Source: an uncultured SAR86 cluster bacterium
Lineage (GTDB): Bacteria > Pseudomonadota > Gammaproteobacteria > Magnimaribacterales > D2472
DNA: 64,000 nucleotides
Assembly: GCA_902560315.1 (NCBI GenBank)
Contig: CACELG010000005.1
Span: 2,652 to 66,651, forward strand
Direction: 5' to 3'
The notes beneath the pieces are model-generated. The model did no database searches and was not told the DNA's origin. It saw only the letters and a list, made by a program, of their open reading frames with translations. The translations under genes and the position numbers were made by a program. This document shows, one piece after another, positions 1 to 64,000 of this stretch (its first letter is position 1; each line of letters starts with the position of its first letter).

Positions 1-477
1 AAACTATGGACTTTATATGTCCTTGGTAAAGCTGTTAGGGCACAAGCAGGATCAAAAACTCTTGATGTAAGAAATCCTCTTGGAAGAGTTCTTAAAGTTG
101 GTGAAGATAACTTTAAGAAAGATATAGATACCTTAGAGTTAAAACTTGCTGAAGCAATTATGTCTGAAAGACCATCTATTGAAAGAGGAATTGGAGCGGT
201 AAGAATAATATCTGTTGTTGCTCCTTTGGCTGGTTTGCTTGGTACTGTTACAGGTATGATCGTTACTTTCCAAATGATTACTTTATATGGAACTGGCGAC
301 CCTAAACTAATGGCTGGAGGTATTTCACAAGCACTTGTGACAACTGTGTTAGGTTTATTAGTTGCAATACCAACAACGCTTTTACATTCTTTTACAGCAT
401 CTTCTGCTAAAGGAATCATTAGCGTTCTTGAAGAGCAAAGCACTGGCATACTTGCTGAAAGAGCAGAAGGAAGTTAA
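1..477 (+). CDS. MotA/TolQ/ExbB-family proton-channel protein, 5'-truncated by the window edge (TtpC-like position in a TonB2-type cluster)
   Basis: Frame 1 is open from nt 1 with no stop before the track ATG at 160. The C-terminal APLAGLLGTVTGMI..F motif is typical of ExbB/TolQ. It is followed directly by exbB-exbD-tonB. Confidence 0.8.
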   Translation, partial: KLWTLYVLGKAVRAQAGSKTLDVRNPLGRVLKVGEDNFKKDIDTLELKLAEAIMSERPSIERGIGAVRIISVVAPLAGLLGTVTGMIVTFQMITLYGTGDPKLMAGGISQALVTTVLGLLVAIPTTLLHSFTASSAKGIISVLEEQSTGILAERAEGS

Positions 478-486
478 TAACTAATT

Positions 487-1017
487 ATGTTTTTTGCTAT
501 CACTGAAGCTTTTTCTTCCATAAGAGATTTTATGGAAGCAGGAGGTAGTGTTTTATGGTTAATTGCTATCTTAGTTTTCTTTATGTGGGCAATGATTTTT
601 GAAAGAATTTGGTATTTTTCTCATGGTCATGAGTTTTATGTCCAAGACCTTGCAAGCAAATGGAATAATAGAAATGATAAGACATCATGGCATGCATTGC
701 AGATTCGTGAAAAAATGCTTTCTCAGGCGAGGGTAGAGATTAATAGAAATTTAACAATAATCCAAACTTGTGTAGTTTTGGCTCCACTATTCGGTCTATT
801 AGGAACAGTAACTGGGATGATAGAAGTTTTCCAAGTTATGGCTTTTAACGGAGGTGGGGATGCGAGATCTATGGCTGGTGGAGTTTCAAAAGCAACTCTT
901 CCAACAATGGCAGGAATGGTGGTTGCTCTTTCAGGTGTTTTTGCGACCATATATTTAACTAGCGCATCTGACAGACATACTAATGATTTAAGAGAATTAA
1001 TAAAAAGAGAATTATAG
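487..1017 (+). CDS. exbB: ExbB/TolQ-family biopolymer transport proton channel
   Basis: 176 aa with 3 predicted TM segments and the LAPLFGLLGTVTGMIEVF motif. It lies upstream of exbD and tonB. Confidence 0.85.
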   Translation: MFFAITEAFSSIRDFMEAGGSVLWLIAILVFFMWAMIFERIWYFSHGHEFYVQDLASKWNNRNDKTSWHALQIREKMLSQARVEINRNLTIIQTCVVLAPLFGLLGTVTGMIEVFQVMAFNGGGDARSMAGGVSKATLPTMAGMVVALSGVFATIYLTSASDRHTNDLRELIKREL

Positions 1018-1027
1018 GAGAAAGTAA

Positions 1028-1438
1028 ATGAGAAGAAATGCAATAAGCAGTGCTGTAAAGGATGATGAAAGTGAAATAAATTTAACTCCAATGCTTGATG
1101 TTGTTTTCATCATGCTTATCTTTTTTATTGTAACTGCTAACTTTATAAAAGAGCCTGGTCTTGAGATAAATAGACCTGACTCTGATACAGCAGAAACACA
1201 AGAGAATGCAGCAATTTTGATTGCTGTTGGTCCTACAGGCGAAGTATGGATGGATGGAAGAAGGATTGATGTTAGGCAAGTAAAAGCGAATGTTGTAAAG
1301 TTGCTAGCAGATAATCCTAAAGGATCTGTTGTAATACAAGCAGATGAAAAAGCTGTAGCTGATACCATAATAAAAGTCATGGATGGAGCGAGAGAAGCAG
1401 GTGTTAATGCTATTTCACTTGCATCAGAACCAAAATAA
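1028..1438 (+). CDS. exbD: ExbD/TolR-family biopolymer transport protein
   Basis: 136 aa. It has a single N-terminal TM (INLTPMLDVVFIMLIFFIV) and a periplasmic domain typical of ExbD. Confidence 0.85.
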   Translation: MRRNAISSAVKDDESEINLTPMLDVVFIMLIFFIVTANFIKEPGLEINRPDSDTAETQENAAILIAVGPTGEVWMDGRRIDVRQVKANVVKLLADNPKGSVVIQADEKAVADTIIKVMDGAREAGVNAISLASEPK

Positions 1439-1441
1439 ATT

Positions 1442-2143
1442 ATGAATCAAGTTCTTGCAGCTATAAATACTGTTACAAAACCAATGCATGATCTTTATGT
1501 TAAAGCTTTTAATGCGAATAAATATGCTGCAGGAATTGGTTTTTCTTCAGCCATTACTTTAGCTTTATTTTTTGTAATGGTGATTCTAATATCTTTAGGA
1601 GATAGTGGTTTAAAAGAAGACACATCTGTAAAGCTTGCTGACGTAGTGATGCCAGAAAGACAAATCGATACTTTTATGACTGAAGTTGATAAACCTGATA
1701 AGCCAGAAGAGCAACCAGAAGATATTGCTCAGCCAGAACTTGATCTTCAACCATTAACTGGAATGGATGTAACGGTTGCAAAACCTAAAGCAAACTTTAA
1801 AGCTGGAGGTTCATTTTTTAGAGATGGCGAATACATACCATTATTTAAAGTTGTTCCAATTTATCCTAGAAGAGCTCAAGAAAGAGGTACGATGGGTTAT
1901 GCATTAGTTGAGTTTACAATAACCGAAACAGGCAGCGTTGAGGATGCAAGCGCCCTTGAAGGATATTGTTCAAATTCTAATCCTAGCGATCCTGCAACAG
2001 AATTTAGACCTTGCACAATGTTTAATAGCGCTTCTGCAAGAGCAGCTCTAAAATTAAAATATAAACCTAAAATTGTTGATGGAAGAGCAGTGCCAGTTAG
2101 CGGTGTATTACATAGGTTTACATATATACTAGATGAAGAATAG
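1442..2143 (+). CDS. tonB: TonB-family energy transducer
   Basis: 233 aa. It has an N-terminal TM anchor, an acidic Pro/Glu spacer (KPDKPEEQPEDIAQPE) and a C-terminal TonB domain (YPRRAQERGTMGYALVEF...DGRAVP). Cys176 and Cys191 bracket an extra loop. Confidence 0.8.
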   Translation: MNQVLAAINTVTKPMHDLYVKAFNANKYAAGIGFSSAITLALFFVMVILISLGDSGLKEDTSVKLADVVMPERQIDTFMTEVDKPDKPEEQPEDIAQPELDLQPLTGMDVTVAKPKANFKAGGSFFRDGEYIPLFKVVPIYPRRAQERGTMGYALVEFTITETGSVEDASALEGYCSNSNPSDPATEFRPCTMFNSASARAALKLKYKPKIVDGRAVPVSGVLHRFTYILDEE

Positions 2144-2153
2144 AATTTAAGTT

Positions 2154-3593
2154 ATGAAGAAAAAATTTACAACATATTTATTTTCAACTTTGGCATTATT
2201 GTTTGCATTTTCCTCAATAAATCTTGAAGCACAATCACAATCTGATACAAAAAAACCTATCAAGTATAAAAAAGCTAGAGCACTTCAAACATCTACTGCT
2301 AAGAAGATGGCAAAAGTTTATGAAGCTTTGGAAGAAGTTGATGATGCAGGTGAACCAAAACCAGATATGGAAACTGTTTTAAGCGTTCTTACAGAACTTC
2401 GAAATAATAAAGATGAATTAAAAAGTTATGATCGTTCTGTGATGTGGAATGCTTGGGCTTATGTATATATGACTGATGGAAAATATCCTCAAGCTATGGA
2501 TGCTTACACAAAACTAATGAATGAACCAGAGGTAACAATTGGCCTTAGAAATGGAGCAATACTTGCTTTAGCTCAATTAAATTTAGCTCAAGAAAATTAT
2601 CAAAAGGGTATTCAATTAATTCTTCAATGGATGGATGAAGTTGAAACAGTGACCGCTCAGTCCTGGTCACTTCTTGGCCAAGCATATTTCGCTATTAACA
2701 ATTACAGAAAATCTATGTCTTCTCTTGAAACAGCAATTTCTTTAGCGGAAGAAGAGGGTTATAAACCAAGAGAAAGCTGGTATCAACTTTTAGCAGGTTG
2801 TATCAGTGAGCTTAAAGAGGAAATTGGAGAAAAAGAATCTTTATTAAGACAGCGCGATATATTTGAAATTTTAGTAAATCTTTACCCTAAAAAATTATAT
2901 TTTATTCAATTAGGTGGAGTATACGGACAGCTTGGCAGAGAAAGAGATTACATGATTACTTTAAAAGCAGCCTATCAGAAAGACTTTTTAGACAAAGAGT
3001 CAGAATATCTAGCTTTAGCCCAACTTCTTTTATTAAATAAGAATCCTTATTGGGCGGCTGAAGTTCTTGTTTCTGGACAACAGAAAATAGTTACGACTGT
3101 AGAAACTGTCGTAGATGAGGTAACTAAAGAAGAAACTAAAATTGAGAAAACAGGCCCAGTAGTAAGAGATACCGAGAAAAATTTAAAAACATTAGCAGAT
3201 GCGTGGAGAATGGCTCAGGAGATTGATAAAGCGATACCAATACTTGAGAGAGCTGCAAAGATGTCAAAAGATGGCAAATCTTATGTACTACTTGGTAACT
3301 TATACTTGTCAGAAGATAAAGTACAAGATGCTGTAGGCGCAATTAAGAAAGGCTTAGAAAAAGGAAAAATTAAAGATCTTTCTCAAGTGTATTTAACACT
3401 AGGCCAAGCACATTTTGAACTTGAAGAATTTGATGAAGCTAAAAAGAATTTTAGAATAGCTGCAAGAGATAAAAAGAAAAAGATAAAAACTCAGGCAAAT
3501 AACTGGATTAAATACACTGAAAATGAAGAAATTAGAGTTAAGAATCTTGCTTTAAGAAGAGACTTCATTCAAATGAATTCTTCTTCATCCTAG
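2154..3593 (+). CDS. Secreted TPR-repeat protein (TtpD-like position downstream of tonB)
   Basis: 479 aa with a signal peptide (ALLFAFSSINLEA/QS) and repeated helical A/Y/L-rich TPR-like units. The functional link to TonB rests on position only. Confidence 0.6.
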   Translation: MKKKFTTYLFSTLALLFAFSSINLEAQSQSDTKKPIKYKKARALQTSTAKKMAKVYEALEEVDDAGEPKPDMETVLSVLTELRNNKDELKSYDRSVMWNAWAYVYMTDGKYPQAMDAYTKLMNEPEVTIGLRNGAILALAQLNLAQENYQKGIQLILQWMDEVETVTAQSWSLLGQAYFAINNYRKSMSSLETAISLAEEEGYKPRESWYQLLAGCISELKEEIGEKESLLRQRDIFEILVNLYPKKLYFIQLGGVYGQLGRERDYMITLKAAYQKDFLDKESEYLALAQLLLLNKNPYWAAEVLVSGQQKIVTTVETVVDEVTKEETKIEKTGPVVRDTEKNLKTLADAWRMAQEIDKAIPILERAAKMSKDGKSYVLLGNLYLSEDKVQDAVGAIKKGLEKGKIKDLSQVYLTLGQAHFELEEFDEAKKNFRIAARDKKKKIKTQANNWIKYTENEEIRVKNLALRRDFIQMNSSSS

Positions 3594-4096
3594 GATCTTT
3601 CATAAACCTTTACAACGAAATTAAAATCATTATCTGAATCTTTGATAAATTTTTTTGAGCTCACTTCATTCCACTCTTCTAAATTAATTTTTGGATAAAA
3701 CACATCGCCATCTATTTCGCAGTCAACTTCACTTAATACTAATTTATTTGTTATTTTAAGCGTATCTCTAAAAAGATAGCCTCCACCAATAATTACAATT
3801 TCATTATATATTTCATTATTAATACACATCTCTTTTGCATTTTTTATTGCTTCCTCAGTACTTTTATAAATATATGCACCTTTAATTTCATTTAATGTAT
3901 TTGAGACAATAAGGTTTTTTCTATTTGGAAGTGGCCTACCAATTGATTCAAATGTCTTTCTCCCCATAACAATTATTTTGTTTGTTGTGTAATCTTTAAA
4001 ATGAGCAAGGTCAGTTTTCAAGTTCCAAGGAAGATTATTATCTACACCAATAACATTATTATTAGATAGAGCTACAACATGAGAAATTGTAATCAT
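3590..4096 (-). CDS. folA: Dihydrofolate reductase
   Basis: 168 aa. Contains IGVDNNLPW, MGRKTFESIGRPLPNRKNLIVS and GGG motifs. It lies adjacent to thyA. Confidence 0.9.
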   Translation of the reverse strand: MITISHVVALSNNNVIGVDNNLPWNLKTDLAHFKDYTTNKIIVMGRKTFESIGRPLPNRKNLIVSNTLNEIKGAYIYKSTEEAIKNAKEMCINNEIYNEIVIIGGGYLFRDTLKITNKLVLSEVDCEIDGDVFYPKINLEEWNEVSSKKFIKDSDNDFNFVVKVYERS

Positions 4097-4960
4097 TTAT
4101 ATTGCCATTTTTGCTTTAATAGGCGGATGAGGATCATAATTTTCTAGAATAAAATCATTAACAGTAAGTTTGTTAATATCTTCTAAATTATCAATATTTG
4201 GAATAATAAGTTTAGGAAGTGGTTTTGGATCCCTAGATAATTGTTCCTTTACTTGATCGATTGAGTTTATATAAATATGCGCATCTCCAAATGAATGAAT
4301 AAACCTTTTTGGTTTAAGACTTAATATTTCTGCCAAGATTGATAGCAGCAAGGCATAACTAGCAATATTAAAAGGGACACCAAGGAACATATCAGCACTT
4401 CTTTGATACATATGACAGCTTATTGTTTCTCTATGCACATAGAATTGAGACATAACATGACACGGCGGTAGAGCCATTTTATCTATTTGACCGACATTCC
4501 ATGCAGAAAGTATATGTCTCCTGCCATCAGGATTATTCTTGAGGCCTTCTAATAAATCTCGTATTTGATCTACACCACCCCAATTTCTCCACTGAACACC
4601 ATATACTGGGCCTAGAAGTTTCTTTGTATCGGAATTTTCATATCCTAATTCTTTTCCTTGATTTTCAGCATTGTCAGTCCAAATTGTTGAATATTTTTCC
4701 AAGTCCGTTAACTCAGATCTATCTTTATTAAATCTTATTTCTGCCAATCTTCTTTCGTCATCAGAACCTTCAAGAAACCATAGAAGTTCAGAAACAACAC
4801 CTTTCCATGCTAATGATTTAGTAGTCACGGCAGGAAATCCATCTTCTAAATCAAATTCAAGTTGATGTCCAAAAGATGATATTGTTCCTGTATTAGTTCT
4901 ATCGTTTTTTTCTTCACCATTATCGATGATATATTTAAGAAGATCTAAATATGCTTTCAT
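4097..4960 (-). CDS. thyA: Thymidylate synthase (ThyA type)
   Basis: 287 aa. Contains LPPCHVMSQFYV (catalytic Cys), GDAHIY and GVPFNIASYALL motifs. Confidence 0.95.
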   Translation of the reverse strand: MKAYLDLLKYIIDNGEEKNDRTNTGTISSFGHQLEFDLEDGFPAVTTKSLAWKGVVSELLWFLEGSDDERRLAEIRFNKDRSELTDLEKYSTIWTDNAENQGKELGYENSDTKKLLGPVYGVQWRNWGGVDQIRDLLEGLKNNPDGRRHILSAWNVGQIDKMALPPCHVMSQFYVHRETISCHMYQRSADMFLGVPFNIASYALLLSILAEILSLKPKRFIHSFGDAHIYINSIDQVKEQLSRDPKPLPKLIIPNIDNLEDINKLTVNDFILENYDPHPPIKAKMAI

Positions 4961-5754
4961 ATATTTTTCCTAGAATACATCAAAATAAAAAATCCCATAA
5001 TTATCATTGGTATACATAACACTTGACCCATACTAATAAAATCAAAAGCAATATAACCTAAATGTGCATCAGGTTGCCTAAAGAACTCAATTATAAATCT
5101 TATTGACCCATAAAAAATAAGAAATGATGAACAAACTATACCTTTATTATTAGTTTTTTTACTTATGTAAAATAATAACAAAAATAACACTATCCCTTCA
5201 CCAAAACTCTCATAGATTTGAGAAGGATGGCGTAAGGCTCCAAATGGATCTGTTGGAAATATAAAACCCCAATCACCATTAGTTACTTTGCCGTATAACT
5301 CCCCATTTAAAAAATTTCCAATTCTTACTAGTCCAAGTCCTATAGGCATAGCCAGGGCAACACTATCCATTAATCTTAAAAATTCAACCCCTTTTTTTCT
5401 ACAAAAAATAATTAAGCTAATAATCACGCCTATCAGACCCCCATGAAAGCTTAATCCACCTTGCCAAATATAGAATAATGATAAAGGATCATTTATTAAT
5501 TGATCTATTCCATAGAAGAGCATGTAACCAACTCGGCCTCCACACATTGCTCCAAAAAATAGCCCATATAAAAAAACCATATCGTTTACTTCATCTTTAG
5601 ATAGGCCAACCTCTAGAATCACTTTATTATTTTTTAAGAAGATATATATAAGTAATGCAGACAGCAACCACGTGACAGCATAGTATTGTATTTTTAGAGG
5701 CCCTAATTCAATTAGACTAGGATTATTAAAAAAATCTGATAATTCGATAATCAT
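4957..5754 (-). CDS. lgt: Prolipoprotein diacylglyceryl transferase
   Basis: Track ORF trimmed to Met13, where ATG 5754-5752 forms an ATGA overlap with the upstream stop. It is polytopic with a GGRVGYMLFYG motif, and lgt-thyA adjacency matches E. coli. Confidence 0.88.
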   Translation of the reverse strand: MIIELSDFFNNPSLIELGPLKIQYYAVTWLLSALLIYIFLKNNKVILEVGLSKDEVNDMVFLYGLFFGAMCGGRVGYMLFYGIDQLINDPLSLFYIWQGGLSFHGGLIGVIISLIIFCRKKGVEFLRLMDSVALAMPIGLGLVRIGNFLNGELYGKVTNGDWGFIFPTDPFGALRHPSQIYESFGEGIVLFLLLFYISKKTNNKGIVCSSFLIFYGSIRFIIEFFRQPDAHLGYIAFDFISMGQVLCIPMIIMGFFILMYSRKNI

Positions 5755-6539
5755 ACAATGAACATATATATTGAAATTATAAAGAACCAAGATGCCATAA
5801 GCCTTCTTAGAGTATCCTTTGATAAATAATGAGCAAGATCTGCTCCATACTTAGCAGAAAATATACTAGTAATTGAAACTCCAATTAATGCAGGCATATA
5901 AATAAAACCAAGGCTCATATTAGGAAGCAGGTCGATATTTAGACCTGCAACAATATAACCAAGTGTTCCAAAAATTGCTATAGGCACACCACACGCAGCA
6001 GAAGTGCCTATTGATGAGGTTAGGCTCAAACCAGAGCCCTTAAAATAAGGAACAGAAAATGTGCCACCACCTATACCTAAAATAGAAGACAAAAAACCTA
6101 TTCCAGATCCTACAAAAATAGATTTTGGCTTGAATTGAAATATTTTCTGAATAATATTTTTATCTAATAACATATCTAAGCCTACAATCAATATGAAAGA
6201 AGCTATAGTTAGTTTAAGTATTAGGCCATCAATTTGAACAGCAAATAATGCACCAGCAAAAGCCCCAAAAATTATTCCAGCTGCAACAGGTTTAAAATGA
6301 TTTATGTTAACTGAACCTTTAATTCTATGAGCATTAGCCGAAGAAAGGCTTGTGAAAATAATACATGCTATTGATGTTCCAATAGCAAGCTGGACTATAA
6401 TCTCATTATTAAAATCTAAACTTAAAAAAGTACCAATAAGGACCGGTACCATAATTAATCCACCACCAATACCAAACATACCTGCTAATAAACCTGCAAG
6501 GATTCCTAGGGCTCCAAAAATTAAGATTTCATCAAACAT
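5751..6539 (-). CDS. TauE/SafE-family anion (sulfite) exporter-like membrane protein
   Basis: 262 aa, Gly-rich, about 8 TM segments with an internal duplication (GIGGG.. motifs in both halves). Confidence 0.7.
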   Translation of the reverse strand: MFDEILIFGALGILAGLLAGMFGIGGGLIMVPVLIGTFLSLDFNNEIIVQLAIGTSIACIIFTSLSSANAHRIKGSVNINHFKPVAAGIIFGAFAGALFAVQIDGLILKLTIASFILIVGLDMLLDKNIIQKIFQFKPKSIFVGSGIGFLSSILGIGGGTFSVPYFKGSGLSLTSSIGTSAACGVPIAIFGTLGYIVAGLNIDLLPNMSLGFIYMPALIGVSITSIFSAKYGADLAHYLSKDTLRRLMASWFFIISIYMFIV

Positions 6540-7014
6540 TAAATTCTCTACAGAAAGAATATTTTAATTTATTTAATGCTTCTCTATAGACCTTTTCTTT
6601 AAATGAAATAATCACATTTAAAGGATACCAGTAAGAGACCCATTTAAAATCATCAAACTCATTATCTGGATCATTATCAAAAGTAATGTTTACATCTTCT
6701 TTTAATTTAAAAAGAAACCACTTTTGTTTTTGACCTTTGAAATTATTGTTAATAAGTTTTCTTCTTCGACTTTTTTTTGGAATATCATATTTCAACCATT
6801 CATCTAAAGACTGAATTAACTTTATTGAGTTTGATTTTATTCCAACTTCTTCATGTAGCTCTCTTTTAGCTGCTTTTAATGAGTTTTCTGTATAATCAAT
6901 ACCTCCTTGAGGAAATTGCCAGCTGTTCATGCCTCTTCTTTTGCATAATAGTAACTTGCCTTCTTTATTTGCAACAATAAGCCCGACATTTGATCTGTAA
7001 CTTGTATCCTTCAT
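6532..7014 (-). CDS. rppH: RNA pyrophosphohydrolase (Nudix)
   Basis: 160 aa with the Nudix box GGIDYTENSLKAAKRELHEEVG. Architecture is NudH-like and the neighbourhood includes lgt-thyA. Confidence 0.85.
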   Translation of the reverse strand: MKDTSYRSNVGLIVANKEGKLLLCKRRGMNSWQFPQGGIDYTENSLKAAKRELHEEVGIKSNSIKLIQSLDEWLKYDIPKKSRRRKLINNNFKGQKQKWFLFKLKEDVNITFDNDPDNEFDDFKWVSYWYPLNVIISFKEKVYREALNKLKYSFCREFNV

Positions 7015-7018
7015 AAAT

Positions 7019-8572
7019 TTATATATTTTTGTTTAAGTCTATATTCTTATTTATTAAATAAACAAAGATAAGACTTAACATCACCAACAATAAACTTGGA
7101 CTTGCTGCCATCTCCCATTGTCCTTCGCTTGTGAAGTTATAAATTTTCGTTGAGAGTGTATAAAAGCCAACAGGACGCAATAACAATGTTGCAGGTTGTT
7201 CTTTTATACACTCAATAAAGACAATCATAGCGCTCAGAAGCAATGCTGGTTTAATTTGAGGTAGATAAAATAAATTAAATGCTTTTATAGAATTTGTTGG
7301 TTTCAAAGACAATGCATTTTCAGACGATTTAGAAATATTAGCTAGAGATGATGAAATATAATTAAATGCCGGCGTCATAAATCTTAAAGCAAGACATAAT
7401 ATGAGACCATAAACTCCAAAAACAGTAATTGATTTATTAAAAATTACGTCAAAACCAATTAATAATCCGGCTGCAATTACAGAACCCGGTATTGCATAGC
7501 CTGAGGTTGAAATAGAAATAAGCAATCTTAATTTTTCTGATGCTCTGTAACCTAAAGATAATGCAGTAGCAAAGAATATTGTAATAATTGCAGCCGATAT
7601 CCCCAGTATTAAGGAATTAACAAATAAATGAATATTATTTAAAAGACTAACGCTTGCATCAGATATTTGCCAAATTATTAGTTGTATTAGAGGCAAACAA
7701 AATACAAGAGCAAATATCGATGAGCAAATTAATAAGAATACAGCTTGTTTAATTTTACTTAACTCGATTTTATTATATTTTTCCGCCGTTTTAGATGCTA
7801 TTTGACGATAATCTCCACCAAAATATTTAGAAATTAAAATAATAATGAAAACAAATATTAATAAATAACCAGCCAATCGAGCGCCAGAAAAGTAACTTTG
7901 ATAACCGAACCATGCATCATATATTCCAACAGTAAAGGTATCCACTCTTAAAGTTGAAACGCCACCAAAATCTGCAATTGTTTCAAATATAACAAGAGCC
8001 ATACCGCCTATAATTGCAGGTCGCAATGACGGAAGAATTATCTTCCTGATAGCCTCTAAATCATTATCACCTAAAGATTTTGCTGCTTTAAAAACCTTTA
8101 CTCCAACTGAAGAAAGTTGAGCTTTAGTAATAAGAAATATATATGGAAATAGAGCCATAGACATTATGATGGAGGCACCAAATATGTTTTTAATTGAGGG
8201 CAAAGAGATACCATATATTCTTAGATATTCTGAAATAGGACTGGAGTATTCAAATATACCTACAAAAATAAAAGCATATACATATGCAGGAAATGCAATA
8301 GAAAGGCTAAGAGCCCAACTAAAAAAATTACTACCAGGAAATTTATAGAAGGTAACTAAAATTGCTAAGGGAACTGCAATAAGGGCAGAAATTATTGCGG
8401 AACTAAATGACATGAGTATGGTATTTAAAAAAAGGCTAGCCAAATAATCATTAGATAAAAAGTTAACATCAACTTCATTAAAAAATGCTAAAAAAAAGAA
8501 AATCACAAAGAAGGTGAGCGCAAAGAATAACCAGGGCAATGAAAGATATTTCCATATTTTTAAGTTTTGCAT
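7019..8572 (-). CDS. ABC transporter permease with two fused transmembrane domains (FbpB/ThiP iron(III)/thiamine type)
   Basis: 517 aa with about 12 TM segments. There are two EAA-like loops (KAAKSLGDNDLEAIRKIILPSLRP and ENALSLKPTNSIKAFNLFYLPQIKP). No ATPase or binding protein lies nearby. Confidence 0.75.
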   Translation of the reverse strand: MQNLKIWKYLSLPWLFFALTFFVIFFFLAFFNEVDVNFLSNDYLASLFLNTILMSFSSAIISALIAVPLAILVTFYKFPGSNFFSWALSLSIAFPAYVYAFIFVGIFEYSSPISEYLRIYGISLPSIKNIFGASIIMSMALFPYIFLITKAQLSSVGVKVFKAAKSLGDNDLEAIRKIILPSLRPAIIGGMALVIFETIADFGGVSTLRVDTFTVGIYDAWFGYQSYFSGARLAGYLLIFVFIIILISKYFGGDYRQIASKTAEKYNKIELSKIKQAVFLLICSSIFALVFCLPLIQLIIWQISDASVSLLNNIHLFVNSLILGISAAIITIFFATALSLGYRASEKLRLLISISTSGYAIPGSVIAAGLLIGFDVIFNKSITVFGVYGLILCLALRFMTPAFNYISSSLANISKSSENALSLKPTNSIKAFNLFYLPQIKPALLLSAMIVFIECIKEQPATLLLRPVGFYTLSTKIYNFTSEGQWEMAASPSLLLVMLSLIFVYLINKNIDLNKNI

Positions 8573-9480
8573 TATTTTTCTTCTTCTAGACTATCTGCAC
8601 CTTTCTCAAGTTTACTTCCAAGAACATTAACTCTAGTTTGAAGTTTTTGGACATCCTTTAATGCTCCGTCGAGTCTTTTAATAACAGAATCTGTACTTGA
8701 ATCAAAATTTGAAAACTCTCTCTGGATTTCTCTAACAACTTTGGCAACTGTTGCAGCTGTCTCATTTAACTTAAGGTAATGATGTCCTACTCTTATAGTA
8801 TCTAAAAAAGCTGCAAGGGTATTTGGACCAAGTATCAAAGTTCTCTTTTCTGTTAAACACTCTTGCCTTAAATTATCTATTTGATCTACTAGGTCAATAA
8901 GTTTTTCAGAAGCTATGTATAGAATTACATAATTTGATGTAATATTTTGATAGATATATTTTTTAGAAATATCATCCGCGTCTCTTAATACAGCAGTCCT
9001 CAAATCTCTTAATACCTTTTTTCTATCAGAATCATTATCAGCAGATTGGTAACTTTGATATTGACCCGCATAGAACTTTGAATCTATTGGCACACTAAAA
9101 CCTTCAGCAGTAGTAATTGAACAATCAACTCTATCAGATGATTCAGGATTAATTTGTGCCTGAAAATCATAACTTTCATTTGGCATAATATCTTGAACAA
9201 TTGACTCCAAGCTCCATTCTCCAAGTCTTCCAGTTGTAACATTTCCTCCAAGAAACCTATTTAATTCATTAATTGGAGTAGTTACTGAGGCTAAATCAAT
9301 CTCAATCTTATTAATATCATTAGAAACCTCATTAAGTTTATTTTGAAGGTTTTGGGCTCCACCTTGATCTGTGGCTTCTTTATTTTTTATGCTAAATAAC
9401 ATATAAACTAGAATTCCAATAATAAGGATTAAAGATATAAATATTAGATAATTAATCATGATGTTAGTATAAAATGACAT
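8572..9480 (-). CDS. rmuC: RmuC-family DNA recombination protein (short form)
   Basis: 302 aa. It has an N-terminal TM, a coiled coil, and then an RmuC core (GEWSLESIVQDIMP...DCSI...PIDSKF). Confidence 0.75.
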   Translation of the reverse strand: MSFYTNIMINYLIFISLILIIGILVYMLFSIKNKEATDQGGAQNLQNKLNEVSNDINKIEIDLASVTTPINELNRFLGGNVTTGRLGEWSLESIVQDIMPNESYDFQAQINPESSDRVDCSITTAEGFSVPIDSKFYAGQYQSYQSADNDSDRKKVLRDLRTAVLRDADDISKKYIYQNITSNYVILYIASEKLIDLVDQIDNLRQECLTEKRTLILGPNTLAAFLDTIRVGHHYLKLNETAATVAKVVREIQREFSNFDSSTDSVIKRLDGALKDVQKLQTRVNVLGSKLEKGADSLEEEK

Positions 9481-9487
9481 TTATATT

Positions 9488-10699
9488 ATGCACCAAGAAA
9501 TTATAGCAAGGTTTGATTCTCTTAAAGAGAAGCAATTATCAATAGATATTACAAGAGGTAAACCAGATAAAGATCAATTAGACTTATCAAATGACTTAAT
9601 AGATCTCTCAATACCAATATCATCTGAAGATGGAATAGATTTAAGGAATTACGGAGAACCTTTTGGAATTATAGAGGCAAGAAGATTAGGATCTGAATTA
9701 CTTAATGCTCCTATTGAAAATATCTTAGCAGGAGAGCAGTCCAGCTTGTTGCTTGCCTATCAAACAGTTCTTTCAAATTATCTTTTTGCAGACCCAATAC
9801 CCTGGAAAGATATAAAAAACCCTAAATTTGTTTGTCCAGTTCCTGGATTTGATAGGCATTTTATGATGCTTGATGACTTTGGCATAGAAGCAGTACCAAT
9901 TCCTCTTAAAGAAGATGGAATAGATTTACTCGCCTTTGAAGAAGCCCTAAAAGATGAAGAAGACTTTGTTGGAATTTTATGTGTTCCAAAACACTCCAAT
10001 CCTTCGGGAGAAATATATTCTGATGATAATCTTCAAAGGATGTTTGAAATAGGGTCTAATTATTCTAATAAATTCTTATTCCTTTTTGATCATGCCTATT
10101 TAATTCATGATTTCTTACCAACTCCAGAACAAAAACCTATCTGGGAAATTGTCACAGAATCCAATGTTCAGGAACAAACTGTAATAACAACTTCTTTTTC
10201 AAAAGTAACATTTGGTGGCGGTAGTATTTCATTTATGGCGACATCAGGACATTCTATGGATTTAATTAAAAAAGTAAGAACAACAATGATTATATGTCCT
10301 GACAAATTAAATCAAAAAAGACACGTAGAGTTTTTTAAAGATGCTGCAACAGTTAAATCACATATGAAAAAACATGCCAAATTAATTAGGCCTAAATTTG
10401 AATTAGCATATGAATATTTAGAAAAATTACCTGAAGAGTGTGGAACTTTTTCAAGACCTACTGGTGGATACTTTATTACTTATTCAACCTCAAAGCCTAT
10501 AGCCACAAAAGTTGTTGAATTGTGTAAAGAAATGGGGGTTTTAATAACACCAGCTGGATCAACATTTCCTAATAATTATGATCCCAATGATAGTGTTATT
10601 AGGATTGCTCCGACATATGTAACAATAGATGAGTTAGCTGATGCTATGAATGTATTTACAACTTCTGTTGAGATGGCCCATTTTGGAATAGAAATCTAA
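9488..10699 (+). CDS. PLP-dependent aminotransferase (class I/II fold)
   Basis: 403 aa. Contains PKHSNPSG and SFSKV (candidate PLP lysine) motifs. Substrate is unknown. Confidence 0.7.
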   Translation: MHQEIIARFDSLKEKQLSIDITRGKPDKDQLDLSNDLIDLSIPISSEDGIDLRNYGEPFGIIEARRLGSELLNAPIENILAGEQSSLLLAYQTVLSNYLFADPIPWKDIKNPKFVCPVPGFDRHFMMLDDFGIEAVPIPLKEDGIDLLAFEEALKDEEDFVGILCVPKHSNPSGEIYSDDNLQRMFEIGSNYSNKFLFLFDHAYLIHDFLPTPEQKPIWEIVTESNVQEQTVITTSFSKVTFGGGSISFMATSGHSMDLIKKVRTTMIICPDKLNQKRHVEFFKDAATVKSHMKKHAKLIRPKFELAYEYLEKLPEECGTFSRPTGGYFITYSTSKPIATKVVELCKEMGVLITPAGSTFPNNYDPNDSVIRIAPTYVTIDELADAMNVFTTSVEMAHFGIEI

Positions 10700-11028
10700 T
10701 TTGTTGCGACATTATGGGGAATATAACACTTTCCATCAAAGTGAGAAAAAATCTTTTTAATATCTGGATGATTTGCAGGACCGCCTTCCAAATCATCAAG
10801 TAGATTTTGTTCAGAAACATAAGCTATATAAAAAATTTCTTTATTTTCTGCAAAGACATGATAGAAGGGTTGATCCTTACGTGGTCTAAAATCTTCTGGT
10901 ATTGCGTTATACCATTCTTCGGTATTGTTAAACGATGGATCTAAATCAAACACAACACCTCGAAAATCTAGAAATTTATGTTTTACAATATTTCCGATTG
11001 AGAACTTTGCTTCTACTAATTCTTGCAT
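10696..11028 (-). CDS. hspQ: HspQ/YccV-family hemimethylated-DNA-binding heat shock protein
   Basis: 110 aa. The FSIGNIVKHKFLDFRGVVFDLDP and PFYHV motifs are typical of YccV. Confidence 0.8.
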   Translation of the reverse strand: MQELVEAKFSIGNIVKHKFLDFRGVVFDLDPSFNNTEEWYNAIPEDFRPRKDQPFYHVFAENKEIFYIAYVSEQNLLDDLEGGPANHPDIKKIFSHFDGKCYIPHNVATN

Positions 11029-11064
11029 TATATTTATAACTTAAACCATTATTAGGAAAATGTC

Positions 11065-11391
11065 ATGAATGAAGATATTAAAGTTATTACGACATATGAT
11101 ATTGCAAATGTAGAGATACAAGAACATATAGGTCTTGTTCAGGGCAGTACTGTTAGGTCAAGAAATGTTGGATCTGATATGTTTGCCTTTCTTAAAAATA
11201 TTATTGGTGGAGAATTAGTTGGATATTCTAAGCTTTTAAAAACTTCAAGAGATCAAGCATATGAAAGGATGCTTGAAGATGCTAAATCTAAAGGGGCAAA
11301 TGCAATATTAGGATTTCGATTTCAAACATCAACCGTTGCTCAAGGAGCAGCAGAGATTTTGGCATATGGAACTGCTGTAAAAATTAAATAG
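11065..11391 (+). CDS. ybjQ: YbjQ/UPF0145-family protein
   Basis: 108 aa. Contains the GGE..GYSKLL...R..A..RM...A...GANAI.G.RF pattern. Confidence 0.8.
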   Translation: MNEDIKVITTYDIANVEIQEHIGLVQGSTVRSRNVGSDMFAFLKNIIGGELVGYSKLLKTSRDQAYERMLEDAKSKGANAILGFRFQTSTVAQGAAEILAYGTAVKIK

Positions 11392-11399
11392 GAAATAAT

Positions 11400-11624
11400 A
11401 TGAATAAAACAGAAAAAGTTGCTTTAAGAGAAGCAGTAATTGTGGTCTTAATGGGAGCTGTAATTAACTTTCCATTACAAACTTATCTTTTATGGCTAAC
11501 AATTAATAATTGGCAGTGGTCAGACCCACTTAAAATATCAGTTTTCATTCAGCTTATTATTACTGTAGTAGCCTTAATAAGAGTCTATGCAATTAGAATG
11601 AGGTTCCAAAGAGGTAAATTTTAA
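11400..11624 (+). CDS. Small 2-TM membrane protein, uncharacterised
   Basis: 74 aa with two hydrophobic helices and a basic C-terminus. I recognise no family. Confidence 0.45.
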   Translation: MNKTEKVALREAVIVVLMGAVINFPLQTYLLWLTINNWQWSDPLKISVFIQLIITVVALIRVYAIRMRFQRGKF

Positions 11625-12001
11625 TTATCCTGCTTTTCTTTTTTGTCATTCTTTTTTTCAGACATTTTTCTCATTTTCATTCTATGATTAATCATGTCCT
11701 TGCACCAAACATTATAAATAGTTGAATAGTTAGCTGCCATATCTGCTAAAACACTAACCTCAAGCCATTTTTCTTCGTTCTCAGGATTGAGTTCAATTTC
11801 TTTCCAAACAGAGTCGCCTAAAGAGAGCAATCCAAAGATTCCATCTTTAACTTCTTTGCATGTTTTAAAATCCAAAAGATAGTTTGGATTGTTCATAAAC
11901 TTATCCTTCATAGTTTCTTTCTTGTCTATATGATCGTCTGCGACAAGAGTAAAGCAAAGAAAAAAACTTAATATCATTGTAAAATTTTTCATAATTTTCA
12001 C
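11621..12001 (-). CDS. Small secreted protein, uncharacterised
   Basis: 126 aa with a signal-peptide-like N-terminus (ILSFFLCFTLVADD), two Cys and a Lys/Glu-rich tail. I recognise no family. Confidence 0.45.
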   Translation of the reverse strand: MKIMKNFTMILSFFLCFTLVADDHIDKKETMKDKFMNNPNYLLDFKTCKEVKDGIFGLLSLGDSVWKEIELNPENEEKWLEVSVLADMAANYSTIYNVWCKDMINHRMKMRKMSEKKNDKKEKQDN

Positions 12002-12094
12002 CTTATATTTGTTGATATATATTAGGGTACATTTTTTTTTATAAAAGTTCCAAAAATATCTTTACTTTTAATTTTAAGTATTCATAATGCGCCA

Positions 12095-12141
12095 ATATTC
12101 ATACTAATAAGCATATTCTGAGTGTTTATTAGTATGAATAT
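12095..12141. promoter_or_regulatory. Perfect 16-bp inverted repeat with 15-nt spacer in a divergent intergenic region, covering a start codon
   Basis: ATATTCATACTAATAA (12095-12110) and TTATTAGTATGAATAT (12126-12141) are exact reverse complements. The right arm contains ATG 12134 of the 86-aa ORF. Confidence 0.7.
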
Positions 12142-12394
12142 ACTTGATTTAATTCAATTATTGAGTGTTTTTTTCGGTACTTTGATAGCCGCACCTCTTG
12201 TTGTTTCAAAAAAAGCTAAAAAAAGAATGATGGGGCTTTCTGCTGTTATTGCTGGGAGTTTTTTCGCGATAATTGTCCAACTTTATCTAGGTTTGTACTA
12301 CTTTGTATTTGCAAATGCATTTTGGCTTCTCAATGCATGTAACGGCATAAAGAAAATAATTAAAACTAAAAATAAGAGGGTTAAAAATTTTTGA
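12134..12394 (+). CDS. Small 3-TM membrane protein (tentatively SemiSWEET/PQ-loop-like topology)
   Basis: Track ORF (GTG 12122) trimmed to ATG 12134, giving 86 aa. It has three TM helices. A Pro then basic loop then GLS segment after TM1 resembles PQ-loop proteins, but this is weak. Confidence 0.4.
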   Translation: MNILDLIQLLSVFFGTLIAAPLVVSKKAKKRMMGLSAVIAGSFFAIIVQLYLGLYYFVFANAFWLLNACNGIKKIIKTKNKRVKNF

Positions 12395-13052
12395 AATATC
12401 TATAATCTATATAGTGAATACCTTCTTCAACTGAATCCATTTTAGAAATGATTGCTTTAGCTACTTTTTTTGCCTCTACATTTTTAAATTTTTGTAATGA
12501 CCCAATCATAAGGAAGCCAAAAAAGTTCGTTATTTTTTCAAATACTTTTACATTCATAGCAATATCTTCTCCGGCACGCTTTCCTAATAAATGACTTGGA
12601 TGAGCAATAATAATTTTTTTATATCCAACTAATTTAATTTCTTGTTCAATATCACCTTTAACTTTTAAGTATGTATTAAAAGATTTAGAATTTGCTCCAA
12701 TTGCAGATATCAAACCAAGTGAATTAGCTCCACAGTTTTTAGCAAATTCAGCAACTTTTTTAATGTAATTAAAATCTACATTAACAAAACTTTTTCTATT
12801 ATTTTTTTTAATATAAATAAGTTCAGAAAGGCTTAACTTGTGCCCAATTCCGATATAAATTTCATCGATCTTAAGATTTGTATCCAAAGAATCAATATCT
12901 TCAAAATCAATAACTATCTGATTAATACTATTTTCACATAAAAGCTTCTTTCTGCTGAGTAGAATTAACTCATTGTTGGTTGTTTTTAAGTTTTCAAGTA
13001 TTTCTCCGCCAACCAAACCAGAAGCTCCAACAATTAAAATTTTTTTACTCAT
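12381..13052 (-). CDS. NAD(P)H-binding Rossmann-fold protein (atypical SDR)
   Basis: 223 aa with N-terminal KILIVGASGLVGGEIL. Confidence 0.65.
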   Translation of the reverse strand: MSKKILIVGASGLVGGEILENLKTTNNELILLSRKKLLCENSINQIVIDFEDIDSLDTNLKIDEIYIGIGHKLSLSELIYIKKNNRKSFVNVDFNYIKKVAEFAKNCGANSLGLISAIGANSKSFNTYLKVKGDIEQEIKLVGYKKIIIAHPSHLLGKRAGEDIAMNVKVFEKITNFFGFLMIGSLQKFKNVEAKKVAKAIISKMDSVEEGIHYIDYRYFKNF

Positions 13053-13539
13053 GTAATTCTTTTATGGTTTCATCAACAAGCTGATCAATAGTTTTGGACC
13101 CATCTAAGATTATCTCGCAATATTTCTGATACATAGGTTCTCTTTCAGAATAGATCTCAGGAATTGACATTCCTTCTGGCACTGCAAGACCTCTTTTTTG
13201 ATTAATATCAATTCTTTCAATAATTATCTCAAGAGGAGTATTTATGTATATGACTTTAGAAAATTTTTTAAGATGTTCCATCGATTTTGCTGAATAGATA
13301 GCACTTCCTCCGGTAGAGATGATTCTATTAGATGAGGTTAGACCAAGTATTACTTTTTCCTCTTCATCTCTTACAAATTTGTAATCATATTTATTTTTGA
13401 TTTCTTCAAGTGTGGCCTTATGCTTTTGTTCAATAAGCAAATCAGTATCAACAAAGGTAACACCTATTTTATCTGAAACAGCTTTTCCGATTGTAGATTT
13501 ACCACAAGCCGCCATACCAATGAAACTAATGTTAATCAT
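13045..13539 (-). CDS. aroK: Shikimate kinase family protein
   Basis: Track ORF trimmed to Met28 (MINISFIGMAACGKSTIG is the P-loop). Also contains DTD, STGGSAIY and RE.MY motifs. Confidence 0.75.
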   Translation of the reverse strand: MINISFIGMAACGKSTIGKAVSDKIGVTFVDTDLLIEQKHKATLEEIKNKYDYKFVRDEEEKVILGLTSSNRIISTGGSAIYSAKSMEHLKKFSKVIYINTPLEIIIERIDINQKRGLAVPEGMSIPEIYSEREPMYQKYCEIILDGSKTIDQLVDETIKELHE

Positions 13540-14494
13540 TTTTTGCAAATTCCTCAGTTGCCCTAATAAGTTCATGAGTAATTTCTTTTTCAAATGCGCT
13601 ATGTCCTGAAGAGGGCGCAACTATTAATTCTGCTTCAGGCCAATTTTTTGAAAGCTCCCATGCTGTTTCCATTGGACAGACAATATCATATCTACCTTGT
13701 ATTATTTTAGCTGGTATATCGCGAATTTGATCAATAGAAGATGGTGAAATGAGCTGATCTTCATTATCAAGGAAACCTCTATTTACAAAGTAATGATTTT
13801 CAATAAGCGCAAAAGCTAAGGCAAATTTAGATTCAGAATATGAAGAAATCATATCAGGTTTATGACTTAGCGTACTTACAGATCCCTCCCATTTGGACCA
13901 AGCTACTGCGGCCTCCATTTTCTTTTTATCATCATCTCCCGTAAAAATTTTATAGTATGCATCCATTAAATCATGTCTGTCTTCATCTTTAATAGGTCTT
14001 AAAAATCCCTCCCAGGCTTCTGGAAATATTCTGCTAGCTCCATCTTGATAAAACCACTTAAGCTCTTTATCCCTTAACATAAAGATGCCTCTGAGAACTA
14101 ATTCTGAAACTGAATTAGGATATGTTTGAGCATAAGCCAGTGAAAGTGTGCTACCCCATGAACCACCAAAAACAAGCCATTTTTTGATTTCTAGTTTTTC
14201 TTTAAGCTTCTCAATATCATCGACTAAATCCCATGTTGTATTGTTTTCTAGACAAGCATGAGGTTGACTTCTACCACAGCCGCGTTGATCAAATATTACA
14301 ATTCTGAATAAGTCTGGGTTAAAAAATCCTCTTACTTTTGTGCTTCCTCCACCACCAGGTCCTCCATGAAGAAAAACAGCAGGCTTTCCATTCGGATTTC
14401 CGCATTCTTCATAATAAATCTTATGTTCATCAACATCCAAGTAGCCTGAAGAATATGGTTCGATATTTTCAAAAAGTGTATTTATTTGACTCAC
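13532..14494 (-). CDS. pip: Proline iminopeptidase (alpha/beta hydrolase)
   Basis: 320 aa. Contains HGGPGGG, DQRGCGRS and GGSWGSTL (nucleophile elbow) motifs. Confidence 0.9.
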   Translation of the reverse strand: MSQINTLFENIEPYSSGYLDVDEHKIYYEECGNPNGKPAVFLHGGPGGGGSTKVRGFFNPDLFRIVIFDQRGCGRSQPHACLENNTTWDLVDDIEKLKEKLEIKKWLVFGGSWGSTLSLAYAQTYPNSVSELVLRGIFMLRDKELKWFYQDGASRIFPEAWEGFLRPIKDEDRHDLMDAYYKIFTGDDDKKKMEAAVAWSKWEGSVSTLSHKPDMISSYSESKFALAFALIENHYFVNRGFLDNEDQLISPSSIDQIRDIPAKIIQGRYDIVCPMETAWELSKNWPEAELIVAPSSGHSAFEKEITHELIRATEEFAKND

Positions 14495-15468
14495 GATCCA
14501 AGCATTTTTTCAGTGATATCCCATAATCTTGATGCCTCGTCAGTATCTACAGCCCAATCAGCTACACCAAAATATCTTTGAAGTGACTCATCCACCTCAT
14601 TTTTTCTTTTTGCTATATCACAGTCTTCACAAAATATACCACCTATATCATTTAGGTTTGGGCTTGTAGCACACCAAAGACTGGTTGATGCTCCTTGACT
14701 AGTTGTCTTAAAGAAATTTTTTGCCATTTCTGATAGTGAACCATCTTCATCCATCCAGCCCAAAGCAATCATTTCCTCTTTTTGAAGATGACGCTGAAGA
14801 GGAGTTATGATACCACCTGGATGAACGGAATAACCTGATACACCTTTATCTATCATTCTTCTATGAAATTCAATCGCGATTAATGACGATGCTGTTTTAG
14901 ATTGACCATATGCCATCCATTTATCATACGGATTATTTTGAAAGTGAATATCATCCCAGAGTATTCCAGTAAGAGAATGTGCTGAGGATGAAAGACTAAC
15001 AAATCTTGCACCAACATTTTCAGCCATTAAGTCCATTAATTCTCGCGTAAGTAAAAAATGACCTATGTGGTTTATGGCAAACTGGCTCTCCCAGTTATTA
15101 CTAATTCTTGTTTCAGGACAGGCCATAATTCCAGCATTATTAATTAATAAATCTAATTTTTTAAAGTTTTCTTTATAACCGTCAGTAAAATTTTTAACAG
15201 AATTTAAATCACTTAAATCCATTTCAACAATATTTTTTTTAGAAACAATTCCCTCAAGATTTTTAATAGCTACGTCTGATCTTTTGGCAGGAATAATCAC
15301 CTCAGCTCCTATATCAACCAATGCCCGTGTAGTTTCAAGACCAATACCTGAGTAGCCACCAGTAACAATAGCAATTTTCCCATTCAGATCGACATCTTTT
15401 GTTATATCATTAGCGTTTGATTTAGAATTAAATCCTGAGCTAATTGGTTTTTGTAGTGAAGAAATCAT
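14491..15468 (-). CDS. Short-chain dehydrogenase/reductase
   Basis: Track ORF (to 15528) runs into tRNA-Phe, so I trimmed it to Met21. Contains VTGGYSGIG, NNAG and Y..SK motifs. Confidence 0.8.
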   Translation of the reverse strand: MISSLQKPISSGFNSKSNANDITKDVDLNGKIAIVTGGYSGIGLETTRALVDIGAEVIIPAKRSDVAIKNLEGIVSKKNIVEMDLSDLNSVKNFTDGYKENFKKLDLLINNAGIMACPETRISNNWESQFAINHIGHFLLTRELMDLMAENVGARFVSLSSSAHSLTGILWDDIHFQNNPYDKWMAYGQSKTASSLIAIEFHRRMIDKGVSGYSVHPGGIITPLQRHLQKEEMIALGWMDEDGSLSEMAKNFFKTTSQGASTSLWCATSPNLNDIGGIFCEDCDIAKRKNEVDESLQRYFGVADWAVDTDEASRLWDITEKMLGS

Positions 15469-15495
15469 CTTGATATTGTAACTTTTTATATTAAA

Positions 15496-15571
15496 TGGTG
15501 CCCAGAGGTGGGATCGAACCACCGACACAAGGATTTTCAGTCCTTTGCTCTACCAACTGAGCTATCTGGGC
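15496..15571 (-). tRNA. tRNA-Phe (anticodon GAA), CCA encoded
   Basis: The reverse complement GCCCAGATAGCTCAGTTGGTAGAGCAAAGGACTGAAAATCCTTGTGTCGGTGGTTCGATCCCACCTCTGGGCACCA folds as a cloverleaf. The anticodon loop is CTGAAAA and a T-loop GGTTCGATCC is present. Confidence 0.95.
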
Positions 15572-15629
15572 TTAAATTGAACTTTGGATTATAGGCAAGT
15601 TTACAACTGTTGTCATTAAGTCTAACCAG

Positions 15630-18233
15630 TTAAGCACGAACTCTCTCATTGGTCGGATCATAAAGCGATCCTTTGCCAACTATTTGAACAGTCATAGGGT
15701 ACAAGCCATCACCACCCTCATCAAAGTATTCGATTAATAGTGACTTTCCTTGGACAGCAATTTCTTTTGGAAGATAGCCCATAACTACAAATTTCTTTAA
15801 AGATGGGCAATAAGACATACCAGTTGTATATGACCTTCTTCCTTTACTATCTATTGGAACTTCGCCTGTTGCTGGATCAATAATTGGTGATGTACCAACA
15901 GGGTATCTTGTCTTTCCAGATACATTGAGATCATCTAATGTCATTGTGCATAGAATTGCACATGGATCTTCTTCTCTTTGAGAAAGATGAGCTGCTTTGC
16001 CATGGAAATCAGCTTCTTTTACAAGAGGCCTTTGAATGGCTGCTTCAATGGCTGTGTATTCTGTTTCCAGATCTGCACCTTGAAGTCTGAAACTTTTCTC
16101 AAGCCTTCTACTATTAGCATAAGTTTCAATACCAACTGGAACTACTCCAACTTCATGCAATGAATCATATAAAGCCAAACCATCTTCTTTATTATTGTTA
16201 AAGTATATTTCCCATCCGCTTTCACCAACATAAGAGATTCGAGCTGCCCAAACATCAACTTTCTTTCCACCTGACAAATTCAGAGTTAAGTTTTTTGCAG
16301 TTACAAATGGAAAATTACTAATATGAATTTCATTTGGATCAATGAAATTACCAAGGGCATTCACAGCTTTTGGTCCCCATAAACCTAAAGTCGCAATATC
16401 ATGTGTTCTAATATTTATATCTGCATTTAAGCCATTGTCATCTCTATAGTTTCTCAATGTTACCCAGTCACGATTACCATCAGCGCCACCAGTTACAACT
16501 CTGTAACTATCAGAACCTAAACGTGAAATGGTGAGGTCTGCATGAACTCCGCCATCTTCATCTAAGAAGTTGGTGTAAATAACTTTTCCTTCTGGAGTAT
16601 TTCCGCCAACTTTTGCTACTGATAAGTATTCCAACATACGTTCGGCATCTGGACCTTTAATGTCCATGATAGGAAAATGAGATAAGTTAATCATGCCAAC
16701 TGAATCACTCATTGCAAGATGCTCAGCATTGGCAACGTCATAAGGTACATGACGAGTATCCCATTCATTTTCCCTTATAGGCACTTCTTTTAAATAGCTA
16801 TCAAGTTTTTCTCTATTACTAATATAAGCAAGGGCTCTTTCCCATCCAGCAACTTCGTTTTCAAAATGCCCGCCAAGTTCCTTTTCTCTTTCATAAAATG
16901 GACTAACAAACATTTCTCTTTGAGTAATATAAGGTTCTCTAGGATGAACGGCAGGGGTATAAATAGTTTGAGAATTTTCAAAAGCTCTTGTCTTTACATA
17001 ATCTCTTTCTTTTTGATGTGGATAGAATCTTGATATATCAAAAGAATGCATATCTACTTGAGTCTTACCATTCACCATTGCTTCTGCGCAAAGTCTGGCA
17101 CAGCCTGGTCCATCTTTGACCCATACAGCTTCACATAACCAAAATCCTCTAACCTCAGGACTTTCACCAATTAAAGAACCCGCATCAGCTGTTACAGAAA
17201 GAAGTCCGTTAAATGAGCTTTTTTCATCCCAGCCCAATTCACTAAGAATTGGAGTTGTTTCAAAAGCCTTTTCAAGAGGTTCAGCAATCTCTTCGAGTTC
17301 TAAATATCTCATAGAATCTGACAACATGGTCTTATCAGGATTTCCTATGTCTTCAGGATCAACCAATCTAGGATTTTTATCTTCATAATATCCCCATTCG
17401 AGCATACCACCGTGAAATTTACCTGTATCTCTAACATAGGCTGAATTACCTTGATCTCTTAGAAGAGGGTAGACTAGCATTTCTTCAGTATCTTGAATTT
17501 CTTCGTATGGTCCAAAAAATAATAGTGGGTGTTCAACTGGCATCAAAGGAACACCAACACCTGCCTTATTACCCATTAAAGGTCCCCAAATTCCAGAAGC
17601 AATTACAACTTTCTTAGTTTTAATTGTTCCTTTGTCAGTTTTAACACCTACAATTTTGCCGTCTTCTATTTCAAAATCATTTGCTGGAGTATTTGTAAAA
17701 GTCTTCAGCGCTCCTTTATCTTTAGCACTTTCTACAGCAAAGTTAACAACCTCTTGTGATCGAGGAACGACAAGACCTGCGTCTGGATCCCACATAGCAC
17801 CTCGCATAGATTCTTCCTCAAGTAGGGGAAATTTTTCAACTGCCTCAGCTGCTGATATTAATCTAACGTTTGTACCAAATGCCTTCCCTGACGCAACTTT
17901 TCTTTTAAGCTCTTCCCAACGTTCATCATCATCTTTACGACAGATTTCTAAACCGCCTTTTTTTAAAAAGAATCCATTATCTTCGTAAAACTGTCTGCTG
18001 AATGCTGTAGTCCAGCAGCCTAATTTGTCATGAGTAGTGTTATACACAAAATCAGATGCGTGAGCGGTTGAGGCAATATCAGATGGAATTATTGTAGATT
18101 TTTCTAATCCTACAATATTTTTTTGACCGAGTTCTGCAAGCCAGTAGGCAAGCATTGAGCCTACAATTCCCCCTACACCAACAATGACAACTTCAGCTTC
18201 ATTTGGAAATTTAGAGTTTGTATTATCAGCCAT
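15630..18233 (-). CDS. FAD-dependent oxidoreductase fused to a GcvT-like folate-binding aminomethyltransferase domain (dimethylglycine/sarcosine dehydrogenase family)
   Basis: 867 aa. It has an N-terminal dinucleotide fold (VVIVGVGGIVGSMLAYWLA) and a C-terminal GcvT-like region (SHFPIMDIKGPDA...GLWGPKA...ISYVGESGWEIY). Confidence 0.75.
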   Translation of the reverse strand: MADNTNSKFPNEAEVVIVGVGGIVGSMLAYWLAELGQKNIVGLEKSTIIPSDIASTAHASDFVYNTTHDKLGCWTTAFSRQFYEDNGFFLKKGGLEICRKDDDERWEELKRKVASGKAFGTNVRLISAAEAVEKFPLLEEESMRGAMWDPDAGLVVPRSQEVVNFAVESAKDKGALKTFTNTPANDFEIEDGKIVGVKTDKGTIKTKKVVIASGIWGPLMGNKAGVGVPLMPVEHPLLFFGPYEEIQDTEEMLVYPLLRDQGNSAYVRDTGKFHGGMLEWGYYEDKNPRLVDPEDIGNPDKTMLSDSMRYLELEEIAEPLEKAFETTPILSELGWDEKSSFNGLLSVTADAGSLIGESPEVRGFWLCEAVWVKDGPGCARLCAEAMVNGKTQVDMHSFDISRFYPHQKERDYVKTRAFENSQTIYTPAVHPREPYITQREMFVSPFYEREKELGGHFENEVAGWERALAYISNREKLDSYLKEVPIRENEWDTRHVPYDVANAEHLAMSDSVGMINLSHFPIMDIKGPDAERMLEYLSVAKVGGNTPEGKVIYTNFLDEDGGVHADLTISRLGSDSYRVVTGGADGNRDWVTLRNYRDDNGLNADINIRTHDIATLGLWGPKAVNALGNFIDPNEIHISNFPFVTAKNLTLNLSGGKKVDVWAARISYVGESGWEIYFNNNKEDGLALYDSLHEVGVVPVGIETYANSRRLEKSFRLQGADLETEYTAIEAAIQRPLVKEADFHGKAAHLSQREEDPCAILCTMTLDDLNVSGKTRYPVGTSPIIDPATGEVPIDSKGRRSYTTGMSYCPSLKKFVVMGYLPKEIAVQGKSLLIEYFDEGGDGLYPMTVQIVGKGSLYDPTNERVRA

Positions 18234-18342
18234 ACTTTGCCCCTATTAAGAATAAAAAAACTTCTTAAATTAAACGCCATTTCTTTTATTTTGTAAATCA
18301 AAATATTTCATGATTTTATGACTATTAAAGATAGAAAAATTT

Positions 18343-18612
18343 TTAGTCTAGAGCTTTAAATCCTGATGCTTTTTCGTAATCTTCATTATTAAAAAATTTC
18401 TCCATTTGATCTTGAAGCCATTTTCGATTTTCTTGGTCTGACATATCCAGGTGCTTTTCATTTATTAAAGTTGTCTGATGTGATTTCCACATTTCCCATG
18501 CCTCTTCAGATATAGATTCCATAATTTCTTGGCCTTTTAGTCCAGGCATTGGTGGTACCAATAAAGCTGGAAGTTCTTTATTAAGCTTTTTACAAAGTAT
18601 TTTCTTAGACAT
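18343..18612 (-). CDS. yggX: Fe(2+)-trafficking protein YggX
   Basis: 89 aa. Contains the AWEMWKSHQTTLINEKHLDM motif and lies downstream of mutY as in E. coli. Confidence 0.9.
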   Translation of the reverse strand: MSKKILCKKLNKELPALLVPPMPGLKGQEIMESISEEAWEMWKSHQTTLINEKHLDMSDQENRKWLQDQMEKFFNNEDYEKASGFKALD

Positions 18613-19624
18613 AATTTTCTATTATAGTCTTTATGGGTTTTGGAAGACCAAATTTATCAATTTGATTTTTATTTACCCATCTATGCTCTAAATTTGTTTC
18701 AATTTTAAATGGAGTTTTATAGTCAAAGATTTCGATAGTAATATCAAGATCCATATGAGATAAAGCATGATTAAAATTTTTAGTTTCACTTTTTAACGGC
18801 TCTTTAAAAAAATTTGATTTTTTCTGATCTTGATTGTCATACGGAACCCAAAGGCTTTCCCAAAAAGTTTTTTCATTTTTTTTGAACAACAAAAAAGATT
18901 CGTTTGAATGAGCCAAAGTAAAGAAGATTTTTTTCTTTGATTTATCTTTTTTACTTATATTATTAAGCTCGAAAGTTTTAAATGCGCCTTGGCAAGAATT
19001 TACAAGAGGGCATTCTTCGCAATCTGGATTTCTTGCTATGCATTTTGTTGCACCTAAATCCATTATTCCTTGAGTGTATTCAAAAATTTTTTCTTCAGGA
19101 GTTAGGACTTCAGATAAAAACCAAAGGTTTTTAGTACTATTTTTTTTCTTTAAGTTAACATTTTTATATCTAGAAATTACTCTTTTTACATTGGCATCCA
19201 AAATAGGATATGGTTTTCTTAATGCAATTGACATAATAGCTCCTGCAGTTGATCGGCCTATGCCAGGTAGCATAAGTAATTCATTAAATTCTTTAGGAAA
19301 TCTATTGCCATACTCTCTTTTTATTATTTCTTTTGTTTTATAAATATTTTTTGCTCTTCTGTAGAAACCCAATCCTGTCCACATAGCCAGAATGTCATCT
19401 TCTGAAGCCGAAGCAATTGACTTTAAATTAGGATACTTTTGAATGAATTTCTTAAAAAAGGGTATAACAGTCTTTACCTGAGTTTGTTGTAACATTATTT
19501 CAGAAATCCAAACCCTATATGGTGATATTTTTTTTCTCCAAGGAAGATCATCTCTGCCATTAATGAGATACCACTCAATTATTTTCTGAGAAAAGTTTTT
19601 GTTAATATGATCTAAATTATTCAA
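18605..19624 (-). CDS. mutY: Adenine DNA glycosylase
   Basis: 339 aa. It has an HhH-GPD region (LPGIGRSTAGAI) and a 4Fe-4S cluster loop (CIARNPDCEECPLVNSC). Confidence 0.9.
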   Translation of the reverse strand: MNNLDHINKNFSQKIIEWYLINGRDDLPWRKKISPYRVWISEIMLQQTQVKTVIPFFKKFIQKYPNLKSIASASEDDILAMWTGLGFYRRAKNIYKTKEIIKREYGNRFPKEFNELLMLPGIGRSTAGAIMSIALRKPYPILDANVKRVISRYKNVNLKKKNSTKNLWFLSEVLTPEEKIFEYTQGIMDLGATKCIARNPDCEECPLVNSCQGAFKTFELNNISKKDKSKKKIFFTLAHSNESFLLFKKNEKTFWESLWVPYDNQDQKKSNFFKEPLKSETKNFNHALSHMDLDITIEIFDYKTPFKIETNLEHRWVNKNQIDKFGLPKPIKTIIENYV

Positions 19625-20240
19625 TTAAGTTTTTTTTACTAATTACGCAACCATCTTTATCAAATAGATAATGAATAGGCGCACCAGTTGGGATTTCTAA
19701 TTTAACTATATCTTCGTCAGAAATAGTATCCAAATGCTTTATTAATGATCTTAAAGAATTTCCATGCGCGGCAATAATAATATTCTTATCTAAATTAATT
19801 AATGGATGTATTTGATTTAGATAATATGGAAGAACTCTTTCTCCAGTCTCCTTTAATGATTCTCCTCCAGGAGGACCTCCATCATATGATCTTCTCCATA
19901 TTTGAACCTGTTCTTCTCCCCATTTTTCCCTACATTCATCTTTATTCAAACCTTGAAGATCTCCATAAAATCTTTCATTTAAAGCCTTATCTTTAATGAC
20001 CTCAATTTTTGTCTGATTTATGGTTTCTAAGATTATTGAGCCTGTTAATTGAGCTCTAATTAATGCTGAAGTAAACATGCAGTGAAATTCAATATCTAAT
20101 TCATCAATTAATATTCCAGCATTCTTTGCTTCATCTAGGCCTTTTTTAGTTAGGCCTGGATTTTCCCAGCCTGTAAATAGATTTTTTTCATTCCACTCAC
20201 TTTGACCATGCCGAACAAGTATAAGATTTCTTTCTTTCAT
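19617..20240 (-). CDS. gpmA: 2,3-bisphosphoglycerate-dependent phosphoglycerate mutase (short form)
   Basis: 207 aa. Contains LVRHGQSEWN (catalytic His) and AAHGNSLR motifs. Confidence 0.85.
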   Translation of the reverse strand: MKERNLILVRHGQSEWNEKNLFTGWENPGLTKKGLDEAKNAGILIDELDIEFHCMFTSALIRAQLTGSIILETINQTKIEVIKDKALNERFYGDLQGLNKDECREKWGEEQVQIWRRSYDGGPPGGESLKETGERVLPYYLNQIHPLINLDKNIIIAAHGNSLRSLIKHLDTISDEDIVKLEIPTGAPIHYLFDKDGCVISKKNLIE

Positions 20241-20285
20241 TTATTTTTTTTATTATTCTTATCCATTTTAATAGATAATGTATCA

Positions 20286-20690
20286 ATGGAACTAGTTAAT
20301 TTTTTAATAGAGCATTACTATTTATCTCTTCCACTAATAATAGCAGTTGTTCTTTTTTTAATTTCTAATGCGAATAAGGGCGGTAAGAAAATATCTCCAC
20401 AAACTTTAATAAGTCTATCTAACTCTGATAGCGCATTAATAATTGATCTAAGAGATTCTGAATCTTTTAGCGCAGGACATATAACTGCCTCTAAAAATAT
20501 TCCTTTAAACGAAATATCAAGAAGGTCTAATGAGATTATTAGTTCAGAAAAATCAATTGTACTAGTCTGTGAAATGGGAAGCTCCTCTCCAAATGCAGGA
20601 GAAATACTAAAGAAGGAAGGACATAATAATATTCTTATCTTAAAAGGTGGAATTAATCAGTGGAAAATAGATAATCTCCCGTTGGTTTAA
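20286..20690 (+). CDS. Membrane-anchored rhodanese-domain protein
   Basis: Track ORF trimmed to Met29. It has one TM followed by a rhodanese fold with an active-site loop (VLVCEMGSSS). Confidence 0.75.
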   Translation: MELVNFLIEHYYLSLPLIIAVVLFLISNANKGGKKISPQTLISLSNSDSALIIDLRDSESFSAGHITASKNIPLNEISRRSNEIISSEKSIVLVCEMGSSSPNAGEILKKEGHNNILILKGGINQWKIDNLPLV

Positions 20691-22063
20691 ATTCCATGCT
20701 CTTTCATTTTTTTAGAAAGAGTATTTCTTCCCCAACCAAGGATCTGAGCTGCATCATTTTTCTTACCATTAGATCTTTCTAACGCAGTTTTAATAAGCAT
20801 CTTTTCTATTTTAGTTATTGCTATTTCTGAAAGGCCAGAGTCAATATTCATTGATACATTTTTAAGCCAATTTTGCATACCATCTTCCCATGAGGTTGAG
20901 GGAATATCAGTCAATTCAAATTCTTTTACTTCTGTAGGGAGGTCTTGAGCTTTTACACTTTGAGATGGAGACATCAGCGTCAACCAGTAGCATACATTCT
21001 CTAGTTGTCTTACATTTCCAGGCCAATCATATTTATTCATTAAATTCATTGCCTCATCCGAAATAACTCTCAACTCTTCATCTAAAGAATCCGAATAATT
21101 TTTTAGGAAATATTTTGAAAGATCAAAAATATCTTCCTTTCTTTCACGAAGGGGTGGAACTTCAATTTTTATTACATTTAATCTATAAAACAAATCTTCT
21201 CTGAAACTTTTTTGAGAAACTAGGTTGTTGAGATTCTGATGTGTAGCAGCAATTATTCTTACGTCTACTTTTATAGGTTTATCTCCTCCTACTCTATAGA
21301 ATTCTTTATTAGATAAAACTCTTAAAAGTCTTGTCTGTGAATCAAGAGGCATATCTCCTATTTCATCTAGAAATAATGTACCTCCATTAGCTTGCTCAAA
21401 TCTTCCAATTCTTTTATCTACTGCACCAGTAAAGGAACCTTTTTCGTGTCCAAATAATTCTGATTCAACTAATTCTTTTGGTATATCTGCCATATTTAAA
21501 GCAATGAAAGGCATATCATGTCTCGGACTGTTCTTATGAAGTGATTTAGCAATCAGTTCTTTACCAGTTCCAGACTCTCCTTGAATTAATACTGTTGCAA
21601 TTGTGCTAGATAGTTTACCTATTGATCTATATACATTTTGCATGGCATTAGATTCTCCAATAATGTCTAACTTGGTATCTTGTTTTAAACCTTTTGTTTT
21701 AGGCTTTTCTTCAAGTGCTCTTTCAATAATTTCAGTGGCTTCTTCAAGATCAAATGGCTTAGGTAAATATTCAAAAGCGCCTCCGCCAAAAGAGTCTACA
21801 GCTGCTTGCATATCTGCAAAGGCAGTCATGATTATTACAGGGATGCTATCAAAATTATTATTGATATGTTTTAGCAGATCATAGCCGAGCATACCTGGCA
21901 TCTGGACATCAGTAATAATTAGATCAGGTTGGGCGTCTTCTAATTTTTTAATTAAATCCTCTCCACATGAGAAGCTTTCTGTTTTGAATCCTGAATCTTT
22001 TAAGCTTTCTTCAAGAACAAGCCTAATCGCTTCGTCGTCATCTGCAATCCAAATTTTATGCAA
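20687..22063 (-). CDS. glnG: Nitrogen regulation response regulator NtrC (sigma-54 activator)
   Basis: 458 aa. It has a receiver domain (DDDEAIR...TDVQMPG), an AAA+ domain (GESGTGKE, GSFTGA, ESELFGHEKG) and a C-terminal HTH. Confidence 0.9.
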   Translation of the reverse strand: MHKIWIADDDEAIRLVLEESLKDSGFKTESFSCGEDLIKKLEDAQPDLIITDVQMPGMLGYDLLKHINNNFDSIPVIIMTAFADMQAAVDSFGGGAFEYLPKPFDLEEATEIIERALEEKPKTKGLKQDTKLDIIGESNAMQNVYRSIGKLSSTIATVLIQGESGTGKELIAKSLHKNSPRHDMPFIALNMADIPKELVESELFGHEKGSFTGAVDKRIGRFEQANGGTLFLDEIGDMPLDSQTRLLRVLSNKEFYRVGGDKPIKVDVRIIAATHQNLNNLVSQKSFREDLFYRLNVIKIEVPPLRERKEDIFDLSKYFLKNYSDSLDEELRVISDEAMNLMNKYDWPGNVRQLENVCYWLTLMSPSQSVKAQDLPTEVKEFELTDIPSTSWEDGMQNWLKNVSMNIDSGLSEIAITKIEKMLIKTALERSNGKKNDAAQILGWGRNTLSKKMKEHGI

Positions 22064-23138
22064 TTTTAGCTTCCTTTTCCTCTACTTTTATTGGAATTTG
22101 AATAGAGAAGATTGTCTCCCCTGGATTTGATGAAAAAACAATTCCTCCACCATGAATTCTTATTATGTCCTGTGCAATAGTAAGACCCAAACCAGAGCCA
22201 TTCTCTTTTACAGATACCATTGGAAAGAATACTTGGTCGTGGATATCACCGGGTATACCTGGACCGTTATCTTTTATATCAATACAGCATACTGTTTGAT
22301 GAATTAAACCATTTATTGGTTTTCCATATTTAATTCGTGATTTTATAGTTATAGATGCGTCTTCTGTATTTTCAATTGCTTGCTGAGCATTTTTTACAAT
22401 GTTTAGAATAGCTTGAATAAATAAGTTTTCATCACCATTGATTTCAGGAATGCTTGGATCATAGTCTCTTGTTAGTAAAATATTGTCATTCTTATCTGCT
22501 TCTGCAAGTGCATAGACTTGTTCTAGAGCAGAATGAATATTAAATAAACTTAGATTAGGTTTAGACGGTGGAGTAAGAATCTTAGTTACAATAGAATTTA
22601 GTCTATCTGTCTCATCAATAATTATTTTCAAAAATTTTGAAGAGAAATCATCTTTTAATTTCTTGTTAAGAATTTGAGCACTTCCTTTAATTCCTGAAAG
22701 AGGGTTTTTTACTTCATGTGCCAATGTTCTTGCAAGATTTGCAGCTATTTTTTGGGTAGAAAATGTTTTAGTAGAATCAATAATTTTATTTAGATTATCG
22801 ACACATAATATTTCTACTATCAAACATTTGTACGTATTACTCCATCTAACAGTTATGTCAATTTCTCTCTTTTTTTGTTGTGATGTAACTAATTCAAAAT
22901 CTCTTTTAGTTTGAGATCCAGTATTTTCTATCGTTTTCTTTAAAAGACTTATTAAAGATAAATTAGTTTCATCAGACAGTTGGTCAGAGATTAGATTTTT
23001 ATTAAAATTTGAATGCATGACCCAATCTTTATTTAATGCAGAATCATTCAGCCAAATGATATATAAATCTTTATTCAGAATTATAATTTCTGATGTCAGT
23101 TGATTTAAAAAATTTAGCTCTTTTATATCTAACTTCAT
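22056..23138 (-). CDS. glnL: Nitrogen regulation sensor histidine kinase NtrB
   Basis: 360 aa. It has a PAS-like N-terminus, an H-box (LAHEVKNPLSGIKG) and N/G boxes (NAQQA, DNGPGI, GSGLGL). It overlaps ntrC by 8 nt. Confidence 0.88.
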   Translation of the reverse strand: MKLDIKELNFLNQLTSEIIILNKDLYIIWLNDSALNKDWVMHSNFNKNLISDQLSDETNLSLISLLKKTIENTGSQTKRDFELVTSQQKKREIDITVRWSNTYKCLIVEILCVDNLNKIIDSTKTFSTQKIAANLARTLAHEVKNPLSGIKGSAQILNKKLKDDFSSKFLKIIIDETDRLNSIVTKILTPPSKPNLSLFNIHSALEQVYALAEADKNDNILLTRDYDPSIPEINGDENLFIQAILNIVKNAQQAIENTEDASITIKSRIKYGKPINGLIHQTVCCIDIKDNGPGIPGDIHDQVFFPMVSVKENGSGLGLTIAQDIIRIHGGGIVFSSNPGETIFSIQIPIKVEEKEAKIA

Positions 23139-23145
23139 ATTAGTG

Positions 23146-23176
23146 TTAATCTGCCCCTATGAATGAGGCAGATTAA
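23146..23176 (-). promoter_or_regulatory. 10-bp perfect stem-loop between glnII and ntrB (possible partial terminator or processing site)
   Basis: TTAATCTGCC, then an 11-nt loop, then GGCAGATTAA. There is no U-tract on either strand, so it is not a canonical intrinsic terminator. Confidence 0.5.
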
Positions 23177-23187
23177 ATAAATCAGAA

Positions 23188-24159
23188 TTATTTAGAAAGA
23201 GTTCCTACTATATGAGCCAAAATTTTATAAGGATCTGCATTTGAAGCGGGTCTTCTGTCTTCAAGGTATCCATTCCAATCATGCTCTACAGTGTAGACAG
23301 GTATTCTTATGCTAGCACCTCTGTCACTAACACCATAAGAGAACTTATCAATGCTTTGAGTTTCATGAAGCCCTGTAAGACGCATATCATTATCTGAACC
23401 ATATGAAGCTATACCTTCTTCATGAACTTCACCAAGCTTGTCACACATAGAAGTAAATAACTCTTCAGAGCCTGCAGTTCTCATTGCTTCATTTGAAAAG
23501 TTACAGTGCATACCAGAGCCGTTCCAGTCACCTGTTTTTGGTTTTGGGTGGATATTTACACCAACGCCAAATTCTTCAGCAATTTTATAAAGTAAGTATC
23601 GACTTACCCATAGATCATCTGCTGCCTTAATGCCTTTACCAAAACACTGGTACTCCCATTGGCCAAGAGCTACTTCAGCATTGGTTCCGGTTAGAGTTAT
23701 TCCCATATCAAGACATGCTTGAAGATGTGTATCAGAAATTTCTCTTCCAACAACATTTCCTGCACCAACTCCACAATAATATTCTCCTTGCTCTCTTGGC
23801 TCACCATCTTCCCATCCAAGAGGTTCACCTGTCTGAGGATCAGTAAAAAAGTACTCTTGTTCAAAACCAAACCACCACTCATCTGTAACCACTTCTGCAG
23901 CAGCTGCTCTAAAGTTAGATGGATGAGTTGTATGATCAGCGGCTTGAACTTGCGTCATGACAATGTCATGTCCATCAGGATTAGAATATGTCTGAACGGG
24001 TAATAGTAAACAATCTGAGCTTCCGCCTTCTGCTTGTTGAGTAGATGAACCATCAAAAGACCAGTCAGGCGGTGTTTCATCTTCAGTAGCCTTAACTTTA
24101 CTTCTCATCATTGGTTCTGGCTGATAACCATCAAGCCAAATATATTCGTATGTTTTCAT
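23188..24159 (-). CDS. glnII: Glutamine synthetase type II (eukaryote-like GSII)
   Basis: 323 aa. Contains EYIWLDG, WSFDGSSTQQAEGGSSDC, NAEVALGQWEYQ, GDWNGSGMHCNFS, RLTGLHET, DRGASIRIP and EDRRPASNADPY, all GSII signatures. Confidence 0.9.
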   Translation of the reverse strand: MKTYEYIWLDGYQPEPMMRSKVKATEDETPPDWSFDGSSTQQAEGGSSDCLLLPVQTYSNPDGHDIVMTQVQAADHTTHPSNFRAAAAEVVTDEWWFGFEQEYFFTDPQTGEPLGWEDGEPREQGEYYCGVGAGNVVGREISDTHLQACLDMGITLTGTNAEVALGQWEYQCFGKGIKAADDLWVSRYLLYKIAEEFGVGVNIHPKPKTGDWNGSGMHCNFSNEAMRTAGSEELFTSMCDKLGEVHEEGIASYGSDNDMRLTGLHETQSIDKFSYGVSDRGASIRIPVYTVEHDWNGYLEDRRPASNADPYKILAHIVGTLSK

Positions 24160-24236
24160 TAATTTCTCCTAAAATTTAAATTTTGATTTAACATTTGTTT
24201 TTAAATATTATAAATGCACAAATATTGATATTATTA

Positions 24237-24253
24237 TGCATTATTTTTGTGCA
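24237..24253. promoter_or_regulatory. Candidate NtrC-type operator upstream of glnII
   Basis: TGCATTATTTTTGTGCA fits the 17-bp TGCACC-N5-GGTGCA pattern at 9 of 12 specified positions. A second TGCACA lies at 24215-24220, and TGCACAAA/TTTGTGCA form an 8-bp inverted repeat. Confidence 0.35.
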
Positions 24254-24288
24254 AAATAAAGTTTTTTGTTCAATTTTAGCTCAATTTA

Positions 24289-24861
24289 TTAAATATCTAA
24301 GAATTTAACAATTTTTTCTAACTTTTGAGTAATGGACTCATATGTATGACTTCCACCATAGGTTATATCTATATTTGAGCCTTTGAAGTATTTAGCAGTT
24401 TCGATGTAATTCAAAACTTCATCCCCAGATTCTAATAAGACTAGGGTATTTTTTTGATTATTAAATTTTTTAACCACAAGAGATCTTAAAAATTTTATAT
24501 CTTCCTTAGTAACATTAAATTTTTCACCTGTGGAATAATTTTCATTTTCACCAAGATATTCCTCAAAACCTTTTAATGGAGGAATTGCAGGATTTATTAA
24601 GATTGCTTTTGAGTTATTAATATTTGCAAAAAAATCTGCATAGTAGCCTCCAAGAGAACTACCCATAAATACAAAATCTTTCTCACTTTTTTTTAAGAGC
24701 TTGTTTATTTGATTACTTGCTTCTTTAAAATTATTACTAAGATCTGGTATAAATATTTTTATTTTTTTAGAAATTTTAGATATATGATTTTTAATAATTT
24801 TTGCTTTGTCAGAATCTGAGGATGAGGCGAAGCCATGAAAATAAAGAATTGTTCTTACCAT
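24289..24861 (-). CDS. yqiA: Esterase YqiA (alpha/beta hydrolase)
   Basis: 190 aa. Contains ILYFHGFASS and GSSLGGYYA motifs. Confidence 0.85.
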   Translation of the reverse strand: MVRTILYFHGFASSSDSDKAKIIKNHISKISKKIKIFIPDLSNNFKEASNQINKLLKKSEKDFVFMGSSLGGYYADFFANINNSKAILINPAIPPLKGFEEYLGENENYSTGEKFNVTKEDIKFLRSLVVKKFNNQKNTLVLLESGDEVLNYIETAKYFKGSNIDITYGGSHTYESITQKLEKIVKFLDI

Positions 24862-25283
24862 CAGATTTTTACTTGAGGATTGATACCATTAGCAAATATA
24901 CTCTCCAGCCATTCTGTTAAAAATCTATTTTGTTGAATTTTTTCATCTCTTGACTGTGTCTTAAGTGCCTTCATAAAATAAGGAACTGCTCTTTCACCCT
25001 GAAAAGATATCACTTCCGCTAATTTGGCGTCTAAAGAAATTTGTATTCTGATAACAAGACTTTCTATTTTTTTTAATTTAATCTTCTGCTTAGCTTCAAC
25101 GATTAATGTGTGTTGAGTTCTTTGCAACACACAAAAGTTTATTGGATTGGAGGAAGAGTCTGGATTAATTGTCTCAAATGAATATTTATTTTTAGAAAAC
25201 CCTTGAAGTATTTTTTTTAATCTCAAAAAGTTAGCCTCGCAAACAGCAAGTTGATGGCTTGTTTTTGGTAAAGATTTAATCAT
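24861..25283 (-). CDS. yqiB: DUF1249 protein (YqiB-like)
   Basis: 140 aa, the same length as E. coli YqiB and in the same neighbourhood. The call rests on synteny and size. Confidence 0.6.
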   Translation of the reverse strand: MIKSLPKTSHQLAVCEANFLRLKKILQGFSKNKYSFETINPDSSSNPINFCVLQRTQHTLIVEAKQKIKLKKIESLVIRIQISLDAKLAEVISFQGERAVPYFMKALKTQSRDEKIQQNRFLTEWLESIFANGINPQVKI

Positions 25284-25285
25284 CT

Positions 25286-26422
25286 TTAAATTTTATATTC
25301 TTTATTAAAAGGTGTATATCTTTCACATGCCTTCAAATATCTTTTAATTTCAACTTGTTCTTTTTCACAAAATTCAACTATAGCACTTCTGAAGTCATTC
25401 TCTTTAATATAGTGAAATGAGCTAGTTCTTTTTGGTTCAAATCCCCTTCTTATTTTATGTTCACCCTGAACACCAGGATCAAAGTACTTAATTTTCTTCT
25501 TAATACAGAATTCTATACCTTGATAAAAACAAGTTTCAAAATGAAGTGAGTCAATGTTGAAGGAAGATCCCCAATGCCTTCCATAGAGGGTTTCATTGCC
25601 TATGAAGCATAATGATCCAGCTATCTTTTTCTTATTATGCATTGCAAAAAAAATAACAGGCTTCAAGGTTTTTCTAAATTTATGTATTTCTTTAAAGAAA
25701 TCTATATTTAGATAGGGCCTTTGCAATCTCTCCTCATAAGTATTTTTGTAAAATTTAAAAAACACATCCCAGTCTTTAATTGTTAAAGAATCATTTTCTT
25801 TTACCTGGAAAGTGATATTTAAGTCAGATATTTTTTTTCTTTCATTTTTAATATTTTTTCTTTGTCTTGATTTAAAAATATTAAGATAGTCTTCAAATTT
25901 TTCATAACCCTTATTTTCCCATATAAATTTATATCCGAAACGTTCTATTAATCTGTTTTTAAGTAATAACTCTTTTAAATTTGAATCTGGATAGAGGATA
26001 TGCCAAGTTTCAATATTTTTCTCTTCCATAAACTCAATAACTTTCTCAACATATTCATTAGAATCAGATTCAGTAATAATTTTTCTTGTCTCACATGGAG
26101 TAAAGGGTATGGCAGTAAGTAATTTAGGATAATAATTTCTTCCAGCTCTGTTTAATGCGTATGACCATGAATGATCAAAAACAAACTCTCCATGACTATT
26201 ATTTTTTATATATATAGGCAAAAAACCATTCAAAACATTTTTATTTGATTTCACTAGATGTTTGGGAGTCCAGCCTAAATCTCTTCCCACACATCCCGAA
26301 TTTTCAAGCGCCTTTAAAAAAGAATATTGAATAAAGGGAGCATCATTCTTAAGCATTAATTTATTAAATTGAGACTCATCTATTGAATCAAAATTATCAA
26401 TAAAATTAAAATTAGTGCTCAT
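25286..26422 (-). CDS. DUF482 / GNAT-like (FemAB-related) acyltransferase-fold protein
   Basis: 378 aa. Contains PFIQYSFLKALENSGCV, GEFVFDHSW, YYPKL...PFTP and LYGRHWG motifs. Confidence 0.65.
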   Translation of the reverse strand: MSTNFNFIDNFDSIDESQFNKLMLKNDAPFIQYSFLKALENSGCVGRDLGWTPKHLVKSNKNVLNGFLPIYIKNNSHGEFVFDHSWSYALNRAGRNYYPKLLTAIPFTPCETRKIITESDSNEYVEKVIEFMEEKNIETWHILYPDSNLKELLLKNRLIERFGYKFIWENKGYEKFEDYLNIFKSRQRKNIKNERKKISDLNITFQVKENDSLTIKDWDVFFKFYKNTYEERLQRPYLNIDFFKEIHKFRKTLKPVIFFAMHNKKKIAGSLCFIGNETLYGRHWGSSFNIDSLHFETCFYQGIEFCIKKKIKYFDPGVQGEHKIRRGFEPKRTSSFHYIKENDFRSAIVEFCEKEQVEIKRYLKACERYTPFNKEYKI

Positions 26423-27277
26423 CTAACTTAAGTAAATAATTTCAAATGTGAAACTAACAAGGGCCACAATGCCAATCCAATTGTTAATTCTAAATGCTTC
26501 GACATATTTCTTTTCTTTAATAATTTTTGACTGATGAATAAAAAGATATATCAGCACGAAAAAAAATATATAAAAGAGGTATGAAAAACTATTTATAAAT
26601 CCTATCGCTAAAAGACATACATAAAAAAATAGATGAAGTGTTTTCGAATATATTATTGAATTATCGCCCCATAAAATTGCTGTAGAATTTACTCCTATCT
26701 TTTCGTCATCATTTTTATCTTCCAAAGCATAATAAGTATCGAAGCTAATTATCCAAGCGATTATTCCAGAATATAAAATTGCGAGAGACATTGAGAAGAT
26801 ATTTGACTCAAGTGAATACGCAATAATTGAACCAGATCCAAATGTAATTCCAAGAATGAACTGAGGAGCAACAAAGAATCTTTTTGTAAGTGGATATAAG
26901 ATTATTAAAAAAGCAAAAAATATAGAAATCTTTATAGTTAGAGAATTTGTTTGAAGCAGGAGTAAAAGAGAAAAAATGCTTAAGACTATGAAAAATAACC
27001 ATGCTTCAATTAAAGAAATTGAACCCAATGCAAGAGGCCTGTTTAATGTTCTTTCAACAAGCTTATCTATTTTATAATCGCTAATATCATTAATAACACA
27101 GCCACAGGATCTAACTAAGATAGAGCCTATTACAACTATTAAAAAGTTTCTAAACTGAAGTTCAGAATTTGTTCCTGCTAATACATATCCCAATAAAGAT
27201 GGCCATAGAAGGAGATATATTCCTATAGGCTTATCTAGTCTTGCAAGTTCTATAAAAGAGCGAATTTTAGTTCTCAT
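26423..27277 (-). CDS. ubiA: 4-hydroxybenzoate polyprenyltransferase
   Basis: 284 aa, polytopic. It has the UbiA motif NDISDYKIDKLVERT and overlaps ubiC (ATGA). Confidence 0.9.
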   Translation of the reverse strand: MRTKIRSFIELARLDKPIGIYLLLWPSLLGYVLAGTNSELQFRNFLIVVIGSILVRSCGCVINDISDYKIDKLVERTLNRPLALGSISLIEAWLFFIVLSIFSLLLLLQTNSLTIKISIFFAFLIILYPLTKRFFVAPQFILGITFGSGSIIAYSLESNIFSMSLAILYSGIIAWIISFDTYYALEDKNDDEKIGVNSTAILWGDNSIIYSKTLHLFFYVCLLAIGFINSFSYLFYIFFFVLIYLFIHQSKIIKEKKYVEAFRINNWIGIVALVSFTFEIIYLS

Positions 27278-27765
27278 TCATCTATTAAAAAAATTTCCAT
27301 GACTGAAAAGGGAAGATTTTTAACTAAGTACTTTGTTTTTCTTCCCCAAAATATATTAACTTCATCTGAGAAAGTAGAATATATAGTATCAGTCTTATTA
27401 AATATATCTTTTTCAAATAGAATGTCTCCAAGGGGGTTGGTTCCAAGACTTCCTAATTTTGAAAATCCCTTTTCAATTGTATCAACTGGTATCAATGATT
27501 TAGCGTAAACTTTAGGAATTTTGTTACCTAACAGGATAACCTCTCTTACTTTAATATCTCCAACATCATTACCTAAATATTTTTTATCCATTTCATCAAC
27601 TTTATCAATTTCATCACGTATTAAATTTAATTCGAAATCTTCATTTGCTGAAATCCTTTTTGTGATTGGACCATTTTCGATCAGCCAAGACTTTATCGAG
27701 TTATTTGTGACTTGATCCAACATTTCTCTATATGTTATCCAAGAAGATTTTTGCTTTAGCTTCAT
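27274..27765 (-). CDS. ubiC: Chorismate pyruvate-lyase
   Basis: 163 aa. It lies directly upstream of and coupled to ubiA, with a WL.E.G..TKR-like N-terminus. Confidence 0.75.
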   Translation of the reverse strand: MKLKQKSSWITYREMLDQVTNNSIKSWLIENGPITKRISANEDFELNLIRDEIDKVDEMDKKYLGNDVGDIKVREVILLGNKIPKVYAKSLIPVDTIEKGFSKLGSLGTNPLGDILFEKDIFNKTDTIYSTFSDEVNIFWGRKTKYLVKNLPFSVMEIFLIDE

Positions 27766-27835
27766 TAATTTAATGGTTAAATCTGATATTATAGCCTCCT
27801 TGTTATAAACGAAATAACTTAATTTTTAGCACTTT

Positions 27836-28009
27836 ATGAAATATAAAAAATGGGAATGTATTGTCTGCGGGCTAATATATGATGAAGAATTAGGTTGGCC
27901 TGATGATGGAATTGAACCTGGAACTGCATGGGAGGATGTTCCTGAAGATTGGTTATGTCCTGAGTGTGGTGTCGGAAAAGAAGATTTTGATATGATAGAG
28001 ATAACATGA
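27836..28009 (+). CDS. rubA: Rubredoxin
   Basis: 57-aa ORF absent from the track: [57 protein letters not shown]. It has two CxxCG knuckles plus the conserved W/DVPEDW core. Confidence 0.92.
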
Positions 28010-29262
28010 GCCAATTAGACCCTCCAAAAAATTTAACTAGAAATGTTTTGGCTGGTATGTTCGCCGGTGTTTTAATAGCTTCAATATTTTTTTATTTTCA
28101 AGACTCAATTTCTCAATCAATTTTTCAAGGCATTGAAAAATATCTTTTTAACTTAGGCGGACAGATATTTAAGAACCTACTTTTATTAATTGTTGTTCCT
28201 CTAGTTTTCTTTTCCTTAGTTTCTGGTATTTCCTCTTTATCAAATATGGTAAAGCTTGGATCAATCGCATCTAAAACGGTTGTACTTTATCTAACTACAA
28301 CTGCATTCGCTGTAATAATAGCTATATTTTTTGGATGGGTTTTTAATATCTCAGGTTATGAGGGGGAGGTAGGATCATTTAATGCTCCCTCTGGCGAGGC
28401 TAGTTTATATGATACTGTATTAAGAATTTTTCCAAATAATATTTTCGGTGCTTTTGTAGAAAATAATATGCTTGGCATTGTTTTTATAAGCATATTATTT
28501 GGCATAGCTTTAAACCTTACTGACGATCTAACAGATAACCTTTCTAAAAATTTTGAAAGGCTAAATATCGTATTTATGAAAATAGTCCTAATAATAATGA
28601 GTTTTGCTCCGATTGGAGTTTTTTGCTTGATGGGAAGTTATGTGATGGACCATGGCTTAAATATCTTTGGAGATTTAATCCAATATGTTCTTATATTAAT
28701 CTTTGTGTTGTTCTTTCATCTTATTTTTACCTACTCATTAATTTTAAAGATATTTGCAAATTTGAATCCAATTATTTTCTTTAAAAAAATGAGAAACGTT
28801 GCCTTGTTTGCATTTTCAACATCATCTAGCGCTGCAACCATTCCTGTAACACTAAAAACAGTCACTGATGATCTTGGTGTAAAAAAAGATGTCTCATCTT
28901 TTGTTATTCCAGTGGGCGCTACTATTAACATGGACGGAACAGCAATAATGCAGGGATTGGCAACAATGTTTATTGCAAGCACTGCTGGAGTAGACTTATC
29001 TATGATTGAATATATGCAAATAGTATTACTTGCTATGGTTGCTTCTATTGGAGCAGCAGCAGTACCGTCTGCAGGAACAATTACTTTAGCTCTAATTTTA
29101 AGTTCATTGGGACTTCCGTTAGATGCCATTGGTTTGATTTTAGCTGTTGACAGAATTTTAGATATGATTAGAACGTCAGTTAATGTTACTGGAGATTCTG
29201 CAGTTGCTTGTATCGTAGCAAATTCAGAAAATCTCTTAGATAAACAAGTATTCAATAAATAA
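28006..29262 (+). CDS. Dicarboxylate/amino acid:cation symporter (DAACS/GltP family)
   Basis: 418 aa. Contains [23 protein letters not shown] and [16 protein letters not shown] motifs. Confidence 0.88.
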
Positions 29263-29328
29263 AACAAAATATACGTTTTCTTATAAATTATTTGCTAGAA
29301 TGCTTTATTAAAAATAAGGGGTTTCTAT

Positions 29329-31311
29329 ATGGATAATTTAATAATTTCACCAGTTTTAGGTCTATTAGGTATGGCCATGGCATATATAGTTTATATGCTT
29401 GTAATGAAATATCCTGATGGTGAAGATAAAGTAAAAAAGATTGGTGACCAGATCCATACTGGAGCATTAACCTTTATGAAAACAGAATATAAATATCTCT
29501 TTATTTTTATGACAGTGATCGTTGGTTTGGCTTGGTTTGCATTAGGTCCTTACACAGCAATAGCTGTGGTTGTTGGTGCTTTATGTTCATCAATAGCAGG
29601 CTTTATAGGAATGTATGCTGCAACTAAAGCAAATGTAAGAACTGCGACAGCCGCACAAAAAGATGGTCCTGCAGCAGCTTTAACAGTTTCTTTTTATGGG
29701 GGCTCGATAATGGGTCTTTGTGTAGCATCACTCGGTCTAATAGGCTTAGGCGGTTTATATTATTTCTACATACCAGCTGAAATTGATCCTCATAAGCTTG
29801 AAGGTTTTGCTATGGGAGCATCTGTAGTAGCTCTTTTTTCAAGAGTAGGCGGAGGAATTTTCACAAAAAGTGCAGATGTTGGAGCTGATCTTGTTGGCAA
29901 GATTGAAGCTGGCATCCCTGAAGATGATCCAAGAAACCCTGGTGTTATAGCAGACAATGTAGGTGATAATGTTGGCGATGTTGCTGGGATGGGTTCAGAT
30001 ATATTTGAGTCATATTGTGGTTCTATGATCGCATCAATAGCTATAGCTTATACTTTAGGTAACAAAGATATGATGATGCTACCTCTAGCCTTAGCATCAA
30101 CTGGTTTAATAGCATCAATAATCGGAATATTTATAGTTAAGCTTCAGTCAGCAAAAGCTCCTGCGAGTGCATTGAGATCTGGAACTCTTTTAGCGCCAGT
30201 TATATTTGTGGCTATGGCTTATTTCATAATCGACTCTTTTAATGGAGTTGGGATGAATGTATGGTGGTGTGTAATCGCTGGTGCAGTAGGAGGAGTCTTA
30301 ATCGGACTTATTACAGAATATTACACAGGCGGTAGCCCAGTTAAAAAAATTGCTGAATCAGGAGAGACTGGTTCTGCAACAGTAATGATTTCAGGATTAT
30401 CAGTTGGAATGCAATCAGTTGTTATACCTATTGTTATATTAGCTGGTATTATTCTTGCCTCAACTCAATTATCAGGTATTTATGGTGTTGGAATTGCTGC
30501 AGTTGGTATGCTTGCAACTGTTGGAATTACAATGGCAATAGACGCATATGGACCGGTTGCAGATAATGCTGGCGGTATTGCTGAAATGTCAGGTATGGGT
30601 GAAGAAGTAAGAGAGATCACTGATTCTCTTGACGAATTAGGTAATACTACTGCTGCCATTGGAAAAGGTTTTGCAATTGGAGCAGCAGCTTTAGCTGCCC
30701 TAGCAATAATTTCAGCTTTTTCAGCTGTAGTAGCGGATGCAAATCCCGAATTTTCATTAGCACTTACAGAACCAATTGTTTTAGTTGGAATGTTTATTGG
30801 AGTATGTATACCTTTCCTAGTTTCTTCAATAACCATGACAGCAGTTGGAGATGCAGCTTTTGAAATGATTAATGAAATAAGAAGACAATTTAAGGAGATA
30901 CCAGGTTTAATGGAAGGTTCAGCAGAGCCAGACTCTGAAAAATGTGTTGAAATTGCTACAACAGCAGCCCTTAAGAAAATGATGTTACCTGGAGTAATAG
31001 CAGTATCAATGCCAGCTATTGTTGGTTTTGGGCTTGGCGCACAAGCCTTGGGTGGAATGCTTGCTGGTGGATTGCTTGGTTGTGTTTCATTAGCGCTGAT
31101 GATGGCAAATGCTGGTGGTGCTTGGGATAATGCAAAAAAATATGTTGAGAAAGGCAATTTAGGTGGAAAAGGATCAGATACTCATGCTGCGGCTGTAGTT
31201 GGAGACACTGTTGGAGATCCTTTTAAAGACACTTCTGGACCATCAATGAACATTTTAATTAATGTTATGGCGATAGTAAGTCTTGTTATAGCACCTTTAT
31301 TAAGTATTTAA
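29329..31311 (+). CDS. hppA: Membrane-integral ion-translocating pyrophosphatase (K+-dependent subfamily signature)
   Basis: 660 aa. Contains [41 protein letters not shown] and [10 protein letters not shown] motifs. Confidence 0.92.
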
Positions 31312-31327
31312 ATATATTAAAAACAAG

Positions 31328-31357
31328 AATCCAGGGTTGCGACTCTGGATTTTTTTT
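31328..31357 (+). terminator. Rho-independent terminator after hppA
   Basis: AATCCAGGGT, TGCG loop, ACTCTGGATT. This is a 10-bp stem with one G-U pair, followed by a T-run. Confidence 0.85.
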
Positions 31358-31372
31358 GACTAAATGTAAAGA

Positions 31373-32038
31373 ATGAAAAAAAATATTTTAGTTTTTGGTT
31401 ATGGTGATCTTGCTCAAAGATTAAGACTCATTGTTAATAAAGATTTATATGAGTTATTTGGAGTCTCTAGAACAAACAAAGAAACTGAGTTAAGAAATCA
31501 TATTAGCTGGAACTGGCTTTCAAAAGATAACCCGAAATTAAACGCAAAAGATTTTGACACAATAATATTTATTCCAAAACCAAGTTCATTTGAAGAAGAA
31601 GGTTATATAGATGGATTTATTGAGTCTTCTGAAAATATTTATAAATCAATAAAAGGAATATCTTTTAAAAGATTTATTTCTATTTCCTCTACAAGAGTAT
31701 ATGGAAAAGATAAACAAAATACTCATTTTGAATCTGATGACCCAATTCCAGATGACTTCAGGGGGAAAATAATTAAACAATATGAATTAAATCAAATTAA
31801 AAGATACTCAGATAAATTAATTATTTTGAGATTATCAGGTCTATATGATTCGCTGCCAGATAAGAATTTCATAAACTATTTAAAAAGAGACAATGCATCA
31901 AAGATAATTAACTTTTTTATTGAAACCGGCTTTAATTTTAAATCACATGAGATTTTTAATTGCTCTGAAGATAGAAATGATGGTAAGGGCAATATTTCAA
32001 ATACAAAATTAAAAGAAATAGGATTTATTTTTGCTTGA
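31373..32038 (+). CDS. Rossmann-like NAD-dependent epimerase/dehydratase-family protein (degenerate)
   Basis: 221 aa. It has N-terminal ILVFGYGDLA and a later SSTRVYG motif. The assignment is weak. Confidence 0.45.
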   Translation: MKKNILVFGYGDLAQRLRLIVNKDLYELFGVSRTNKETELRNHISWNWLSKDNPKLNAKDFDTIIFIPKPSSFEEEGYIDGFIESSENIYKSIKGISFKRFISISSTRVYGKDKQNTHFESDDPIPDDFRGKIIKQYELNQIKRYSDKLIILRLSGLYDSLPDKNFINYLKRDNASKIINFFIETGFNFKSHEIFNCSEDRNDGKGNISNTKLKEIGFIFA

Positions 32039-32079
32039 TTTAACTAGAACTTAAACCTTTTGCAAAATACAATAATTAG

Positions 32080-32928
32080 ATGATTAGCAGCATGACCGGA
32101 TACGGTTTATCAAGTTCAATTGAAGGTGATTCAGAAATAACTATTGAAATAAAAGGAGTCAATCATAAATTTCTTGAAATATCTTTGAAATCTCATGAAA
32201 TTAACAATGATATTGATCAATATATTAGAAATGCGGTAGGTAAGAATATTGTTCGAGGCAAGGTTGATATAAAAATAAAATCTAAATCACCTTCAGATAC
32301 AAAATACTTTATTGATAATAAATTGTTAAAAAATCTAAAAAAATCCATAAAAGACAATTTGGGCATTGAAGAACATTTAAAATTTTCTGATATAAAAGAC
32401 ATTCCTGGAATTCTAAATATAGAGACAAAAAAAAAGACAAACAATAAATTTATTAAAAGAGAGTTTAACAAAGCTTTAAAAGATTTTGTCGATTCGAGAA
32501 ATAAAGAGGGTATGAAAATTAAAAAAGTTATTGATAAAAAGATCAAAGGTATAGATTACTTAGTATCTAAAATTCTTAAACAAAGTAAAAAAAATATTAA
32601 TAGACGCTTAAAATCATATAAAGAAAAAGTGACTAGCCTAATTGAAGATTTTGATGAAGTAAGGATGGGGCAAGAAATTGCCTTACTGGCACTCAAACAT
32701 GATGTCTCAGAAGAGCTAGATAGGATCTCTTTTCATAGCAAATCATTAAATGATGAGATTAATAAAAAAAATGGTAGTGGTAAAAAGATTGATTTTGTAT
32801 TGCAGGAACTCTTTAGGGAGGCAAATACATTATCCGTAAAGCTTGATGATCCAAATTCAAAGAATTTTGCACTTGATATAAAATTATTAATTGAAGAAAT
32901 GCGAGAACAAATTCAAAATGTCGAATAG
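32080..32928 (+). CDS. yicC: YicC-family stress-induced endoribonuclease-like protein
   Basis: 282 aa. It has an MISSMTGYG start and a C-terminal FVLQELFREANTLSVK motif. Confidence 0.85.
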   Translation: MISSMTGYGLSSSIEGDSEITIEIKGVNHKFLEISLKSHEINNDIDQYIRNAVGKNIVRGKVDIKIKSKSPSDTKYFIDNKLLKNLKKSIKDNLGIEEHLKFSDIKDIPGILNIETKKKTNNKFIKREFNKALKDFVDSRNKEGMKIKKVIDKKIKGIDYLVSKILKQSKKNINRRLKSYKEKVTSLIEDFDEVRMGQEIALLALKHDVSEELDRISFHSKSLNDEINKKNGSGKKIDFVLQELFREANTLSVKLDDPNSKNFALDIKLLIEEMREQIQNVE

Positions 32929-33532
32929 TGGGAAATTAATTATTTTTGCTGCTCCTTCTGGTGCTGGGAAATCATCGCTAATAAAAAAAATTATAGAAAT
33001 TAGTGAAAATAAATTAGAACTATCAGTTTCAGCTACTACAAGGCTTCCTCGTGAAGGAGAAACTCATGGCAAAGATTATTTCTTTATTTCTGATAAAGAG
33101 TTTAATGAGCTCAAGAATAATAAAGCATTCATAGAATGTGCAGACGTTCATGGTCACAAGTATGGAACTTTAAAATCATTTGTTGATGAGAAACTTGAAG
33201 AAGGTATTTACGTTATTTTAGATATTGACGTTCAAGGATTTACTCAAATTAAAAATGCCACAGAAGATACAGTATCCATTTTTATAATTCCACCAACTTT
33301 TGATGAATTAAAGAAAAGGCTAACTTTACGAGGCCTTGATCTTGATGAAGCTATTAAAAAAAGATTAGAAAATGCAAAGGAAGAGCTTAAACAGGCAGAA
33401 TTTTTTGATTATATTATTTTAAATGATAACTTTGATAAAGCTGTAGAAGAAATATCTTCCATTATATTTAGCGAAAATTATGAATATAATAGTCAAGATA
33501 ATCTTAATATATTAAAGGATTTATTGGATTAA
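32918..33532 (+). CDS. gmk: Guanylate kinase
   Basis: Track ORF (TTG 32891) trimmed to ATG 32918. It has the P-loop AAPSGAGKSSL and TTR.PR.GE..G.DY motifs. Confidence 0.9.
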   Translation: MSNSGKLIIFAAPSGAGKSSLIKKIIEISENKLELSVSATTRLPREGETHGKDYFFISDKEFNELKNNKAFIECADVHGHKYGTLKSFVDEKLEEGIYVILDIDVQGFTQIKNATEDTVSIFIIPPTFDELKKRLTLRGLDLDEAIKKRLENAKEELKQAEFFDYIILNDNFDKAVEEISSIIFSENYEYNSQDNLNILKDLLD

Positions 33533-33575
33533 TATTGTATTTGGAATTAGAATACTCGTCCCAGGAGAATATTAA

Positions 33576-33845
33576 ATGGCAAGAATCACAGTAGAAGATT
33601 GTTTGGAAAAGATACCAAGTAGATTTGATTTGATACTAATGGCATCAAAAAGAGCAAGACAGTTATCAACCACAAGCAGAGATCCGCTTGTAGAATGGGA
33701 TAATGATAAGCCGACTTTAGTTGCCTTAAGAGAAATTGAAGAAGGTCTTATTGATCAAGAAACTCTTGAAAAAACCCTTGAAGAAGATGTTTTATTAGAT
33801 GAATTTTCTGTTCCAAATAATCAAGAAAACGATAATATAGGATAA
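33576..33845 (+). CDS. rpoZ: RNA polymerase omega subunit
   Basis: 89 aa starting [30 protein letters not shown]. Confidence 0.95.
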
Positions 33846-33868
33846 ATGACTATAAGTAGGGGACTATC

Positions 33869-36052
33869 TTGAGCGAACATGCTCTTCCAAACATACTGCT
33901 TAATAATTTATCTGAAGATTCTCTTATAAAGCTCCCATCAAATTTCTATAAAGGAGCAAAAAAATATCTCTCTAACGTAGATATAAAAAAAGTTCAAAAA
34001 GCATATTCAGTAGCTTTTTACGCACATGAAGGACAAGAAAGAAGAGATGGATCTAAATATATTACCCATCCTACTGCAGTTGCAAGCATCCTTTTAGATT
34101 TAAGAATGGATCCTGACTCTATATGTGCAGCGCTGATGCATGATGTCTTAGAAGACTGTGATATTAACAAAAAAAACTTAATTCAATTATTTGGAAATGA
34201 TGTGGCTGAAATAGTTGATGGTGTAAGTAAATTGGGGAAGCTTGATATAACTAGTAGGTTAGAAAGAGATGCAAATAATCTTCAAAAAATGATGCTAGCT
34301 ATGTCAAAAGATGCAAGAGTGATTTTGGTTAAGATATGTGACCGCCTACATAATATGAGAACAATTGAACATCTTCCAAGATCTAAACAAATTATAAAAT
34401 CAAAAGAAACAATTGAGCTATATGGCCCGCTAGCGTTGAGAATAGGTATGCAGGATATCAGAGCTGAATTAGAAGATCTTGCATTTAAGTGTTTACATCC
34501 TTTAAGAGCAACGATGCTAGAGAGCGCAATTAATAAATCTAGTGGAGGAAGGAAAAGAATTGTTTCAAAGATTAGAAAAGAATTAAAACGTCACCTCAAA
34601 TCTAATGGTATAAAAGAAGTTGGAGTTAAAGGTAGAGAAAAAAATATATATAGCATCTATAGAAAGATTAAATCAAAACATAAACCTTTTTCAGAAATTT
34701 TAGATGTATACGGATTTAGAATACTTGTTGATTCAATAGATGAGTGTTACAGGGCTCTTGGCGTTATTCATAATTATTTTTCACCTATAGAAAATAGATT
34801 TAAAGACTATATTGCTATTCCAAAAAGTAATGGCTATCAAGCTCTTCATACAAGTCTATTGGCCTTAAACGCATTTCCAATTGAGGTTCAGATTCAAACA
34901 AGAAATATGTCTGAGATTGCAAGTTTTGGTATTGCAGCACACTGGCAGTACAAAACAAAAGACAAAAATAAAGGAACAGAACTCCGAGCTACTAGATGGC
35001 TATCTGGCTTAGCTGACCTTCAAAAAAAATCTAATAATCCATCAGAGTTTGCTCAATCAATTAAAACAGACCTAGACTCTAATGAAGTTTATTTATTTTC
35101 ACCAAAAGGAGATATATATGCATTAAGAAAAGGCTCAACTCCAATAGATTTCGCATACGAAGTTCACACTGATTTAGGCGACACAATTATAGGTTGTAAG
35201 GTTAATAGAAGTGAAGTTCCCCTTAATATTGAATTAGAAACAGGACAAACAGTTGAGATTATCTCATCAAAGACAAATTCTGAATTAGATCCGTCTTGGT
35301 TGAATTATGTCGTTACCAGTAAGGCTAGGAGTGCCATTAGATCTAGATTGAGGAAACAAAAAATATCAGATGCTAGAAAGGCTGGAAAAGTAATGCTTGA
35401 AACAGAGCTAAAAAGAGGGGGTTCAAACCTTTCAGAATATAGAGGAAATTCGCTGAAAAAAATTCTTGATTCAATTGGCGTAACATCTTTAAACAAATTG
35501 CTTACAGACTTAGGGTTAGGCAAAAGAACTGGGAGTATTATTGCTGAGAGATTTTATTCTGGATTACAAATAAGAGAGGGTATCAAGGAACCAAAACCAG
35601 TATTAATTGTTGATAATAAGATAGAAAGTGTAACTGTAAGATTTGCAAAATGTTGCTTGCCTGTATATGGAGACAAAGTTGTAGCACACTCAGATACAGA
35701 GAGAGGAATGGTTATTCATCACGAAAGATGCAAACAAGTCACACCTTTTATAAAAAAAGACTCAAGGTATATGTCAGCAATTTGGGGAGAAAACAAAAAA
35801 GATCATTTATATAAGGCTAAAATTGATGTAAATACAGAAGATAAAGTAGGAGTTTTATCAGATTTAGGGTCAGTTTTTGCAAGATCAGGAATTAACATTG
35901 GTTCAGTAAACACTAAAACAATTGATAAAAGATTTGCAGGTTTCGAAATGCAAATTGAAGTAAAAAATAAAACAGATCTAAGCGTAATTATGCAGAAGAT
36001 AAGAGCAATGAAAATTACTACAAGTTGTAAACGAAACATAAATGATAAATAG
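33869..36052 (+). CDS. spoT: Bifunctional (p)ppGpp synthetase/hydrolase
   Basis: 727 aa. It has an HD hydrolase domain (HPTAVASIL...MHDVLED), a RelA/SpoT synthetase domain, and TGS and ACT regions. It starts at TTG with AGGGGA upstream and follows rpoZ. Confidence 0.9.
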   Translation: MSEHALPNILLNNLSEDSLIKLPSNFYKGAKKYLSNVDIKKVQKAYSVAFYAHEGQERRDGSKYITHPTAVASILLDLRMDPDSICAALMHDVLEDCDINKKNLIQLFGNDVAEIVDGVSKLGKLDITSRLERDANNLQKMMLAMSKDARVILVKICDRLHNMRTIEHLPRSKQIIKSKETIELYGPLALRIGMQDIRAELEDLAFKCLHPLRATMLESAINKSSGGRKRIVSKIRKELKRHLKSNGIKEVGVKGREKNIYSIYRKIKSKHKPFSEILDVYGFRILVDSIDECYRALGVIHNYFSPIENRFKDYIAIPKSNGYQALHTSLLALNAFPIEVQIQTRNMSEIASFGIAAHWQYKTKDKNKGTELRATRWLSGLADLQKKSNNPSEFAQSIKTDLDSNEVYLFSPKGDIYALRKGSTPIDFAYEVHTDLGDTIIGCKVNRSEVPLNIELETGQTVEIISSKTNSELDPSWLNYVVTSKARSAIRSRLRKQKISDARKAGKVMLETELKRGGSNLSEYRGNSLKKILDSIGVTSLNKLLTDLGLGKRTGSIIAERFYSGLQIREGIKEPKPVLIVDNKIESVTVRFAKCCLPVYGDKVVAHSDTERGMVIHHERCKQVTPFIKKDSRYMSAIWGENKKDHLYKAKIDVNTEDKVGVLSDLGSVFARSGINIGSVNTKTIDKRFAGFEMQIEVKNKTDLSVIMQKIRAMKITTSCKRNINDK

Positions 36053-36125
36053 TAAAATAGGAGTACTTTTTTTATGTACAATTCTTATATTAACAATTTC
36101 AATTTTTTCTAAGGAGCTCAACCAA

Positions 36126-36512
36126 ATGTCAAAAGAAATTATTTCAACAAAAAATGCACCTCAAGCAATAGGACCATATTCCCAAGCAGTTAAGACAGGA
36201 AACTTAATGTTTATCTCTGGACAAATACCTTTAAATCCTGAAACAGGGGATTTAGTATCAGGATCCATAGAGGACGAAGCAAATCAAGTTCTAAACAATA
36301 TTAAAAGTATTTGTGAAGCGGCTGGCAATAGCTTAGAAGATATTGTAAAAATAACAATTTTTCTTACAGATTTAGATAACTTTGCAACCGTTAATGAAGT
36401 TATGAAAGCGCATTTTTCTGAACCATATCCTGCAAGAGCAACTATTGAGGTTTCAGGACTTCCACTAGGCGTAAATGTAGAAATTGAGGCAATAGTATCC
36501 ACTAATGGCTAA
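36126..36512 (+). CDS. ridA: RidA/YjgF-family reactive enamine/imine deaminase
   Basis: Track ORF trimmed to Met29, which has an AAGGAG RBS. Contains APQAIGPYSQA and ARATIEVSGLP motifs. Confidence 0.9.
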   Translation: MSKEIISTKNAPQAIGPYSQAVKTGNLMFISGQIPLNPETGDLVSGSIEDEANQVLNNIKSICEAAGNSLEDIVKITIFLTDLDNFATVNEVMKAHFSEPYPARATIEVSGLPLGVNVEIEAIVSTNG

Positions 36513-37410
36513 AAATCTTCTTTCAATTAGCGACCTATCTAAACAAGATATGTTAGATCTAATAGAATTTTCCAATAATTTTATTGATGATCAAGGTAAT
36601 TTTAGAAAAGAAGATCTTTTCCCAGACAAAATAGTAGCAAATGTTTTTTGTGAACCAAGTACTAGAACCAAATCATCCTTTGCAATAGCTGCTAGCAATC
36701 TTGGATGTTCTGTAATTGATTTTGATATCAATACCTCTTCTATTCAAAAGGGAGAGTCTATATATGAAACTATTGATGCCCTTAATCTTATGGGTGTTGA
36801 TCTATGTGTCTTAAGACATCCCGAATCTGTTATCAGGGAGTTAGCAGAATCTTTGCCAAAGATGTCTTTTGTAAATGCTGGAGAGGGCTCTATATCTCAT
36901 CCAACTCAAGCGCTCTTGGATATGAAAACAATAATAGATCATAAGGATTCTTTAGATAATTTAAATATTGTAATTATTGGAGACTTGGATCATTCACGAG
37001 TCACTTCATCTTTTGTTGAAGGCATTGCAAATTTCGATATTGGCTCTTTAACATTGTGTGGGCATCCTGAGATGTGTACAAATTATCAAAATCCTAAAAC
37101 GGGTAACTACGAATCAGATATGAGTAAGGCTTTACAAGATGCAGATGTTGTTATGACTCTAAGGATTCAACATGAAAGATTTGAAAATGAATTAAATCTT
37201 GATTTAGAAACATACAAATCCTCTTATCAGCTCTCATCAGAAAAACTTGAGTCCGCAAAAGGCGATGTTATTGTGATGCATCCAGGACCAGTGAACTATA
37301 TTGAAATCACTGAAGCTGTCTATGATTCAGAAAACTCAGTAATTAGACAACAGATTGCAAATGGAGTTGCAGTTAGGATGGCAGTCTTATCGAGATTTCT
37401 GGGAAGCTAA
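36505..37410 (+). CDS. pyrB: Aspartate carbamoyltransferase catalytic subunit
   Basis: 301 aa. Contains EPSTRTKSSF, HPTQALLD and MHPGP motifs. Confidence 0.88.
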   Translation: MAKNLLSISDLSKQDMLDLIEFSNNFIDDQGNFRKEDLFPDKIVANVFCEPSTRTKSSFAIAASNLGCSVIDFDINTSSIQKGESIYETIDALNLMGVDLCVLRHPESVIRELAESLPKMSFVNAGEGSISHPTQALLDMKTIIDHKDSLDNLNIVIIGDLDHSRVTSSFVEGIANFDIGSLTLCGHPEMCTNYQNPKTGNYESDMSKALQDADVVMTLRIQHERFENELNLDLETYKSSYQLSSEKLESAKGDVIVMHPGPVNYIEITEAVYDSENSVIRQQIANGVAVRMAVLSRFLGS

Positions 37411-38001
37411 AGTATTCTTAACGGTTTCAACTATAGCAATTGTGTTTTGATCAATTTCTACATTTACTAGGGAATCTTTTTTAAGATTTTTTAGATTAGT
37501 TACTGATAATGTTTCTGGAATTAGATGAATATAAAATGAATCTTTGTTAACTTTTCCAAGAGTAAGACTGCACCCATTTAATCCTATGTAGCCTTTTTCA
37601 AAAATATATTCTTTATATTTGGCAGAAAATTTAATAAGAATATCCCCAGTTGAATCTTTAAAGGAAGTCTTGATAACTTTTCCTGTGAAATGAATATGAC
37701 CTGACATTAAATGACCGCCAACTTCTGTTGAAGCATTTATTGATCTTTCCAAATTTACAAGAGAGCCTTTTGAAAGCGTTTTGAGGTTTGTTCTTTTAAG
37801 AGTTTCTTCAATAACATCAAATCGTAATTTATTTTTACCATTATCTAATGAAGTTAAACAGACACCATCAACAGAAATACTGGCGCCTTTCTTTAATTTT
37901 TTATTGAAATTCTTTGGAGCAGATATTTCAAAAGTAATGTGATCTTTTTTTGTTGTTATTTTTGAGACTTTACCAGTGCCTTGAACAATCCCAGAAAACA
38001 T
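37387..38001 (-). CDS. ribE: Riboflavin synthase alpha chain
   Basis: 204 aa. It has an MFSGIVQGTG start and duplicated lumazine-binding repeats (VDGVCLT / LNGCSLT). Confidence 0.9.
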   Translation of the reverse strand: MFSGIVQGTGKVSKITTKKDHITFEISAPKNFNKKLKKGASISVDGVCLTSLDNGKNKLRFDVIEETLKRTNLKTLSKGSLVNLERSINASTEVGGHLMSGHIHFTGKVIKTSFKDSTGDILIKFSAKYKEYIFEKGYIGLNGCSLTLGKVNKDSFYIHLIPETLSVTNLKNLKKDSLVNVEIDQNTIAIVETVKNTLASQKSR

Positions 38002-38640
38002 TTAAGCGCTCCAAGTTTCTCTATATTCATTTAATTGAGATAGATAGCTGTTAAATTCAGACTCTTTCTCAACAAATGTAATTAATGTATCCAAGTTGAC
38101 TATTGACTCAACCCTAAGATTAAATTCATTTTTAAGCTCTTCACTTGATGAGATTTTAGATTGTCCCTTTTCTTGCCTATCCAATCCAACAATAAAACAT
38201 GCAGGAATTGCATCCAGGCTATGTATTGATTCAATAGATTCTCTTCCCGCTGTTCCTGCTGATAGAACATCATCAATAATCAAAACTTTCCCTTTAGGAT
38301 TTGCTCCAATAATATCTCCACCTTCACCATGATTTTTTTCTTCCTTTCTATTAAATGATAGTGGATAATTTTTTCCTTGCTCACTGAACAAGGCTGCCAC
38401 TATAGAACCAAGAAATATTCCTTTGTATGCAGGACCATAAATACAATCAAAATCTAAATCTTTATCATTTATGGCGTCAACATAACACTTTGCAAGCTCA
38501 TATAAATTAAACCCATTTAGCATATTTGCTGCATTGAAAAAATATGGGCTTAGCCTTCCTGACTTTAGTTTAAATTCTCCAAACTCAAGGGCTTTAGCCT
38601 TAATTGCTAAATTTAAGAATGATTGTTGATAGTCTTTCAC
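38002..38640 (-). CDS. pyrE: Orotate phosphoribosyltransferase
   Basis: 212 aa. Contains FGEFKLKSGRLSPYFFN and the PRPP loop VLIIDDVLSAGTA. Confidence 0.92.
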   Translation of the reverse strand: MKDYQQSFLNLAIKAKALEFGEFKLKSGRLSPYFFNAANMLNGFNLYELAKCYVDAINDKDLDFDCIYGPAYKGIFLGSIVAALFSEQGKNYPLSFNRKEEKNHGEGGDIIGANPKGKVLIIDDVLSAGTAGRESIESIHSLDAIPACFIVGLDRQEKGQSKISSSEELKNEFNLRVESIVNLDTLITFVEKESEFNSYLSQLNEYRETWSA

Positions 38641-39345
38641 TTATTCAATGCAAGCTTTTTGTTTTTTAATTATTTCAGCAATTGCTGAACTGCCCATTTC
38701 AAGCATATCACTTAGTTCATTTTTTGAAAAAGGAGCATCTTCAGCAGTTCCTTGAATCTCAATCAACTCATCTTTATCGTTCATTACGATATTTAGATCA
38801 GTGTCTGCAGTGCTATCTTCATCATAATTGAGATCTAACAAAATTTTATTATCTTTTATACCCATTGATACAGCGGCAATAAAAGACTTGATCGCTCTTT
38901 GGTCGTCATGATGATTTCTTATAGCTAAGAAAAGCGCTACACAACCACCTGTAATAGAAGCCGTTCGTGTTCCTCCATCTGCTTGAATTACATCACAGTC
39001 GACATTGATGGTTTTACCTTTGAGATATTTCAGATCGACAGCTTGCCTCAAAGATCTTCCAATTAACCTTTGAATTTCTTGAGTTCTACCACTTTGCTTT
39101 CCTCTGGCTGCTTCTCTTCCCATTCTTTCATTGGTAGACCTTGGTAACATTCCATATTCACCAGTAACCCAACCTTCATCAGAGTTTTTCATCCATCTTG
39201 GTACATTGTTTTCAATTGATGCATTGCAAATAACTTTTGTATTACCAAAAGAAATTAATGCTGAACCCTCAGCATGAATATTGATATTAGTTTCGATAGA
39301 GATATCTCTTAGTTGATTGTGATTGCGGTCTTCGTTTCTTCCCAT
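38641..39345 (-). CDS. rph: Ribonuclease PH
   Basis: 234 aa. Contains [25 protein letters not shown] and [16 protein letters not shown] motifs. Confidence 0.95.
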
Positions 39346-39355
39346 TTTAAAATGT

Positions 39356-39799
39356 CTAAGAAAGCTCTTCTTTTACAATTTTACTTACCATTCCCATATC
39401 TGCAGAGCCTGATAAAGATGTCTTGAGCACTCCCATTACTTTTCCAATATCCTGCATTGAACTTGCCCCAGTTCCTTGAATAGCTTCTTGAACTTTTGAT
39501 TTAACCTCTTCTTCGCTTAGTTGTTGTGGCTTATATTTAGATAGTATTTGAACTTCTTGTTCTTCCTTATCAGCCAAATCATCTCTACCACCATCTCTAA
39601 ATTGAGATATAGAATCATTTCTTTGTTTGATCATTTTATTGATGATTTGGAGTGCTTTAGCATCATCAACTTCTTCTTTATTATCTATTTCAAAACGCTG
39701 CACTTCTGACAAAAACATTCTTATGGTATCTCTTACCAAATCATTTTTATCAAGCATGGCTTGCTTAAGGTCGTTTTTTATATCAGATATAAGAGCCAA
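39356..39799 (-). CDS. yqeY: GatB/YqeY domain protein
   Basis: 147 aa with a typical YqeY N-terminus. It lies next to rpsU. Confidence 0.8.
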
Positions 39800-39801
39800 A
39801 A

Positions 39802-40017
39802 CTATCTAGATCTTTGTCTTGGGAATGAAAATTTCCTATTGGTTTTTCTAGCTCTTTTAACAGCAGCTGCCATTAAACGTTTTCTTTTTTCAGTTGGTTT
39901 TTCATAAAACTCTCTAGCTCTAATTTCAGGAACTATTGCTGCTTTTTCACAAGCGCGTTTGAATTTTCTCAAACCAATATCAAAATGTTCTGTTTCTTTT
40001 ATAATAATTGAAGGCAT
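39802..40017 (-). CDS. rpsU: 30S ribosomal protein S21
   Basis: 71 aa. Contains [11 protein letters not shown] and [13 protein letters not shown] motifs. Confidence 0.95.
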
Positions 40018-40066
40018 AATGTGACGCGTAGTTTAGGCTTTTATTAACATTTTTGCAAAACTTTTT

Positions 40067-41071
40067 ATGAAAACTTTAGGAATTGAAACTTCTTGTGATG
40101 AAACCGCTATAGCCATCTATGATTCAAATGATGGAATTATAGGTGAGTCTATCCATAGTCAGATGAAAATGCATGCTGAATATGGAGGAGTAGTCCCTGA
40201 GTTAGCTTCAAGAGATCATTGTCTTAAGATAGTTGATGTTCTTGAAGATGCGTTAGGCAATCATTCAATTGATAGCATTGATAGGATAGCTTATACCTCT
40301 GGTCCAGGCTTGTTAGGAGCTTTATTAATAGGAGAAAGTTTTGCTCAAGGACTATCAACAGCTTTAAATATTCCATTAATCCCTATAAACCATCTTGAAG
40401 GTCATTTAATGTCTCCTATGATGGAGTTTCCAGAAATTAAAATGCCCTTTATATGTTTATTGGTCTCTGGTGGTCACAGCATGATCGTAGACGTAATAGA
40501 TAAGGGTAATTACAAAATTATTGGGCAGTCACAAGATGATGCAGTTGGTGAGGCATTTGATAAAGTGGCAAAGTTACTTGATCTTCCTTATCCAGGAGGA
40601 CCACATATAGAAAAATTAGCTTCAGAGGGAGATCCAAATTCTTACGATTTCCCGAGACCAATGATTCACAGCGATAATCTTGATATGAGCTTGAGTGGTT
40701 TGAAAACTTCAGTCCTATATACAGTGCAAAAAATTAAGAACTTAGATCATAATAAAAAGGCAGATATAGCAGCATCATTTCAGCAAGCAGTTACAGACCT
40801 TTTAGTGGCAAAAATAACAAGAGCTGCTGAAGAGACAAATAGAAAAGAGGTGATTATTGCTGGAGGGGTTGCTGCAAATAAATTTATAAGAAGTGAATTT
40901 AAGAAACTTGAAGGCTTACTTGGTATCAAAGTTTATTACCCTGATTTAAAATATTGCGGTGATAATGCTTCCATGATCGCTTTTGTAGGTTCTATGGTGC
41001 ATGCTGAAAAGAAAGGGAACAATCCTTCACAAGTTAGAGCTAGATGGCCATTAGATGAGTTAAAGAAATGA
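40067..41071 (+). CDS. tsaD: tRNA N6-adenosine threonylcarbamoyltransferase
   Basis: 334 aa. Contains LGIETSCDETA, SGGHS and GGVAAN motifs. It is divergent from rpsU as in many gammaproteobacteria. Confidence 0.93.
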   Translation: MKTLGIETSCDETAIAIYDSNDGIIGESIHSQMKMHAEYGGVVPELASRDHCLKIVDVLEDALGNHSIDSIDRIAYTSGPGLLGALLIGESFAQGLSTALNIPLIPINHLEGHLMSPMMEFPEIKMPFICLLVSGGHSMIVDVIDKGNYKIIGQSQDDAVGEAFDKVAKLLDLPYPGGPHIEKLASEGDPNSYDFPRPMIHSDNLDMSLSGLKTSVLYTVQKIKNLDHNKKADIAASFQQAVTDLLVAKITRAAEETNRKEVIIAGGVAANKFIRSEFKKLEGLLGIKVYYPDLKYCGDNASMIAFVGSMVHAEKKGNNPSQVRARWPLDELKK

Positions 41072-41415
41072 AAGATATTATTTATATTAAAGATTTAAGA
41101 GTTAAAACAATTATTGGGATTTTTGATTGGGAAAGAAAAACCAAGCAAGAAGTAAGCATAGATATGGAATTTCCTTTTGATTGTAAGAAGGCCGCAAAAA
41201 CAGATAACATTGAGGACACTATTGATTACAAAACTATTTGTAAGGCTGTTATAAAGTTTGTTGAAGAATCTTCGTTCCAACTTCAGGAATCTCTGGCAGA
41301 AGGAATTGCATCGCTTGTAAAAGATACTTATGGAGTTGAATCTATTAAATTACGAGTATCGAAGCCTGGCGCGCTTCGAGGCGCAAAAGATGTCGGCCTT
41401 GTAATTCACAGATAA
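41068..41415 (+). CDS. folB: Dihydroneopterin aldolase
   Basis: 115 aa. Contains GIFDWERKTKQ and DTIDY motifs. Confidence 0.85.
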   Translation: MKDIIYIKDLRVKTIIGIFDWERKTKQEVSIDMEFPFDCKKAAKTDNIEDTIDYKTICKAVIKFVEESSFQLQESLAEGIASLVKDTYGVESIKLRVSKPGALRGAKDVGLVIHR

Positions 41416-41792
41416 TGAAATATTTTTTATCCCTAGGAAGCAATATTAATGCTGAGGAGAATTTAGAATTCGCATTTAAAGAACTTAAAAAAATACTTTC
41501 AAATGTTAAATCCTCATCAATCCATCAAACAAAAGCAGAAGGCTTTGAAGGTGATGATTTTTTGAATTCAGTAGTGTGTGGAAATTCTGAATTGGATTTT
41601 AATAATCTTAATAAAAAGCTTAAATTAATTGAGGACAACTCAGGAAGAAATAGAGGTGCTCCAAAGTTTAGCGCTAGAACACTTGATATAGATATAGTTC
41701 TTCAAATCGATGAGAATGATGATATATTATTTGAAAGTGACGAAATTCAAAATTATAGTTTCGTATCTGAGCCTTTAAAAGAATTAATTTAA
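41415..41792 (+). CDS. folK: 2-amino-4-hydroxy-6-hydroxymethyldihydropteridine pyrophosphokinase (compact)
   Basis: 125 aa. Contains LSLGSN, DFLNSVV and RTLDIDIV motifs. It is shorter than typical HPPK. Confidence 0.7.
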   Translation: MKYFLSLGSNINAEENLEFAFKELKKILSNVKSSSIHQTKAEGFEGDDFLNSVVCGNSELDFNNLNKKLKLIEDNSGRNRGAPKFSARTLDIDIVLQIDENDDILFESDEIQNYSFVSEPLKELI

Positions 41793-42397
41793 TGAAAACA
41801 AAAAGATTTGTAAGAAATTTTCATAGGTATTTAAGTATATTTGTTTCAATACAGTTGTTGTTGTGGACAATATCTGGAATTTATTTTGCTTACAACAAAA
41901 TTGAATTAGTAAGAGGTGAGCAATATCGTCTTCCAAAAGATATAGAGTATAGAATTTTTGATAGACTAGGTTCTTCAGTGATTGAAACTATCCAAGACGG
42001 TAAAAAAAGTTATAAAAGCCATCCTGATGGCAGTGCCATAAAACCCCTTACAAAGGAGGAAGCTTTAAAAATAACAGCTCAAAAAACAACCTTAACCCCA
42101 ATTGAAGTAACTCTTGTAAAAGACCTTTATCCTGGAGCTGAATATAGAGGAGACCTACCAGTATACAAGGTTGTAACGGATACCAAAGATAGTATCAATG
42201 TATATGTTGGATATATGACTGGTGACATCGGATCAATAAGATCTGACTCTTGGAGAATATGGGACTTCTTATGGTCCCTTCACATAATGGATTATCGAGA
42301 AAGAGATAATATCAATAATATTTTGCTAAAAATCTTGTCTGTGCTTGCACTTGTTACATCAATTTCTGGCATAACACTTTTCTTCGTTAAAAGATAA
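41792..42397 (+). CDS. PepSY-domain membrane protein
   Basis: 201 aa. It has a PepSY-associated N-terminal TM (FHRYLSIFVSIQLLLWTISGIYF), a central PepSY-like domain and a C-terminal TM. Confidence 0.65.
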   Translation: MKTKRFVRNFHRYLSIFVSIQLLLWTISGIYFAYNKIELVRGEQYRLPKDIEYRIFDRLGSSVIETIQDGKKSYKSHPDGSAIKPLTKEEALKITAQKTTLTPIEVTLVKDLYPGAEYRGDLPVYKVVTDTKDSINVYVGYMTGDIGSIRSDSWRIWDFLWSLHIMDYRERDNINNILLKILSVLALVTSISGITLFFVKR

Positions 42398-42401
42398 CAA
42401 C

Positions 42402-43457
42402 TTATTTAAGAAAATTCTCTTCAATAATTGACCATGCTGCTGATGACAAAGGATAAACCATATTTCCTCTTTCTTCAGCATGCTTTGATGCTGCAGTTCC
42501 GTCTCTTACTCGCCCTAAAATACCTTGTAAAATTCCGGCAATTTTAAACATGTTAAAGGCCATATAGAATTCCCAATTTTTTGAAAGATCTTTGCCTGTA
42601 TTTTTACAGTACATTTCCATGTATTCTTTTTCATTGGGCACTCCAAGATCTTTAAGTTTAGCTTCATCCCAAAAAGCTTCTTGATTTCGCCATGAAAGGC
42701 AATGGTAACTGAAGTCTGCAATGGGGTGTCCTAATGTAGATAGCTCCCAATCAAGGATTCCTATGACCTGGTTATTTTTCAATATCATATTATCTAATCT
42801 GTAATCACCATGAACGATAGTAGTTTCATCATCATCTGGTATATTTTTAGGAAGCCATTCAATTAAATTATTCATAGCTTCAATATCATCAGTTTCAGAT
42901 GCTCTATATTGTTTTGACCATCTTGAAACTTGTCTAGCCACATAATTTCCCGGCTTACCATAGTCTTCTAATCCTATTTTTTTGTAATCAACGCTATGGA
43001 GTTTAGCTAAAGTTTTATTTTTATTTTGATATATCTCAGTTCTATCTTTATTGGTCACTGATGGGATCATAGGATCCCAAAAAAGATCTCCATCAAGAAA
43101 ATCCATAACAAAAAATGCTGTGCCAGCAACATCATCATCCTCGCAAAGACCATAAGTTTTTGGAACTGGAACATCAGTTTCATATAACGCAGTTATAACC
43201 TTATATTCTCTATCTACTGCATGCGCAGATGGTAATAGTTTTCCAGGTGGTTTACGTCTTAAAACAAGACTTTTTGTGTCAGTAGTAATTTTATATGTTG
43301 GATTAGACTGACCGCCTTTAAACTGCTCAATAGAGTTAATCTTTCCAGCCCCGGAAACAAATTCATCAATCCATGGCTGCAATTTTGATGCTTCAATTGT
43401 TAGATGTTCAGCAACCTCTTTTGTACCAGAGAACTTTGCATCATCAAGTGGCTCCAT
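42402..43457 (-). CDS. Aminoglycoside-phosphotransferase-fold kinase (ACAD10/11-associated type)
   Basis: 351 aa. Contains GGQSNPTY, the catalytic loop HGDYRLDN and DWELS motifs. Confidence 0.75.
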   Translation of the reverse strand: MEPLDDAKFSGTKEVAEHLTIEASKLQPWIDEFVSGAGKINSIEQFKGGQSNPTYKITTDTKSLVLRRKPPGKLLPSAHAVDREYKVITALYETDVPVPKTYGLCEDDDVAGTAFFVMDFLDGDLFWDPMIPSVTNKDRTEIYQNKNKTLAKLHSVDYKKIGLEDYGKPGNYVARQVSRWSKQYRASETDDIEAMNNLIEWLPKNIPDDDETTIVHGDYRLDNMILKNNQVIGILDWELSTLGHPIADFSYHCLSWRNQEAFWDEAKLKDLGVPNEKEYMEMYCKNTGKDLSKNWEFYMAFNMFKIAGILQGILGRVRDGTAASKHAEERGNMVYPLSSAAWSIIEENFLK

Positions 43458-44182
43458 TATAAAGATCTTCCTCCGTCAACCTTTATTATCTGACCAGTTA
43501 TATATTCAGAATGAGCAAGGAACTTTACAGCTTCTGCAATATCTTGTTCTGAACCCATTCTATTAAGAGGAATAGTTTCAATTACTTTATTTTTTTGATC
43601 TTCAGTCCAAGTTATATCAGGTGGTTCAAGCATTGCTCCAGGTGCAATTGCATTTACTTTTATTTCAGGAGCAAGTTCCCTTGCAAGTCCTTTTGTAATT
43701 GCCTCTAGTCCTGCTTTGGCTGCAGAATATATTGAATAGTTTGGAACCCCTTTAGATAAATTTGTATCAGTTATATTGATGATTGAACCATTAGAAGCTT
43801 TTAATTTATCTTTTAAACCTTGTATTAAAAATAATGGACCTTTTAGGTTACTTCCAATTAATTTCTCCCAATGATCATCTGAAATTTCTTCTATGGGAGT
43901 AGGATAAAAAGTTGAAGCATTATTTACTAAAAGATCAAGGGAAGGGAAGATATCATCAATATCATTTAATATTTTTGTTATGTCCGCTTCTTTGTCTAGA
44001 TCTCCTTGTACAGTTCTCGCCGTATCAGGATTATCTTTATTTATTTTATTAGCAAGTTCGTCAGCATCTTTCTTAGATGAGTTGTAATGAATAATAATAT
44101 TCCAACCTAAATCTTTGAAGGTTAAGGCTATAGCCTTACCAATTCTTTTAGCAGCTCCAGTTATAAATACAGTTTTGTTCAT
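43457..44182 (-). CDS. folM: Pteridine reductase / dihydromonapterin reductase-like SDR
   Basis: 241 aa. Contains [13 protein letters not shown] and Y..AK motifs. The pteridine specificity is inferred from family resemblance only. Confidence 0.6.
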
Positions 44183-45198
44183 TTATATTTATGAATAATT
44201 TCTTTATATATTTTAATCTTTTCTGCCTCAACTTTCTCATTTGGGGTATCTGAAAGAATAGAGAAGTCAGTATTTTTAATTTCTTTTAGTATTTTTAATA
44301 CAAAATCTTTATTTTCTTTTAGATTTGGCAATGTACATAATTTTGTAATAATTTCTTCATTTCTGATGAAATGAGAATTTTTGATAGTTGATATCAAATC
44401 TTCTTCTTCAGTATTTTTTGTAATTTTAGAAATATTCTTTAGCACCCTAGAAGCATTCATGTGTCCATTTGGAACAGGTAAATTTTTACCTAAAATAAAA
44501 TTATTATTAATTTGAAGTTCAGACCATCTAATTTCTTGATCAGAGTGACTATCACAATTTGGAATTACTAAATTGTTAAAAAATGGATCTAGAAGATTCA
44601 ATAAAATAATTTTTTCAAAATAAAGATTAGGATTTGAACTATTTAAGGCTCTAGATGTCTCAGACCATACTCTGTCAGGAGATAATTTTGCTATTTCTCC
44701 TGAAGTAATAATTTTCTTTATGCTATTAGAAGTTTCATCATCAATGATAAAGTCTTTCAAATGGTTATAAGTATAAAATCTAGCTAATCTGATTGCTCTT
44801 AAAGGATCCTCGTAAAATGCATTAGAAACGCGCCTAAAGATTTTATTATTTAAATCTTCTTGTCCATTAAAAGGGTCAATAATTTCTCCATTTTTATCTT
44901 GTGCTATTGCGTTAATGGTGAAATCTCGTCTAGATAAATCATCTTCAAGACTAACATCTTTACCAAAATAAAAAGTAAATCCATGATAGCCAGTACCAGA
45001 CTTTTTTTCTGTTCTAGCTAGTGCATATTCTTCATTTGTCTCAGGGTGAAGAAATACTGGAAAATCTTTTCCAATGGGTTTATATCCTTCATTAATCATT
45101 TCCTCAGGAGAGGATCCAACGACAACCCAATCATTATCTGATGCATCTACTTTAAGCAAAGAATCTCTTACAGCTCCACCGACCTTATAAATCTTCAT
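44179..45198 (-). CDS. cca: tRNA nucleotidyltransferase (CCA-adding, class II), apparently lacking the HD motif
   Basis: 339 aa. Contains [27 protein letters not shown] and RRDFTINA motifs. There is no His-Asp dipeptide in the C-terminal half. Confidence 0.85.
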
Positions 45199-46001
45199 TT
45201 TTTCTTTACCTGAAATAATTTTTTATCTTCTAATCTCATAGCAGTAAGTTTTTTACCCCACACACATCCAGTATCTAAACCAATTATATTATCTAATTTT
45301 GTCTTGCCATCAAGAGCAGCCCAATGACCAAAAATTATATATTCGTTAGGCTTTAAGTTTGAAATAGTTTGTTTGAACCATGGAATATGGTTTTTCTGAG
45401 GTTTTAGATCCTTCTTTTTAAGTAAAAGAGAACCTTTTTTATCCAAGTATCTCATTCTTGTGAAGTAGTTAATTATTGTTCTATATCTTTTATAGCCACT
45501 TAAATCTTCTTTCCACTTAGAAGGTTTGTCTCCCCACATATTGCCTAAAATCTTATATGAATCTTTTTTAAAGACTTTTTTAAATTCATCAGAAAGTTGT
45601 TTTGCAGTTTTAAAACTCCAGATATAAGGAATGCCTGCATGCGCTATCCAAAAAGTTTCTTTTGTTTCTTTAATTTTTACTTTTTCAAGAAGAGGTTGTT
45701 TTTTTAGCCATTTATAAATTGCATTTACATTTTTAGCATCAAGAATAGCATTTAAAGACTTATTTCTTTTTTTATATTCAATAAGATATAGCAAATAGAA
45801 GTCGTGATTACCAAGGACGCCTTTAATAGATTTTTTATTTTTTAAGCAAAAATCTAATACCTCTAAAGATTTTGGACCTCTATTAACATAATCGCCAGCA
45901 AATATTAATTTATCTTTGTTAGGATTAAATTTGATCTTTTTACAAAGTAATTGGAGTTCATCGAAACAACCTTGGACATCGCCTATTACATAATGGGACA
46001 T
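45195..46001 (-). CDS. apaH: Bis(5'-nucleosyl)-tetraphosphatase, symmetrical
   Basis: 268 aa. Contains [16 protein letters not shown] and GNHD motifs. Confidence 0.9.
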
Positions 46002-46769
46002 TTAAATAGTGTGTTCCTTAGCAATCTTTATAAATTCTTCTACAGGTAAATCCTCTGACCTTGAAGCTGGATTAAGTTCAAGCAAATTCCATGAAATATT
46101 TAAACTTTTTAAATTATTTTTAATATTTTTTCTTTTTGAACTAAATGCTAGGTCTATTATTTTAAATAAGTTATCTTTAATAGAAATATCATAATTTAGA
46201 TTTTTCCTTGGGATAAATCTAATAAAGCTTGAGTTAACCTTTGGTTTAATGTCGAATGCCTCTGGCGGCACATCAAATAGCACTTCTGTTTCAAAGAAGG
46301 CTGCAATTTTTAATGCTAGCTTTCCCCAATTTTTGGTTGAAACTTTTCCATTTACCTTTTGAGCAACTTCTTTTTGAACAAGAAAGTGCATATCCTCAAT
46401 TTTTTCAAAGTCATCAATAAACTTGATCATAATTTGAGTTGAGATGTTATAGGGTAGGTTGCCTACTATTCTTAATTTCGAATCAATATTGGGTAATTCA
46501 AATTTTAGGATATCTTGATTTATAAATTTAAAATTTGCAGGCCCTTTAAATTTATTATTCATTATATCGATATTATCTGAGTCGATATCAATGCAGATAA
46601 TACTTACATGTTCTTTATTAATTTGATTTGTGAGGGCTCCGTGACCAGGCCCAATTTCAATAAAAGTATCGTTTTCTTTTGGAGTAATGACATCAGCCAT
46701 TTCAAACAATATAGCTGGATCTTTTAGGTAATTCTGTGCATATTTTCTTCTGATGTCTCTAGTATTCAT
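46002..46769 (-). CDS. rsmA: 16S rRNA (adenine1518/1519-N6)-dimethyltransferase
   Basis: 255 aa. Contains QNYL, the SAM motif EIGPGHGALT and GNLPYNIST. Confidence 0.92.
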   Translation of the reverse strand: MNTRDIRRKYAQNYLKDPAILFEMADVITPKENDTFIEIGPGHGALTNQINKEHVSIICIDIDSDNIDIMNNKFKGPANFKFINQDILKFELPNIDSKLRIVGNLPYNISTQIMIKFIDDFEKIEDMHFLVQKEVAQKVNGKVSTKNWGKLALKIAAFFETEVLFDVPPEAFDIKPKVNSSFIRFIPRKNLNYDISIKDNLFKIIDLAFSSKRKNIKNNLKSLNISWNLLELNPASRSEDLPVEEFIKIAKEHTI

Positions 46770-47749
46770 TTAATTAACTTTTTCGCTGTTTTTATTGCTA
46801 ATTCTAGTGAAGACGTATTCGACTTATTTGAACCTGCGATATCAAGCGCAACACCATGATCTACAGAAGTCCTGATAATTGGAACCCCTAAGGTAATATT
46901 TATTGAGTCGCCAAAACTAAGAGCTTTTAAGACTGGAAGAACTTGGTCATGATACATACCAAGATATGCATCAGTTTCTTTTAAAACTTTCATAGAAAAA
47001 GCAGTATCTGCAGAAATAGGGTTGGAAACATTTATGTTATTATTTTTTAATATTTTTATAGCAGGTCCAATCTCATTTATTTCTTCTAATCCAATCTTTC
47101 CATTTTCACCAGCATGAGGATTTAAACCAAGAATTTTTATATTAGGATTATTTATATTAAATTTTTGTTTAAGATCTTTGTTAAGAATTTTTACTTTATC
47201 AATGATAAGCTGCTTACTTATCTTTTTATGAACCTCTTTGAGGGGTATATGAGTTGTTGCTAATGCAACTTTTAATTTCTTTGAAGCAAGCATCATTAAG
47301 ACATCATCACTTTTAGTAATCTTTTGAATATATTCTGTATGCCCAGAGAATTTTTTGTTTATTGAAATAACATTTTCTTTACTAAGTGGGCCTGTAACAA
47401 GAGCAGTTTTCTTGTCTTTAATAGTTTCTTTTATCGCATAATTTAAGTTATTTAAGACGTATTCTCCATTTGATTTATATAGTTTACCTGGCGAAGTATT
47501 TCTACATTTTGTTAATTTTATGACCTGTAAGACACTCCTACGATTAGTTTTGCTCTCACATATCGAGTCTATTTCATCAATATTTATTTTTTTACTTAGT
47601 AATTTTGCTCTTTCTAAAAATAGATTTGGATCACCTATTGATACGATTGGTATTTTAAAATTTTCCCAAGATTGAGAACATGCAATTTTAATAATTAAAT
47701 CTGGACCAATACCAGCTGGCTCACCAGGGGAATAAATTACTTTTTTCAA
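46766..47749 (-). CDS. pdxA: 4-hydroxythreonine-4-phosphate dehydrogenase
   Basis: 327 aa. Contains GEPAGIGPD, GLNPHAGE and TSVDHGTA-like (TSVDHGVA) motifs. Confidence 0.9.
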   Translation of the reverse strand: MKKVIYSPGEPAGIGPDLIIKIACSQSWENFKIPIVSIGDPNLFLERAKLLSKKINIDEIDSICESKTNRRSVLQVIKLTKCRNTSPGKLYKSNGEYVLNNLNYAIKETIKDKKTALVTGPLSKENVISINKKFSGHTEYIQKITKSDDVLMMLASKKLKVALATTHIPLKEVHKKISKQLIIDKVKILNKDLKQKFNINNPNIKILGLNPHAGENGKIGLEEINEIGPAIKILKNNNINVSNPISADTAFSMKVLKETDAYLGMYHDQVLPVLKALSFGDSINITLGVPIIRTSVDHGVALDIAGSNKSNTSSLELAIKTAKKLIK

Positions 47750-48987
47750 TCTAAGTCTTTAAACTCAACAAAAGCTTCAGCCCGCATGGTTCTGAGAGTA
47801 TTTTCAAGCTCTTCGTCAAATTTTCTGTTGTATAAGATCCCGTAAGCTCTATCTTCAATAAGTTTATCTGTGAGTTCATAATTTCTTTTATCTAGCACTT
47901 CTAGAAAATGAAAACCAAATTGACTTTCAAATACCTCAGAAATTGTTCCTACTTCTGTAGCAAGCATAGTTTCTTCAAAGGTTGGAGCAAAAACGCCTAA
48001 TCCAACCCATCCTAAATCTCCACCTTGTTTTGCAGACCCAGGGTCTTGTGAGAATTCGTTAGCAAGCAAAGCAAAATCTTCTCCTTCCATCACTCTTTGT
48101 CGAATTTCAATTAGTTCTTTTTCAGTTTCTTCTGAAGTTCTTATCGCAGAAGGCATGAGAAGGATATGTCTTGAAAGCCATTGACTCTCATATTTAACAA
48201 AATCTCCTCTTTTATCTTCAATTTTTAAGATATGAAAACCAGAACCGCTCTCTAAGGGATCAGATATAAATCCTACTGGTTTTTTAGAAAGTGCCATTTC
48301 AAATAGCTCAGGCATATCCGCAGCTTGTCTCCATGACATAAGTCCACCACTAGTAGCATTAGAGCTTAGTGAATTTTCTTTTGCTAACTCAGAGAAATCA
48401 GAACCATCTTTAATTAAATTTATTATTTTTTCTGCAGTGCTAAGGTCTTTTACCAATATTTGCCTTACTGATAGTTCAGGCTCAAGAACATCTAAACTTT
48501 CATTAGTGGCTAAAAAAGCTTCAAACTCTTTTTCGGTGATTTCAATGTTTTGATTAACTCTACCTCTTTGTATTCTTTGAACACGCATTTCTTTTCGCAT
48601 CTGCTCACGGACTTCTTCATATGAATCTCCGTTATCTTCAATATAACTAATAAACTCTTCTAGGGACATTTGATTGTTAGATGCCAATCTAGTTATTGTT
48701 GTATTTAATTCGGCATCACTAATTTTAACTCCAAGCCTATCAGCTAGTTGCAGTTGGAGTTCTTCTATAATAAGTCTTTCATTTACTTGATCAATAAGAA
48801 TCTCACGAGGCGGAACTTGCATATTTTGACTTTGATATCCTTCCTCAAGACTTTCAATAGCTTTTTTGACTTGAGATTCCATAACCACACCATCATCAAC
48901 TATGATCGCGATTCTATCTAATACCTCAATTTTTGCAGTCAAATATGAAGGCGCTAAAAGTAAAATAGATATTAAAAATTTATTCAT
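47746..48987 (-). CDS. surA: Periplasmic chaperone / PPIase SurA
   Basis: 413 aa with a signal peptide, a SurA N-domain and parvulin-like domains (GFHILK, GFHFLE). Confidence 0.88.
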   Translation of the reverse strand: MNKFLISILLLAPSYLTAKIEVLDRIAIIVDDGVVMESQVKKAIESLEEGYQSQNMQVPPREILIDQVNERLIIEELQLQLADRLGVKISDAELNTTITRLASNNQMSLEEFISYIEDNGDSYEEVREQMRKEMRVQRIQRGRVNQNIEITEKEFEAFLATNESLDVLEPELSVRQILVKDLSTAEKIINLIKDGSDFSELAKENSLSSNATSGGLMSWRQAADMPELFEMALSKKPVGFISDPLESGSGFHILKIEDKRGDFVKYESQWLSRHILLMPSAIRTSEETEKELIEIRQRVMEGEDFALLANEFSQDPGSAKQGGDLGWVGLGVFAPTFEETMLATEVGTISEVFESQFGFHFLEVLDKRNYELTDKLIEDRAYGILYNRKFDEELENTLRTMRAEAFVEFKDLD

Positions 48988-48994
48988 AAATATA

Positions 48995-51415
48995 CTAATA
49001 ATTTAATATCGAATTATTCATGAATCTAGAAATTTTTTCAAAGGATGAATTTAATCCTTTTAATTCAAACTCAAAATTAATCCGGCTTTTGTTCTCAATT
49101 CTTATTATATTATCCCATGCTTCATTAAGATATGTGTAGGATTCAGGCTTGTAACCATCCAAGTATTTTGAAAAATTCCTATCCGAAGCAGTAATTCTAA
49201 ATACAAAACAACAGTTTTCATATCCAATACCAAGTGATGATTCTATATTTGAATTTGAAACGTCGTCTCTTTTAAGCCTAGCAATAATACTAAGATTATC
49301 TTTTAATCTTAAATCTGCAAAGAATTCAGAGTAATCAAGCTTGTTGTTAAAATCACCTGTCATTTTTGTATATCTTTTTGCATACCCAATTTTCCCATTT
49401 TCAAATTTTTGATTAATTGTGATACCTGCCATAGGAAACTTTTTCATCTCCTCAGAGTAACTTCCCATAGTCATTACCATTGTTTTCATATTAGGCATCC
49501 ATTTACCCATTATTACTATAGGCCCTTTGTCGTTATTCATCATTGACATCATATTCATATCCATAGAGTTAGACATCATCCCCATATCCATCACCATAGA
49601 GCTAGACATCATTTCGTTTTCCATGGATGCCATACCCACTCCATCAATAAAAACCTTTCTGTCATTAATATAAAATTTTTGTGAAGCTTTTAGAGATAAC
49701 TTATTCATGCCCATGTGACGATTAATATACTCAATACTTAAGGTATAAAAATTTTGATCACCTATTCTGTCCATACCAGTAAATCGTTCTGTATTAAAAA
49801 GTTGATTCATCATGCCTAACTTATAAGAATCAAAAATAGGATTCATATTTTGATCTTCATGTCCTACATAACCATAAAATAATCTAGGTTTTATAATATT
49901 TTGATTCATTCCATCTTTTTTTATGAAGAGGGTGCTTAGTTCTGCTTTGAAAGTAGGAACGAGTATTGAATTGGTCTTTGAATTAGTATTTTTAAGATCA
50001 TAGTTAATACCTTTCATCCCAATGGAAGTTTTCAGCTTATACCCATTTAAATTCGAAGAATTGGATATTTCTAAATCATAGAATAATCTCGTTCCTTCAA
50101 TAGGGTCGTTAATAAAAGTTTGAAATTTGTTGTTGCTTAAATGATTTCCAAAAAAACCATGAATACTATTTGCTTTAAAGTCAGTATAGTTTAGATATTC
50201 ACGTATAGAGATTCTTTTGAATTGTTTGAAATATTCTATGTCTATTGAGGGAGCTTTTTTATAACCATTTGTTAAAAGAGGGTTAAGTGATTGATAAGCT
50301 TCTTGAGATACCTTAATTTTAATATTTTTAAATACACTATTAAAATGTATATTCTGTCTTAGATTCTGCTCTCTCTGACTTCCTATTGAAGTTATATCAC
50401 CTGGAATATCTCTTAAAACTTGGCTATCCGAAGTTTTTGACCAATCAATATCTATCCAAAAATTTTCTTTTTTGCCATATGTATCTTTTATACCAAATGC
50501 CCACCTTGAGCTGGATTCATTGGGGTAATTATTTTGATACTCTTTATCTTTATCAAAATAAAAGAAATCTAAATTTCTTAAATTATTTGATTCACCATGA
50601 ATATTTCTAAAGTTTCCTTCCACTCCTGCTCCTCTATCAGATATATTTCGAAGAGCAATTGTCATATCAGACTTATTTGATGTAACTTGATAGTAAGGAA
50701 TCATAAAATCTAATCCATCAGATGAAAAAGATAACTGAGGCTCTAAAAAACCTGACATTCTGTCTTGTGAAGTTGCAAATGGAATATAAGGAAGTCTAAG
50801 TACTGTTCTATCAAAAGCTTTAATTTTTACTTTTTTTGCATAACCTCTCATGGTTTGGTCATTCAAAACAATGCTTTCAGCTATAAGTTCCCATCCATTT
50901 GATTTATCTGAACAGGAGGTCATTGAGACTTGATTGAAAATAATGTTTTCATCAATATTTCCTTTTAGAGAATCAAAATTGATTATTAAACCTCTGTTAT
51001 TAAGAAAAGTTTCACCATCTTCAAGTGCAATTGAAAGTTTATCTTTGTTAAAAGATCCAGAACTTGCCCTAAAAAAGTAGTCCTTCAAGAATAGATCACC
51101 ATTTTTTCTAAAATCTACCAAACCATTATCTTGGTCAACTCTTGCTTTTTCTGAAATAAGGATTCCATCCGGAAAGTCAATTTCAACATTGCCATTCAAT
51201 ATGAGCGCATTTTGTTCTGTTATTTCAAATTTATCTGACTTGATATCTAAGCTTTCCATGTCTTGCACTTTTCCAAGATAGGGCTTATAAGCTAGGCAGG
51301 TTGGGTTATTACTCGAATTTTTTTCAAGAATACCATCTTCTAGTAAATCTCCATTTATATAGCCTTGATGAAGAATGAAAGTCATTAAAAGAACTATTTT
51401 CTTGGCTCTTATCAT
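48995..51415 (-). CDS. lptD: LPS-assembly outer membrane protein LptD, carrying a Met-rich insertion
   Basis: 806 aa. It has N-terminal Cys40/Cys168 and C-terminal Cys735-Cys736 (ENCCFVF), plus an FNTERFTGMDRIGDQN motif. It lies upstream of surA-pdxA-rsmA. Confidence 0.9.
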   Translation of the reverse strand: MIRAKKIVLLMTFILHQGYINGDLLEDGILEKNSSNNPTCLAYKPYLGKVQDMESLDIKSDKFEITEQNALILNGNVEIDFPDGILISEKARVDQDNGLVDFRKNGDLFLKDYFFRASSGSFNKDKLSIALEDGETFLNNRGLIINFDSLKGNIDENIIFNQVSMTSCSDKSNGWELIAESIVLNDQTMRGYAKKVKIKAFDRTVLRLPYIPFATSQDRMSGFLEPQLSFSSDGLDFMIPYYQVTSNKSDMTIALRNISDRGAGVEGNFRNIHGESNNLRNLDFFYFDKDKEYQNNYPNESSSRWAFGIKDTYGKKENFWIDIDWSKTSDSQVLRDIPGDITSIGSQREQNLRQNIHFNSVFKNIKIKVSQEAYQSLNPLLTNGYKKAPSIDIEYFKQFKRISIREYLNYTDFKANSIHGFFGNHLSNNKFQTFINDPIEGTRLFYDLEISNSSNLNGYKLKTSIGMKGINYDLKNTNSKTNSILVPTFKAELSTLFIKKDGMNQNIIKPRLFYGYVGHEDQNMNPIFDSYKLGMMNQLFNTERFTGMDRIGDQNFYTLSIEYINRHMGMNKLSLKASQKFYINDRKVFIDGVGMASMENEMMSSSMVMDMGMMSNSMDMNMMSMMNNDKGPIVIMGKWMPNMKTMVMTMGSYSEEMKKFPMAGITINQKFENGKIGYAKRYTKMTGDFNNKLDYSEFFADLRLKDNLSIIARLKRDDVSNSNIESSLGIGYENCCFVFRITASDRNFSKYLDGYKPESYTYLNEAWDNIIRIENKSRINFEFELKGLNSSFEKISRFMNNSILNY
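49561..49612 (-). repeat. 33-nt-period direct repeat inside lptD
   Basis: CCATAGAGTTAGACATCAT (49561-49579) and CCATAGAGCTAGACATCAT (49594-49612) differ at 1 of 19 positions and are offset by exactly 11 codons. They encode MMSSSMVMDMG and MMSNSMDMNMM. Confidence 0.85.
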
Positions 51416-51467
51416 ATTAATATTTTATACCTCAATGGTTTGAAAGAGTATTTTATTAAAAGTTCTA

Positions 51468-52070
51468 TTATTTGTTTGAATTTATGTATTCTTCTAACTG
51501 ATGTAAATGATCTTTTCCAAAGAATATTTGATCATCATAGAAGAATGTTGGAACACCAAAAGAGCCTCTTTTAACAGCATCGTCAGTATTTGATATTAAC
51601 TTATCTTTACAAGCTTGTGATAAAACAATTTCTATTATTGATTCAACATCAAGATCAGCTTCAGCTAGGACCTCTTTTAATACTTCTATATCCGAGATAT
51701 TTTTATCTCTTTCCCACATAGCACTAATAACACATTCAAAGTATTCTTTAAAGATTTTTAGTTCTTGTGCCGCTATCGCTCCTCTTTGAACCTGAATAGT
51801 AACTGGAGGAAAATGTGAATTAAATTTGTAATTAGTTAAGTTATGCTGCTTAACAAATCTATCAATTTCTATCATTTGATAGTTACTTTTATTTTTGCAG
51901 TCTGCAAATGCTATAAAAGGAGGCTGATTATTAGATAGTTTATGAATGCCACCTAATAAACAAGGAATATAATTAAATTTTACACCTGTTCTTTCTTCAA
52001 AATCAGGAATTAATTTATGAGCAAGATATGTATTTGGACTTGCAACATCAAAAATAAAGTCTACTTTCAT
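51468..52070 (-). CDS. DsbA-fold 2-hydroxychromene-2-carboxylate isomerase family protein
   Basis: Track ORF trimmed to Met11. Contains DVASPNTY and FGVPTFF motifs. Confidence 0.75.
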   Translation of the reverse strand: MKVDFIFDVASPNTYLAHKLIPDFEERTGVKFNYIPCLLGGIHKLSNNQPPFIAFADCKNKSNYQMIEIDRFVKQHNLTNYKFNSHFPPVTIQVQRGAIAAQELKIFKEYFECVISAMWERDKNISDIEVLKEVLAEADLDVESIIEIVLSQACKDKLISNTDDAVKRGSFGVPTFFYDDQIFFGKDHLHQLEEYINSNK

Positions 52071-52112
52071 TTCTATCAACAATTTTGTAAAGTAAAACAA
52101 TTAAACACTGAT

Positions 52113-52853
52113 ATGAAAGATTTTTCAAAATATTCCGCAATTATTATTGGAGCAGGAGATGCCACAGGTGGAGCTATAACTAAAAAATTTGCAAGCCATG
52201 GTTATAAGGTTTGTCCGGTTAGAAGACCAAGAAGTTTAGATAAAGTAAATAAGTTAGCAGATGAAATTAATAATTCTGGAGGATGGGCTAAAGGCTTTGG
52301 TGTAGATGCAAGAGAAGAAGATTCAATAAAAGCTCTTTTTAATGAAGTTGAAGAAAAAATTGCTCCTATTGATGTTGTTGTTTTCAACCCTGGTGCAAAT
52401 GTTTTTTTCCCGATTGAAGATACGACTTCAAGAGTGTTTAAGAAGGTATGGGAAATGGCAGCTTTTGCAGGCTTCTTAACAGGAAGAGAAGCCGCCAAAT
52501 ACATGAAAAAAAGAAATGAAGGTTCAATATTCTTTACTGGAGCTACTGCTTCTATGCGGGGCAGTTCAGGGTTTTCAGCTTTTTCGAGTGCAAAATTTGC
52601 ATTAAGAGCAGTTGCCCAAAGCATGGCGCGAGAATTAGGACCGAAAGGAATACATGTCGCACATTTTATTATTGACGGAGCAATAGACACAGCATTTATT
52701 AAAGAAACATTTCCTGATGTATATGCTCTAAAGGAAAAAGACGGTATTCTACAACCGGAAGCAATTGCAGATGCATATTGGTTTGTCCATTCTCAACATA
52801 GAAGCGCTTGGACACATGAATTGGACTTACGTCCGTATATGGAAAAATTTTAA
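52113..52853 (+). CDS. Short-chain dehydrogenase/reductase
   Basis: Track ORF trimmed to Met33 (MKDFSKYSAIIIGAGDATGGAI). Contains an S...Y..SK-type catalytic pattern (FSSAK). Confidence 0.75.
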   Translation: MKDFSKYSAIIIGAGDATGGAITKKFASHGYKVCPVRRPRSLDKVNKLADEINNSGGWAKGFGVDAREEDSIKALFNEVEEKIAPIDVVVFNPGANVFFPIEDTTSRVFKKVWEMAAFAGFLTGREAAKYMKKRNEGSIFFTGATASMRGSSGFSAFSSAKFALRAVAQSMARELGPKGIHVAHFIIDGAIDTAFIKETFPDVYALKEKDGILQPEAIADAYWFVHSQHRSAWTHELDLRPYMEKF

Positions 52854-52872
52854 TAATAAAGAGGAAAAAATA

Positions 52873-53730
52873 ATGAGTTTAAAAGATAAAGTAATTTTTA
52901 TTTCAGGCGGAAGCAGAGGTATTGGTCTTGCTATGGTAAAAAAGGCAGCCTCAGATGGGGCAAAAGTTGTTATTGCTGCAAAGACAGCTGATCCACATCC
53001 AAAATTACCAGGAACAATCTACACTGCAGCTGAAGAAATTGTAGAAGCAGGCGGTGAAGCGCTTCCTGTAATATGTGATATCAGAAATGAGGACAACGTT
53101 AGAGATGCCGTGAATCAATCTGTTGATCATTTTGGAGGTATTGATATTTGTATTAATAATGCCTCTGCAATTCAATTGACTAATGTTACGGATACTGAAA
53201 TGAAAAGATATGATCTTATGCATCAAATAAATGGAAGAGGGACATACATGGTGAGTAAATACTGTTTACCTCATTTAAAAAAATCTAATAATCCACATAT
53301 TTTAAATTTAGCACCGCCTTTGGATATGCATCCTAAATGGTTTTCAGGAACTGTCGCATACACAATGGCAAAATATACAATGAGTATGTGTGTTTTAGGT
53401 ATGGCAGAAGAATTTAAGGAATTTGGCATAGCGGTTAATGCATTATGGCCCAGAACTGCTATTGCTACTGCTGCCGTTCAAAATCATCTTGGCGGAGATG
53501 AGATTATGAAACTTTCTAGGAATGTGGACATCATGGCTGACTCGGCATATGAGATATTAACTAAAGATTCAAAAGAATATACTGGTAACTTTTGTATAGA
53601 TGATCTAGTTCTTTATGAAGCTGGAGTAAAAGATTTTACTAAATATGCATCAGCTCCTTTTGGAGAATTAATGCCAGATTTTTTTGTTCCAGACGATACA
53701 CCCTTGCCAGAGGAAATTAAAAATAGTTAG
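52873..53730 (+). CDS. Short-chain dehydrogenase/reductase (HSDL2-like)
   Basis: Track ORF trimmed to Met37, which has an AGAGGA RBS. Contains ISGGSRGIG, NNAS and Y..AK motifs. Confidence 0.78.
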   Translation: MSLKDKVIFISGGSRGIGLAMVKKAASDGAKVVIAAKTADPHPKLPGTIYTAAEEIVEAGGEALPVICDIRNEDNVRDAVNQSVDHFGGIDICINNASAIQLTNVTDTEMKRYDLMHQINGRGTYMVSKYCLPHLKKSNNPHILNLAPPLDMHPKWFSGTVAYTMAKYTMSMCVLGMAEEFKEFGIAVNALWPRTAIATAAVQNHLGGDEIMKLSRNVDIMADSAYEILTKDSKEYTGNFCIDDLVLYEAGVKDFTKYASAPFGELMPDFFVPDDTPLPEEIKNS

Positions 53731-54687
53731 TTGAAAGAAGAAGAAGCCATAAGTTTAAGCAAGCAATGTAACTTTAATGTTTTGAGAGCATTACCTTTAA
53801 AACTTGAGGCTAGCGGAAGAGAGTATTGGAGGATTATAAATAATCAAGATGAATCCTTTATTCTTTGTTATTTAGACCCAAAAAAAGGAAACCATTCAAA
53901 ATTTATTTCCATCTCAAATAATCTAAAGGATAGTAATATTTCTTGCGCAAATGTTATCTATCACAATGAAGATCTCGGAGTCACCATACAAGATGATCTG
54001 GGAGATAGAGACCTTCTTTCAATATTAAATGATGATAATAAAGATGATTTATTAAAAAATTCACTAGAAATACTATTACAAATTCAAAACTCAAAGCTTT
54101 TAAAAGTTGAGAGCTTTTCAAAAGAAGAACTAATTGAGCAAATGAATCTATTTAAAGATATTTTTTGCAAAAAGTTTTTGAATACTGATGCTGATGCTTC
54201 GATTGATATGCTCATCTCAGAAACAATTGATACTCTTATTGATCATCCTTGGGTAAATTGTCATTTTGATTTTGAAAGACGTAACCTAGTGCTTAACAAA
54301 GATAATGATTTAACAGTTATTGATTATCAAGATATGAAAGTAGGGCCAATAGGAATAGATTTAGCAGCAATATTAGTAGATCACTATTATGAAGCCAATA
54401 TTTCACATACTAAGACTTTATTAAATTACTATTCAAATTTAATGAAATTGGAATATTCAGAAGAAGAGCTTTATGAATTTCTTAGATGGGGATGTATCCA
54501 AAGAAATTTAAGAATACTTGGAACTTTAGCAAATTTATATATTGAAAATAATAGAAGTTTTAGATTAAAAGATTTACCAATGATATTAAATAATCTTATT
54601 GAAATGGTTCCAGATGAACATTCATCAAAGGAATTTATGAAAAAACATATTAAATCGATTTTAGACAAGAAAATTTCAGAATTATGA
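53731..54687 (+). CDS. amgK: Phosphotransferase-fold kinase, AmgK-like (anomeric MurNAc/GlcNAc kinase)
   Basis: 318 aa with a TTG start. It has a kinase catalytic loop (HFDFERRNLV) and IDYQD. It is coupled (ATGA) to a MurU-like nucleotidyltransferase. Confidence 0.65.
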   Translation: MKEEEAISLSKQCNFNVLRALPLKLEASGREYWRIINNQDESFILCYLDPKKGNHSKFISISNNLKDSNISCANVIYHNEDLGVTIQDDLGDRDLLSILNDDNKDDLLKNSLEILLQIQNSKLLKVESFSKEELIEQMNLFKDIFCKKFLNTDADASIDMLISETIDTLIDHPWVNCHFDFERRNLVLNKDNDLTVIDYQDMKVGPIGIDLAAILVDHYYEANISHTKTLLNYYSNLMKLEYSEEELYEFLRWGCIQRNLRILGTLANLYIENNRSFRLKDLPMILNNLIEMVPDEHSSKEFMKKHIKSILDKKISEL

Positions 54688-55355
54688 AAGCGATGATATT
54701 AGCAGCGGGTTATGGTAAAAGGTTAATGCCTTTAACCAAAGACACTCCGAAGCCATTGCTTAAGGTTGGAAATCAATCATTAATAAAGCGCAATATTAAT
54801 TATTTAATTAAAAATGGGTTTTCAGAAATCGTAATAAATGTTTCTCATCTTGGCGAACTTGTTCAACAACATGTAGAAGACAATTTTCCAGATAAAAATA
54901 TTTCTTTTTCTTATGAGGAAAAACCCCTAGGAACAGGAGGAGGTATTTTGAATGCTTTAAAGCTTCTTGGAAGCAAACCATTTTTAGTAATTAATGCAGA
55001 TATATATCATGATATTAATATTAAAAATTTACCAAAAGATATCAATGCAGCTCATCTCATAGGTGTTAAAAACCCAAGCCATAATCATCTTGGAGATTTT
55101 TCATTAAAAGAAAGAACTGTTGTTATAAATGAAAGCAATAATAATTTAACCTGGTGTGGTATATCAGTCATTAATCCTATAATCTTTGAAAAAAATACTT
55201 TTGAAAATGATAGTTTTAGTATTTGGAAGAGTGTCTTACCCCAATATATTAAAAAAGCGATGGTGACAGGACAAATGTCTTCTGAACCATGGGTTGATGT
55301 TGGAACTCTAGAACGTTTAAAACTTGCTAATACAGTCAATAATGAAGAGAATTAG
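54684..55355 (+). CDS. murU: Sugar-1-phosphate nucleotidyltransferase, MurU-like
   Basis: 223 aa with N-terminal AMILAAGYGKRLMPLTKDTPKPLL. Confidence 0.7.
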   Translation: MKAMILAAGYGKRLMPLTKDTPKPLLKVGNQSLIKRNINYLIKNGFSEIVINVSHLGELVQQHVEDNFPDKNISFSYEEKPLGTGGGILNALKLLGSKPFLVINADIYHDINIKNLPKDINAAHLIGVKNPSHNHLGDFSLKERTVVINESNNNLTWCGISVINPIIFEKNTFENDSFSIWKSVLPQYIKKAMVTGQMSSEPWVDVGTLERLKLANTVNNEEN

Positions 55356-55358
55356 CAA

Positions 55359-56027
55359 ATGAGTGATAAAAAATACATAATTGCGCCCTCTATTTTGGCA
55401 TCAGATTTTGCAAAATTAGGTGAAGAGGTTAGAGATGTTCTAGATGCTGGAGCAGATTGGATTCATTTCGATGTAATGGATAATCATTATGTTCCTAATC
55501 TAACCATTGGACCAATGGTCTGCAAAGCTCTAAGAAATTATGGCATAAAAGAATTTATTGATGTTCATTTAATGATTGATCCTGTAGATGAATTAGCACA
55601 AAGTTTTATTGAAGCAGGAGCTGATTTAATAAGTTTTCATCCTGAAGCCTCAAAACATATACATAGATCAATACATGCCATTAAAGATAAAGGTTGTAAA
55701 GCTGGGCTTGTTTATAACCCCGCAACGCCACTTCATACTCTTGAAAGTGTTTTAGAAGATCTAGACTTAGTTTTAATAATGAGCGTAAATCCAGGCTTTG
55801 GTGGACAATCTTTTATTCATGGCTCAATTGAGAAAATAGCTCAGGTTAGAAAAATGATTGATGCCTTAGGAAAAGATATTCGTCTAGAAGTTGATGGTGG
55901 TATAAATAAAGATACCATTGCTCTAGCATCAGAGGCTGGTGCTGATACTTTCGTTGCAGGCTCAGCAATATTCAATACAGAAAATTATGAGCAAACAATA
56001 TCTGAACTTCGTTCCAAAATCGTTTAA
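55359..56027 (+). CDS. rpe: Ribulose-phosphate 3-epimerase
   Basis: 222 aa. Contains [32 protein letters not shown] and VDGGIN motifs. Confidence 0.95.
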
Positions 56028-56436
56028 GTACTTTATATTCTTATTCTTCATAGATCATTTAGATGCTTCGAAAGATATAGATATTCTAGAATATCTAAGC
56101 GAATTAGATGTTGTGTCCAAATTTGAAGATAGGAAAAGAGGACTCATGTTAAAAGAGTCAATTCCTGAAAATTACGGTATGTTTTTTGTTTGGCCCTATG
56201 AAAAAAAACAATGCATGTGGATGAAGGATACATACGTATCCTTAAGTGTTGCTTATATTGATAGAAAGGGAAAAATTTTAGAAATATATGATATGGTTCC
56301 ACTTTCAAAAAATTCGGTTTGCTCAAAAAAAGCTTCAAAGTATGCACTTGAGGTAAATTCTGGATGGTTTGCTAAAAATAATATTAATGTTGGTGATGAA
56401 ATAAAGGTTAAAAAAGTACTTTCATATGATAAGTAA
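55987..56436 (+). CDS. DUF192-family secreted protein
   Basis: Track ORF trimmed to ATG 55987. It has a signal-like N-terminus and RKRGLM..., GMFFVW, CMWMKDT and ALEVNSGW motifs. The start is uncertain. Confidence 0.6.
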
Positions 56437-57892
56437 AGAAGAATACATAAAATACGCTGAAAATGGTTTTAATATTATTCCTTTGGTTAAAACTATTGAT
56501 CAGGATTTAGATTCTCCCATAAAAGTTTTTTCAAAAATTAAAAATAAACTTAACACGTTCCTGCTTGAATCAATTGAAGGAGGAGAAAAGTGGGCACAAT
56601 ATTCAATAATTGGCCTGGACTGCAGAGAAACGATAAAAGTATCTGAAAAAAAAATTGAAATTCAAACAGATACTGGATTAAACAAGATTGAATCAAATGA
56701 GCCTCTTGATGAATTAAATAAACTGATAGGCAAGCATAAATCACCCAATTTAGATAATATGCCAAGATTTTATGGTGGATACGTAGGCTTCTTTGCATAT
56801 GAAAGTGCAAAGTATGCTGAACAAAAAATTAATGTATTAGAAAAAAAGGATTCAAAATTTGATGAGGATATGCCAGATATTTATTTAGTTAAATCTGAAA
56901 AACTAATTGTTTACGATAATTTTAATAAAACCATGCAGGCTATCTATAACGCAGATCCATTGAAAATGTCTTACGAGGAAGCTCTAACAAAAATTGATGA
57001 AATTCAAAGCAGCATCGACCAGTCAACTGAATATCAAGAAATTTCGTATTCAGATATCTCAGGACAAATAGAATTCATGTCAAATTTTACAAAAGATGAA
57101 TATATTAGCTCTGTTAAAAGAATCAAAGAATATATAAAAGACGGAGATGCAATGCAGGTTGTATTAGCTCAAGATTTTTATAGTTCATTTGATGGTGATT
57201 CTTTTGAATTATATTGTGCATTAAGAAAAATCAACCCATCTCCTTATATGTACTATTTGAATCTTGACGAATGTGAAGTAGTAGGGTCCTCCCCTGAAAT
57301 ACTAGTTAGATTAGAAGAAGATGACATCACTCTGAGGCCAATTGCTGGGACAAGAAAAAGAGGTCAGACCAAAGAAGAAGACAAAAATAATGAACTTGAT
57401 TTATTAAGTGATCCAAAAGAATTGGCAGAACATCTTATGCTTATAGATCTAGGTAGAAATGATGTTGGAAGAATTTCTAAAATAGGAAGCGTAAAGTTAA
57501 CTGAGAAAATGGTGATAGAAAGATACTCTCATGTTATGCATATAGTCTCAAATGTAGAAGGCAAGCTTTCTAAAGGATTGACTTTTATTGATGCTCTTAA
57601 AGCTACTTTGCCAGCTGGAACTCTATCAGGTGCACCAAAAATTCGAGCCATGGAAATAATTAATGAACTTGAGCCAAGTTCTCGAGGTATTTATGGGGGT
57701 GCAATAGGATATATTTCATGGAATGGAAATATTGATACCGCAATAGCTATAAGAACTGCTGTCATAAAGGATAAAAAAATTCATGTTGGTGCAGGGGCAG
57801 GAATAGTTGCTGACTCAGATCCAGAAAAGGAATGGCAAGAATGTGTTCAAAAATCAAGAGCATTCTTAGATGCCATAGAGATGATTTCATGA
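56426..57892 (+). CDS. trpE: Anthranilate synthase component I
   Basis: 488 aa. Contains LLESIEGGEKW, SPEILVR, GTLSGAPK and IRTA motifs. Confidence 0.95.
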   Translation: MISKEEYIKYAENGFNIIPLVKTIDQDLDSPIKVFSKIKNKLNTFLLESIEGGEKWAQYSIIGLDCRETIKVSEKKIEIQTDTGLNKIESNEPLDELNKLIGKHKSPNLDNMPRFYGGYVGFFAYESAKYAEQKINVLEKKDSKFDEDMPDIYLVKSEKLIVYDNFNKTMQAIYNADPLKMSYEEALTKIDEIQSSIDQSTEYQEISYSDISGQIEFMSNFTKDEYISSVKRIKEYIKDGDAMQVVLAQDFYSSFDGDSFELYCALRKINPSPYMYYLNLDECEVVGSSPEILVRLEEDDITLRPIAGTRKRGQTKEEDKNNELDLLSDPKELAEHLMLIDLGRNDVGRISKIGSVKLTEKMVIERYSHVMHIVSNVEGKLSKGLTFIDALKATLPAGTLSGAPKIRAMEIINELEPSSRGIYGGAIGYISWNGNIDTAIAIRTAVIKDKKIHVGAGAGIVADSDPEKEWQECVQKSRAFLDAIEMIS

Positions 57893-58455
57893 TTATAGTT
57901 ATAGATAATTACGATAGTTTTACTTACAACCTAGTCCATTATATTGGTGAACTCGAAAAAGATATTAAAGTTATAAGAAATGACGAAATGTCTGTATCAG
58001 AAATCATAGATAATAATCCAAGCAAGATTGTTATATCTCCCGGTCCATGTACACCAAAAGAAGCAGGAATATCAATTGAACTAATTAAAGCTGCGGAAGT
58101 TCCAGTTCTAGGTGTTTGTTTAGGACACCAAGCGATTGGTGCGGCTTTTGGTGGAGACGTTATTAAGGCTCCAGAAATTTTTCATGGAAAAACCTCAAGC
58201 ATTAACCATGATGGAAGTATAATTTTTAGTGGAATTGAGCGAACATATGATGTAGTCAGATATCACAGCTTAATTATAGATATGAAGACTTTGCCTGACG
58301 AACTCAATGTAACGGCAACTTTAAGTGATAATAAAGAAATAATCATGGCTGTTGAGCATATCAGTAGACCAATTTATGGTGTTCAGTTTCATCCTGAGTC
58401 AATTGATACAAATAATGGCAAAAAGCTGATAGAAAATTTTATAAAGAAAATATGA
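57889..58455 (+). CDS. trpG: Anthranilate synthase component II (glutamine amidotransferase)
   Basis: Track ORF trimmed to MIIVIDNYDSFTYN, which forms an ATGA overlap with trpE. Contains GVCLGHQ and QFHPES motifs. Confidence 0.93.
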   Translation: MIIVIDNYDSFTYNLVHYIGELEKDIKVIRNDEMSVSEIIDNNPSKIVISPGPCTPKEAGISIELIKAAEVPVLGVCLGHQAIGAAFGGDVIKAPEIFHGKTSSINHDGSIIFSGIERTYDVVRYHSLIIDMKTLPDELNVTATLSDNKEIIMAVEHISRPIYGVQFHPESIDTNNGKKLIENFIKKI

Positions 58456-59459
58456 AAGACTTTATTAACAAAGTAAATAATAAAGAAAATTTGAATCTTG
58501 ATGAAATGCAAGAAGCCATTAATTTAATAATGTCTGGTATGGTTGATGATGACGCAATTGAATCTTTTCTTATTGGATTAAATACAAAAGGCATATCAGA
58601 AATCGAAGTTACTGCTGCGGCAACTGTAATGAAAGAAAAATCTTTAAAATTTGATATTGGTGATGGTAAACATATAGATACTTGCGGAACTGGTGGGACA
58701 GGTCTTCATACTTTCAATTGCTCTACTGCATCATCATTTGTAGCCGCAGCTGGTGGAGCAAAGATTACTAAGCATGGTAATAAAGCTGTATCTAGCAAAT
58801 CTGGAAGTGCAGACTTTCTTTCAGAGTCAGGCGCAAATATAAATCATGAAAGAGAAAAATTAATTTCAATATTTGATAAAGTTGGGTTTGTATTCTTATT
58901 TGCTCCTCTTCATCATGAAGCAATGAAATATGTCATGCCAGTAAGACAAAAAATTGCAAAAAAAACAATTTTTAACTTATTAGGGCCTCATACTAATCCA
59001 TGCAGCGCTAAAAGACAGATCATAGGAGTTTACGACAAGGAGCTCGTAAAAATGTTTTCTAATGTTGCTAAAAATCTTGATATGGAACATGTCATGATTG
59101 TGCACGGCGATGATGGTCTTGATGAGATTTCAATTTGTTCAGAAACCACTATTTCTGAATTAAAAGATAATCAAATTAATGAGTATAAAATTTCTCCAAA
59201 AGATTTTGGACTAAGCATATCTTCATTTGATCAAATTGCTGCAAATTCATCTAACGAAAGCCTTTTTCTTGTTAATAATGCATTCAATGGAGAAAATTCT
59301 GCTGTTCAAGATATGATTGCATTAAATAGCGGTGCTGCTTTGTACTTAGCAAATGTTGTTGGTTCTATGAATGATGGTATAGAGATGGCATTTGATTTAA
59401 TGAATAATGGAAAAGCCGCTCAAAAATTAGCTGATTATGTGAGGGTCTCGAACGAGTGA
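58452..59459 (+). CDS. trpD: Anthranilate phosphoribosyltransferase
   Basis: 335 aa. Contains DTCGTGGTG and KHGN motifs. It forms an ATGA overlap with trpG. Confidence 0.93.
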   Translation: MKDFINKVNNKENLNLDEMQEAINLIMSGMVDDDAIESFLIGLNTKGISEIEVTAAATVMKEKSLKFDIGDGKHIDTCGTGGTGLHTFNCSTASSFVAAAGGAKITKHGNKAVSSKSGSADFLSESGANINHEREKLISIFDKVGFVFLFAPLHHEAMKYVMPVRQKIAKKTIFNLLGPHTNPCSAKRQIIGVYDKELVKMFSNVAKNLDMEHVMIVHGDDGLDEISICSETTISELKDNQINEYKISPKDFGLSISSFDQIAANSSNESLFLVNNAFNGENSAVQDMIALNSGAALYLANVVGSMNDGIEMAFDLMNNGKAAQKLADYVRVSNE

Positions 59460-60214
59460 TGAATATTCTTGATCAAATTGTTGCAAAAACAAAATTTAAA
59501 CTTAAAGAAAAAAAACAAAGACTATCGATTGAGGAGTTAATCTCTAAACTAGATTTCCAAAACTTAAAAGAAAGCAACTTTAAAAAAAGTCTTGAGAATA
59601 AAACTGAAGCTATCATTGCTGAAATCAAAAAAGCATCACCAAGTGCTGGAATTATCAGTGAAAATTTTGATCCAATCTTAAAAGCAAAAGAATATGAATC
59701 TTTTGGGGTTTCAGCGCTTTCCATTCTTACAGAGGAAGATTATTTTTTAGGCAATATTCAGTATCTTAAGGATATTAGAGCTAACACGAGTCTACCAATC
59801 CTAAGAAAAGACTTCATAGTTGATGACTATCAAATATACGAGTCAAAACTCATTGGCGCAGATTGTATTTTGCTTATTGCTTCAATACTAAATAATGATG
59901 AGTTAAAAGTATTTTCAGAAACAGCAGAAAAACTTAAGTTAGATTATATTATTGAAGTTCATAATGAAGAGGAATTGCATAGAATAGAAAATTTCTCTAG
60001 TGCAATAATTGGAGTTAACAACAGAAATTTAAAAACTTTTGAAGTGGACATAAATAATTCAATTAAACTTAAAAAAATATTTAAAGAGGATAATATTTTT
60101 ATCTCAGAATCTGGAATTAAAAGCAAAAAAGATATACAACAACTTCAGCAACAAAATATAAATGTTTTTCTTATTGGTGAAAGCATGATGAAAGGAGATT
60201 TTTTTGAAACTTAG
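59459..60214 (+). CDS. trpC: Indole-3-glycerol phosphate synthase (monofunctional)
   Basis: About 251 aa. Contains AEIKKASPS, RKDF and NNRNL motifs. The start is ATG 59459 (or GTG 59456), overlapping the trpD stop. Confidence 0.92.
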   Translation: MNILDQIVAKTKFKLKEKKQRLSIEELISKLDFQNLKESNFKKSLENKTEAIIAEIKKASPSAGIISENFDPILKAKEYESFGVSALSILTEEDYFLGNIQYLKDIRANTSLPILRKDFIVDDYQIYESKLIGADCILLIASILNNDELKVFSETAEKLKLDYIIEVHNEEELHRIENFSSAIIGVNNRNLKTFEVDINNSIKLKKIFKEDNIFISESGIKSKKDIQQLQQQNINVFLIGESMMKGDFFET

Positions 60215-61373
60215 GGAATGGCAAGAGAAAGCTTTCCCACTCTGGTGGTCTAAAAAAAGAGGAATTGTCAAAGTTGTTACTGGAGGAGGTAAAACATTTT
60301 TTGCAATACATTGTTTAAAAAAATATCTTGAGGAAAATCCTGAAAAATTAGCCTTAATCGTAGTGCCTTCAATTGCACTCTTAGATCAATGGTATGAAAG
60401 CCTCTCACAAGAATTTAGAAATAAAGAAATTTCGCTCAATGGGGGTGGAGAACAAACCAATCAAATTACAAAAATATGTATTTCTACAATTGATTCCATG
60501 AAGAATATTATTGATCAAGTTGATTATCAGAATACATTTTTAATTGTTGATGAATGTCACAAGATAGGAACTGAAAAAAGAGGAGATATGCTTTCAAATA
60601 GTTGGAACGCTACTCTTGGATTATCTGCAACTCCTGAGAGAGACTATGATGATAATTTTTACATCATTATTAAGAAAATATTAGGAGATATTGTTTTTGA
60701 TTATGACTACATTGATGCTAGAGAAGATGAGGTAATTGTTAATTTTAAACTTTTGTATGGTTATGCGGCATTACTGCCAGAAGAAGAAGAAAAATATAAA
60801 AAATTTACTAAAAGTATACAAAGAAGGGCAGCTACTATTGGTGGAAACAATATGGATGACTATCCATTAAAGATGCTTATATTTAATAGAGCTAGATTGA
60901 TCAAAAACTCAAAAAATAGGATTCCGTATGGCGTTGATTTGATTCAAAAATATAAAAGAGACAGCTGGATTGTATTTACAGAAAATAAAAAGCAAGCAAA
61001 AGAATTTAATACAATTATTAATAAAAAGGGATTCAAATCTGGTATTTACAATACAGATTTAAAAGATGATGAAAGACAAGAGAATCTGGAAGATTTTAAA
61101 AAAGGAAAACTAAATGTTCTCGTCAGTTGCACTGCATTAGATGAAGGTTTTGATATGCCTGAGGCTGATGGGGCAATGATCTTGAGTGCATCCTCCTCAA
61201 AAAGACAAAGAATTCAAAGAATGGGGAGGGTACTAAGAATTACCGCAAATAAAGAAAACGCATTAATAGTTACTGTATATTCTTCAAAAACTGAGTACGA
61301 AAAATTAAGAGAGGAGTCTAATAGATATCAATTAGAAGGTGTCCCAGTTAAGTGGCAACAAATGAGTTTATAA
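60204..61373 (+). CDS. Minimal superfamily-2 DEAD/DEAH-box helicase core (ResIII/XPB-like)
   Basis: 389 aa. It has motif I TGGGKT, motif II DECH, motif III SAT and motif VI QRMGRVLR. The TTG start has AAAGGAG 6 nt upstream, inside the trpC 3' end. Confidence 0.8.
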   Translation: MKLREWQEKAFPLWWSKKRGIVKVVTGGGKTFFAIHCLKKYLEENPEKLALIVVPSIALLDQWYESLSQEFRNKEISLNGGGEQTNQITKICISTIDSMKNIIDQVDYQNTFLIVDECHKIGTEKRGDMLSNSWNATLGLSATPERDYDDNFYIIIKKILGDIVFDYDYIDAREDEVIVNFKLLYGYAALLPEEEEKYKKFTKSIQRRAATIGGNNMDDYPLKMLIFNRARLIKNSKNRIPYGVDLIQKYKRDSWIVFTENKKQAKEFNTIINKKGFKSGIYNTDLKDDERQENLEDFKKGKLNVLVSCTALDEGFDMPEADGAMILSASSSKRQRIQRMGRVLRITANKENALIVTVYSSKTEYEKLREESNRYQLEGVPVKWQQMSL

Positions 61374-61380
61374 TATTTTC

Positions 61381-61935
61381 ATGTCTTTAACTTATTCAAG
61401 CATGTTAGATTTAGGAACAGATTTAATAGCATTTGATCTTCCTAATACCATTACGCAGAAAAATTTTTCATCTAATACATTAGAAATAAATAAACCTTCC
61501 TTAATAATGTTTATTTGTAATCATTGCCCTTATGTAATTCATTATCATGAGGAAATAAAAAGCATTGAGAAAGACTATAAGGATAAAATTAATATGATTG
61601 CTATAAGCTCCAATGATATCGATAATTACCCTGATGATCGCCCAGAAATGATGAAAAATTTATGGAAAAACTTAGGTCTTACGTTTCCATATCTTTATGA
61701 TGAGACTCAAGAAATAGCTAAAAAATATAAAGCAGAATGCACGCCAGAATTCTATCTTTTTGATCAAAATCATAAACTTGCATATAGAGGTAGATTAGAT
61801 GATTCTTCTCCAGGCTCAGGTACTAAACCAAATGGAGAAGACCTTAGAGGCGCAATATCTAATGTATTAAATAATAAAAAGGTTTCTTTAGAACAATTCC
61901 CATCCATGGGCTGCAACATTAAGTGGAAGTCTTAA
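61381..61935 (+). CDS. Thioredoxin-fold (AhpC/TSA-like) protein
   Basis: 184 aa with the redox motif CNHCPYV, a redoxin-like fold pattern and a C-terminal GCNIKW. Confidence 0.7.
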   Translation: MSLTYSSMLDLGTDLIAFDLPNTITQKNFSSNTLEINKPSLIMFICNHCPYVIHYHEEIKSIEKDYKDKINMIAISSNDIDNYPDDRPEMMKNLWKNLGLTFPYLYDETQEIAKKYKAECTPEFYLFDQNHKLAYRGRLDDSSPGSGTKPNGEDLRGAISNVLNNKKVSLEQFPSMGCNIKWKS

Positions 61936-63269
61936 GATATATCTCTATTTAAATCTGATTTATAGGTCTCAGAAAGAGCCATTACTGAAATAACAGTTAA
62001 AAAAGAAGCAAAGGCAATATAGACAGAGACCCAAAAGATATCAAAATCTGTCCACAACATTGTTGCAATTGTAGGTGCAAAAGCCCCACCTAATATAGCA
62101 CCAGTCTGATAGCCTAAGTTAGCACCTGAATATCTTACTTCAGTGGTGAATAATTCTGTAAAAAATGCAGCTTGAGGCCCATACATCATAGATAAAAATA
62201 TTAATCCACCAGTTATACCAATGACAGAAAGCCAAAAATTCCCGGTATCAACAAGCGGGAATAACGCAAACGCCCATATAGCAGTTAAGACAGCACCCAT
62301 TATAAAGACACCTTTACGACCATTCCTATCTGAGTATGCAGAGAAAAAGAATAATGCGGGTGTCATGATGGCTGAACCTATTAGAACTGCAAATAGCATC
62401 TCATCTCTTTCCATGCCAGCACTTGTTACACCATACGCAAGCATGAAAGCAATTAATATATAGAAGGTTACTTGTACTGATAAAAATGCTCCAGCAGCAA
62501 GAGCGATTCTCCCTGGATATTTTTTTATAGCCTCAATAATTGGTGATTTTTTTATTACGGTATTACTTTGTTCTTGATTGGCTTGCTGATTTTCTTTCGC
62601 TTTTAGCAATTCTTGAAATGCTTTAGTATCTTCCATTGTTAATTGAATATACATACTAAGACCAATAAGGACTGCGCTGGCTAAAAATGGAATCCTCCAA
62701 CCCCAAACATAAAAGGACTCATCAGACATTACAGCTCCAGTAATAATGTAGGCAAGGTTAGCTAAAATTACCCCAATTGGAACGCCTGCCTGAGCATATG
62801 CACCATAAAATCCTCTTTGGTCGGAAGGAGCGCTCTCAGTTACTAGTAACATTGCTCCGCCCCATTGACCACCAATTGCCAACCCTTGTGCAAATCTTAG
62901 TGTCGTTAGCAGTATTGGAGCTGCAACTCCAATCATCGCATAGGTTGGAAGAAGGCCGATAAGAGTAGAGGCAACACCCATAAGAATTAGTGCAATTACT
63001 AGAGTTTTCTTCCTTCCTATTTTATCTCCATAATGACCAAATATTATTCCACCAATAGGCCTAGCAATAAATCCTGCAGCAAAAGTTAATAAAGATAATA
63101 TTAATGCTGTCGATGGATCAACTTCTCCAAAGAATGCTGTTGGGAATATTAGCGCTGCTGCAGCGCCATAAAGAAAAAAATCGTACCATTCAATACTAGT
63201 TCCTGCTAACGCAGTTAATGCAACTTTACGCATATTCAATGTTTTTTCTGAATTTTTAAGATCTGACAT
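61932..63269 (-). CDS. MFS metabolite:H+ symporter (MHS/ProP-like)
   Basis: 445 aa with 12 TM segments. Contains RPIGGIIFGHYGDKIGRKKTL and a central charged loop. Confidence 0.8.
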   Translation of the reverse strand: MSDLKNSEKTLNMRKVALTALAGTSIEWYDFFLYGAAAALIFPTAFFGEVDPSTALILSLLTFAAGFIARPIGGIIFGHYGDKIGRKKTLVIALILMGVASTLIGLLPTYAMIGVAAPILLTTLRFAQGLAIGGQWGGAMLLVTESAPSDQRGFYGAYAQAGVPIGVILANLAYIITGAVMSDESFYVWGWRIPFLASAVLIGLSMYIQLTMEDTKAFQELLKAKENQQANQEQSNTVIKKSPIIEAIKKYPGRIALAAGAFLSVQVTFYILIAFMLAYGVTSAGMERDEMLFAVLIGSAIMTPALFFFSAYSDRNGRKGVFIMGAVLTAIWAFALFPLVDTGNFWLSVIGITGGLIFLSMMYGPQAAFFTELFTTEVRYSGANLGYQTGAILGGAFAPTIATMLWTDFDIFWVSVYIAFASFLTVISVMALSETYKSDLNRDIS

Positions 63270-63274
63270 AAAAG

Positions 63275-63910
63275 TTATATAAACTTGCTTGATGAGGTCA
63301 TTACTTTAGCTGTAATTTCCATTACTTTTTTTGTTGGTGATTCAAGCCCTTCTGCACCAGATTCATTTGCTTGACCTGCATGAAGATCTTCATCTGCTTG
63401 CATTGTTTTTAGTATTTCAATGGTTTCTTTATCTTTCTCTGAGATTTTGTCTAAATGTTTTTGTAAATGTTTAACAACTTGTTTTTCAGTTTCCTCAACA
63501 AAACCAAGACTAGTCTTTTCACCCATAGCTCCAAATATTGCACCGATGGTAAAAGATCCAGCATACCATAATGGATTTAATAGAGAGCTCTTTCCATCAA
63601 GCTCATCTAATCTCTTTTTACACCATACTAAATGATCAGTCTCTTCTTCTCCGGCCTGAATTAAATGCTCTTTAATTTTTGGGTCTTTGCATACAAACGC
63701 TTGTCCTCTATAAAGAGCCTGTGCTGCAACTTCTCCAGCATGATTAATTCGCATCATTTGAATAGAGAGGTCTTTTTCTTTTTTAGTAAGTTCTTCGACA
63801 TTTTTTTGGATAGGCCTTGGAGGATACTCTCTTTCAGTACCTGTTTTTTTATCTGAAAGAGTTTTTAAAGCTATATCAAACTCATTCACAATCCCATTTA
63901 AAATACTCAT
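63275..63910 (-). CDS. coq7: Demethoxyubiquinone hydroxylase (di-iron Coq7)
   Basis: 211 aa with di-iron ligand motifs (HAGEVAA, EEETDHL, EETEKQVVKHL, DEDLHAG). Confidence 0.88.
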   Translation of the reverse strand: MSILNGIVNEFDIALKTLSDKKTGTEREYPPRPIQKNVEELTKKEKDLSIQMMRINHAGEVAAQALYRGQAFVCKDPKIKEHLIQAGEEETDHLVWCKKRLDELDGKSSLLNPLWYAGSFTIGAIFGAMGEKTSLGFVEETEKQVVKHLQKHLDKISEKDKETIEILKTMQADEDLHAGQANESGAEGLESPTKKVMEITAKVMTSSSKFI

Positions 63911-64000
63911 TTAATTCCTTTAAAGCCTATGTCTTTTCTAAAATATGAACCATCAAATTCAACCTTTTCAACTAGATTATATGCGTTTTGCTGTGCTTCC
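63907..64000 (-). CDS. 3' end of an unidentified ORF continuing beyond the window
   Basis: The open frame reads ...EAQQNAYNLVEKVEFDGSYFRKDIGFKGIK and ends in a TGA that overlaps the coq7 ATG (ATGA). Too little sequence is present to name it. Confidence 0.5.
   Translation of the reverse strand, partial: EAQQNAYNLVEKVEFDGSYFRKDIGFKGIK

Follow-up and report, generated by a model that had tools for sequence, protein, structure and literature searches.

The LptD of one SAR86 subclade carries a lineage-specific methionine-rich module that is maintained by selection. The module consists of an expanded extracellular loop, L9, together with methionine substitutions in the parts of the barrel flanking it, and the two have been gained and lost together. 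Among the readings of its use, a patch of thioethers that binds Cu(I)/Ag(I) appears to be the best fit, with a probability of roughly one in three. LptD is essential and surface-exposed, is a target of drugs and of phages, and its outer loops are commonly regarded as dispensable shields. In one branch of SAR86, an abundant and largely uncultured ocean lineage, a normally dispensable loop and the inner wall next to it have turned methionine-rich (~40%) and have long been kept so. Candidate benefits at the cell surface are Cu(I) capture, oxidant protection and barrel sealing. The pattern of presence, absence and loss within SAR86 constitutes a natural comparative experiment, one that could be set against the copper or light regimes of the ocean.

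The gene was identified in the window, i.e. the whole 64-kb stretch of DNA that was analysed. The ORF and the neighbouring gene used as a control for Met content are located as follows.

48995-51415, minus strand: lptD ORF, 806 aa plus stop, with signal peptide, jellyroll and barrel
47746-48987, minus strand: surA, downstream of lptD in the conserved neighbourhood, Met-content control

The ORF matches Pfam PF04453 with an E value of 7.5e-28 and a score of 98 bits, where the cut-off is 22. LptD chains of the PDB were matched at E values of 3e-42 to 1e-9, and at 2e-47 in a profile search. With the predicted model, the top 38 Foldseek matches were all LptD (E down to 9e-50, TM 0.65-0.8). The identity of the ORF as LptD, first proposed in a sequence-only reading of this DNA, is thus agreed upon by the Pfam, PDB and Foldseek matches. 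AF2 and DSSP place the N-terminal β-jellyroll at about residues 57-214 and 26 barrel strands at residues 227-785. C168, C735 and C736 are invariant in a 139-sequence LptD alignment and C40 is conserved at 90% or more, which would be the pattern expected of the four LptD cysteines for interdomain disulfides. Loop L8 contains FNTERFTGMDRIGDQN. The ordinary LptD flanks described in the earlier reading (Cys40, Cys168, Cys735-736 and the L8 motif) are therefore all there. The gene order lptD-surA-pdxA-rsmA-apaH, which is the gammaproteobacterial arrangement, is also present in the window; lptE is absent from these 64 kb.

Translation of 49430-49633 gives exactly LptD residues 595-662, and the 23 Met in 68 residues counted in the sequence-only reading were found there. 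The binomial probability of this count is 2.7e-20, or ~6e-16 when corrected for every 68-aa window in the long ORFs of the analysed stretch. The rest of LptD contains 2.4% Met and the ORFs of the window 2.5% on average. The densest 30 aa of the LptD tract hold 14 Met, and no other ORF of the window exceeds 5 Met in 30 aa. SurA and PdxA, encoded next door, do not have raised Met in the clade. The window mean, the lack of a second dense tract and the unenriched neighbours rule out a proteome-wide Met bias; the enrichment is specific to LptD.

Independent ENA, JGI and Tara assemblies also contain the tract: at least 13 of their proteins, whether full-length or partial, carry it, and the differences among them are limited to point changes and a +3 aa variant. 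The single-cell genome AG-325-P20 (L009) has the same tract, and indels in it between species are always in frame. An assembly or frameshift artefact, a doubt raised when the tract was first described, is ruled out by these observations. On the opposite strand only chance ORFs of 45-48 aa were seen, and in the search for RNA elements at the tract the only match was a snoRNA at 29.5 bits, below the gathering score of 45. An opposite-strand feature or an RNA element was therefore dismissed.

The position of the tract in the barrel was obtained from AF2 models. The main run, with 139 sequences, gave a pLDDT of 87.1 and a pTM of 0.81. An earlier run with 24 clade sequences (pLDDT 57.7) was too weak alone, and its strand map was identical. 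Membrane sidedness of the loops was fixed by the Cys735-Cys736 pair. The features are given below.

49208-49213, minus strand: Cys735-Cys736 in the periplasmic turn between β24 and β25, the sidedness anchor
49430-49453, minus strand: short loop L10 and start of β20, aa 655-662, with M657 and conserved M662
49454-49528, minus strand: β18 (aa 630-639), turn T9 (640-644) and β19 (645-654), a canonical hairpin
49529-49669, minus strand: extracellular loop L9, aa 583-629, between β17 and β18 in the AF2 strand map
49550-49612, minus strand: 33-nt (11-codon) tandem duplication in L9, encoding MMSSSMVMDMG and MMSNSMDMNMM
49556-49639, minus strand: disordered core of L9, aa 593-620, pLDDT <50; a short helix is predicted after it, at aa 620-626 (MNMMSMM)
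49706-49714, minus strand: periplasmic turn T8, aa 568-570, HMGM, with clade-specific M568 and M570
49757-49864, minus strand: loop L8, aa 518-553, long and conserved, with clade-specific M535, M536 and M548

L9 is 47 aa long here, whereas its median length elsewhere among LptDs is 18 aa; it is acidic, with much Met, Ser and Asn. The sequence that other LptDs lack is confined to about residues 583-629. Residues 630-662 can be aligned one to one with the normal β-hairpin of Met-free SAR86 LptDs, with a periplasmic turn T9 of 5 residues. Within the hairpin, clade-conserved Met at 634, 636, 640, 643, 646, 648 and 650 stand in place of small or polar residues of the Met-free proteins. From the strand register and the amphipathic alternation, the Met side of β18/β19 is apparently the lumen-facing side. 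These results alter the sequence-only reading in part. It had taken all 68 residues as an insertion, which would be exposed at the surface if it lay in an extracellular loop. The expansion is real for aa 583-629, and mapping onto the structure puts the Met-rich, low-complexity part in extracellular L9, whereas aa 630-662 form a canonical β18-turn-β19-L10 segment with Met substitutions that is probably lumen-facing and not on the cell surface. In E. coli LptD, L9 is accessible to antibodies (PMC6592684). EL6-EL9 form the static back of LptDE (PMC12685063).

Each of the 37 species-level genomes in a single monophyletic subclade of SAR86, SAR86A included, has the tract, and clade members share it down to ~48% LptD identity. 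More than 40 Met are kept in LptD of the clade across this deep divergence. LptDs of other SAR86 subclades, of Marinomonas and of 123 cluster-50 representatives have 0-3 Met in the region. In L9 itself the 123 diverse representatives have 0-1 Met and no solved LptD has more than 1, so a Met-rich L9 as a common LptD trait is ruled out and the concern that such tracts might be widespread in the family is dispelled. A full-text literature search found no prior description of a Met-rich LptD tract, in keeping with the sequence-only reading, which was not aware of metal-binding or oxidant-sink Met clusters described for LptD. Three nested lineages are without the tract; in these, L9 and the flanking parts were lost together and LptD was retained.

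Length and repeat content of L9 change while its composition is held. Among the 37 genomes Met makes up 32-50% (~39%) of the variable part although this can be as short as 16 aa or as long as 47 aa, and lineages have different repeat units (such as MMSNSMNMG, MGMSS and MNSMNQ). Residues one mutational step away from ATG are scarce in L9 (Ile 2.5%, Leu 1.6%, Val 0.3%) in a genome of 32% GC. Constant Met despite varying length and units, with ATG neighbours rare at this GC content, indicates selection for composition. SAR86A is reported to be without Met biosynthesis (PMC3358033), which makes a Met-rich tract costly, and its maintenance across deep divergence by a reported Met non-producer implies that it brings a genuine advantage under selection at the cell surface.

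L9 lengthens and shortens by in-frame repeat slippage, and the 33-nt duplication seen here is one such event. Tandem Repeats Finder gave a period of 33, 1.9 copies and 86% matches over 49550-49612. The full 33-nt units are identical at 27 of 33 positions, and 49561-49579 and 49594-49612 differ at 1 base in 19, as the sequence-only reading had noted. None of 500 codon shuffles was as identical as the observed duplication, so that the repeat is genuine. The description of the tract as recently expanded did not hold. Relatives at 95-98% identity already carry the duplication, and the tract is shared across the subclade down to ~48% LptD identity, which rules out a recent private duplication as its origin.

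Slippage of an ATG-rich seed in a permissive loop, without function, would be a neutral account of the tract. The tandem DNA repeats, the tolerance of E. coli LptD to deletion of its L9, which is dispensable (PMC6592684), the L9 length of 9 to 53 aa across LptDs and the three lineages that dropped the tract and kept LptD are all compatible with it. But unlike repeat units of separate lineages all hold ~39% Met, and AT-biased mutation should turn ATG into ATA or ATT, yet Ile stands at 2.5%. Moreover, Met became fixed independently at about 15 positions outside the repeats. We consider neutral expansion very unlikely.

Slippage could also diversify L9 as a hypervariable decoy against phages, bacteriocins or grazers, its Met richness being incidental. 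Siphophages and phage DEV use LptD as their receptor (PDB 9rpt, 9rqi; PMC12685063, PMC12892993), the most variable LptD loops are the antibody-accessible ones (PMC6592684), and L9 length and units differ between species, with the +3 aa variant occurring within a population. However, the tract is nearly invariant inside a species-level cluster, the known phage contacts are EL3-5 and EL11 and not EL9 (PMC12685063), and such variation explains neither a constant 32-50% Met over deep divergence nor the fixed Met of strands and periplasmic turns nor the cost to a Met auxotroph. Surface variation is thus quite unlikely to account for the module.

The Met residues outside L9 were then considered with it. 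About 15 further positions around L9, none of them in repeats, are fixed as Met and conserved at 70-100% in the clade. They lie on one face of β18/β19, in turns T7-T9 and in loops L8, L10 and L11. The L9 Met count and the flanking Met count are correlated (Spearman 0.76, n=40, not corrected for phylogeny). In a sister-lineage LptD, P0150, a Met-rich insert is found in a different surface loop, L6, rather than L9, which points to chemistry over exact geometry.

Met side chains are hydrophobic and pack flexibly, as in the M domain of SRP54, which favours a structural role for the module. Here the flexible L9 would fold over the back lobe of the barrel or into it and pack as a cap or plug on the Met-lined β18/β19 wall, L8 and LptE, sealing or stabilising the 26-strand barrel; this could suit a divergent or reduced LptE, or a short LPS. 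The gain and loss in concert of Met in L9 and Met of the lumen face, L8 and turns is expected of such packing, and the short helix predicted at aa 620-626 and the contact of E. coli L8 with LptE inside the lumen (PMC6592684) are in agreement. Against it, AF2 shows L9 at pLDDT <50 with no docked conformation, and a loop whose length (16-47 aa) and repeat register vary freely is a poor fit with a defined packing interface. The Met of turns T7-T9 are beyond the reach of an extracellular loop, and P0150 carries its insert elsewhere. A structural cap is therefore somewhat unlikely.

The composition of the arrays leads to the Cu(I)/Ag(I) reading. L9 contains 6 MxM, 5 MxxM and 3 MxMxxM motifs, has 7 Asp/Glu against 2 Lys/Arg and lacks Cys; motif counts in L9 of the 37 relatives are similar. 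The arrays are His-poor and flanked by Asp, Asn and Ser, and MHMDM or SMHSDMM motifs occur in many clade members. By motif counts, strand map and the Cys-Cys anchor, these are dense Met arrays outside the cytoplasm, as is typical of Cu(I)/Ag(I) motifs. The Met-only MxMxxM motif of Ctr1 is described as Cu(I)/Ag(I)-selective (PMC9117721), and Met/His-rich disordered regions of the outer-membrane barrel PcoB are needed for copper resistance (PMC12509749). Dense MxM, MxxM and MxMxxM arrays could thus form a thioether-rich patch at the translocon's opening to the surface and along its inner wall, binding soft metals such as Cu(I) and, by extension, Ag(I). The patch would capture Cu(I) at an essential, disulfide-dependent machine and buffer or divert it, while the remainder of LptD would keep its usual role in LPS insertion.

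A Pfam scan of the tract gave no match at E values up to 10, and the best PDB sequence match (E 0.23) was to an unrelated protein. Homology of the tract to copper proteins, or to any family, is thus not seen in Pfam or PDB, and the likeness is compositional. No copper-homeostasis or Msr gene was present within ~8 kb of lptD among the ten neighbours scanned, which are of DSBA-like, SDR, APH, NTP-transferase, RsmA, ApaH-like, CCA/poly(A) polymerase-like and PepSY_TM types. Linkage to copper genes is not required for a copper function. Since LptD copies per cell are few, the module would not serve as a bulk copper sink. Free copper in seawater is extremely low, which counts against the copper reading, as do the Met of the periplasmic turns and lumen wall, which a purely surface metal trap leaves unexplained. 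These could reflect packing against LptE or against L9 itself.

The same residues could alternatively form a continuous thioether track over the outer membrane, the LptD back lobe doubling as a Cu(I) relay. The track would run from turns T7-T9 along the lumen face of β18/β19 and L8 to the disordered extracellular L9, and would pass Cu(I) for export or uptake. Its layout would be like that of Ctr1, with a Met-rich ectodomain and a Met-lined pore, or like the Met relay of CusA. We hold such a conduit to be highly improbable; if true, it would give an ocean bacterium with a streamlined genome an unrecognised way of moving copper through its outer membrane.

The Cu(I)/Ag(I) patch and a sacrificial oxidant sink are both suggested by composition and motif resemblance. 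As an oxidant shield, surface and lumen Met would scavenge H2O2, singlet oxygen and reactive halogen species in sunlit water, and would protect the lumen of LptD together with its disulfides and its essential buried loops L8 and L10. SAR86 lives in the surface ocean, the single-cell genomes of the clade come mostly from surface collections, and Met content is conserved where sequence is not. In E. coli, L9 and L11 overlie the essential L10 (PMC6592684), and Met-rich sacrificial sinks do exist, such as periplasmic MrpX with its methionine sulfoxide reductase (PMC4436054). A sink of the MrpX type would be expected within reach of Msr and co-encoded or co-regulated with it, whereas the main tract of LptD is extracellular and msr is not near lptD (msrP and msrQ included). 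Only turn and lumen-wall Met are within periplasmic reach of a methionine sulfoxide reductase. Msr repair is not known at the position of L9, so the sink would be usable only once. The thioethers per cell are also tiny in number, and the acidic, Cys-free character, the motif-like spacing and the occasional conserved His are left unexplained. An oxidant shield is hence somewhat unlikely, to the same degree as the structural cap; both are serious rivals, and the Cu(I)/Ag(I) patch is tentatively preferred.

Compared with known systems, the tract shares with MrpX (PMC4436054) a Met-rich, low-complexity composition, a location outside the cytoplasm and a value lying in thioethers. MrpX, however, is small, soluble and periplasmic and shares its regulation with its reductase, whereas the LptD tract is a mostly extracellular loop of a membrane machine, and a reductase gene was not found near lptD. 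PcoB/CopB (PMC12509749) is alike in being an outer-membrane barrel with a disordered Met-rich region that is poorly conserved, tolerates changes of length and resembles L9 in composition (Met, Asp, Ser, Gly and some His). The PcoB region is N-terminal, periplasmic, His-reliant and encoded in a copper operon; L9 is extracellular, lies as a loop inside the chain of an essential barrel unrelated to PcoB, is nearly His-free, and has neither homology to it nor copper genes nearby. The Mets motifs of Ctr1 (PMC9117721) are likewise extracellular, disordered and Met-only, and theirs are Cu(I)/Ag(I)-selective. Ctr1, a trimeric helical channel of eukaryotes, has no homology to the LptD tract, but the arrangement is similar, a Met-rich ectodomain beside a Met-lined transmembrane passage, the lining in LptD being suggested by the sequence pattern. 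With the known LptDs (4q35, 4rhb, 5iv9, 5iva, 8h1s, 9kn3), the protein has in common full-length homology, the jellyroll and 26-strand barrel, four Cys, a long L8 with the RFxGxDRIGD motif and the lptD-surA-pdxA synteny. It differs from them in an L9 of 47 aa with ~38% Met and in the fixed Met, about 15 in number, that surround this loop.

The product of the minus-strand ORF that carries the Met-rich tract is LptD. It matches Pfam PF04453 (E 7.5e-28), and solved LptD structures were matched at E 3e-42 by sequence and 2e-47 by profile. Cysteines C40, C168 and C735/C736 are conserved, and the usual gene order, lptD-surA-pdxA-rsmA-apaH, is found around the gene. The AlphaFold2 model built with 139 diverse sequences (pLDDT 87.1, pTM 0.81) shows a jellyroll and 26 barrel strands; its top Foldseek matches were all LptD (E down to 9e-50, TM 0.65-0.8). 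The tract is flanked by ordinary LptD, as the sequence-only reading had stated. A scan with one genome per species placed the window in the SAR86 cluster, nearest to the single-cell genome AG-325-P20 (95% LptD identity).

Features of the lptD region
48995-51415, minus strand: lptD ORF, 806 aa, from translation
49430-49633, minus strand: Met-rich tract, LptD residues 595-662
49550-49612: tandem repeat, period 33, 1.9 copies (Tandem Repeats Finder)
51471-52100, minus strand: ORF directly upstream of lptD, DSBA-like thioredoxin fold (PF01323, E 6e-29)
53731-55352, plus strand: AmgK-/MurU-like pair (APH phosphotransferase and nucleotidyltransferase)

No obvious signal peptide was seen in the DSBA-like protein. 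The AmgK-/MurU-like pair lies on the strand opposite lptD, about 2.3 kb upstream of it, with a short-chain dehydrogenase gene between; a similar arrangement presumably occurs in Pseudomonas.

Translation of the ORF bore out the 23 Met in 68 residues noticed earlier, mapping exactly to residues 595-662. Met amounts to 2.4% in the rest of LptD and on average 2.5% across window ORFs of at least 150 aa; the densest 30-aa stretch holds 14 Met in the tract versus at most 5 in the other ORFs of this size (binomial P of the tract, 2.7e-20). The reported 33-nt duplication is real, with identity at 18 of 19 core bases and 27 of 33 in the full unit, a similarity reached by 0 of 500 codon shuffles. The claim that the tract looks recently expanded did not survive: it hardly differs between independent assemblies of the species-level cluster (one +3 aa variant), and the duplication is therefore not a fresh event. 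The opposite strand held nothing notable, and an Rfam search gave no credible RNA family. A hit to the eukaryotic snoRNA snoR28 within the Met tract (49534-49586, minus strand) scored 29.5 bits, short of the gathering score of 45, and was judged a chance match to repetitive sequence.

In the AlphaFold2 strand map, residues 583-629 lie between beta17 and beta18. Since beta1 comes in from the periplasmic side and the turn holding the Cys-Cys pair (beta24/25) is periplasmic, they make up extracellular loop L9; the supposed surface position of the tract agrees with this placement. The model gives residues 593-620 a pLDDT below 50 and predicts a short helix at 620-626. The tract had been taken as a 68-residue insertion, which does not hold for residues 630-662, since these align with the hairpin of Met-free SAR86 LptDs one for one (GPIASSFAWNPSKEIKFNSYVNYS versus GPIVIMGKWMPNMKTMVMTMGSYS).

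E. coli without L9 grows like wild type, and its antibiotic MICs are wild-type-like; L9 is antibody-accessible and together with L11 covers the essential L10, and L8 touches LptE in the lumen (PMC6592684). Loops EL6-EL9 make up the static back of LptDE, distant from the beta1/beta26 gate, and EL3-5 and EL11 are the contacts of phage receptor-binding proteins (PMC12685063). As L9 is dispensable and accessible in E. coli and EL6-EL9 are the static back, the Met-rich insert occupies a permissive, exposed site far from the LPS exit. That phage drive the variation of L9 is improbable.

With the beta18/beta19 turn modelled as five residues (640-644), residues 634/636/638 pair with 650/648/646 on one face. 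The opposite face (I633, I635, G637, W639 and T645, V647, T649, G651, Y653) has the pattern expected of lipid-facing residues, and the Met-bearing positions are Ser, Thr, Asn or Lys in Met-free relatives. From this register and residue pattern, the beta18/beta19 Met probably face the lumen. Further Met specific to the Met-rich SAR86 clade were found elsewhere in the barrel.

Clade-specific Met in other turns and loops of LptD
Periplasmic turn T7: residue 503
Periplasmic turn T8: residues 568, 570
Periplasmic turn T9: residue 643
Loop L8: residues 535, 536, 548
Loops L10 and L11: residues 662, 685

Each of the 120 closest cluster representatives, at 57-98% identity, is rich in Met at this position. 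In a search of 1.84 billion cluster-50 representatives, the Met-rich sequences among the best 150 matches all belong to the clade.

Length and Met count of the region aligned to LptD residues 575-680
SAR86 subclade including SAR86A (monophyletic, 37 species-level genomes): 83-114 aa, 12-28 Met
Other SAR86 subclades (28-35% identity, including SAR86E): 74-76 aa, 0-3 Met
Marinomonas: 79-82 aa, 0-2 Met

In the clade, the median L9 is 42.5 aa long and holds 13 Met; in the 123 non-clade LptDs aligned from this search its median length is 18 aa (range 9-53), with 0-1 Met; such a tract is not common in LptD. Three lineages nested in the clade (SCGC AAA168-P09, WB7_3xC_029 and P_MB137_1) have 3-5 Met in the aligned region and a short L9 with 2-3 Met, most flanking Met being gone too, which looks like secondary loss. 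P0150, a metagenome LptD of a sister lineage (~40% identity), has an ordinary L9 but a small Met-rich insert in another surface loop, L6 (NNMMMSGNMLMG; aa 434-446, aligned to window LptD 423-430), and a Met-rich turn T8 (LMSMNMSMDKLM, with LMSMNMSM; aa 579-590, aligned to 560-575). LptD may therefore have become enriched in Met at more than one site. SAR86-type lptD genes or fragments on NYXO01 contigs of 'Methanobacteriota archaeon ARS96' (64% identity) and in an 'uncultured Clavibacter sp.' MAG, a Gram-positive label (36%), are almost certainly mis-binned contigs. A full-text literature search (LptD; SAR86 outer membrane) returned no description of a Met-rich LptD tract. The window protein is a canonical LptD with an unprecedented Met-rich module, conserved within its lineage.

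Across the 37 species, the variable part of L9 consists of Met (38.7%), Ser (15.4%), Asn (14.6%), Asp (7.6%) and Gly (5.2%), with little Ile (2.5%), Leu (1.6%) or Val (0.3%), no Cys, 0-2 His and Lys/Arg near absent. Met is held at 32-50% at every length (16-47 aa) and repeat unit, while in a 32% GC genome ATG would be expected to decay to ATA/ATT if it evolved neutrally; an origin of the tract by neutral slippage is very improbable. Together with the points that follow, this is evidence for selection. SAR86A is reported to lack Met biosynthesis (Dupont et al., PMC3358033), so the module is costly. In SurA and PdxA, encoded next to LptD, Met is not enriched in the clade. L9 and flanking Met counts are correlated (Spearman 0.76, n=40, not phylogeny-corrected). 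This coupling of lumen to L9 Met favours a structural cap or an adaptation of the LptE interface, a reading that nevertheless seems unlikely, as L9 varies freely in length and register and its pLDDT is low.

To our knowledge, almost all characterised extracytoplasmic bacterial Met-rich tracts belong to copper proteins. Binding of Cu(I)/Ag(I) ranks first among the readings, tentatively, at roughly one chance in three. Against it, sequence and family searches found no copper-protein homology of the tract and no copper genes lie among the neighbours scanned within about 8 kb of lptD; LptD copies per cell are few, and the periplasmic and lumen Met are left unaccounted for. An oxidant shield like MrpX (PMC4436054) is about as doubtful as the structural cap, as it would work without any repair system outside the cell. 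In the copper reading, Cu(I)/Ag(I) would be bound through a Met-only MxMxxM-type pattern. One of the copper-protein tracts is the disordered Met/His domain of PcoB, an outer-membrane barrel (PMC12509749), and the motif pattern of L9 matches the Met-only MxMxxM type described as Cu(I)/Ag(I)-selective (PMC9117721).
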